The notes below the pieces were generated by a model. It did not search any database and was not told the origin of the DNA. It worked only from the letters and a program-made list of their open reading frames with translations. DNA of 62,905 bases, the filler included, from Octopus bimaculoides (taxonomy: Eukaryota): NCBI RefSeq assembly GCF_001194135.2. It is 6 parts of 6 records of this genome, joined end to end, with 100 filler letters (N's around TTAATTAATTAA, not from the genome) between each part and the next. Parts side by side here need not be neighbours in the genome. Positions count along the whole stretch, not along the records: positions 1 to 27,193 come from NC_068998.1; 5 more parts are not named here. One strand, written 5' to 3'. Below are positions 1 through 62,905 of the stretch, in pieces; within the stretch, counting starts at the first letter, position 1, and every line of letters begins with the position of its first letter. Position numbers and translations under genes: made by a program.

Positions 1-814
1 GTGTTAATATAATCTCTGATCTAAAAGGATTACAGAGGTTCATAACATATCCTGTCCACTTACAAAGTACGCGTTGTGAGATGGCATGGTGGTTTACCGC
101 TAATTAGCCCGATCATGAAGCCCTGTGATCAAAAGGCGCTCCGACCATGATCATCTCATCTTATTTGGTTTTCGCATACAGTGTGTTTAGTATTTACATA
201 AGGCGACCATCAGTCGAAGTTGACCATATTCTGCACAAGTATATGCTGGTCTATTACCATCTAAGAGAAGGTAACTCCGCATACAAATGCTGCATCTCGA
301 TAACTACTGGGTTCGTCACACTATTTCCACCACAACAATACAAGCGTGGGGGACGAGAGAATGGATTGGCTCTGCACGAACCAAGCCTACTATAATACTC
401 ATCGTGCAGATTGTTCAGCAAACCAACACAAAGCGCTTTCAAACTTTATTCATAACTTCCGTGGCGAAGGACTCTGTGTAGCTGTGGCTTGTTCATTCTT
501 CATTTATCGAATATTCAATATTCGGCAGGCTTCTTACAGTTTCTGTCTACTATCAAATCCATTCGCAAGGCATTCGTTCGCCAAGGACTGTAGTAAAAAA
601 AACATAAATATATAAATAAATAAATGAAATACACGTTCTTTTTGTGTGTCTGATAAAGTTTATTTCATTTTTATGTTACAAATGAAAAACAGAATTTTGA
701 ATGAAACTGATCCAGTTATTAGTTGCCGATACCTGCCAAGACACTGAAAAAAAAATCAAAGGAAATAAATTTAGTTTATCAATTGTTTTTACATTCATTC
801 GACAGTTTATTAAT

Positions 815-1262
815 TGTACGTTCAACCGGTACTTACTCTACCCACCTCTAAACGATGAAATGCAACAGTAATGGCTGGAGAATTTGAACTCAGAATGTAA
901 AACTAGGAACAGATACCGCGAAACGTCTTGTCCGACGTGCTAACGATTTCACCAGTTTGCCACCGCGCAGCTTCAGGCCTACTAAATGCTGTTTTGTTCT
1001 CGTAACTTTTAGCTCCTAAATCCCATCGCAATACCTGCACATATAATACTTTCTATTATAAATAAAAAGCCTGAAATTTTAGGGGAGAGGGTTATTTGAT
1101 GACAACGACCTCCAGAGCTCAACTGGTACTTATTTCATCGACTCCGAAAGAATGAGAAGCAAAGTCGACCTCGGCGGAATTTGAACTCAAGAAGTGAGAA
1201 ACGAACGAAATGCCGCTAAGCATTTTCTCCTGCTGCTAAAGATTCTGTCCGTTCGCAATCTT
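815..1262 (-). mobile_element. Two tandem family-1 SINEs (about 815-965 and 1062-1262)
   Basis: Reverse-complement matches to the 5848 copy (ATTTGAACTCAG, AAAGTCGACCTCGGCGG). Confidence 0.7.
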
Positions 1263-1783
1263 ACCAGCAGCTAGAATGATTGCATTTTGTAAATTAAACG
1301 CTTCTTCTTATAGTAAAGGGACTATTGCATAATGTGAATAACTCATAAGTGATAATTTACTCTTTAACTCTTTTACTTGTTTCAGTCATTTGACTGCGGC
1401 CATGCTGGAGCACCGCCTTTAATATATATTAAGTTATGTATATATTTTTCATAGACATTAATTGAAATATTTTGTTAGATTTTTCCAAAATTGCTTGTGG
1501 AATTTAAAGTATGAAGGACGAAAGATTTGGTTTGTGTGTGTGTGTGTATGTGCGCGCGCGCGCGCGTGTGTATAATTGCCAGAATGTCTGGACGACTAAC
1601 AAAAGTAGTTTGATTGTTTTTTTGTGTATATGTGTATATGAGCGTATGTGTGCGTGTGTGCATATCAAATGCTTCATTAATCAATGTATGTGCACGTGTG
1701 ATGTGTGTGCGAGTGTGCATGCGTGGTGTGTATGTATGCATGTGTGTATGCACGTGTATGTATGCATGCTTGTGTATGTATAC

Positions 1784-1837
<54 letters not shown>

Positions 1838-3523
1838 CGCTTTACAGTGACTTACATTTTACAGGCTGCGCTGCACAGGAAAGTCCAAAACTTCTTAACG
1901 TTAGCTTCACAAGCTTCCACACAGCCGCCGTCCAAATTCAGATTTTTGATGTGGCTAATTATGTCAGTTACTGTAAAAGAAATTAGAACAATTGTTGTAC
2001 AATGATGTTTGTAATGTTAAAGTTTAACAAGTACAAGATGGCCGCGTATTCTGATTGGGAGAATGCAGTCGGGGAGACGAAAACGACAAACTGGAACCAT
2101 TAAGATTCTAACACAGAACTTAGAGATGTAACCCTGCACCGCAAGGGAATTTTCCGTTGCTCAACTGCTAATCCTTTAAATGTGATATCTACTTCTCTTC
2201 TCAGGCGCATTATTTCTCTGTTAAGTTAGTCATAAGTCCTTTTATTCTAATATCCTCATTCCTAGAACTGCTGCTCTCAAGAACTAACCACCATCGTCTT
2301 GTTTTCTTCTCAACTATGAGATTTAGTTCTTTAAGCTTTCTGTCAATCAACACCTTTTGAATATATAGCTTCCTTCTTTATCTTTATTTTATTTTTTTCT
2401 AGTCCCTTACGCCACAATGGCTTCAAACCCTGTTTGGGACTAATTCGTATAAAATAGATAGATAAATAGATAAATAAAAACCTATTACCTTTAACAATGT
2501 TTATAGCGATTTCTACTAATGCCGTCCTCCTTTAATAGTGTTTGTAACGTTCAGCCATACACAGGATATGGCTTTAAACTGCATCCGGTAGTGGGCTCTT
2601 GTTCGGGAGTTCCAAGGTTTTGAGGACTATAGAACTACCTTTTACCCACCATTGTCCCCAGATCTATTCTGACCCGAAGTAGTAGCACCCGTCAGGCCCC
2701 CAGATATACATTAAATAGCATATAATCACCCGAGCCAGGATTCATTGAAATCGGGGGATGCAGCATGGTATTTGTGAACTATTTCGACAAATGAATATAT
2801 TGAATCAGTGACGACCAAGGAGTCACGCATTGAGACTGGACCCGAAACCACATGTCTGGGAGACAAACTTCTTGCCACACAACCAAACATAAAAATTCAT
2901 TATATATTTAACGTTATGTTGGAACTGCTCAGAGGGCGTTAATGACTGCTACAAAATCAAAAAGGGATGTTTGAGTAAAAATGGCAGATGAGCACCGTTT
3001 TGGGACAAATTGAGAAAAAGAGCGTAAAAAAAAAAGAATCCGTAATCTTAAGAAGTGCAGAAGACATTGGATCGCATGATTCTGAAGGAAAGGTCGTCGC
3101 TTTGGGTGTTGACCTGGGGTTAAACAACAATAATATCATACTAATATATCTAATATATATATATATATATANNNNNNNNNNNNNNNNNNNNNNNNNNNNN
3201 NNNNNNNNNNNNNNNNNNNNNNNNNNNNNNNNNNNNNNNNNNNNNNNNNNNNNNNNNNNNNNNNNNNNNNNNNNNNNNNNNNNNNNNNNNNNNNNNNNNN
3301 NNNNNNNNNNNNNNNNNNNNNNNNNNNNNNNNNNNNNNNNNNNNNNNNNNNNNNNNNNNNNNNNNNNNNNNNNNNNNNNNNNNNNNNNNNNNNNNNNNNN
3401 NNNNNNNNNNNNNNNNNNNNNNNNNNNNNNNNNNNNNNNNNNNNNNNNNNNNNNNNNNNNNNNNNNNNNNNNNNNNNNNNNNNNNNNNNNNNNNNNNNNN
3501 NNNNNNNNNNNNNNNNNNNNNNN

Positions 3524-3578
<55 letters not shown>

Positions 3579-3625
3579 AGGTAGATGCTTATTGTGCGTG
3601 TTTATGTGTGTAGATAGATAAATAG

Positions 3626-3690
<65 letters not shown>

Positions 3691-4469
3691 AAAGAAGAAA
3701 GGATACTTGTTAGAGTATTCAAGCACACACGAAGTCCAAAAGTTAAGGTCGAGTTACGAAATTAGGAGACAATTCATCCAAATATACCTGGAACAAAACT
3801 TACTGAAATGTGCACAAGATGTGGTTTGTCAAAAGCAGGATGTGAGGCCTTTTATATTGTAATTTTGAGTGACATCTGTCCCATAGAACTGAGAAAATAG
3901 GGATGTTAAAGGGAGCATAAAAACAAAATAAACCAAACAAATAAAAAAAAGTCTAAAATGTAATCTGAAGATAATGTTGAAAAATATATACATACACCTG
4001 CTTTAATTCCAGGAATTTGGACGTGAGCTATAAAGATTTCTCGAAGTAATCACGTTGAGTTTGATATTATTTGTTAATTAGTTACCTAGTTTGTTAGCTA
4101 GCTAGCTAGATAGATAAAAATGCTTGTTATTGTCCAAAGCATTTTTATAAATTTGTCCTAAACATCCATGTTTGTGTTCAGACTTTTAGTTTATCCTTAT
4201 TTCACACGCTCTTAGGAAGGTAAAGCTTTCATTTCATAAGTCCTAATTTACTCTGGTGGTTGAAAAAAAAAATCAGGGTCGTGTGTCGCATATGATGTAT
4301 AGATGCCAGAGAAACTTTGCATCACATTTAATCCAGAGGATAGGCAAAGGGTTAAAGATACACAATGTTTTAAAGATGAGACCGAGAGGAGAAATCCATC
4401 CATCCATCCATCTTCTCCGCTCATTATCACTAGGAGGCACCTTCTCCATAGGAGCAACCATTATTAGAA

Positions 4470-5030
4470 TTTCCGGCTGGATTCCCAGTAGTGAATATTA
4501 TCCAACCATCTCGTTCATGATCTACCCCTAGGTCACCTGCCGGTTACCTCGATATGAAGAATCTGCCTTGTGATTCTTTCCTGCGATATTCTAATCACAT
4601 GTTCATTTTACTGGAGCTGTGACCTCCCAATGCAGAGAAACAGCGACTCAGCTTTGAATAGACTCGCTGATCTGCGCACTACTCACCCTGTCGAGTAACG
4701 TTACTCCAGAGATTATTCGAAGGAACTACATTTCGACCTCTTGTAAACGCGATCGTACTGCTTCGGTCTTTACTCAATGTTCCTGACCATAATTGAGGAT
4801 AGATACACAAATCAAATTGAAGATAGCGAGTTCGGATTTCTTTTACCAACTTCTCTTATTCTGAAGATCGAATGCTGGAGTTGGTGCATGACCGTTTCAG
4901 TGCCTGCAATTCTAATTCTAACAACCAGTTCAGCCTCCTGCTTCTTATCACTCGTGAGTACAGCTTCGAGATACTTAAACCTCTCTATTTGTTTCAGTGA
5001 TGTTTCATTAACATACAAATAATGCAAAAT
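4470..5030 (-). mobile_element. RTE-clade LINE 3' fragment, decayed
   Basis: LKQIERFKYLEAVLTSD..ELVVRI; RSRLQEVEM*FLRIISGVTLLDRV; RQILHIEVTGR*PRGRS*TRWLD. Typical RTE post-RT motifs with stops. Confidence 0.8.
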
Positions 5031-5109
5031 TTACTGAAAAACAAAACTTATTGAAGCGTGAGTGGGATATGGCGTATTGCTTAATTTTCCTTTGTATCAA
5101 ATGCAAATG

Positions 5110-5300
5110 TACGAGGGTCGAATGGAAAGTTCATACTCTCATGGAATGTGACCAAATGAAGTATATTTTTCAACATAGTACCTCTTCCGGTCCACACACT
5201 TCTTCTATCAGTGTTACAGTGCTTGGATCCCACTGGTGGAGAAACTTTCATCCTATTGCTCAAGAAAGTCATCAACTGCGGACACGACGTCATCATCACT
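5110..5300 (-). mobile_element. Mariner (Tc1/mariner) 3' end fragment
   Basis: TA-CGAGGGTCG terminus; minus strand reads GIQAL*H**KKCVDRKRYYVEK, the mariner transposase C-terminus. Confidence 0.75.
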
Positions 5301-5847
5301 GCGGTACTGGCAATGTTTCGGGCCATGTTTGCCAATTGGGGCTTAGGAGATTTTTATAATGTTTGTGCTAAAAGTTGATTACATAGATGTGACGAAGATT
5401 TTTCCAACTGTAGTTACTACTAGTATGCTGAAGGGTGGGTTATACTAGCAAATATTTAATCGCTTACTGGAATATCTATGGTTGTTAACTTATCCTTAAA
5501 GGATAGGATGTTAAAGTATTCTGAACAAAAAGCCCTTACAGATTTGTTCATTAGCAACTAAGTGTGAAAGCAGAAAGGATATATTTCTAATTCCTTCAAG
5601 AATTTCTTAGGCTGATTTGTATACTTCTGACTATATTGTAAGGTTTCATTAGATTTGTAGAATTGAAAATCTAGAGACATTTGAGTTTGAGTGACATCTA
5701 GGAAGTGAGCGTGGGTGAGGTTGGTTTCCGCTGTGAAAACCTGCACTCTTAATGAAAGAGTGCAGGTTTTTCTCTCCACCTGTCCGTTGTTTATAGGTTC
5801 CAGTTGTGCAATATCAGAGATCCATCATCTCGATATAATCCTCTTCT

Positions 5848-6082
5848 AAGGCGGCGAGCTGGCAGAAACGTTAGCACGCCAGGCGAAATGCTTAGCGGTA
5901 TTTCGTCTGTCTTTACGTTCTGAGTTCAAATTACACCGAGGTCGACTTTGCCTTTCATCCTTTCGGGGTCGATAAATCAAGTACCAGTTACGCACTGGGG
6001 TCGATGTAATCGACTTAATCCCTTTGTCTGTCCTTGTTTGTCCTCTCTATGTTTAGCCCCTTGTAGGCAATAAAGAAATAAG
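5848..6082 (+). mobile_element. tRNA-derived SINE, family 1 (near-consensus copy)
   Basis: AAGGCGGCGAGCTGGCAGAAACGTTAGC head, B box GAGTTCAAAT, body GCCTTTCATCCTTTCGGGGTCGATAAA; more than 12 related copies in the window. Confidence 0.85.
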
Positions 6083-6399
6083 AAGCAACGTATAAAATAA
6101 TGTAAACAAACCACCGCTCCCGCCATCGCTAAATTCGAGTGTCTCCAAATTTAGCTGACTCAGTAGCGAAGACTGCGGAATACATTTAAATCAAAAACAT
6201 TCTAGAATTACAATTCGCAAAAAATTTTGCTACTTTCTCGAAACTTTCGTTGAGCAACAGACTATTCCCAACAAAAGTGAGAGAAAAAAATCGACCGTTC
6301 TAATGTTAATTACTAGAATATTAATACTCTTATATACACAGCCGCTATTACTCTTAAAGGACACCTAGGAGAAATCTACAGTGAACAAAATAACGAAAT

Positions 6400-6870
6400 T
6401 ACTAAACAGAAACAACCTAGATAGAAAACAAAACTTGAAGAAAACGTGAGCCACCATACTGGATGGTTAACTACAACAATAAAATGTAAGGAGAAAAATG
6501 AGTTTACACCACACCAACTCTACCTTAGACAAAAGTTAATGAAACTTTATGGAAACTCTTGACACTGAGCACTTGGGGGAAAGCTAATCACTTTAGAACA
6601 TGAACTCAGGACGATGAGCGAGAAACTCCGCTATCGCATGCGAATCTTTGAGCGAGCCAGTATCATTCGCAAGTTTGCTTGCAACCCACAAGCATTATAC
6701 AGAGAGATGAGGAACGAAATATGACCATTAAGAAAGCTCCTTCCCAAGTAGATCTACAATCATTCTGGCCAAAACTTTGGAACGGAAACTGGGATTTCAA
6801 CCTGAATGCATCATGGTTAAATACAATTTAGACAGAATACTGTACCAACACTTACAGTAAAACATACAAA
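6400..6870 (+). mobile_element. R4/Dong-like (RLE-type) non-LTR fragment, pre-RT region
   Basis: LRYRMRIFERASIIRKFACNPQALYREMR and APSQVDLQSFWPKLW resemble the F..N.K.FYR...P..E....FW..IW block of this clade; frameshifted. Confidence 0.55.
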
Positions 6871-7489
6871 ACTGTATGTATTTATAATGAATAAGCAGCG
6901 TCTATTTGCAAAACCGAGAAATATTTAATGTAGTTTCTTTACTATATATGACATTTGTAGTATGGCAAGTGCACAAATAAAAGTGCAAACACATTTTGAA
7001 AAGCCTTTAATCCTTCATGTGTGTATGTGTGTGGTGGGGTGTATAGGTAGAGGTTATTTGTGTGAAATGAGGTTAGTTATTTCAATATGTGCTTCATCTG
7101 AACGACCATTTGTATTTGCGTATGCGTACATCTGTCTGTGTATGTGCAAACGCATGTATGTATGTCAGGATGTATATGTATATATGTATATATATTTGCA
7201 TAAATATATATGGATGTATGTATCTATGTATGTACATTTGAAACGAAAGTGATAGATTTTTATCTTTAATGATATTTTCATTTCACTTACTGCTGATAAC
7301 ACCGTTTAGTAATGACATATGCGTCACACGGTTGCCGCCTACTTCTAATCTCCCACTTTGTGTATGTTTATATATATATATATATATATATATNNNNNNN
7401 NNNNNNNNNNNNTATATATTCGGCGGCTGAAGGGACATGCCATATCATGTCGATATGGTGTAGCCGACTTCCAAATTGTAGTGTATAGA

Positions 7490-8101
7490 TGTAACGCTTG
7501 AAGGTTCTCGCGTCGGAGTAACCACTGAACATAGAAGAATCAACACCAAGAAGGAATAAATGTTATTTACATATATTTATTCGTTTTCCCAAACATGTAG
7601 TTAGACACAGTTGTAATTATAGTGTCAGTGACAACAAGCTCGCTCGCTGCTTGGTAGTTGATAGTGTAGAAGTTGCTGTCTGCCAGTAGAGAGTGAAAGA
7701 GTAAGGAGATGCACGATGCAGACCAGAAAGGAAGAAAGGATAAAGGTGGTATCGTCTTTCTTGCAGCTGAAGGCTTCTCTTCGTATGTCTAGTGAAATAC
7801 GAAGGGAAGTGTTGCTCCTTGGTCATAGCTGACGCAAAAGAGAGAGATAGGAAATGTTCTCTGTTATATAGACTATGGTCAGTAATGTAGGTCAGACCCT
7901 AAACAAAGTGCTGACTTTTCCTTGACCAGCACAGGTCCTTGGGGATCAAGTGTTTTCCCATCAATCACAAAGGATTTCCCACTTGTTTCGACAAAACTAG
8001 ATTGGTCCAGTAACTTTGTTTGCTGAGAGGAATAAACAAGAGAACTTCTGGAGCATAGATACAGAGCTGTTCGCAGAGAGTGAATGATGTTGATGGTGAC
8101 A
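7490..8101 (-). mobile_element. Probable solo LTR (612 bp)
   Basis: Ends TGTAAC...GTGACA (TG..CA with a 6-bp imperfect IR); on -, TATATAA (7870-7864) lies upstream of AATAAA (7581-7576); no TSD seen. Confidence 0.45.
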
Positions 8102-8439
8102 TAATGTAACCTTGTCCTGCTCACGATTCGATTGCTTGTCTGTTATCAGCACACGCTTATGTTACAAGCTGATAATAACTCAACCCGCCCCCGCTACACA
8201 CATGTTGCAAGCTGATAATAAATCAACCCACTACGCACTCACACATACACACACGCACACACCCCCACACACACACTCACTCACATGCCAACACACGCGC
8301 AGAAACAAATGCATTTCATCAACATTTTTTCACGTTTTTTTTCTTTTTTGGTTTTTAATAAAGAAGCGAAGAGTCATTGAGAATTAAGTTGCTCTTTGTT
8401 ATCTAATACTCCTTTTGCTTCCAGACGTTAGATAATTGG

Positions 8440-8878
8440 CAAACACGTACTGTACATACGTTCATACATACATGCATGCATACATACATATATGCACATA
8501 CATATATGCACATTCATACATACATATACACGCATACGTACATACATGCATTGAGCGTCAAACGAACACCTTGTTTTTCCTTCACCTGTCCGTCTTCTGT
8601 TCTTTGTTTTTGTACTATTTTGAACCATGTATGCATATAATATATGCATATATTTATGTATACACAGACACAGATACACACACGTACACACACATATATA
8701 TGTATACATATATATATACATACATATTTATATATATATGCACATATATATATTGATATATACATGTATATGTGTGTGTGTGTATGCACATATATACAGA
8801 TACACACACACACACACATATATATATATACACACATGTATATATATATATGCACAAACACACACAGACGCGCGCGCA

Positions 8879-8929
<51 letters not shown>

Positions 8930-8930
8930 G
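8440..8930. repeat. Mosaic (CA)/(TA)/(CATA) dinucleotide region
   Basis: Direct reading; similar tracts at about 1530-1835, 42820-43180, 46000-46390, 48905-49110 and 56836-57365. Confidence 0.9.
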
Positions 8931-9326
8931 CATTTTTTTTTCGGTTTCAGCTCAAAGCTTGAAATCTAAGTAAATAAAATCTAAATAATTGCTTAAACGT
9001 TTATCTTGATTTCAGTTAAATCTATTTTAAGTCCATCATGAAAACACGTAAGACAGCTATTTGAATAAATCATTTTACATGGTATATATTATATTATATT
9101 TACTCTATGGATTTTTAACGATATGAATTGATTGACTTGACGATATGAATTGATTGACTTGTAAGTAAAAGAAGCTTTTTTCGCAATTCTCATCATTTTC
9201 GTGTTTCTAAATATTAGTTAACTTGTCGTGTCTTAAAACATTTTGATACATCTTCCATTGAAATTTATACTACATTCAGCCTAGTGGTGTCTGTCCATCG
9301 GCAGACGACCTCTTGACTAGATATAG

Positions 9327-9543
9327 CCTTTCTCTACTATAGGCACAAGGTCTGAAGTTTGATATAGGGGCTAGTCGATAACATCGTTCCAAGCGCTTAA
9401 CGAGTATTTATTTCATCCACTTCAAAAGGATGAAAGCGGTAAAAATCAACTTCGGTGAAATTTGAAATCAGAACGTAATGACGGACGAAATGCCGTTAAG
9501 CATTTTGTCCGGCGTGCTAACGATTCTGCCAGCTTACAGCCTC
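9327..9543 (-). mobile_element. Family-1 SINE
   Basis: Reverse-complement match; head abuts the (AAT)n array. Confidence 0.75.
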
Positions 9544-9544
9544 A

Positions 9545-10334
<790 letters not shown>

Positions 10335-11016
10335 CTGACGTTGCTTATTTCTTTCTCTATAATGATATGTGGTCCTCTTGCTTCACTTGTACGATCAGTC
10401 TGTTTGGGGAAATCCCATAGAATCATGCAATTTTTCTTCTCTATCTAATCCTGTGGCTCGCATTTATACCATTTTCGCTTACTTTGCACCAACACACTCG
10501 AATAACATCCCAATTCACATTTTACTGACACAATCCTGCCTGCACTATACTCTTTTATTGTTTCTAGTTCACTGCTCTCCCTCAAAAGATGGTTAGTACT
10601 TTCGTTTTTTCCCCAATAGATTCTGTGTTTGTTCCCTGACTGAATTGGATCAAATCTTGCCTTTATCAAGTTTGTCCCAATGACTCGTTTTCTGAGCGAC
10701 TACAATTAGCGAGTCGGTTACTTGCTTCAGATTCCTGTCCGTCAATCACAACCTGTTTCCTTTACTTCCAGCGTCCCTAGTTTGTTAGTTAGAAATTTTG
10801 AGGTATGGCAGTTAGTCGATACTTTCAATCCCAGTATTTGATAACTAATTTTACCAAAAAACCTCGTTGTTTATTACACCAAAGCGTTTCTCATTAAGGA
10901 TTTCAAATTTTATTGGCTCAAAGGTCTTATGACACTGGAAAGATTACATAGGCAGAATACATAGGAAAACAACCGACAAGAATCAGTGAAGGGTTTACCT
11001 GGAGTATAAAAGTGAG

Positions 11017-11119
11017 ATGAACAGTAACGATAAAGACACAATGGAGAAAGAAACAACACAGACAATGTGTATGGACAGAAGACCTATAGACCGTGGATGG
11101 GCCTGGGTTGTGTTGGCAG
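11017..11119 (+). CDS. MCT paralog A coding exon 1 (MNSNDKDTMEKE...DRGWAWVVLA)
   Basis: First in-frame ATG after an upstream TGA (alternative ATG at 11041); donor G|gtaaag at 11120. Confidence 0.85.
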
Positions 11120-14100
11120 GTAAAGTTATCGTTCTTTTTTCGCAGTTTAATAACAAACTCACTCAGAAATACAGATGTTTTCACGTTATACACTTGTACA
11201 CGTTGTTGAGTGTATTTATATGTGTCTGTTAGTGCGTACGTATGTTCGAGGGGGTGCTGAAAAGTTCCTGGCTTTGGGTAAAATAAAATACAAGAGGATC
11301 AGTTAATTACGATTTTATTCAACGCATACCCCTCTCAGATTCACACATTTATTGCAGCAGTCCTTCAGTTTTTCTAAGCCCTGTAAATGAACTCGGAAGG
11401 TTAGGCCGCCAACCAGACCTTTCGCGACATACATACATACATACTGATAGAGGATGTTTGACAGTTGAGAAAACAAATAAAAGTTGTAAAAAAATTCACT
11501 GAAATATTTTAAGGGATCGTTTTCATATTTATATAAGAATCTTAAAAAGTCATAAGTAGCAGATTTGAATTTGTGGAAAAGAAGCTACCCGATTTTTCAT
11601 CTATTTTTTTTATAGCTGTAACATCAATAATGACTCTTGTGGTGGGGAATATACGGCACTTCGGTATCTTTTTCTTGGAAATTCAGTATTTATTCAGTGC
11701 GTCTTCAACAGCTGTTTCATCAATTCTGAGTGTAGAATATACAACAAGTTGTTTAACAGGTAAGGATATAACATATAATACAATAATCGAAACATTTGAT
11801 AAATATGTGTGTGGGTGTGTGTGTGTGTGTGTGTAAAATGGGGAAGGCCGGTTAATGGGTTTAACTTAGGTTTCCCGTCCATAAATGTTTTAGCTTTATA
11901 ACGTATTGTCAGATCCCAAAAACCTGTTGGCCCAAGACCAAAACTTATGTAGGATACTCACCCTAGATTACGATAGACTACTAGAAAATAATATCACACA
12001 AAATTATAGGCATGCTTCCCCACACACATTCAACGACATTTACAGTGAAGCTAAAAAATTAGCTAACGAACTAGAGATGGAGGATATAGTAAAGATCTTA
12101 GCTAAAAGAAACGTCTTCATTACCATAAAAGATCATAAACAGAACTTTGCCTCAAACTTTAAATATCGCCTGATTAATCCGGCCAAATCCGAGATCGGTC
12201 TGGCGAGCAAGCACATATTGAAAAATATCAGTAACGGCGTTAGGAGGGCCATCAACCTTTCTCTGATGGTTTAACACCAACAAGGGAAGTGGCAGAGCGA
12301 GGTTCACTCACTTTGATACAGTCGACTTTTACCCGTCTATATCAAAAGGACTACTGACCAAGGCGCTTTCTTTCGTTAGGGGCTTATAGAAGTCATTATG
12401 CATGCCAGAAAGACAGTGCTGTTCAACAAAGGTTCGACATGGGTCTAGCAATCCGTCCACATGGGCTCCTTTGACGTAGCGATGGGAGTCTTCATATGCG
12501 ACCTCATCGAGTTGTATAGTCTCGATACCCTTTGGAAAAAGTCCCCCTTTGTCCTCTTTGGCCTCTACAGAGATGATGCTTCTAAAGAGATGACCGTTAA
12601 TTTCCATAATGATGAAGTTAAAAGGATTTTTAAAAACCAAACCTTGTGCAAAATTTGGTTACAATATGGTCAAAGGTACCGTATGTTGTGAAACTAGTTC
12701 TATGTGGTGAATTGTATGAAGAGGCAAGCTCCTGGATGATCCGGTTTGAATTGTAATCTAGTTTGGTTTTAATTGCTGATTTAGATCCACTCATTCCAAA
12801 ATTAGGTGTCCAATGACCTTGAGGATAGGCATGACCATCACTGAATCTTTCTTGTTTTCTTCTTGTATAAATGTAACGAGGTATAGTCTTAACAACACTT
12901 TATATAGTAATTTTCTCCATCTATCGTTTTAAGAAAAATTTCTTCGTATTCATGTTTTTCCTAAATTTACTAAAATGTTTTTTACTTTCCTCCCCCCCCT
13001 CTCTCTCTCTCTCTCTCTTTAAATTCTTCCCTTTCTCTTCCTCATATTCTTTCCTCTTCACTTTCTGTTTTTGTCCTCTTCCTTTATTCTCCTTACTTCC
13101 TTTTCTCTATTCTTTTATTTTCAAGGATTTGTAGCGATGAACCTTCTGGCAAAATTCATTTCATTCAGAACACTTGTCCTTTGTGGTTCTATTTTGTGTT
13201 CACTGACTTTTATCCTTGATTCTATTTCAAAAGATGTATTTTTACTACCGTTTATGCATATACTTAGTGGTAAGTAATTTATTAGTCTAAATTTAATAAG
13301 TTAATTAATTGTTTCTTTGACTGATGTTGTAGAACTATAAGTAGACTGTAAGTTCTAGATGAGATGAGATATCGTTACAGTTCCCTAACGCAATTGTAGC
13401 TATTTTTCTCTTCGTTCCTAACTAATAACAAAACTAACATTTCCCTTTCGTCCAAGAGTTTGGGCCACATGATCATTTGAACAATGTGACGGGAGACTAG
13501 TCCAGTCTCACTCTGCAGCATACATAAAATCAGAATCAAACACTTTGTCTAGTTATCTACCACTTAATGTCCGTCTTTTTATCTAACTCTTTACTTCATT
13601 TATAACTAAAAAAAAAAAAAAATACTTTGCTTTTTTTTTAATAATATAGTCACGTATGAAAAAGTAGTGCCTGAATTTTTTCAGGCTCAACATGACTAGT
13701 GGAATTGGTTAAGGTTTATTGTCCAACTTCGACAGATATAGGTCGATGTGTGTAGAAAAACCGACTGCACAGAAAACAAATTTATGGCCACTTTGAATTG
13801 GTCATCCACAGACCTATGTTATCCCTGCATACAGAACAGCTTACCCAGATACAATCTGGCTGACCTGATCCAGTATGTCCATGTCTACATTAGCACATTT
13901 GCGGAATACAGTTGATACTCGTTTGACAGTTGGAAAGGCTTGTACAGACTTGTGAGGTTTTTGTACCCCTCTCACATCAGCTAGCCTCACGCAGTCCCAT
14001 TATGCTTCCAAGATACCTTTCCAATCTGTCACAAATGCTAAAAAGAGAATGTTTCCAGAGAAAACTTTAGAACCCTGGAGAAATCTGGTTGCCCGAAACA

Positions 14101-17100
14101 GAAAATCCTCAGGTGGTTTGTGCAACCGCATATGTGATATCTTGGCTTTTTGCTATCATTCATCACACACAGTTGAAAACCACCTGAGAGATTGATCGAA
14201 TCTGGGATGGCTTCCATATTTTCTTGATTTGTCTGAGCCAATAGCGTCATTCCTTGAGCCGACTAATTTTTCTTCTGAAGCCTGTACACGTGCAATATGC
14301 TCATTCCCCACCCCCTGTATCTAGCAAAATAGCCGCTACTCGCCGGCAAATATCCATTTCTTGTGGAACATTGACCACCTTTATTTTTATCACTCTTCGT
14401 CGTTCTGTCTTTATTTATCGGTACCCGAAGGATGGAAAACAAAAATAATATGGCTGAGTCATTTGAACTTAACTAAACACAGCATTTTATCCAGTGCGCT
14501 TCCCTTTCTTGCATGTACCACTTGAATGTTGTCACAATTATAATGCAGCGAGCTGGCAGAGTCGTTAGTGTTAGAAAAATCGTTTTGTATGCGTAAGTCT
14601 AAATTTGTCTTTTAATGTATTTTATGACGCATCTTACCAACTCCTTTCGCAATTTGTAAACGTCCAAGCGTATTTTGCCTCACTCCATATTGTTCTCTCT
14701 TTCTTTGTAACTGTCAGAGTAAGTTTCATATCTTTTGTATCTACTTGATTGACTAATAAAGAATTAAGATAATTATTGTCGTCATCATCGTCTTCGTTTA
14801 GATTTGTGACTATGCAAATTATTAGTATCAACATGATAAAGGGTTTCTAATTTAGGCACAAGGCCAGCTAATTTGAAGCGAGGTGTTTAGTCGATACTGT
14901 CTACTCCAGTATGAGACTGGTACTTTATTTTATTTTATCGATCCCGAAAGTATGAAAGGCAAAGTTTACCTCGGAGGAATTTGTACTCAGTACGCAAAGA
15001 GCCGGAACAAATACCGCCAAGCATACTCTAACAATTCCACCAGTCGGCCGCCTTATCATCGTAATAACAGCATTCGATTGTCAGATGTTAGAAACGGGAG
15101 AGAATTAGGCTAAATGCCGTGCTTAGTTACATCCCGTGTCTTCCGTGTTCAAATCCTTCCACCACTGACTAGACTTTTTATCCTTCTGGTTCCGATAAAT
15201 AAAGGTAAGTTTAAAACCCTATGCTCTCCCTTGCCTAAATTGGATTGGATTGCCTAAATTGGATTGCTTCAAAACAATCTCTCCACCAGAGAATGGTTTG
15301 AGATCATACTGGTTTGATGAGCCCATCTACCGTACTGGCTCGACATGGCTTGGCAGAGGGATGCAGTTTTTTAATACTCATATACAGGAGTAGCTAAATC
15401 GATTACACAGACTCCAGTGCTTTACTGATACATAAATATCGCCTAAATACTTACAGTTACATACTAAGATTCATAGAACACTTCTTCCAAATTTTAAATT
15501 CATAATTAGCAGCAACAATATTATCTATAATTTTTTATATTTTTTTCTTCCTCTCTCTCTTTTTCTCGCTCTAATATTAGGTGCTGGACTTGCTTTCTTG
15601 TATGGACCTAGCACAGTTATCCTGAGTACCTACTTTAACCGCTACCTTGGCACAGCAAATGCGATAGCTGCTTGTGGAGTTAGCGTCGGACAATTCATCT
15701 TCCCGTATTTAATCAACTACCTTATAATAACCTACGGAGTCCGTGGAGCTCTTCTTCTGGATGCTGGTATTTGTCTACAATGTCTTGTTTTTGGCGCCCT
15801 TCTACGTCCCATCAGTTGCTACGACACAACAACACGTTCGAAAGTCATCAATTCTACCGATGTAGAGCTAAATGATAGAAATACGACTGCTAAAGGAGGA
15901 AAACAAACTGAATCGATGAAACTACAATCAGACGATGAAGGAGAAATCTCTCCGTTTTTGACGGACTCAAAAGACAGAAATAGCTGTGGAAATGTTAACT
16001 TGCAATCGGTGGAACTAAGTGAGTCGTTTGTTTTAAAAGGAAAAGATTGTGCTTATTCAAGTGAAAAATCTTCCTGTGAGATAAAGGAAAGCATCACAGA
16101 AAATGACGCCAAAACGCATTCAGAACGTTTATTTGATGGACTTAGAAGAAACTTGCAAAAATGTTTGGCTGCTGCAGATTTAACTCTGTTCCAGGAAAAA
16201 GTATTCCTCTGTGGATATATTGGAATAATTCTTGGGAACACCGTTTCCGCCATACCATTAACGTATTTTCCAGCTCACGCTATAGACTTAGGCTTATCCA
16301 CTGAGGACGGTGCTACTTTTCTGACAGTTGCTGGGGTAACCAATTTTGCGGGTCGTCTGTTAATGGTTTTCTTGGCTGACCGAAGGTCTTTGAATCGTGG
16401 TCGAATGCTTGGCGTTACCCTCATCATTCATGGAATAGCTGCTTGTTTTATATCATACTACACCAAATTCCTGCTATTCGTTATATATTGCGCCTGCAAT
16501 GGGCTCGCTACTGGCTTATATTTTTCAATTTCAATCACAGTTATGGTGGATCTTATTGGATCTCAAAGAATGTCGGGCGCAATGGGCTTCATTATATTTG
16601 GAAATGGAATATTAGGAACAGTAGCATATTCTTTTTGTGGTAAGTATTTCTTCTGGGCTATTTTTCATATTCTTTTAAGCTATCTGCATTTTAAAAGATT
16701 TTGTTTTAAAAATCTAGTTAAACTCCTTCAAACCAAATCTACATTCTAGCTTCAGTTCTCCATCGAAATCGTTCTACTTCGTTAATTCTCTCGATAAAAA
16801 GGTACGAACAATTCTAGATAGCACATTGAACTAGCACAGAGACATAATCAATAGAGCAATTGAACACCTGAAAATCTTGTCGCTGGGTGGAATTTCGTAA
16901 TACAAAACGTATTTTTGCCCCAGTGTTTCCACGTTCATTGACTTCTACGTGACAAGCACTCAATAGCAGAAGAGGTTTCGAGTTTTGGAACTCCACATTA
17001 CAGAAAGATTTTCGGGACACAACGCTTCCGCACATCGGAAGATGCTTGTGTACATAGTTTTAATGGTGATTGATTGGAGATATCGGTAGAACATTGGCAC

Positions 17101-17964
17101 TTAATTGTGTCGGCTTATGTTCTATTCTCAAATTCAACCGTGACGGACTTTGCTTTCCAGTTCCCTGTAGTCTTTCCAATAACTACCCATTAAATTCTGA
17201 GCCAAAATCAAGATGTGTCTTATCTGAGATATGACATTTAGTTGCTTCCTTTTTTGTTCTGAATTCGAATCCTACCAAAGACGACTCTGCTTTCACGTTT
17301 CAAGATCTCTATAACAGTCGATATAATTTCAGTTTCCTCCAACATGTGTTACCATATACCTGCACTAGAAATCAGTTCTATGTTATATATCTCCCAGTAT
17401 TCTGCTATGGGTGAAGGTACGTGGCTTAGTGGTTAACGTATTCGGCTCACGATCGTAAGATTGTGAGTTCAAATCTACGGTGGCGCGTTGTGTCCTTGAG
17501 CAAGACACTTTATTTCATGTTGCTCCAGCCCACTCAGCTGGCAAAAAAGATTTGGGTCTGTGTTTCAAAGAGGTCAACCTTTGACACGTTCTGTGTCACG
17601 CTGAAACTGCCTGAGAATTATGTTGTGGGTATTCGGGTCTGTAGAGCGCTCAGCCACTTGCAAGTTAATTTCACGAGCAGGCTGTTCCGTTGATCGCATT
17701 GACTGGAATACTTTCGGTCGTAACTGACGGAGTGCCAGTTATTCTGCTATGAAATAACAATTTCAATTACCTTTTTTTTCTTTTTTTTTTTAATATATTT
17801 TCTTTATGTAACGTTTGTTTTATTCCACAGGTTACTTTCGTGACGTCACTGGTTCTTACAACCTCGGTTTCCTTTTGAACGGAGTCGGCCTTCTCTTAAG
17901 CGGTACCTTGGTTCTCTTGGCGGCTTTCTTATCGTACAACAAACAATCGAGGGAAGAGCTGTAA
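11017..17964 (+). CDS. SLC16/monocarboxylate transporter family gene (paralog A), 5 coding exons, about 527 aa; member not assignable
   Basis: Exons 11017-11119, 11616-11759, 13126-13269, 15581-16639 and 17831-17964 join in frame through GT-AG phase-1 introns (1584 nt). MCT hallmarks: PIDRGWAW before TM1, RHFGIFF, YFNRYLGTANAIA, GALLRP, large central loop, GRLLMVFLAD, GYFRDVTGSY. Confidence 0.93.
11247..11428 (-). mobile_element. Mariner 3' end fragment in intron 1 of MCT A
   Basis: CGAGGGGGTGCTGAAAAGTTCC TIR-like end; minus strand reads LQGLEKLKDCCNKCVNLRGVCVE*. Confidence 0.75.
11616..11759 (+). CDS. MCT paralog A exon 2 (TM1-TM2)
   Basis: ttttttttatag acceptor, 144 nt, AVTSIMTLVVGNIRHFGIFFLEIQ...SCLT, donor G|gtaagg. 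Confidence 0.9.
11900..12600 (+). mobile_element. Penelope-like element RT fragment (Naiad-type motifs), in intron 2 of MCT A
   Basis: FITIKDHKQNFASNFKYRLINPAKSEIG; FDTVDFYPSISKGLL; IMHARKTVLF; MGSFD..GLYRDD; broken by stops and frameshifts. Confidence 0.85.
13126..13269 (+). CDS. MCT paralog A exon 3 (TM3-TM4)
   Basis: Long pyrimidine tract then tttcaag acceptor, 144 nt, GFVAMNLLAKFISFRTLVLCGSILCS...HILS, donor G|gtaagt. Confidence 0.88.
14038..14400 (-). mobile_element. Zinc-knuckle gag/ORF1-like relic in intron 3 of MCT A
   Basis: KVVNVPQEMDICRRVAAILLD and TLLAQTNQENMEAIPDSINLSGGFQLCVMNDSKKPRYHICGCTNHLRIFC align with the 19715-20272 copy; first Cys of the knuckle is Tyr. Confidence 0.7.
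14845..15056 (-). mobile_element. Family-1 SINE in intron 3 of MCT A
   Basis: GAAAGGCAAAGTTTACCTCGGAGGAATTTGTACTCAG. Confidence 0.7.
15581..16639 (+). CDS. MCT paralog A exon 4 (TM4-TM11 and central loop)
   Basis: ctaatattag acceptor, 1059 nt open, GAGLAFLYGPS...YSFC, donor G|gtaagt; overlaps track ORF 15598..16749. Confidence 0.95.
17413..17741 (+). mobile_element. tRNA-derived SINE family 2 (CORE-like centre), intron 4 of MCT A
   Basis: GTGGCTTAGTGGTTAA A box, GAGTTCAAAT B box, TGTGTCCTTGAGCAAGACACTTT; related copies at 27498-27655 and 46392-46700. Confidence 0.75.
17831..17964 (+). CDS. MCT paralog A exon 5 (TM12 and C-terminus)
   Basis: ttccacag acceptor, GYFRDVTGSYNLGFLLNGVGLLLSG...REEL*. 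Confidence 0.92.
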
Positions 17965-18278
17965 CTGCTATCATTACCGTGGTCAGCATTACTGTGCGCT
18001 TACCGACATATTCCACAACACCGAGAACAACAGATTAGCAGAATTAGAAAACTACACAGCAAAAGTGTTTGCTGCTGGTGTTTCACTTCCTTCACTCTCG
18101 TCATGAATTCAAATCCTGTTGTGGCTGACTTTATTTTATGTCCCTTCGTTCTTGATGAAAATAACAACAAATTAAACCCCGAGAGGACAAGTTCAGCAAA
18201 ATTGAAATAATTTATGGTATTGTGCTGGCAATCACATAATTTATGGTATTGTGCTAACAAAAACTACATTCAGCATCA

Positions 18279-18316
<38 letters not shown>

Positions 18317-19049
18317 NNNNNNNNNNNNNNNNNNNNNNNNNNNNNNNNNNNNNNNNNNNNNNNNNNNNNNNNNNNNNNNNNNNNNNNNNNNNNNNNNNNN
18401 NNNNNNNNNNNNNNNNNNNNNNNNNNNNNNNNNNNNNNNNNNNNNNNNNNNNNNNNNNNNNNNNNNNNNNNNNNNNNNNNNNNNNNNNNNNNNNNNNNNN
18501 NNNNNNNNNNNNNNNNNNNNNNNNNNNNNNNNNNNNNNNNNNNNNNNNNNNNNNNNNNNNNNNNNNNNNNNNNNNNNNNNNNNNNNNNNNNNNNNNNNNN
18601 NNNNNNNNNNNNNNNNNNNNNNNNNNNNNNNNNNNNNNNNNNNNNNNNNNNNNNNNNNNNNNNNNNNNNNNNNNNNNNNNNNNNNNNNNNNNNNNNNNNN
18701 NNNNNNNNNNNNNNNNNNNNNNNNNNNNNNNNNNNNNNNNNNNNNNNNNNNNNNNNNNNNNNNNNNNNNNNNNNNNNNNNNNNNNNNNNNNNNNNNNNNN
18801 NNNNNNNNNNNNNNNNNNNNNNNNNNNNNNNNNNNNNNNNNNNNNNNNNNNNNNNNNNNNNNNNNNNNNNNNNNNNNNNNNNNNNNNNNNNNNNNNNNNN
18901 NNNNNNNNNNNNNNNNNNNNNNNNNNNNNNNNNNNNNNNNNNNNNNNNNNNNNNNNNNNNNNNNNNNNNNNNNNNNNNNNNNNNNNNNAACGGCACCACA
19001 ACCAGAAACTCTACTGAGACACACAGAAAACACAAGAACAAAAGTGACA

Positions 19050-19330
19050 GTCGCGGTTTCGCATCCGCTGCCAGACGGAGCAAAGTTGCTCGTGATAGTG
19101 GAGGGGCGTAAACCCAGGTGCTACCTATGTGGACAGGAAGACCATTTCAAAGCCTTCTGTCCACTGGGAGCAAGAGATAAAAACTGCCCTCCCCCAGCAA
19201 AGGCGGCACCTCAACAAACAGTCAACGCAAGATGCGTCACAAGTCTTCCCACCACCAACCGAAACAGCCAAGGGACACTAAACGTAAGTGTCGAGGATTT
19301 AGAAAAGTTCAACAACCAAATACAAAGAAG
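19050..19330 (+). mobile_element. Zinc-knuckle gag/ORF1-like fragment
   Basis: LPDGAKLLVIVEGRKPRCYLCGQEDHFKAFC (C-x2-C-x4-H-x4-C). Confidence 0.75.
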
Positions 19331-19429
19331 TGGCATAAATGTATTATTAACCCTGCCTTGATAAATTACACAACACACAGCACGAAAAAACAGTCATCTA
19401 CAAAACATTATCCCTAAAAAGCAGGAAAA

Positions 19430-19560
19430 TAGAGAAAGAACAAATAGAGACGTGTTTAAACCCGGTTTGGAATAGAATCACGTACAGTCGGCGAGTCTCC
19501 AATGTAAGAATCGGGGAAATACCCTCAGAAGTGGACATTTGCTGGGTTACTGCGTTTTCA
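19430..19560 (+). mobile_element. Third fragment of the same gag/ORF1-like family (diverged subfamily)
   Basis: RRVSNVRIGEIPSEVDICWVTAF versus RRGSKVKIGEVPPEIDVQWVVTV in the next copy. Confidence 0.55.
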
Positions 19561-19714
19561 CGATCCACCCAGAATACTCCCCTTTTTGGGAACCACGTTT
19601 GTCTTTATATTTACATCTGAAACTTTTAGCTTTTTACCTTTTGTTAAAACTGTGTACACGTTTTTTGTATGACCCCACCCCCAACTCGTTTGTCCTGAAT
19701 CGTCCCTCTATGTT

Positions 19715-20750
19715 TTGGGGAGAAATCAATTACGTGGCCAGAGGGGAAAATATGGCACTGTGGAGGTGAGGTTCGCTTCAGAAGACGAAACAAAAGAACA
19801 TTTTACAGTCACCCTAGAAACGAACGAACTAGTGATGCTGCCGGCCTACTTGGGTCGAAGAGGGTCGAAAGTAAAAATTGGGGAGGTTCCCCCAGAGATT
19901 GACGTCCAGTGGGTAGTGACAGTGGTCATGCTTGATATAGAGGATCAAATAAACATCTTACACGTAAACAAACTGCACCAACAGAACTGGTGGGGACAGG
20001 AGCTTGAAATGCTAATTCAAGCAAACTAGAGGGACCTCGAGTATATTCCAGACCTGATAAACTTGCCAGACGGAGCAAAGTTGCTCGTGATAGTGGAGGG
20101 GCGTAGACCCAGGTGCTACCTATGTGGACAGAAAGACCATTTCAAAGCCTTCTGTCCACTGGGAGCAAGAGATAAAAACTGCCCTCCCCCAGCAAAGGCG
20201 GCACCTCAACAAACAGTCAACGCAAGATGCGTCACAAGTCTTCCCACCACCAACCGAAACAGCCAAGCCTGAACAACTCATAGACCAGTTATCAACTTTC
20301 ACAGCAGAGAAGATCGCTACAGACCAGTTAACACCAATAGAGACAAATGCACACCCAAAGAAAAAGTATCGCTTTGCGCAGAACTAACCATCGAAACAGC
20401 GACCTCAACTCCTTTGAAAGAAACCCAATCATCCAACCTAAAGGATCTATCACCTACCCAGTTGGACACTGTTGGACCCAAGGAAGCCAACAGCAAGGAC
20501 TGGAGATACCCAAAAGAAAAAAAAAGAAGAAAAGTATCCACCACAACACAGACACCCAACCACCACCACACATATATTACCTACACCACCAGCACCGCAC
20601 GCCAAACGCACAGTCACAAACTTCACAGCCATGAACGTTACAAACACATCTCTCATGAAACACATACAACACAACATAGACATTGCACCAACCAATCTTA
20701 TTAGCACGCTACCGCATACAAGCACATACAAATAGTAAAAATAAACAATG
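19715..20750 (+). pseudogene. Longest zinc-knuckle gag/ORF1-like copy, disrupted
   Basis: Track ORFs 19715..20029 and 20063..20272 share a frame and are split by TAG 20027-20029; CCHC at 20114-20155; basic/Thr-rich tail (PKEKKRRKVS) in shifted frames; AATAAA at 20740; no RT follows. Confidence 0.7.
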
Positions 20751-21240
20751 ACCAACGCATGTTTCGAGTTTTTTTACTCTTGTCAATGAGATGTACATAA
20801 GAGAGGCAACTCTGAAGGAACATAATAAAGCTATGGCTTTATGTATGATTTAGTCAACACGTCTCGTTTTGCGGGTTTTTCTTTTCCGGGTTATTTCGCA
20901 TGCTTCCAACAAATGTGACATTGAAATCACGCGTAAACGGCTCCTTTCCCTAGAAAAGGAACGACTTGGCTGGTATTTCTTGCACGCCTTGCTACCACGT
21001 AACAGGTATTTCGGGTCCTTTATGGCAAATAGCTGTTACGTGGTAGCAGTGCGTGCTAGCAATAGCAGCCAAATCTTTCGAGGTGAGATACGTTGAATGC
21101 ACTTGCAAAGAAACCTATACAAAAAATTATTTCACACGGAGGTATTGAACAGGTCTGTTACGAAATGTTTTCCGTATTTTTTAAGATATTTTCACTTTAA
21201 TATATTTTTTAAATATACCAAAAATAATTTTTTTAATGGT

Positions 21241-21415
21241 ATTCACTTGAAAATAATTTTAAAAACATTAAAATATTGTCTGTTTAAAGAAAGCTAAAAT
21301 ATAAATACTTATTGTACAAACAACTTACATTTTTGAAACCACATTCACTTAAAAATATTTCTAAATGATTAAAATATTGTGTTTAGCAAAAGCGAAAATA
21401 GAAATATTTATTGTA
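21241..21415. repeat. Diverged tandem duplication, period about 101 bp
   Basis: ATTCACTT.AAAATA.TT.TAAA..ATTAAAATATTGT..TTATTGTA occurs at 21241 and 21342. Confidence 0.7.
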
Positions 21416-22839
21416 AAAAAAACAAATCGTATTTTTTCATTGTCAACTCACTGTGTCTAATCGAAAGGAAAGAGTTTCTTCCCTTCCAGGGTTAAGTTAT
21501 TTTCGGTGAATTTTTCCATTATGCACCGTTTTGGGCATTTATGCCTTGAAAATCCTAATATCTTCACCAGATTTAAGCAGAACTTGTTTTTATTCCATTC
21601 GTNNNNNNNNNNNNNNNNNNNNNNNNNNNNNNNNNNNNNNNNNNNNNNNNNNNNNNNNNNNNNNNNNNNNNNNNNNNNNNNNNNNNNNNNNNNNNNNNNN
21701 NNNNNNNNNNNNNNNNNNNNNNNNNNNNNNNNNNNNNNNNNNNNNNNNNNNNNNNNNNNNNNNNNNNNNNNNNNNNNNNNNNNNNNNNNNNNNNNNNNNN
21801 NNNNNNNNNNNNNNNNNNNNNNNNNNNNNNNNNNNNNNNNNNNNNNNNNNNNNNNNNNNNNNNNNNNNNNNNNNNNNNNNNNNNNNNNNNNNNNNNNNNN
21901 NNNNNNNNNNNNNNNNNNNNNNNNNNNNNNNNNNNNNNNNNNNNNNNNNNNNNNNNNNNNNNNNNNNNNNNNNNNNNNNNNNNNNNNNNNNNNNNNNNNN
22001 NNNNNNNNNNNNNNNNNNNNNNNNNNNNNNNNNNNNNNNNNNNNNNNNNNNNNNNNNNNNNNNNNNNNNNNNNNNNNNNNNNNNNNNNNNNNNNNNNNNN
22101 NNNNNNNNNNNNNNNNNNNNNNNNNNNNNNNNNNNNNNNNNNNNNNNNNNNNNNNNNNNNNNNNNNNNNNNNNNNNNNNNNNNNNNNNNNNNNNNNNNNN
22201 NNNNNNNNNNNNNNNNNNNNNNNNNNNNNNNNNNNNNNNNNNNNNNNNNNNNNNNNNNNNNNNNNNNNNNNNNNNNNNNNNNNNNNNNNNNNNNNNNNNN
22301 NNNNNNNNNNNNNNNNNNNNNNNNNNNNNNNNNNNNNNNNNNNNNNNNNNNNNNNNNNNNNNNNNNNNNNNNNNNNNNNNNNNNNNNNNNNNNNNNNNNN
22401 NNNNNNNNNNNNNNNNNNNNNNNNNNNNNNNNNNNNNNNNNNNNNNNNNNNNNNNNNNNNNNTATATATATATATATATGTATGTATGCATGTATGTATG
22501 TATGTATATATACATTTACATATATATCTATTATGAATATAATAACGCTGAATTTAATTTCTTTGAGTGGCATAATATCACGAAGTCTCCATTTGGTTGA
22601 TCTCGGGATTTAATTGGTTGTTATTTTACCGACACCCTAGGAATGGAAAGAAATGTCAATCACACCCGGATTTGAACTCAGAGCAGGGAAGAGAGTACCG
22701 CCTGCAAACCATTTTGTCCTGTACTCTACTTATTATGTCAATCTGCCGCTGTCCTCGGTGTTATGGAATGTGTCGACAGTGACACAATTGATATTGACCA
22801 TGTTGGTGACAACAATCACAGCTCTTCTATCAATGTTTC

Positions 22840-22949
22840 TTATACGGGTATAAAGGTCGCCACGAGAAACGAAGCACCGCTTATGAGTAGGCAGACACCG
22901 TTCAGAATGAACCCAAGATTGTAAGAACCAGTGACGTCACGAAGGTAAC
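22840..22949 (-). CDS. SLC16/MCT paralog B terminal exon
   Basis: ttattccacag acceptor identical to A; GYLRDVTGSYNLGFILNGVCLLISGASFLVATFIPV*. Confidence 0.9.
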
Positions 22950-24354
22950 CTGTGGAATAATTTAAATAAAACAAACGTTACTCACACAGAATATATTTTA
23001 GAAAAAGAAAAAGGTAATTGAAATTGTTAGTTCATAGCAGATTAATGAGGAATAAATTACGAGAACTGATTTCCTGCGCACGTACATGGTAACATATGCT
23101 TGTGAAGGAAAAGGTAGAATTATATTGACTGATGTCTATTTTATTGATATCTTGAAATGAGAAAGGCAGAGTCAGCTTTGGTAGGATTCGAACCAGTTTA
23201 AAACGCAAATACTGTTATTAGATGGGAAATATCTTGATTTTGTTCCTCCGGAAATTTGATTTGTAGTGACTGAGGAGATTGTGGAGAATTGAAAAGCAAA
23301 TTTAACCACGGTAGGATCTGAATATAGACCATGTTACGAGGTGTAGTTAATTGTGGTCAAGATAGACATTGGATGAAAGATATGAGATGTTGGTAGTTGA
23401 ATTGGGTTCTGGTTGCGTATCATGAATGCACAACACACGCAAACAATTAACAGAATTTTATTTCACTGCACAAATATTTTCCATGCTGGTCATGAATTAA
23501 AAATGCAGCAACAAAGTTTACACGCTGAAAAGGGCCATTCTGTAGCTCTTTCGAATAACTGATTAAGAAGGCTCTGTAATTATGCTGCCAAGACAGGAGA
23601 CAATCTATACACTTGGTTTATGTTGGCGAACTTGAGCAGCTGTCTAGGTTGAGTAAAAGTCATGAGAAGGGCGGCTAAAAGCAGTAAAATGAGAATCTGA
23701 CCAACTTAGCTACAGACGGCCACAAACTGAAGCATGAGGTGAGATGTGTGAAATGAACTGGCCGGTCTCTGCGCAAATAAGCTTGTCGTAAGTGGGGACG
23801 CATTTCGCTCAGCTGTCCTCGACCCTCTGCAGTGATGACGCTAAAAGAATGCCTATTTATAAATCTCATAAAAGAACAATCTAGCAGATTCTAGAACGAT
23901 GCATCACGTGATGTTTCGATGTTGATTAGTCCATATATCGGCCGATCACGTGAAATGTCAGTTGCTAGGCCGTGATTTGAACTTGACAATTTGTCGATTC
24001 GGTTTCGAATCTTGCTACAGACGCAATTAGATAAGACTTCTTAATCTATGACCTTTTAAACTATACATACTCTTGGTTACCAAAGCGTTGTGTCCCAAAA
24101 ATATTTCTATAATCTGTATTTCCATAACTCGAAATTTATTGTTCTGTTGACTTCCTGTTATATGGAAATCAATTAACGTGAAAGCAGCGGGATTTTCAGG
24201 TGTTCAATGCGTTCGAATGCGTAGGAAATGCCTTTATTAAAATGCCTCTCTTTTCCTTTACTCTCTCATCCCATCTATGTTCTGATCCCCGTTCCTTGTA
24301 GGTATGCTCTGGCACTTGGTCACCATGGCTTTCATGCTCTCTTTTGCCCTCTTG

Positions 24355-24393
<39 letters not shown>

Positions 24394-24398
<5 letters not shown>

Positions 24399-24612
24399 CC
24401 GTTAGCACACCGGGCGAAATGCTTAGCGGTATTTCGTCTGCCCGCTACGTTCTGAGTTCAAATTCCGCCGAGGTCGACTTTGCCTTTCATCCTTTCGGGG
24501 TCGATTAAATAAGTACCAGTTACGCACTGGGGTCGATATAATCGATTTAATCCGTTTGTCTGTCTTTGTTTGTCCCCTCTGTGTGTAGCCCCTTGTGGGC
24601 AGTAAAGAAATA
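24394..24612 (+). mobile_element. Family-1 SINE, young copy, in the last intron of MCT B
   Basis: Very close to the 5848 copy; flanked by (CA)n and (CT)n. Confidence 0.85.
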
Positions 24613-24625
24613 ACACACACACACA

Positions 24626-24701
<76 letters not shown>

Positions 24702-25307
24702 CTCCTCCCTCTGGTTGGATAACCATGTACCTTCTTTTCAGCAGCACGTCTGTCTCTGTCTTCATTCTTGATCACTCATTCTCTCTCTCCTATCTCTCCC
24801 TTTCCCCCTCTCTCTCTTTCTCTCTCTTTCTCTCTCTGGTCGGACAACCATATACCTTCACTGCAGCAAGACACCTGTTTCTGTCTCTCCGTCGCTCTGT
24901 CACACTCTAATCTTTCGTCATCTGACACAAGATCACTTCCTCCAATGCCCCCTCCCCCTCAAAGGTTCTTGCAAGTTGCTTGGTGACCCTTCCAATGATG
25001 GTGCCACGTAAAACGCATCTAGTAAACACTATAAAGTGGTTGGCATTTGGAAGAGCATCCAGCTGTAAAAACCATGCCAAAACAGACACAGAAGTCTAGT
25101 GCAGTCTTCTGCCAGGCCAGCTCCTGTGAAACCATCCAACCCATGCCAGCATGTGGGGCTCAGCAAAAAGAGACTATCAGAATAAGCACCAGGTTTTAAA
25201 ATGAGTGCTGGGTTCGATTTGTTTGGCTAAACCCTTCAAGGCAAAGCCCCAGCATGGCCGTAGTCCAATGACTGAAACAAGTAAAAGGTAAATGATAAAA
25301 TACTTAC

Positions 25308-26426
25308 CTGTAAGTGGATAACCGATTGTTCCAATTATTCCTGAGCCTAATATCAACAAACCGACTGCATCCGACATTCTTTGAGATCCAATAAAATCCA
25401 CCATGACTGTGTTCGAGATGGAAAAATATATACCACTGGAGATTCCATAACAGGCGCAATACATTGCGAACAGAAAGAATTTGGTATAGAATGATACAAA
25501 GCAAGCAGCAACTCCATGAATGATGAGGATAACGCCAAGCAGTCGACCTCGGTTCAAAAATTTTCGGTCAGCTAAGAAAACCATGAGCAGACGACCCACA
25601 AAATCGGCCACCCCACCAACTGTAAGAAAAACAACTCCGTCCTCAGTGGACAAGTCTAAGTCTACAGCATGAGCTGGGAAAAATGCCTGTGGCATGGAGG
25701 AAGCTGCGGCTCCAAGAATTGCTCCAATGTATCCAGAGATAAATTTTTTTTCCCTGAACAGAGCAAAATCTNNNNNNNNNNNNNNNNNNNNNNNNNNNNN
25801 NNNNNNNNNNNNNNNNNNNNNNNNNNNNNNNNNNNNNNNNNNNNNNNNNNNNNNNNNNNNNNNNNNNNNNNNNNNNNNNNNNNNNNNNNNNNNNNNNNNN
25901 NNNNATTTTTCGATTGAATAAGCGCTTTTGTCACCGTCTTTTAAATCGGTTCGTTCTTTAATTGTTACAAGTGACGACAAAGGTGAGTCCATAGTCGATT
26001 CTTGTGATCCCACTGAATGCAAGCTATCTCTGTCTTTTGAGTCTGTCAAAAACGGAGAGATTTCTCCGTCATCGTCTGATTGTTGTTTTATCGATTCGGT
26101 TTGTTTTTCCCCTTTAACAGTCGTATTTCTTTCATTTAGTTCTATGTCAGTAGAACTGATGACTTTCAAACGTGTTGTTGTATCGTAGCAACTGATGGGA
26201 CGTAGAAGGGCGCCAAAAACAAGGCATTGTAGATAAATACCAGCATTCAGAAGAAGAGCTCCACGGACTCCGTAGGTTATTATAAGGTAGTTGAGTATGT
26301 ACGGAAGGGTGAACTGTCCGACGCTAACACCACAAGCAGATATCGCATTTGCTGTGCCAAGGTAGCGTTTAAAGTAGGTACTCTGCATAACTATGCAAGA
26401 TCCGTATATAAAAGCCAGTCCAGCAC
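25308..26426 (-). CDS. SLC16/MCT paralog B, exon equivalent to A exon 4 (contains an N gap)
   Basis: Acceptor atattag|GTGCTGGA and donor G|gtaagt at the same positions as in A; GAGLAFIYGSCIVMQSTYFKRYLG...YPLT; no stops in the sequenced part. Confidence 0.92.
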
Positions 26427-26759
26427 CTAATATCAGAGCGAGAAAAAGAGAAAGAGAGAGAGAGAGGGAGAAAAATAGAAAAATTATTGATCATATTATT
26501 GTTGTAGCTAATTAGGAATTTTAAAATTGGCAAAAAGAATTTTTGTACAATGAATTTCAATATATATATTTGATAGCATGCAGTTAGGGAGAGTACGGTG
26601 GTTTTAGTCTATGCTTGTCATCCCTTGGGGGATGAAATGAAAGTCGACGACCACAGGATTTGAAATTAGAATCTAAGGTACATAACCAACACGGCATTTT
26701 GTCCGACGCTCTTCTGTTTCCAGCTTGTACCATTCAAATGTTGTTATTATGATGATAAT

Positions 26760-27060
26760 ATGGCAAAGCGGAGAGCTGACAGAATTGTGAGCGCATCAGA
26801 CAAGATGCTTAGCGGCATTTCTTCTGGTTCTTTATGTAAGTACCGATTGAGCATTGGGGTCGATGTAATCGACTAATCACTCCCCTAAAATTTCTGACCT
26901 TGTGCTAAAATTTGAAACGATTATGATGATGATGATGATGATAAAGCGGCCAGCTGGTAGAATCTTTAGAGAGTCGAACAAAATGCGATGTGGTGTTTGC
27001 TCTGGCTCATTGCGTTCTGAGTTCAAATCCCGCACACGTCAGTTTTTCCACCTTATGCCT
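26760..27060 (+). mobile_element. Two partial family-1 SINEs
   Basis: Heads at about 26762 and 26945 with ATGCTTAGCGGC and TTCTGAGTTCAAAT. Confidence 0.6.
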
Positions 27061-27193
27061 GTTTTTTTTGTCGTAGATACACTCTTATATTTACATCTAC
27101 ACATCTTCTTCCTCCCTTCTTAATTCACTCCACAGAAAGTTTTTCCCTCCTCCTAGCCGTTGCCTATTTCCTCTCTCTCTCTCTCTCTCTCTC

Positions 27194-27293
27194 NNNNNNN
27201 NNNNNNNNNNNNNNNNNNNNNNNNNNNNNNNNNNNNNTTAATTAATTAANNNNNNNNNNNNNNNNNNNNNNNNNNNNNNNNNNNNNNNNNNNN
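27194..27293. other. Scaffold join: 44 N + TTAATTAATTAA + 44 N (also 36526-36625, 45196-45295, 56736-56835, 60372-60471)
   Basis: Identical 100-bp layout five times; the 12-mer gives stops in all six frames, as expected of an assembly spacer. Confidence 0.95.
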
Positions 27294-27419
27294 CAAAAGA
27301 GAACGATAGGATAAGTACTAGGCGTACAAAGGATAAGTCCTGGGGTTGATTTGCTCGACTAAAAGGCGGTGCTCCAGCATGGCCACAGTAAAATGACTGA
27401 AACAAGTAAAAGAGTAAAA

Positions 27420-27464
<45 letters not shown>

Positions 27465-27497
27465 TATATATATATCTGTGTGTGTGTTTGTGTGTGT

Positions 27498-27655
27498 GGA
27501 GGCTTATGGCTTAGTGGTTAAGCTGTGAACTCGAGATCGTAAGAGTGTGATTTCGATTCAGGGACTGGTCGGTGCGTTGTGTTCTTGAGCAAAACACTTC
27601 ATTTCATGTTGCTCCAGTCCACTCGGTTGGTAAAGATGTGTAACCCTTGCAACGG
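27498..27655 (+). mobile_element. Family-2 SINE
   Basis: TGGCTTAGTGGTTAAG..TGTGTTCTTGAGCAAAACACTT. Confidence 0.7.
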
Positions 27656-28333
27656 ATCGGCTTACAATCTAGAATCGAATATATACGTCACAGAATCCGA
27701 GGAAACAGGCCTATGGCTGTCAAAAGACCACCTCTGATACGTTTTCCAACATACATACATATGCATACACACATACATATGTATGTGTGTGTGTGCTTTT
27801 GCAGCCACTCGATTTTTCCAACCAGCCACCTTCTTACATCTTTCATGAAACCTCCTGTATTTGCCTTCTTATATTTGCCCCTTTACATCACGCATCCTTA
27901 TACAATCATCTTATATCAAACCCCTTACATTCACCTCTGGCACCATATTCACTTACATCACCTCCCTTATGTCACTCACGTACATCACCCGCGTGACATC
28001 ACATACGTCCGTACGTCATGCAGCCCTTACATCACACACACACACACAAGTACACACACGTTCGTATATCCCTCCATGTTTTAGGGCCACTCCTTAATAT
28101 GTTACGATCGACCCACCCAGGTATAATCTGAAACATCGTCTGCAAGTAGTGGCGGGGTCAGATTGAATGTATCTTACCATACAGGCGTATATGAACAGAC
28201 ATCTTAGTGTTGAAGGGGTGGTTCTTATCAGTAGAAGAAGGAAGGGGTGAGGAGTAGGGGCAAGTGGGGTATAGTTAGACACATGTAAATACATGCACAC
28301 TGGCTGTGAGACAGATAGAATGAGAGAAAGAGA

Positions 28334-28371
<38 letters not shown>

Positions 28372-28742
28372 GACAGACTGATACAAAGAAAGAGAGAGGG
28401 AGAGACAGAAAGAGTGTCAGAGTTAGTAAGAAAAGAGAGCGAAAGAAAGAGAAAGGAAGAGAGTGGGAGAGAGAGTACGACTAATGAACAATGAATTATT
28501 GAGAGAAAGAGAGAAACAGAGAGAGAGAGAGAGAAAGACAGGGTGAAAGAAAGAGAGTCAGAGATAGATAAAGAGAGCGAAAGAAAGAGAGAAAGAAAGG
28601 GAGTGGGTAAGACAGTACGACAGTGAATTATTGAAAAAAAGAGAGATGGTGAAAAGGCGGGGAGAGAGGGAGAGATAAATGATCAGTAATAATAATGTTC
28701 AGCTATTGGTTGTATCTATCTACTTGTCTATCTGTTTTTCTA

Positions 28743-28782
<40 letters not shown>

Positions 28783-29303
28783 GACCGATCTGTCTGTCTG
28801 TCTATTTATCTATCTTTATATTTCTTTGTGCGAGTGTGCGTGTGCGCGCGCGAATGTCATAAAAAATATCTCGTAAATGTAAAAAAATATATTTCTATGT
28901 AAAGCGTGTAGCAAAAGAGCTCGGAAAAATTTTACCAAATAAGGCTTAGAGCCATAATATGATATACAATGACTTCACGCCAAGAAAAAAATATTGGTTA
29001 CATTTATTGAAGTATTGTCTATAGTTTTCCTCTGTACACGAATCTAATGAGTAGTAAACTCGCCTTATTGTCGTTGTTATTGTTGTTGTTGTTGGTGGTG
29101 GTGACAGTAGTGAGGGAAATGTTGTGGGTCAGACTTGAACCAGCTCAAAGAAAATAAAGCATGGACAAAGTATGTTGCAAATACCAGTGCCTCTTTGCTC
29201 GACGAATTATCTAGGAAGGTATGCTGAGGAAAGTGACAAATCTTTGAACTCCTTTTTTGAATATGAAATTAGCTTCTATATGCCCGCGAAAAAAGAGCTA
29301 GAG

Positions 29304-29562
29304 CAGTGGTTCTGAACTGGCAAAATCTTACATGGACCTTAGGGGTCCATGTAAGATTTTGCTATTAAAACTTATCTGCAATAAATTGATTATACTGCTA
29401 CAATACACAAAATATCTTAATAATTATTTTCCTATAATTCCTAAAAGTAGTTGTCTATAAAAATATAATACGATCTTTAAATCATCCCATGAGTAGGAAG
29501 ATCCATCCTAGGAAAATAGGAATCAAAGGGTTCCATAGGTTAAAAATGGTTGAGAACCATTG
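29304..29562. mobile_element. hAT (Charlie-type) MITE, 259 bp
   Basis: TIRs CAGTGGTTCTGAAC / GTTGAGAACCATTG; exact 8-bp TSD AGCTAGAG at 29296-29303 and 29563-29570. Confidence 0.9.
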
Positions 29563-29818
29563 AGCTAGAGGAAATCTGATTGAGGTATGCTTCATCGATG
29601 TGAGCAAAGCGTATGGAAGTGTTTGTTTTTTTTTTAAGGTAGAAGAAAAGGTGAAGAAACAACCAGAGCTCGTACCTCACACACCAGATCACAGGTTTGT
29701 GCCACAGTACATGGGTGTCAGGAAGATTAGCTTTATGATATATTGTATTTAGTTTGCGTACTAAATTTTAAACCTGTCTTCACCCCATTTTCGTCATATA
29801 AATAATATGGCACCGGCA

Positions 29819-29832
29819 GTTTCCATGGTAAC
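29819..29832. promoter_or_regulatory. RFX X-box-like palindrome GTTTCCATGGTAAC
   Basis: Matches GTTNCCATGGNAAC; function unproven. Confidence 0.35.
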
Positions 29833-29878
29833 CAAAGTTTTAATATATTTCGTTTTCTGTTTCCAAGCACCGCACATT

Positions 29879-29910
<32 letters not shown>

Positions 29911-30193
29911 NNNNNNNNNNNNNNNNNNNNNNNNNNNNNNNNNNNNNNNNNNNNNNNNNNNNNNNNNNNNNNNNNNNNNNNNNNNNNNNNNNNNNNNNNN
30001 NNNNNNNNNNNNNNNNNNNNNNNNNNNNNNNNNNNNNNNNNNNNNNNNNNNNNNNNNNNNNNNNNNNNNNNNNNNNNNNNNNNNNNNNNNNNNNNNNNNN
30101 NNNNNNNNNNNNNNNNNNNNNNNNNNNNNNNNNNNNNNNNNNNNNNNNNNNNNNGAAACAAGTAAAAAATAAAATTATTATTGTTATTATTGC

Positions 30194-30267
<74 letters not shown>
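30194..30267. repeat. (TAG)n microsatellite
   Basis: Direct reading. Confidence 0.97.
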
Positions 30268-30511
30268 TGATAGCGGGTACGTAATCGGAAGGCCCGAAAT
30301 TATTAGCAGAATTGGATTACGTCCTTTACATTTTGAGTTTGAACATCTCGTTTAGGTTAAATCTTGCCTTTTTCGTCCTTCCGAAGTGGAAAACAAAAAA
30401 CAAAGAAACAAAACAAACAAGCGAAAGAAGCAGTCAAACATGCATTGATTGGTTCGGTAGAATTATCGATGCCGTCTCCATAAAGTTGTCTGGCGACAAT
30501 GTTAGAAATCA

Positions 30512-30543
30512 TTGTCATCATCACCATCGTCGTCTTCGTCTTT

Positions 30544-30574
<31 letters not shown>

Positions 30575-30790
30575 CCACCACCATCATCACTATCATTATC
30601 GTCATCATCGTCGTTATCATCATCATCGTCATCGTCGTGGTCCTGTCATCATCACCATCATCCTCGTCGTCATTCTTCTCCTCATCCTCCTCATCATCAT
30701 CACTATCATCATCATCGTAATTATCATTGCTACCACCACCACCACCACCACTTTACCTTCACCACCACCACCATAACCACTACAACCATT
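30512..30790. repeat. Degenerate (CAT/CAC/CGT)n low-complexity tract
   Basis: Direct reading; source of the poly-His/Ser/Ile ORFs in the track. Confidence 0.9.
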
Positions 30791-30860
30791 ATTTCGTTCT
30801 AATATTGCTACCCTTATATAGTCAGCCTCCTCTCTATTTTGAGCAGCCTTTCTTGCCGTG

Positions 30861-30899
<39 letters not shown>

Positions 30900-32043
30900 G
30901 ATGGCGTTGTTCTTGTTATTTATTTATTTATTTATTTATCATCTACGTATTAATTGTTGATCCTACGATGTTACTGCATGTAACTCAGTTATTGTTTCTT
31001 GTTTGATGCTTTAGCCTACATTTTGCTTTTGTCCTGTACCCCAACATATTAAACCCTTATGGTCAATAAACAAAATCATTTATATTAATGTTCAGGCGTT
31101 ATTGTTCTAATTGCAGGTGTTGCTGTTGTTGCTGGTGCTGTTAAAGTAATAAACGATATTCTTATTTCTGTTGTGACTATTGTCGGTTACTCTTGATGTG
31201 CTTCTACTTTCACTTTCTTTATTTCTTTATTGCGTGTTCGTGTGTCTATGTATTTATGTTTGTGTGTGTGTTTGAGCGTGTGTGTATATGTGTGAGTGTG
31301 TGTGTGCATGCGCCTGCATGTCATTGTTCTATTGATAGTGTACATGTATAAAACCTACTCATTCACCCTTACATCCATACGGACGCTCATTTTCTTTATT
31401 AAACTCGCACATATACTGACAAATTTACATGGGTGCACGCGCACACTCACCACAGGCATAGACACAAACACACATACATACACACACGCATACACGTGTG
31501 TTTATCGATTTAGACAAAATTTTTAAAAAGCACAAAAGGAGAGAGAGAAAAAAGAGAAACGAGATCAAGAGAGAGAGAGAGAGATAAAACTTATAGAAGT
31601 CTGTTTTTGATAATCATTTTCCTCTTTGTATATAAATATAAATCAATATAAAAACGAAAAAAAAAAGAAAGAAAAGTGAGTTAAACAAAATCACTAAAAA
31701 AGTATAATTAAACCCACAGCAAAAAATATGGCAACGAAATAAAAAAAAATGGCGGCTGTAACAAAAATAACCTAAGCCTTTACTAGAGGCGCCAACCATA
31801 GTAAACAGCTACTTGTTGCTTGCTGTAATATTAACATCGTATCTGATTAGACATTGCTTTTCCTTGATTCCCACACTACGAACAATCAGCTTCGCGTTCA
31901 TTGTTTAATATACAAAACCCCCTTGTCAACCAAACCTCTCCGGACATGAACAGACGGACGAGGACGCAAACTCACCAACTCTTTTTCTCTTTCCATTATT
32001 CGTAGACAAACACATATGCTCTATCTTTTCATCCATTCATCTA

Positions 32044-32092
<49 letters not shown>

Positions 32093-32128
32093 GTCTATCT
32101 AATACATAGGTCTGCATTTACAATCATA

Positions 32129-32170
<42 letters not shown>

Positions 32171-32179
32171 TGTGTGCGT

Positions 32180-32217
<38 letters not shown>

Positions 32218-33317
32218 CTGAGAAGGTTGTATTTCAAATTAGTTGTATTTTCTGGTGGGCTGACTTTAATCGTAAATACAACCATAATATGTGAACCATT
32301 GCGGAAAGATAGCCAACAACAACAACACTATCAACTACTGCTGCTGCTGCTGCTGCTATTTCTGTTGCTGCTGCTATTTCTGTTGCTGCTGCTGCTGCTA
32401 ATGTAGACAACAATATCCACTAAGACGACAACAGCGATAATGGTAATGAGGATACTGAGGGTGATGTTGAAGACGGTGACAATGATGACGATGACAATGA
32501 GAAGACGACCATGATGGTAATGATGATGATGATGATGATAAGGACGATAATGATGATGATAATGATGGTCTTGACGAGAACGACGTGACGTAATTCTTTG
32601 TGACTTGTGACTAATAATGAACAGAAGCACAATGAGAGCAATATATNNNNNNNNNNNNNNNNNNNNNNNNNNTATATATATATAAACGGGTTATCGAAAC
32701 ACGAAGTAAAAATCACAAAATATAGACTAAAAGCGTATCAAACTATTAAAAGCACACACATAAACCCCCATCTCTATACACATCATGTATACAGGCGCGC
32801 ACCGCGCACACACGCGTACACACACACACACACATATATATATACTACGTTTGTCATCCATGTAGTTCACTTGGGACTTTTGATATGCATAGTCTGTTTG
32901 ATTCCATTGCGGAACTCCAAAATTTAAACAGAATCAAAAGCGAGGATATATCAACCAAGCAGTATAAAAAGTGCGCAAGCACATCCTCACCATATTGAGA
33001 ATAAGTTAAACACGCGCGACCACACACACACATACGCACACATACATACACTCACGCATAGTCACACGTGTATGTTCGTGTGTGTGCGCGTATATACACA
33101 CATACAGACAGTCATTCATATGTATATTATATGTGTGAATATTTCTATATTGGTAAGGCATGCTTGCGTTCCTCAGAAGTTCGGTCCGCAACAAGGTAGT
33201 TACGGATCTAAGCCCACAATGCGGTACCTGGGGTATGTAACTTCTATAATAGCCTAGGGCCGACGAAAATCTTACGAGTGAAATTTTTGAAGATGGAAAC
33301 TGAAAGAAGCCCATCGC

Positions 33318-33354
<37 letters not shown>

Positions 33355-34166
33355 NNNNNNNNNNNNNNNNNCTTCTTCTTCTTCTGCTTCTTCTTCTTCT
33401 GCTTCTTCTTTTTCTTTTTCTTCTTCTTCTTCTTCTTCTTCTTCTTCTTCTTCTTCTTCTTCTCAGACAAGGAAGAGAAATTTATATACTCTGGTTAACA
33501 TGTTCTATCTTATGCAGCATGGAATGTTTCTAATTTTCAGTTTCTAGATGTAGAGGGAGAACGCCGAATCATATTTTCTAATAACGTTTCAAGCGTATAG
33601 ATGTGTTGGTAATAACATTGTTTAAAGAGATTGGACGTCACGACTAGTTATCTATTCTGCTTGTATGCTTATCAGAACCGGGTCAGATATATCCCCTCTC
33701 CTCCTGAACCAATACCTTCTAGAATAATAATAATGATAAAAATTCTGTTCCTTGTATGTTATAGCAGTTTTGACCAGGTTCCCAAAGAATCGCAACAGAA
33801 TTTAAAAAAACAATAAGGAATATAATACATTTACTTTGAAATATTTACTACTTTATTATTTTCTATTCGCAATCCTTGTCATGCAAACAGTATACATGTG
33901 TGTTGTGCATGCGTGTATGTATGTGTGTATGTATGCGTGTGTAATGAGTAATCATATTAAAGAATAATTATATTGACGTGTATATTTAAACTAAGCTATT
34001 TATTTCCATTATTTTTATCCGGCTATGAAAAATGTCGCTCATTGTCATCTGACTTCAATAAATAGATTATTAGAACATCATATATAAAAGACGTAAAAAT
34101 TATCCAGCAAATGATGACTTATAGTCACTGGTTTGTTTTGTTTTTTGAATAAATTCTGTTGTTGCT

Positions 34167-34191
34167 TTACTACTACTACTGCCACTGCTTC

Positions 34192-34231
<40 letters not shown>

Positions 34232-34237
34232 GCTCTT

Positions 34238-34313
<76 letters not shown>
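34167..34313. repeat. Compound microsatellite (ACT)n-(GTT)n-(CTT)n-(ATT)n
   Basis: Direct reading. Confidence 0.95.
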
Positions 34314-34319
34314 GTCAGT

Positions 34320-34546
34320 AAAGCGACGAGCTGGCAGAATCGTTAGCACGCCGGCCAAAATGCTTAGCGACATTTCGCCGGTCTTTACCTTCTGAGTTCA
34401 AATTCCGCCGAAGTCGACTTTGCTTTTCATCCCTTTAGGGTCGATAAATTAAGTACCAGTGTATTCGACTAGTCCCCTCTCCCAAACTTTCAGGCCTTGT
34501 GCCCTTGGTAGAAAGGATTATTATTATTATTATTATTATTATTATT
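34320..34546 (+). mobile_element. Family-1 SINE with (ATT)n tail
   Basis: Full head and body, ends GTAGAAAGG(ATT)n. Confidence 0.85.
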
Positions 34547-35215
34547 GTCTTTGCACAGCTTCTAACGCTGAAGATGTACTAAAGTGTCAGCTGTTCACTA
34601 CCAGTGAACTAAGGTAACACCCTTTATTTTTCGAGCACCATCCGGAGTATTCGAGCGGTTCTAAGCAGTGCTGTTTTCTGCAAGTGCTCCACCTTTATTG
34701 GAGTCCGTTTGTTCCATGTACTTCTCAAGATTTTTATTCACTGTTCCCAGGGCTCCGACAATTATTGGTACTACTACCACCTTTTCCATCGACCACAACT
34801 GCTTAACTTTCCAAGCTAACCTGTCATATCTATCAACATTTCTTTCTTCCTTACCACATACCTTGTCGTCAGCTGTGCATGCTATATCTATGATCCAGCA
34901 TCGTCTGCTTTCTTTCTCAATTAACACTATGTCTAGTTTCCTATTCTCTGCCTGATGGTCACACTGAATGATAAAACTCCACAGGATCTTTGCATTATCA
35001 TTTTCGATGATGCCTTCGGCTTCATGTTCGTACCACTTTTTTGCACTGTCAAGTCCATACTTGTTGCAGAGTGTCCAATGGACAAGCCTGGCTATATTGT
35101 CATGACATCTTTTATATTCTTTCTGGGCTAGTAGCGTACATTGGCTGGTAATACGGTTTCACCATTTTGTCCCCAAATTCTGCGCTTATCACGTTCTGAT
35201 GTGTTGTCTATTCTG
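34547..35215 (-). mobile_element. 5'-truncated R4/Dong-clade LINE (restriction-like endonuclease end)
   Basis: QCTLLAQKEYKRCHDNIARLVHW..WYEHE..ILWSFIIQCDH..RKLDIVLIEKESRRCWIIDIAC..VPIIVGALGTV; TAA repeats on both sides. Confidence 0.9.
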
Positions 35216-35255
35216 TATTATTATTATTATTATTATTATCATCATCATCATCATC

Positions 35256-35460
35256 AAGACGGCAAGCTGGTAGAATCGTTAGCTCTCGGGCAAAATGCTT
35301 AGCGCCATTTCGCCCATGTTTACGTTCTGAGTTCAAATTTCGCCAAGGTCGACTTTACCTTCCATCCCTTCGGGGGTGAAAAGATAAGTACCAGTTGAAC
35401 ACTGGGGTCGATGTACTCGACTTACCTCTTCCCTAAAATTGCTGAACTTGTGCCAACATT
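35256..35460 (+). mobile_element. Family-1 SINE
   Basis: Head AAGACGGCAAGCTGGTAGAATCGTTAGC, B box GAGTTCAAAT. Confidence 0.8.
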
Positions 35461-35779
35461 CTCTTTCTCACGGTTCTGGATTAACAGAATAGTTGGAACG
35501 TCAGGAAAGAATGACCATATTCTGATTTCAAGTCTCGCTGAAGTCAATGTTGTCTCTCATCATCCTTTGGAGATCGATAAAATAAAGCACCAGTCTAATA
35601 ATGGGGTCGATGGTATCCCTACCACCTACTCGCCTCAGAGGATCAGTGAAGAGTTATGAGTATTGAACTTCCCTCCTGAATAAAATAACATCATCAGCCA
35701 GATGTACCCCCGGTGTCCAGGATTCGGCTTGCCACGACTCTCCAATTCCCTCTGTGATGTGCCGCATACATACAGTCAC

Positions 35780-36000
35780 TCAGGCTCTTGTTTCCAACCC
35801 ATTCTTTGATGTAGTCAGTTCACAAACATCTTTGACAACCTCCTGTTCTCTACCCCTTGCTGTTTGGTTGATCTTGGGCAATGATTCGTGGCGCATTTTA
35901 TGTTCAAAGTATGATAGCTTTATGGACTCGATTCTCGGCAACAGGTGTCTTTGAACTTTCAGTTTTTCTTGTACTACAGCGTTTGTTACCTTCATCAACT
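35780..36000 (-). mobile_element. RTE LINE 3' fragment
   Basis: KVTNAVVQEKLKVQRHLLPRIESIKLSYFEHKMRHESL..RGR, a decayed YFGHIMRH motif. Confidence 0.65.
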
Positions 36001-50246: not shown

Positions 50247-50410
50247 GGAAAATTCCTGGTATACTCTCTTTCCCCATTCCATTCCATTCTGCCGTTGATG
50301 ACTTTGGCTGAAAACTTAAGAGGTACCGGGCTTAGATGCGAATACTCTGGTATAGAAATGAACCATGTTTTGTACATGCACGATCTCAAGTTATATAGTA
50401 CAAAAGAAAA
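50247..50410 (+). mobile_element. R4/Dong-like RT core fragment
   Basis: YSLSPFHSILPLMTLAENLRGTG..EMNHVLYMHDLKLY, a decayed GDSLSP..NHLLYMDDLKLY. Confidence 0.75.
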
Positions 50411-50855
50411 AAATAAGAAACACTACTACAGAGAGTACATGGATTTACAACACGAATAAGCATGTGATTCAGCAGACAAAAATTCCGCACATTTACCGTC
50501 ACTAGAGGAAAATTAATAGCAATAATATTATACACGATAAAGAATCTGGGATAAGGGAAGAGAGCCAAACACAAACACAAACACAAAGAATTAGAAATTA
50601 ATGTTTTTGTCTCTACTTGATATTCGCCATTATTTGCTAGACTAATCCCACTCTACGTTGCAGTTGCAAATCACGCAACTATTATTGTTGTTCCTCTTGC
50701 TGCTGCTATTCTCTTTCCTTTTAGCATTCATGTTCCTTGCGGTGGCGTTGTTATTGCTGATGCAAACCGTATTTTGCTTGCTACCGCAATAGTTTTCGCT
50801 GTTGTTACTTCTAATGTCGATGATGTCAGTGATATTTATTATTGTTGTTCTTTTA

Positions 50856-51059
50856 TTCTTTTACTTGTTTCAGTCAATTGACTGTGGTCATGCTGGAGCA
50901 CCGCCTTTCAGTCGAGGAAATCGCCCCCCCTCTTGCACTTATTATTTGTAAGCCTGGTGCTTATTCTATTGGTGTCGTCTACCAAACATCTAAGTTACGG
51001 AGACGTAAAGACACCAACATCTGTTGTCAAGCGATGGTGGAGGGGACAAACAGACATAA

Positions 51060-51118
<59 letters not shown>

Positions 51119-51128
51119 NNNNNNNNNN

Positions 51129-51183
<55 letters not shown>

Positions 51184-51320
51184 GACAGGCTTTTTTCAGT
51201 TTCCGTCTACCAATTCCAGTCACAAGGTTTTGGTCAGCCCGAGGCTATAGTAGAAGACAATTGCCCAAGGTGCCAAGCAGCGGAGCTGAACCCGGAACCA
51301 TGTGGTTGGGAAGTAAGCTT
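50856..51320 (-). mobile_element. Family-3 SINE with internal (CA)n(TA)n
   Basis: Same architecture as 44164-44555; tail TTTTACTTGTTTCAGTCA..GGCCATGCTGGAGCACCGCC-type. Confidence 0.8.
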
Positions 51321-52066
51321 TTGTTATTTTATTTCCTTTGTTCCTGGTGATGCTGCTGTTGTTCATTTTTCATTGTACTTCCAGTGCGGTGTTTCTGAGG
51401 AAACATGCGTTGTCTTAGAACTGGTTACGGTTATTGATAACAATAGGGATAGCACACGAGTCTTTACAGGGACCAATTTCTGATGAAGCAAAGGATAAAA
51501 GTCTATATCAAAACATATTTCTCGATTGCCTTTTCACTAGTATACAATACTAGACAGGCTGTTTTTGGTAATTCCTTCCAAACAAAGGATTTGTTTGACT
51601 GAAATAGCAGCAACACGTTAGGTATTCAGAATCGAAATGGAAAATATCTTCACTATTTTTTCCTGGATATCTTTGGAAAGCAAACGTAATATTTCAGATG
51701 ACAAAGAGGAAAAGTAAATCGATTTCTTCTAAAGAATAAAATTGCGATCATAAAAATACATTGGATAATAAGACCTGGTTGAATAATATACTTATAGAAG
51801 CATAGGTCTCCTTGAAGTCAACTACGGATAAATGTAGCTGCAGCCGTAAAAATATATGCCAGCATATAGAATGAATCTCTTAGTCTGAATGCGTTGCGAT
51901 CACAATATGAAATTGTGTAAAACATAGTTCAAAGTGGTATTCAAAACGGAAAAAAAAACTGATAGAGAAAAACATTTCTCGATTCCTTACTTCCCTAATT
52001 AAATCATTTTTTTTTTGCTTTCATTATTGTAATTTTGTCATAAATTTATCTGTACTTCGAATATTA

Positions 52067-52400
52067 TTACATTTGTAATCTGCCTGCAATGTCTATCAGT
52101 AAGCAGGTGTTTTCCAGTATTATGCCTGGGCGATTAGCTTTTCTTTCTTTCTTTCTTTCTTTCTTTCTTTTTGTTTTGAACTGGCATATCCCAGATGATT
52201 GTGGTCTGGTCGTTGTCTTATACCTTGCTTGGCTCATGCTTATATCACCTACTGTCAGTTTTGATGATTCGTAATGTTGGCATATTGTCCAGTGGGTATA
52301 ACTGCTTACTTTATTGTGTCTGTTTACATATTCAGACTTGGCAAAGATTGGGCAACCCATGTGACATACACAACTTGGTGCTGAACAAATTTGGTTGGCA
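52067..52400 (-). mobile_element. R4/Dong-like RLE fragment interrupted by (GAAA)n
   Basis: GCPIFAKSEYVNRHNKVSSYTHWTICQHY; YKHEPSKV*DNDQTTIIWDMPVQ; ANRPGIIL..CLLIDIA. Confidence 0.8.
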
Positions 52401-54239
52401 GAAACTGTATGGAAACGCATCGGTTATATGTATGTGTGAGCATGGGTATGCTTTGTGTCTGTATTTATCGCATAACCGCTTTGCAACCGGACGTTGTTTG
52501 TTTACATTCCTCATTCCTCTAAGCTCGGCTAACGAGATGGAAAGCAGTCGATTTTCGAGCAAAAGCATCCAAGGCACTGCCCTAGCATGACCGAAGTCCA
52601 AAGACTGTAACAAAAAGATACTAATATAAAACAAAGAAACTCTAATGAATCAGTAGATATATTCTTTAGAGAATATTCCAAAATTTATGTGGCGTTAAAT
52701 TGTTGAGAATAAGTCTTTCACCCAGTAGAATGGTAATCTTTCTCAAGTAAACTTTTATATCAGAATGAATTAAACAATGAACAGCAGATCAACGAATTAC
52801 TCGTCTGGTTTTGAAGTAGAACTATTGTTTACAGCGATGAATTAAATCATATTGTTGTTCATATTTAGAAATTTACAAGAAGTGTTAGTCCTCTGAGCAT
52901 TACGTGTTATAAGCCTAGCGTCTTCTATTCTGGTTGACTAATACACACTTTCTATAAGATTTCTCTCATGAACAAGCATATTATCGTTGAAACTATTCTC
53001 CCGTGTATAAAGGAATAAACAGCTTCACAGTTTTCTCAGCGTATATTGATAATATTAAAACTATTTTCTCCTTCCCCTTTTTACTGTTTATCTAGATTTG
53101 AGACAGAACATTTTAAATTTAGGGAAAAAAATATACGTAATGTCTTAAGAGAGATACATATGTTGGCGCCATTAATATATTTAGTTTGGTTTTTTTTCTG
53201 CATATTGTTATATTCAATTTGATGAAATATACGCATGAGTTTGCTCGGTCAAGGCTTGTTGCTAAGAATAACAATTCATCGTCCCTCAAGGGAATTGTTT
53301 TGATCATTAAGCATTGCACCGTAAAATACCACAGAGTAAGTGAATTACTTAAACTATATGTAGCGGTTTACATACATAATCGATGTTGTAAAGACCGGAA
53401 GGTCAAATGTAACATTGAAAGAAGTTAATGTTTTGTCGACGCCAATTTTTATATAAGTTTGATTTGATTGTTTCTGCTATTGTTATTTCATTATGCGTTG
53501 TTTTATTGTATTCTCCTGTTTATAAGAAGATACATCAATGTTCCTGCTAAACTCTCCACAGTCCCCTCTGTGATGATACTTTCCAGGAAAAGGAAAATAA
53601 CAAAAGTGAGTGTTGCATAAACTATAGTGCAAATGGTTTTGTTTTTCAAATCAAATAGCTACACTTTTGTTGTTGTTGTTGCTGCTGATGTTGTTGTTGT
53701 TGTTGTTGTTTTTGTTGTTGTTGTTGTTGTTATTGCTCATGTTGTTGTTGTTGTTGTTTAAAAGATTCCAGTTGGAAATCATCCTGCCTTTTTCCCCAAA
53801 TATGGTGTACATATAACCACATTATTTGATGTATCTTTCCCGTCTAAGCCAGTAGACTAAGTCTGAATGCCATTGGGTTGCTATTTGAAGAAGCTTAATA
53901 ACGGAGCAAGAGGCAGCATTTCTCACTCGAGACTCATCATCATCGTGTTCTCGCAACCTGCTATGTACCCAGACAAGATCTGGTGCCTACAATATAGAAA
54001 AAATCGAATAATACATCCACAGCGAATAAAAAATACATGCCAATAACCGTTGCACTGAAAAATATTGTGAAAACCACCAGCATAGAAGCCGAGATGTTTG
54101 GACATGTTGGGAGCATACACCATTGCTATGGCTTAAAAAGGCTGAAATGCCTCTAACACTCTCTTTTGTCACTGTCAGTGATGTTTTCCGTTTTATTCCG
54201 ATGCATATTGTGTATGTACAAAGAACATTTCAGCTAAAA

Positions 54240-54790
54240 ATATTACTATTGGACATGAAAGGATGTTGCTGTGCAAAACATTCAAATATCTAAGCAGCAC
54301 CATAATGCATGGCCTAGGGAAATCACATACAAAATGAGCAGAGCCAGTGCTTCATTTGGCAGATTTGGCAAGGGCTATAGAAAAATAGGCGTGCTTTTGT
54401 ACTTGTCAAGTGTAAGGTTTGCCAGGCTATAGAGCTTTCTTCCCTGCTGTATGGAGCGGAAACCAGCACAGCTTATAAAGCTCAAGTAGACAAGTTACAT
54501 GCATAGAGGACGAGAGAGATACGATGAATTATGAATATTATTCTGTCTAAAAAGATCAGAAATAAAGAGAATCTACGGTGTGGTGGACTGCCTCCTCTGA
54601 TGGAAATTTATGTTAGTTGGGTCACCTGCAGAGGATGGGCAACAACAGACTCCCCAAACAAATCCTTTACTCCCATCTATGCAATGGAAAAGAAACCACG
54701 GAAGGTCTAAACTGCAAGGATATTGCGAAAGGAACGCGAAATGGAAAGGAATTGATCATAATGGCAAAACCAAGCGAGAATCCGACTATT
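54240..54790 (+). mobile_element. RTE (BovB-like) LINE 3' fragment
   Basis: FKYLSST; MSRASASFGR; SSLLYGAETSTAYKAQVDKLHA; LGHLQRMGNNRLPKQILYSHL. Confidence 0.8.
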
Positions 54791-56835
54791 ATAAAGAAAG
54801 CCTATCAAGTCATGCCAACCCCATGAACAGTTATATTCCCGAAGATACACAGAATATCTATAACAAATTTTTACCTCGGACGAAATGTACAGTAAGATGC
54901 TTGTTAATGCTGTATATTAAGTATGATACATGGGTGGCAATTATAATTTACTACTACTTCACCTGCACCGATCGGATGAATATGCATGGTTTCGCTTATA
55001 TATGACAAAAAATGGTAACAGAATAAATTACTTAATACGTAAATTACAGTTAAATAATTGTTTCTTTAAAAAGGAAACCCTGGCTTCATTTTCTAAAATT
55101 TGTGTTCCAAACTGTGTATTCCCCAAAATGATGTTATTCGCGTATATAACAAACAGTAATACAAATAAGTATTGAAGTCGGAGAATCGATATCGATGAAA
55201 TTTAATACAAAATTCAAGTGACACGGCCCAACGGAAGTTGAGTTTAAAAATGTAGCAACACAGGAGAGACGAAATGAATTTTAAAATACATATAAAATAA
55301 GCTTTATTAGAACAAATATGTTAGTATTTTGGTAAGCAATTCATGTGTGCTTAAAAACATATTTAAATATTTTATGTATAGAGATTATCGAATTTGGAAA
55401 TAGTGTATTTTTTTCGAATGAAATAAAGCGAAAACGGGACGGAATCGATGGGGCAATTATAATAGTGATCTATTTCATCATAGACTGGAGCTTAATCTTG
55501 TTTCCAATGCGTAACAATGACTGAGATTAAAATACACTCCTTGAATGAGACAACGGCCGATCGTAGAGGTAACATCCCAGTCATTGTTGGAACGCATTTA
55601 CATTTGAATGAACTGGAACAACGGGAAATGAACAGTTTTATTCAACCACCTACTTACGAAGCTGAGTGCAACATCCTAAATATTACGCCATTAAAATATT
55701 CGATTTTTTAAACATTTATATTCTAGTTATAAATATTTCCAAGTGCCACTAATGTTGCAGTGAAATAAGTTTAACAGAAATCTACTCAGTGTGCAATACA
55801 AAAACAACATATATTTGAAGAAAAGTTTCTATGTCGTATCTATGTCGAATAAATACGTATGCGATTTTTTTTTTCAATAATGAATGTGTTTATTCAGTCT
55901 ATTTCAAATAGATTAAAAAGTAAAATTTTATATGAAATATAAGTAAAGAAACCAACAGCAATACGTTTCTTTGGAAATGTTCTTTTATTTATACGTATAG
56001 AGATAAGAATAAGTTGGAAATACTGTTGCTATTATTATTTTGATTAAATTGCTAACAGACCATCGTTATAGAAATGTACGTAAACAAATAAGGAGCTATA
56101 AGACTTTTTAGTAAGAATGAAAAAAAATGCTTTCAATTATTTCAAAGAGAATTTTACGGAAATAAGTTTGAATTATCGTTTGTGTTATTATTTTTGTTAA
56201 ATATATTATCACACCCTGAAACAATTTAATAAAGAATTCAGAAATTATACGGCCTGTGTAGATGAAACTCATAAAGCTTCTTTGTCATAGTGTTTTAAAG
56301 AATTTTGCTTAAACAGTTATATTCAGCGTGTCTACTATAACTTTACAATAACAGATTTTGAACGAAACCTCAAGTCATTACAACGAAACACTCAGCAAGC
56401 GTTTTGGAAAAAATGGCCTTAACGCCTGCGCAAAGTAATTATGGTGTGCTTTCTTTATGTATCGGAAACTTTTAGGTCACTTGCTTTAAATTACCTCTCA
56501 TGTAATAAGTTTTCTTCTAGACGAATTTCAACGGCGTCGTCGTTTAGTAATGTCCACAAGAACTAAGTTTTGAAGGCTTCTACTTTGCTCTGTGCGAATC
56601 TTCAGTTAGAAATGTTTTTGATTTAGAGGTCTAAATTGCAACTTCAGAGAATAAATTAATTTTATTATCTATAATCATCGCGGCAGGACGGCAGAGCACG
56701 GCAGACAAAACCTTTGCCACATTATAGAGGAAGAANNNNNNNNNNNNNNNNNNNNNNNNNNNNNNNNNNNNNNNNNNNNTTAATTAATTAANNNNNNNNN
56801 NNNNNNNNNNNNNNNNNNNNNNNNNNNNNNNNNNN

Positions 56836-56869
<34 letters not shown>

Positions 56870-57265
56870 TTATATACACCGTTTGTTCGCGTGTTGTAAC
56901 TGCATGTATGCGTCTGCTTGCTTGAATGACTGTATACATGTATTAGTGTATGTGTGCACGTGTATGTATATGTGTGTGTTTGTGTGTGTGTGTGTGTGAA
57001 TTTATATATTTATATTTAGACATATATGTGCATATATACAGATACATATTCATATTATATGTACGTGAAAATATACATACATATAAATTCACACATACAC
57101 ATATGTGTGTGTGTGTGTATGTGTGTGTGTGTGTGTGTGTGTGCGTGTGTGTGGCTGTTACATGCACCTATGTAATCTGTATAAACACACACACACACAT
57201 ATATATATATATTTATGCCTATGTTTGTATTTGTGCGTGTTTATGCATGAGTGTTTGTGTTGGGG

Positions 57266-57299
<34 letters not shown>

Positions 57300-57329
57300 T
57301 ATACATACATATATATGTATGTATGTGTA

Positions 57330-57362
<33 letters not shown>

Positions 57363-57852
57363 CAGTGTAGTTGCGATTTATACAAATGCTCGGCATTACC
57401 GATCATGAAACACCGGTTATAAATTAAATACTAGAATTCATTGAACCGGGGGCTTAAATTCGATTGCCTGGATGCACCTCTGACCAACACATCATACCAA
57501 GCCTCTGCTGACAAATCAAGCGAACTGAAGTTGTTCTCCAGTTAACTTCTTGTATAAATGTTGCCCAGATTTATCTTCCCTTACGTTAATATCTTTAATA
57601 TAATGATATTTATACAATTTACTTTATCCTCAGATTCACATTTGTCCGCAATATATCGCTTTTGTATAGTATTCATTAATTTGCCTTTAATCTTTCTTTT
57701 TATATTATGCTACATCAATAGCATAATATACGATATATATAATATAATATAATATGATATAATATAACATAATAAATTACATTATAATGCAGTGTTTTAT
57801 GTTACGTTAGTTTATATTCGATTACAACATATTTTATTATTTTACGGTCATA

Positions 57853-58070
57853 AGGCGGTGAGCTAGAAGAGTCGTTAGCATGCCGGAGAAATGCTTAGCA
57901 GCATATATACGACTTTACGTTTTGAGTTCAAATACCGGAATTTTGGGGGAGGGCGCCAGTCGATTACATCAACCCCAGTACGCAACAGGTACTTAATTTA
58001 TCAACCCCGAAAGGATAAATAGCAAAGTAAACCTTGGCGGAATTTGAACTCAGAACATAAAAACAGAGGA
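57853..58070. mobile_element. Chimeric family-1 SINE: + head fused to - body
   Basis: + head ends TTTTGAGTTCAAATACCG, followed directly by a reverse-complement body ending CGGAATTTGAACTCAGAACATAAA. Confidence 0.7.
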
Positions 58071-58431
58071 GAGATTATAACTTATAATATTGTTACAGAG
58101 AGGGGGGGTATTTTAGAATCGTAAGGGGGAGAAGGAGGAGGAGGGTTAGTTTCAGGTAGTTTTAGCTGAGTGAAGTGGTAGGGGAATAGTAAGTATTAAA
58201 AGGAAGGGAGGTGAGGGTTACTATGTTTTTGATACAGCTACATAAGAAACTAATAGCGTGTAGTAGGTGGATGGTAACATTACAACGGATGTTACTCAGA
58301 GAGACGCATTCTGCTGTCCGTTACACAAATTTACACTCAATTGTGATTTCAGGATAAAGGTGTCTAAAAGAACATTGAAGGTGAAGTATTCCTTGAAAAT
58401 TATTCATTTCGTCTTTATTAGATATAAAACT

Positions 58432-58473
<42 letters not shown>

Positions 58474-58529
58474 CCTTAGATAGACCTACACATGTTTCAA
58501 TTGCACCGATTAGCAACCGTTGCAATTGC

Positions 58530-58880
58530 AACCCCACCTATGCCTCAATATACGAGTCAATTTGTTCCCGGAAGCCGCTCGTAAAGCGAAAAATCGTAAA
58601 GCAGAGCAATGATTACCCATAGCAGCAATGGTATAAATCATAATTCGTTACCAGAAAACTATTTAACTTATGAAATTTAAAATTCTCGAAAATAAATGGC
58701 AATAAAGCAAGAGAAGGTTATAAAAGAATATGTTATGTAAAGTACAAAGAATGTCAAGACCACTTATAATAAAAATAACTATCATTGTTACTATTGTTTT
58801 CTGAATCTCTTTCTCTCGCGCAAACCATCACTTGTAGACGCGATCGCCGATTCACAAGCACTCGTAGACGGACTTGTATA
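58530..58880. mobile_element. Possible Tigger/pogo-type non-autonomous element
   Basis: CCTCAATATACGAGT...GCTCGTAAAGCGAAAAATCGTAAAGC subterminal repeats typical of this group; right end degraded. Confidence 0.35.
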
Positions 58881-60089
58881 TTTCGGTTTTAAAAACAAGT
58901 CTAGAGTTTTTTGCTTAGCAGAAGCTTTTTTTCGCTCTCTATGAATTTNNNNNNNNNNTAAAGTTTCCTATGCTTTTCTTTGTCGGCTGTCACCTGCCTA
59001 TTCCATCTTCCCGAGTAATCCGATTGCATGGTTATATAACGTAGAACTTCTTTCGGCTTAGGATGAGTGTAATAATTACAATAATAACATAAGGATGGAA
59101 ATTCATAGGCTTCATGTTTCTGCACCTTACAAGTCTACTAAGTAACAATTTTCCATCTTCACAAGATATTATTTAAGATTACTCTTAATATTTTTGAATT
59201 TGAGTTCTTATATTCCCAACTCCATCTCACTGTGGATTCTTCCTCAGTTCTCAGTGCCGCGTCTTTGTTTCTACAAGCCATATTTACTGACCTTAAGGGC
59301 ATTCACTGTTTTACACGAATTATATCATTTCATTCGACTGCTGGGCGTTTCTTGTCACTAGTCCCAGATAAACAAAGGAACAAAGAAAACCAAAAGAAAC
59401 ATACAAAATGGGGCGTACCTCCCCAACAACTTGTAGGTGTGTCGGGTGAAGGAACGAACAGGGACAAAAACAGAACAAAGAATCATTCCATCATTTTCCA
59501 TCTAAAATAATATAAGAAAAGGGTGGAGAATATGATATTCAAATTAAGGGCGGCGCCTTCAACTACATTTCTTGCTCATGGTAATTACGTTTCGTTAGAA
59601 GATAATGCTGTTTAGATAAAGATGGAGATAATGACGATCTATCGGTTATTATAAGTCTATGTTTTCATCTTCACCCTAGACCATTTATCATTAATATGAA
59701 TGTAAGGAAACATAAATCTTTTAATGTTATCTTTTGATGGTCTTCTAAGATTTTATATTTTTTTAAATTCCTGTAATGCCCCACTAAGCTATTTTTGTAT
59801 GCATCAATTACCACAAATTTATTGCCACCTACCTATCTCTTAAAGGGGTGTACTGTCTATTCATAGGACTTGTGCCTTCCTAACTTATTTTAAAATCAGT
59901 AATTCTGACTTGCAGTAACAAAAATGCGATACCCGAGGAAGCACCCACATGGAGTTGGGAAAATAAATTTCAAATTCATGAACATTGAAGATGGAAAGTT
60001 GTAACTTAATTAATGCGTAAGGTGCAGAAACATATGTTGCAACGCATTATTAAAGCCTACAAATGTCCATCCGTAAGTTATTACCGTTA

Positions 60090-60151
<62 letters not shown>

Positions 60152-60153
60152 GT

Positions 60154-60308
60154 AAGCGCAGGCGTAGCTGTATGGTGCGACGTTTTCTTCTCGACCACAT
60201 GGCTCTGGGTTCAGTCCCACTGAGTGACAACTCGGGCAAATCCTTACTACTACAGCCATGAGCTTGTGAATGGATTTAGTTGATGGAAACTGAAAGAATC
60301 CCGTCGTA
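60154..60308 (+). mobile_element. Family-3 SINE head running into (TG)n and a gap
   Basis: GCGCAGGCGTAGCTGTATGG..GGGTTCAGTCCCACTG..GGAAACTGAAAGAATCCCGTCGTATA. Confidence 0.75.
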
Positions 60309-60313
60309 TATGT

Positions 60314-60371
<58 letters not shown>

Positions 60372-60847
60372 NNNNNNNNNNNNNNNNNNNNNNNNNNNNN
60401 NNNNNNNNNNNNNNNTTAATTAATTAANNNNNNNNNNNNNNNNNNNNNNNNNNNNNNNNNNNNNNNNNNNNGTTTGCATACTGAATCTATCCAATTCGTT
60501 CGTCTATGCTATGCAGACGATATAAAGATATTAGTGTTAAGAAAAAAGAAAACATTTTCTTACAAATATCCCCACAAATTCACCATGTTTGATCTTCTTC
60601 AGCAGTATTATTGTTATAGAAAAGACTATTTGCCAACATAATGTGGCTGTCCTGCACAGTCTTGCAGTCCCTGCCAACTCAATACAACGCACAAGCGAGA
60701 GGCATAATATCGTACTGTTCATAGATTTGGGACGGTGTAAATGGTATATACCGTGTACACTATCGAAGAAAATGATCAACCCACTGACACACAAAGCTGC
60801 TTATCAAAGAATTCTTTCAACCGCTGACTAACGGACGAGTTATATGA

Positions 60848-60895
<48 letters not shown>

Positions 60896-61591
60896 CTCTC
60901 TCTCTACCTCCTCTCTCTATTCTCTCTCTCTTGCTCTGCCTGTCTCACTGCCCAGTTAGTTCGCCTTGTCTTACATCCATTCAGAGACTTCCGATTTACG
61001 TATTTTGCTTCCTCCCGTCACCCAAATTATGTCCATCATTTCTAGCCGGCACTAAACATAATGCCCAGCACTTCCATTATTTGGACAACAGGAATTCTCA
61101 CCAATGATTTGCCTGCCGCCGTGGACTTGCGACCGCTCAAAACCGTCTCACAGACCAGCGCAATATACAAGAATGTATCTACAAATTTTATCTTGCAGAT
61201 ATTCATGTGCACTGGATTAATGCAATGCAAGTAATTTATGTAAATACGCTTGCTGCTATTCAGTGATTCTTTTACTACTATAATCTAAGTCACATTTAAT
61301 ATTCAAATTAAAACAGCCAATCAACTAATCTTTAAACCCCCCCGCCTACTATAGATGCTCATGTCTCTTATTCTCTCCCTAAGTAATTCCATACGCCTTA
61401 ATTTCAAAAACAAAAATAATATAAGTATTTGACTGAAAATATTTCTCTGATATACACTTGTGGAATCGACGAACTGCCTGCTATCTCGACTGTAAAAGAA
61501 TCACTGAAAATAGATAAACTAACACTTTTATACTTTCAGTACAATAATTTTGTAAATTTTTCACGAAAAGTTTACCATCAAAATTGAGAAA

Positions 61592-62905
61592 ATGATATTC
61601 AGATCTTTTTATTTTCTTTTTTTAATCATATTCACAGTGAAAAGTGAAAATAATGCATTTAATATTATGCAAAATATTTTGTCGGAATATGATAATACCA
61701 CTGCAGCAGATAAAAACATTTCTCCGTGGTTTCTTAAACAAGTAATAAATTTCTTAAAATGTGGTCCTTTACCGAAGTTACACAACGGTAGAATACAATC
61801 TATCATAAAGTGGGAAGAACAAAAAATATATCTGGAACAAAAATGCAACCGCTATTTTCAAGCAAGCCACCGAAATACGACCGACGTTGTTTGTCTGAAT
61901 GGTAAATGGAAGTATCAAGATAAAAAATGTAAGTTAACAACCTGCCCAATTTTTCATAAACCTGCTCACAGTATCTTAACCGATGTTGCATACACATATA
62001 ACTCTGTTGTTTACTTCTCATGCTTTTCTGGTTATTCTATGCGAGGAAACACTACAATACGTTGTCAAGAAAATAGGCAGTGGTCAACTCCACCACCAGT
62101 TTGTGAAAGTACTAAATGTCTTCCACCGCATCCACCGAAAAATGGTAGTGTAAACAATACAAATGAAGTTAAAATTAACGAAACCATTTCTTTCAGTTGC
62201 TCAAAACCATATAATCTGAAAGGCGAATCAGTGTTAACTTGTCTTGAAGATGGTGAATGGAACTTTCCGACACCTATCTGCACGTTGAAATGCTTTGTAC
62301 CGGAAATTGCTGGCAGAGTGGTGACTATTTCTGAAGGTACAATTTTAAAACCCAGAACATTAATCAATGAAGGAGGGAAAGTGATATATTCTTGCAAACG
62401 ATCTTTCATTCCAGTTGCGTTTGGTGTCGTTCAATGCTTGTCAGGTAAATGGTACCCAGACATACAGTGCAGAAAAACGTGTGCAATTGAGGCACGAAGT
62501 GGATTAAATTTTATTTTGTTGCGTAATTCTTCAGTTATCGAATACAGCTGTTCAGCAGGAGAAACATTGTTGGGAGATTCTATCAGAACCTGTTTCGAAA
62601 ATGGAACCTGGAGTGGGACACTTCCAAGGTGTGTAAAAGGCTGTCAACTGTTACCCGAATTTGGCATATATAGCTACCGATATTCATACAATTTACAATA
62701 TCTTCCATTTGGCAGCTCAGTTCCACAAAATACGAATATTACTTATTCATGTCGCGTCAATTACTTTAGGTTTTCCTACGAAAGTTTAACTTGTAATAAT
62801 GGTGTATTGAATCCGCAACCAATCTGTTCATATATGAATAGAAGTGATGTTTGGCTGAATAAAAAGAACTCTCTTCAGTACAAAAATCGTTCAACAGTGT
62901 CGGTT
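61592..62905 (+). CDS. Secreted or membrane multi-sushi (CCP/SCR) domain protein, 3'-incomplete (at least 438 aa)
   Basis: Open frame from ATG 61592 to the window end, so absent from the ORF track. MIFRSFYFLFLIIFTVKS is signal-peptide-like. Six 4-Cys modules follow, e.g. CLPPHPPKNG...FSCSKPYNLKGESVLTCLEDGEWNFPTPIC and YSCSAGETLLGDSIRTCFENGTWSGTLPRC. Many N-x-S/T sites. Probable 5'-UTR acceptor tactttcag at 61531-61539. Confidence 0.93.
   Translation, partial: MIFRSFYFLFLIIFTVKSENNAFNIMQNILSEYDNTTAADKNISPWFLKQVINFLKCGPLPKLHNGRIQSIIKWEEQKIYLEQKCNRYFQASHRNTTDVVCLNGKWKYQDKKCKLTTCPIFHKPAHSILTDVAYTYNSVVYFSCFSGYSMRGNTTIRCQENRQWSTPPPVCESTKCLPPHPPKNGSVNNTNEVKINETISFSCSKPYNLKGESVLTCLEDGEWNFPTPICTLKCFVPEIAGRVVTISEGTILKPRTLINEGGKVIYSCKRSFIPVAFGVVQCLSGKWYPDIQCRKTCAIEARSGLNFILLRNSSVIEYSCSAGETLLGDSIRTCFENGTWSGTLPRCVKGCQLLPEFGIYSYRYSYNLQYLPFGSSVPQNTNITYSCRVNYFRFSYESLTCNNGVLNPQPICSYMNRSDVWLNKKNSLQYKNRSTVSV

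What the first reader, a model, noticed from the sequence alone, without database searches (positions are those of the whole stretch)
16342..16356. MCT paralogs differ by a single A/G at the proton-coupling Asp of TM8: a natural D309N, one A-to-I edit away from reversion
Seen: A reads GVT-N-FAG-R (AAT 16342-16344, CGT 16354-16356); B reads GVA-D-FVG-R (GAT 25605-25603, CGT 25593-25591). Established: the D-x3-R pair of TM8 is human MCT1 D309/R313, central to H+ coupling, and D309N disables transport and was used to trap the inward-open state. A keeps a basic residue at the K38 position (RHFGIFF). Established: coleoid cephalopods recode mRNA extensively by A-to-I editing, and AAT edited at position 1 reads as GAT. 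Inference: A is either an uncoupled transporter or a switch toggled between Asn and Asp by editing.
Basis: partly seen in the sequence, partly recalled or inferred. Interest (0 to 1): 0.75.

Follow-up and report, generated by a model that had tools for sequence, protein, structure and literature searches.

The report
Octopus MCT paralog lacking proton-site Asp
One of two neighbouring octopus monocarboxylate-transporter (SLC16) genes carries asparagine where MCT1-type transporters have the proton-accepting aspartate, but the change is fixed in the genome, read unedited in the RNA available, and is a kind of natural variation already known in this family.

Summary
Gene A (+ strand, 5 exons, 527 aa) reads GVT-N-FAG-R (AAT 16342-16344, CGT 16354-16356). 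Gene B (- strand) reads GVA-D-FVG-R. HMMER alignments to solved human MCT1 and MCT2 place N385 on D309 and R389 on R313.

The Asn is derived. All close cephalopod paralogs and 91% of the basic-38 class of relatives keep Asp. It is in the genome: five DNA runs agree.

Gene A is intact, spliced, transcribed at low level and under purifying selection (omega about 0.45). It keeps family-conserved residues as well as its sisters do.

The editing-switch idea is not supported. RNA contigs from three libraries read A at 16342, with no A>G anywhere in about 1.1 kb of transcript. There is no unusual local RNA duplex. Low-level editing could not be tested because no raw reads cover the site.

Loss of this Asp is not exotic. 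About 25% of the 150 nearest SLC16 cluster representatives have Asn there, almost always with Tyr/Phe at position 38. Human MCT8 has Ser. Copy A's combination (basic 38 + Asn 309 + Arg 313) is rare, at 2 of about 98.

Most likely this is a diverged paralog that no longer uses MCT1-style Asp-mediated proton coupling. It is a new member of a known kind, of modest interest.

The parts
11017..11119 (+). Gene A exon 1 (ATG; MNSNDKDTMEKE...GWAWVVLA; includes the DRGWAW motif before TM1)
   Evidence: tblastn with P0002; GT donor, phase 1
11616..11759 (+). Gene A exon 2 (TM1-TM2). It holds R48 (CGG 11654-11656), the K38 equivalent, and H49 (CAC 11657-11659).
13126..13269 (+). Gene A exon 3 (TM3-TM4)
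   Evidence: AG/GT splice sites
15581..16639 (+). Gene A exon 4 (TM5-TM6, long cytoplasmic loop, TM7-TM11)
   Evidence: The GT..AG junction 16638/16639 to 17830/17831 is seen in an RNA contig of X14.
16300..16374 (+). TM8 of protein A (residues 371-395, TEDGATFLTVAGVTNFAGRLLMVFL)
   Evidence: AlphaFold2 helix 371-395; the 381-390 block has pLDDT 93; translation
16342..16344 (+). AAT = Asn385, at the position of Asp309 of human MCT1 (Asp302 in rat)
   Evidence: Genomic A in five DNA runs. A in RNA contigs of three runs.
16354..16356 (+). CGT = Arg389, at the position of Arg313 of human MCT1
17831..17967 (+). Gene A exon 5 (TM12, C-terminus, stop at 17965-17967)
25308..26425 (-). Gene B exon 4 (orthologue of O. 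sinensis P0002), interrupted by an N gap. GAT = Asp at 25605-25603 and CGT = Arg at 25593-25591.
22840..22949 (-). Gene B exon 5 (YLRDVTGSYNLG...FIPV, stop). The upstream exons of B lie beyond the piece's edge.

Best explanation
The window holds two convergently oriented (tail-to-tail) SLC16 (monocarboxylate-transporter family) genes of an octopus. The protein names point to Octopus bimaculoides.

Copy A is the earliest-branching and fastest-evolving of at least three Octopus paralogs. It is a real, intact gene that is spliced and weakly expressed, and it is under purifying selection. On its own branch the TM8 aspartate changed to asparagine through a G-to-A substitution that is fixed in the genome. 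That aspartate pairs with the TM8 arginine and, in MCT1, accepts the proton that triggers the outward-to-inward switch. The mRNA is translated as Asn.

Inferred, not shown: protein A no longer runs an MCT1-style Asp-mediated proton-coupled cycle. It probably works as an uncoupled or differently coupled carrier with altered substrate or charge preference. Its cavity keeps two arginines (R48, R389) without the counter-charge. Precedents are the non-proton-coupled MCT8/MCT10, which have Ser at this position, and the large Tyr/Phe38-Asn309-Arg313 class of SLC16 proteins.
For: - Family and position: phmmer to PDB aligns N385/R389 with residue 309/313 of MCT1 and MCT2. The same column holds across 150 relatives and in a MAFFT alignment with human MCT1. 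The AlphaFold2 model's best structural matches are MCT1, MCT2, MCT8 and MCT10 (TM-score on target 0.83-0.88), and N385 is mid-helix in TM8.
- Derived state: sisters P0002-P0005 and outgroups P0012-P0016 have Asp. The tree is (Argonauta,(A,(P0004,(O. sinensis,B)))).
- Real gene: 5 exons, all GT/AG, 527-aa ORF, with a spliced RNA contig.
- Selection: dN/dS for A against B is 0.44 and for A against O. sinensis 0.45-0.57, with dS about 0.39. A deviates at 15 of 77 family-conserved columns, against 12-17 for its sisters. Only S49H, D385N and P481S are unique to A.
- Fixed in DNA.
- Unedited in RNA.
- Precedent: D309 corresponds to Ser in MCT8 (PMC12078798). Asn occurs in about 38 of about 154 relatives.
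- D309N abolishes MCT1 transport at all pH values tested (PMC9982067).
Against: - No functional data exist for this clade, so whether its Asp-bearing members are proton-coupled at all is unknown.
- They carry Arg, not Lys, at position 38, and K38R is inactive in MCT1.
- In the Asn-bearing class, position 38 is almost always Tyr/Phe (32 of 32 aromatic-38 members with Asn or an acidic residue). That precedent does not cover A's basic-38 + Asn combination, which is rare (P0033 and P0136 only). In MCT1 it is a dead, inward-locked protein.
- Omega on A's branch (about 0.47) is higher than for B against O. sinensis (0.32-0.36), which is compatible with some relaxation.
- Expression is low and narrow: only 2 of about 20 RNA libraries of the species hold the transcript.
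- Copy A appears to be absent at the syntenic place in O. sinensis.
Confidence: 0.6

Rival explanations
1. Editing switch (restorative recoding). ADAR edits the first A of AAT at 16342, so part of the mRNA encodes Asp. This toggles the transporter between uncoupled/locked and proton-coupled forms.
For: Coleoids recode extensively, and restorative editing of ancestral G-to-A substitutions is documented (PMC6881472). The substitution here is an ancestral G-to-A at a conserved site. Low-level editing could not be measured, because the raw RNA runs X24-X26 gave 0-1 reads on exon 4.
Against: RNA contigs of X13 (depth 4.6), X14 (2.8) and X16 (2.4) all read A at 16342, and no A>G appears anywhere in about 1.1 kb of transcript A. 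Folding of 301 nt around the site is no more stable than shuffles (z = +0.25). Published median restorative editing levels are below 2.5%, and a harm-permitting role at an essential residue would need high editing. The two supplement files held for PMC8382921 had no monocarboxylate or SLC16 entry.
Confidence: 0.04
2. Catalytically dead copy. With Asn at 385 the protein is locked or inactive, like MCT1 D309N. Either it is drifting toward loss, or it has a non-transport role such as binding, sensing or partnering.
For: D309N and R313N MCT1 are non-functional at every pH tested, and D309N fixes the inward-open state (PMC9982067). A's basic-38 + Asn combination is rare among relatives, at 2 of about 98. 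Omega is somewhat raised, expression is low and narrow, and the copy is apparently lost in O. sinensis.
Against: The ORF is intact over 527 codons and all four introns have canonical splice sites, despite dS of about 0.3 on this branch. Omega is clearly below 1: 60.5 synonymous against 88.5 non-synonymous differences, where neutrality predicts about 1:3. Family-conserved residues are kept as well as in the sisters. The same triad recurs independently in a Littorina protein (P0033).
Confidence: 0.25
3. Still proton-coupled by another route. A different titratable residue takes over proton handling, so coupling is kept without Asp385. His49, newly acquired next to Arg48, is one candidate.
For: S49H is one of only three A-unique departures from family-conserved columns, and it sits next to the K38 equivalent. 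So two of the three unique changes fall at or next to the charge triad.
Against: This is a post-hoc observation. Residue i+1 on a helix points about 100 degrees away from residue i. The tool gives no coordinates to check that H49 faces the cavity, and there are no functional data.
Confidence: 0.1
4. Artefact. The Asn codon is an assembly or polishing error, a rare allele, or a chimera of paralogs.
For: Elsewhere in the same exon the window does disagree with every read set, at 15760, 15773 and 15783. So the assembly is not flawless here.
Against: Five DNA runs and three RNA runs give contigs through 16342 that are identical to the window. An independent protein record, P0001, also has Asn.
Confidence: 0.01

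Closest known systems
Human MCT1 (SLC16A1), including the engineered D309N mutant (PDB 7DA5)
   Same: Same fold and family, with top sequence and structure matches. Same TM8 position: A has N-x3-R where MCT1 has D309-x3-R313. There is a basic residue at position 38. A's triad is literally that of MCT1 D309N, except that position 38 is Arg rather than Lys.
   Different: Only about 19% identity. Position 38 is Arg in the whole octopus clade, and K38R is inactive in MCT1. The TM6-7 loop is much longer. A's substrate, coupling and ancillary partner are unknown. D309N is an inactive laboratory mutant, whereas A is a conserved natural gene.
Human MCT8/MCT10 (SLC16A2/SLC16A10), facilitative carriers that are not proton-coupled
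   Same: SLC16 members that naturally lack the TM8 Asp while keeping the TM8 Arg that binds the substrate carboxylate. D309 corresponds to S367 (short isoform) in MCT8, and R313 to R371 (PMC12078798). They are structural matches of the model.
   Different: They have Ser, not Asn. They carry their own Tyr/Asp pair in TM7/TM10 for thyroid-hormone transport. They are not close relatives of the octopus clade.
Tyr/Phe38-Asn309-Arg313 class of invertebrate SLC16 proteins (automatically named 'MCT12-like', 'MCT5-like' or 'MCT9-like' in spiders, bees and snails)
   Same: Asn at the same TM8 position with Arg four residues on. The class is abundant, at about 32 of the 150 nearest cluster representatives.
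   Different: Position 38 is aromatic, not basic. This is a separate subfamily (A is about 27-31% identical). In A the Asn is a recent change within an Asp-bearing clade.
Restorative (harm-permitting) A-to-I editing in coleoids (Jiang & Zhang 2019, PMC6881472)
   Same: The genomic situation fits the definition of a potential restorative site: an ancestral G replaced by A at a nonsynonymous, conserved position.
   Different: The defining event, A-to-G in RNA, was looked for and not seen at the consensus level.

Membership tests
SLC16 / monocarboxylate transporter family (MFS) | 12-TM major-facilitator fold with a long cytoplasmic loop between TM6 and TM7 | tested here: met
   Pfam MFS_1, E = 3.7e-23. 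The AlphaFold2 model has 12 long helices and a disordered loop at 210-307.
SLC16 / monocarboxylate transporter family (MFS) | Closest solved relatives by sequence and by structure are SLC16 members | tested here: met
   phmmer hits are MCT2, MCT1, MCT10 and MCT8 only. Foldseek ranks 1-12 are MCT1, MCT2 and MCT8, TM-score on target 0.80-0.88.
SLC16 / monocarboxylate transporter family (MFS) | Signature [D/E]G[G/S][W/F][G/A]W leading into TM1 (motif recalled from Halestrap & Price 1999) | tested here: met
   A has D25-R-G27-W28-A29-W30. D, G, W, A and W match columns conserved at 81-100% in relatives. The second position is R instead of G.
SLC16 / monocarboxylate transporter family (MFS) | TM5 signature YFxK[R/K][R/L]xLAx[G/A]xAxAG (motif recalled from memory) | tested here: inconclusive
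   A has YFNRYLGTANAIAACG. Y, F, A, N-A and G are kept, but K->R, R->L and L->T are shared with all octopus sisters.
SLC16 / monocarboxylate transporter family (MFS) | Conserved TM8 arginine (R313 of MCT1) that binds the carboxylate | tested here: met
   R389 aligns with R313.
Proton-coupled MCT1-4 type | Lys at position 38 (TM1) | tested here: not met
   Arg48 in A and Arg in all octopus paralogs. K38R is inactive in MCT1.
Proton-coupled MCT1-4 type | Asp at position 309 (TM8), paired with Arg313 | tested here: not met
   Asn385 in A. Asp is present in B and the other paralogs.
Proton-coupled MCT1-4 type | H+-coupled lactate/pyruvate transport, and dependence on basigin or embigin | not testable with these tools
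   Needs expression and flux assays.
A-to-I recoding site | Genomic A read as G in cDNA of the same organism | tested here: not met
   A in five DNA runs and A in RNA contigs of three runs. Contigs drop minor variants and depth is only 2.4-4.6, so editing below roughly half of molecules is not excluded.
A-to-I recoding site | The site lies in a stable RNA duplex | tested here: inconclusive
   301-nt local fold gives -69.9 kcal/mol against -71.1 +/- 4.7 for shuffles, z = +0.25. Long-range pairing was not examined.
Restorative (harm-permitting) editing | The edited state equals an ancestral amino acid lost by a G-to-A substitution | tested here: met
   Asp is the state of all sisters and outgroups. 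This is only the precondition. The editing itself was not observed.

The most novel reading that the evidence does not exclude
Tissue- or temperature-dependent restorative A-to-I editing at 16342 converts a fraction of transcript A from Asn385 to Asp385. One gene would then yield both an uncoupled (or locked) and a proton-coupled transporter. This would be a post-transcriptional switch placed exactly on the catalytic proton acceptor. The available RNA evidence excludes only majority editing, in three low-depth libraries of unknown tissue.
Probability: 0.04. Interest if true: 0.6.

Novelty: new member of a known kind. Interest (0 to 1): 0.25.

Why it matters
If protein A is an active carrier, it is a natural experiment. 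It has the MCT1 D309N configuration (basic residue at 38, Asn at 309, Arg at 313) in a protein kept by selection, next to sister copies that retain Asp.

Comparing A, A-N385D, B and B-D-to-N in one assay would show whether the TM8 Asp is needed for proton coupling outside MCT1-4. It would also show what a cavity with two uncompensated arginines transports.

The family-wide pairing seen here (basic 38 with acidic 309, aromatic 38 with Asn 309) offers a simple sequence rule for sorting orphan SLC16 proteins into likely coupled and uncoupled types. Still, loss of this Asp is already known in the family and the editing idea has no support, so the finding is of modest interest.

Tried and rejected
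1. Direct editing measurement. The three raw RNA runs of 2026 (X24-X26) gave 0-1 reads on exon 4. Only assembled contigs of X13, X14 and X16 cover the site, so only the majority base could be read.
2. A second run search with exon 5 and the 3' UTR found no further RNA library holding the transcript.
3. Editing catalogues. The supplements held for PMC8382921 contain no monocarboxylate or SLC16 entry. The 2017 Cell catalogue (the id I tried, PMC5499236) is not held.
4. Laying DNA contigs on a short stretch (16100-16640) returned nothing, probably because contigs overhanging both ends were dropped. Repeating with 13300-18200 worked.
5. Looking for A's orthologue beside the O. sinensis gene found none within 10 kb.
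6. Calibrating the triad classes against vertebrate MCT5-14 failed. All 20 representatives I named are invertebrate.
7. I first equated A's FSIS[I/N]TVMVD position with 'F360'. That mixed rat and human numbering. Rat F360 is human F367, which aligns with T (A) or S (B) in G-L-A-T-G. The claim was dropped.
8. I considered the TM6 Asn-to-Asp change (LLLDAG) as a compensating charge. It was rejected because no read set supports that base, and TM6 is a peripheral helix.
9. The Foldseek match to outward-open rather than inward-open MCT1 is not taken as evidence about conformational preference.

Full report
**What is there**

The piece carries two SLC16 genes arranged tail to tail.

Gene A is on the + strand and has five coding exons: 11017-11119, 11616-11759, 13126-13269, 15581-16639 and 17831-17967. 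All introns are GT/AG and phase 1. Together the exons give an uninterrupted 527-aa protein.

Gene B is on the - strand. Its large exon (about 26425-25308, interrupted by an N gap) and last exon (22949-22840) are present. Its upstream exons lie beyond the edge.

Protein names of near-identical database entries point to Octopus bimaculoides. Pfam calls both proteins MFS_1. The only solved relatives by sequence are MCT2, MCT1, MCT10 and MCT8. An AlphaFold2 model of A has mean pLDDT 70, with TM helices around 85 and disordered termini and TM6-7 loop. It matches MCT1, MCT2, MCT8 and MCT10 best, with TM-score on target 0.80-0.88.

**The observation**

A reads GVT-N-FAG-R and B reads GVA-D-FVG-R, and the Asn and Asp codons differ by one A/G.

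HMMER aligns A's N385/R389 with residue 309/313 of human MCT1 at high posterior probability. The D309N mutant chain 7DA5 actually scores better than wild type. The same column is recovered in a profile alignment of about 150 relatives. It is recovered again in a MAFFT alignment with human MCT1, whose numbering I checked against HMMER-printed fragments. In the model, N385 lies mid-helix in TM8, in the most confident block. I could not extract a residue-level structural superposition, so the position rests on sequence alignment plus helix placement.

R48 (NIRHFGIFF) aligns with K38.

**Is it genomic and fixed?**

Yes. Contigs of five DNA runs from different samples and years (X1, X2, X3, X5, X7) span 15795-17468 without a single difference.

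**Is gene A alive?**

- An RNA contig of X14 joins 16638/16639 to 17830/17831 across a GT..AG intron. X13 and X14 cover exon 4 and the 3' UTR but not the flanking introns.
- Expression is low (word depth 3-5). The transcript is found in only two of about twenty RNA libraries of the species.
- Nei-Gojobori estimates over exons 4-5 give dS 0.40 and omega 0.44 for A against B. For A against the O. sinensis gene they give dS 0.38 and omega 0.57 overall, or dS 0.39 and omega 0.45 in TM regions. For B against O. sinensis they give dS 0.156 and omega 0.36.
- A therefore separated before the two species did. The branch leading to A has omega of about 0.47, which is constrained though somewhat less so than B.
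- An NJ tree gives (Argonauta,(A,(P0004,(O. sinensis,B)))).
- At 77 columns conserved in at least 60% of Asp/Glu-class outgroups, A deviates 15 times and its sisters 12-17 times. Only three deviations are unique to A: S49H, D385N and P481S.
- So A is a well-kept protein in which the TM8 Asp, 91% conserved in that class, has been specifically replaced.

**Family context**

phmmer against 1.84 billion representatives gave 8,060 homologues. I tallied the best 150, plus the ten, at the three MCT1 key positions.

| Position 38 | Position 309 | Count |
|---|---|---|
| basic | Asp or Glu | 88 |
| basic | Asn | 2 (P0033 Littorina saxatilis; P0136) |
| Tyr/Phe | Asn | 32 |
| Tyr/Phe | Asp or Glu | 0 |

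Fisher's exact test gives p = 2e-27, not corrected for phylogeny. Small numbers have Ser, Gly or Cys at 309.

Asn at this position is thus common, at about 25%. It belongs to another subclass, one that automatic annotation calls MCT12-, MCT5- or MCT9-like in spiders, bees and snails. All close cephalopod paralogs and the nearest outgroups are Arg-Asp-Arg.

From the literature:
- D309/R313/K38 are essential in MCT1. D309N and R313N are inactive at all pH values tested, and D309N fixes the inward-open state. R313N occurs naturally in MCT12 (PMC9982067).
- D302/R306 (rat numbering) form a charge pair whose geometry is critical (PMC2409183).
- K38R is inactive (PMC2740427 abstract).
- In MCT8, which is not proton-coupled, D309 corresponds to Ser while the Arg is kept (PMC12078798).

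**Editing**

- RNA contigs of X13 (depth 4.6), X14 (2.8) and X16 (2.4, labelled as a different organism, one G>C difference at 16400) read A at 16342. Across about 1.1 kb of transcript A there is no A>G at all.
- Contigs suppress minor variants. This excludes majority editing in those libraries, but not low-level or tissue-specific editing.
- The three runs kept as raw reads had essentially no reads on the gene.
- The 301 nt around the site fold no better than shuffled sequence (z = +0.25).
- The idea corresponds to published 'restorative editing', whose median level is below 2.5% (PMC6881472).
- From my own recollection of cephalopod editome sizes, which I did not check here, a few percent of coding adenosines are detectably edited. 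I put about 4% on meaningful editing at this site.

**Mechanism**

Shown:
- There is a derived, fixed and expressed Asn at the proton-acceptor position, in an otherwise conserved SLC16 paralog.

Inferred:
- Without the carboxylate, the Asp-Arg salt bridge cannot operate. Protonation of that bridge triggers the conformational switch in MCT1. So A cannot couple to protons in the MCT1 way.
- Its cavity keeps R48 and R389 without the counter-charge, a net +2 instead of +1. This would favour anion binding without a proton, or a more acidic substrate.
- MCT8/10 and the Asn class show that SLC16 carriers work without this Asp.

The main caveat is that those proteins do not have a basic residue at 38 together with Asn. 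In MCT1 that exact configuration is dead, so a non-transporting or decaying copy remains a serious rival (0.25).

**Verdict**

The 'editing switch' half is unsupported. The gene is a new member of a known kind. Interest is about 0.25.

Noticed in passing
window 15760, 15773, 15783 (gene A exon 4): Every DNA run (X1, X2, X3, X5, X7) reads A, A, C where the window has G, G, T. The reads lie on a 112-nt contig at about 2.7x single-copy depth. Read that way, the window's Asp in LLLDAG becomes Asn and its Cys in GICLQC becomes Tyr, which are the states of all sister paralogs. The third change is synonymous. This is a probable assembly or polishing error, or a rare allele.
   Followed up: partly
window 15697-15783: In run X3, one contig that starts in A's intron (15342-15824) carries five further paralog-like differences (15697 A>G, 15700 T>C, 15702 C>T, 15709 T>G, 15712 A>C). 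This looks like a polymorphic gene-conversion tract from a paralog into gene A.
   Followed up: no
window 6873-7352 versus L001 32014-32491: This unique 87%-identical anchor lies 15.5 kb from B's 3' end in the window, but 8.5 kb from the 3' end of the orthologous O. sinensis gene. The 7-kb difference equals the span of gene A. No A-like exon is found within 10 kb in O. sinensis. So A seems to be absent there, even though dS says it predates the species split.
   Followed up: partly
window 11654-11659 (R48, H49): Next to the K38-equivalent Arg, copy A alone has His where relatives have Ser (60% conserved). So two of the three A-unique departures from conserved columns lie at or beside the charge triad.
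   Followed up: no
relatives P0011-P0158 (alignment columns of A residues 48 and 385): There is strong pairing across SLC16 relatives: basic 38 goes with Asp/Glu 309 (88), and Tyr/Phe 38 goes with Asn 309 (32). Only 2 are basic+Asn and none aromatic+acidic. The test is not corrected for phylogeny.
   Followed up: partly
window 11017-11119 (exon 1 of A): Exon 1 of A is almost identical in protein to exon 1 of the O. sinensis B-orthologue P0002, including the first 17 residues (MNSNDKDTMEKETTQTM). The rest of A is only about 63% identical to it. This uneven divergence suggests exchange between paralogs.
   Followed up: no
window 17400-17790 (intron 4 of A): An extremely high-copy repeat: word depth 60,000-340,000 in DNA runs against 4-56 for flanking single-copy sequence. 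It is also abundant in the RNA contig sets.
   Followed up: no
window 5849-6084 and 24394-24613; L001 several places: A short interspersed repeat of about 220 bp. It is present twice in the window and at least seven times in the 33-kb O. sinensis locus, at 84-95% identity.
   Followed up: no
window 19044-19361 and 19715-20029 (between A and B); 11906-12640 (intron 2 of A): ORFs that look like mobile-element remnants. One has a CCHC zinc-knuckle-like string (CYLCGQEDHFKAFC). None was searched against any library.
   Followed up: no
window about 25772-25906 (exon 4 of B) and other N runs (about 3180-3560, 18320-18990, 21600-22470): Assembly gaps. The one inside B's large exon removes part of the cytoplasmic loop, and explains why the database model P0003 is shortened.
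   Followed up: no
window 16400: The RNA contig of run X16, labelled as a different organism, is identical to gene A over 229 nt except G>C at 16400 (Gly to Ala in NRGR; other cephalopods have Ala there). It also reads Asn at codon 385. So a very close relative, or a mislabelled sample, shares the Asn.
   Followed up: no
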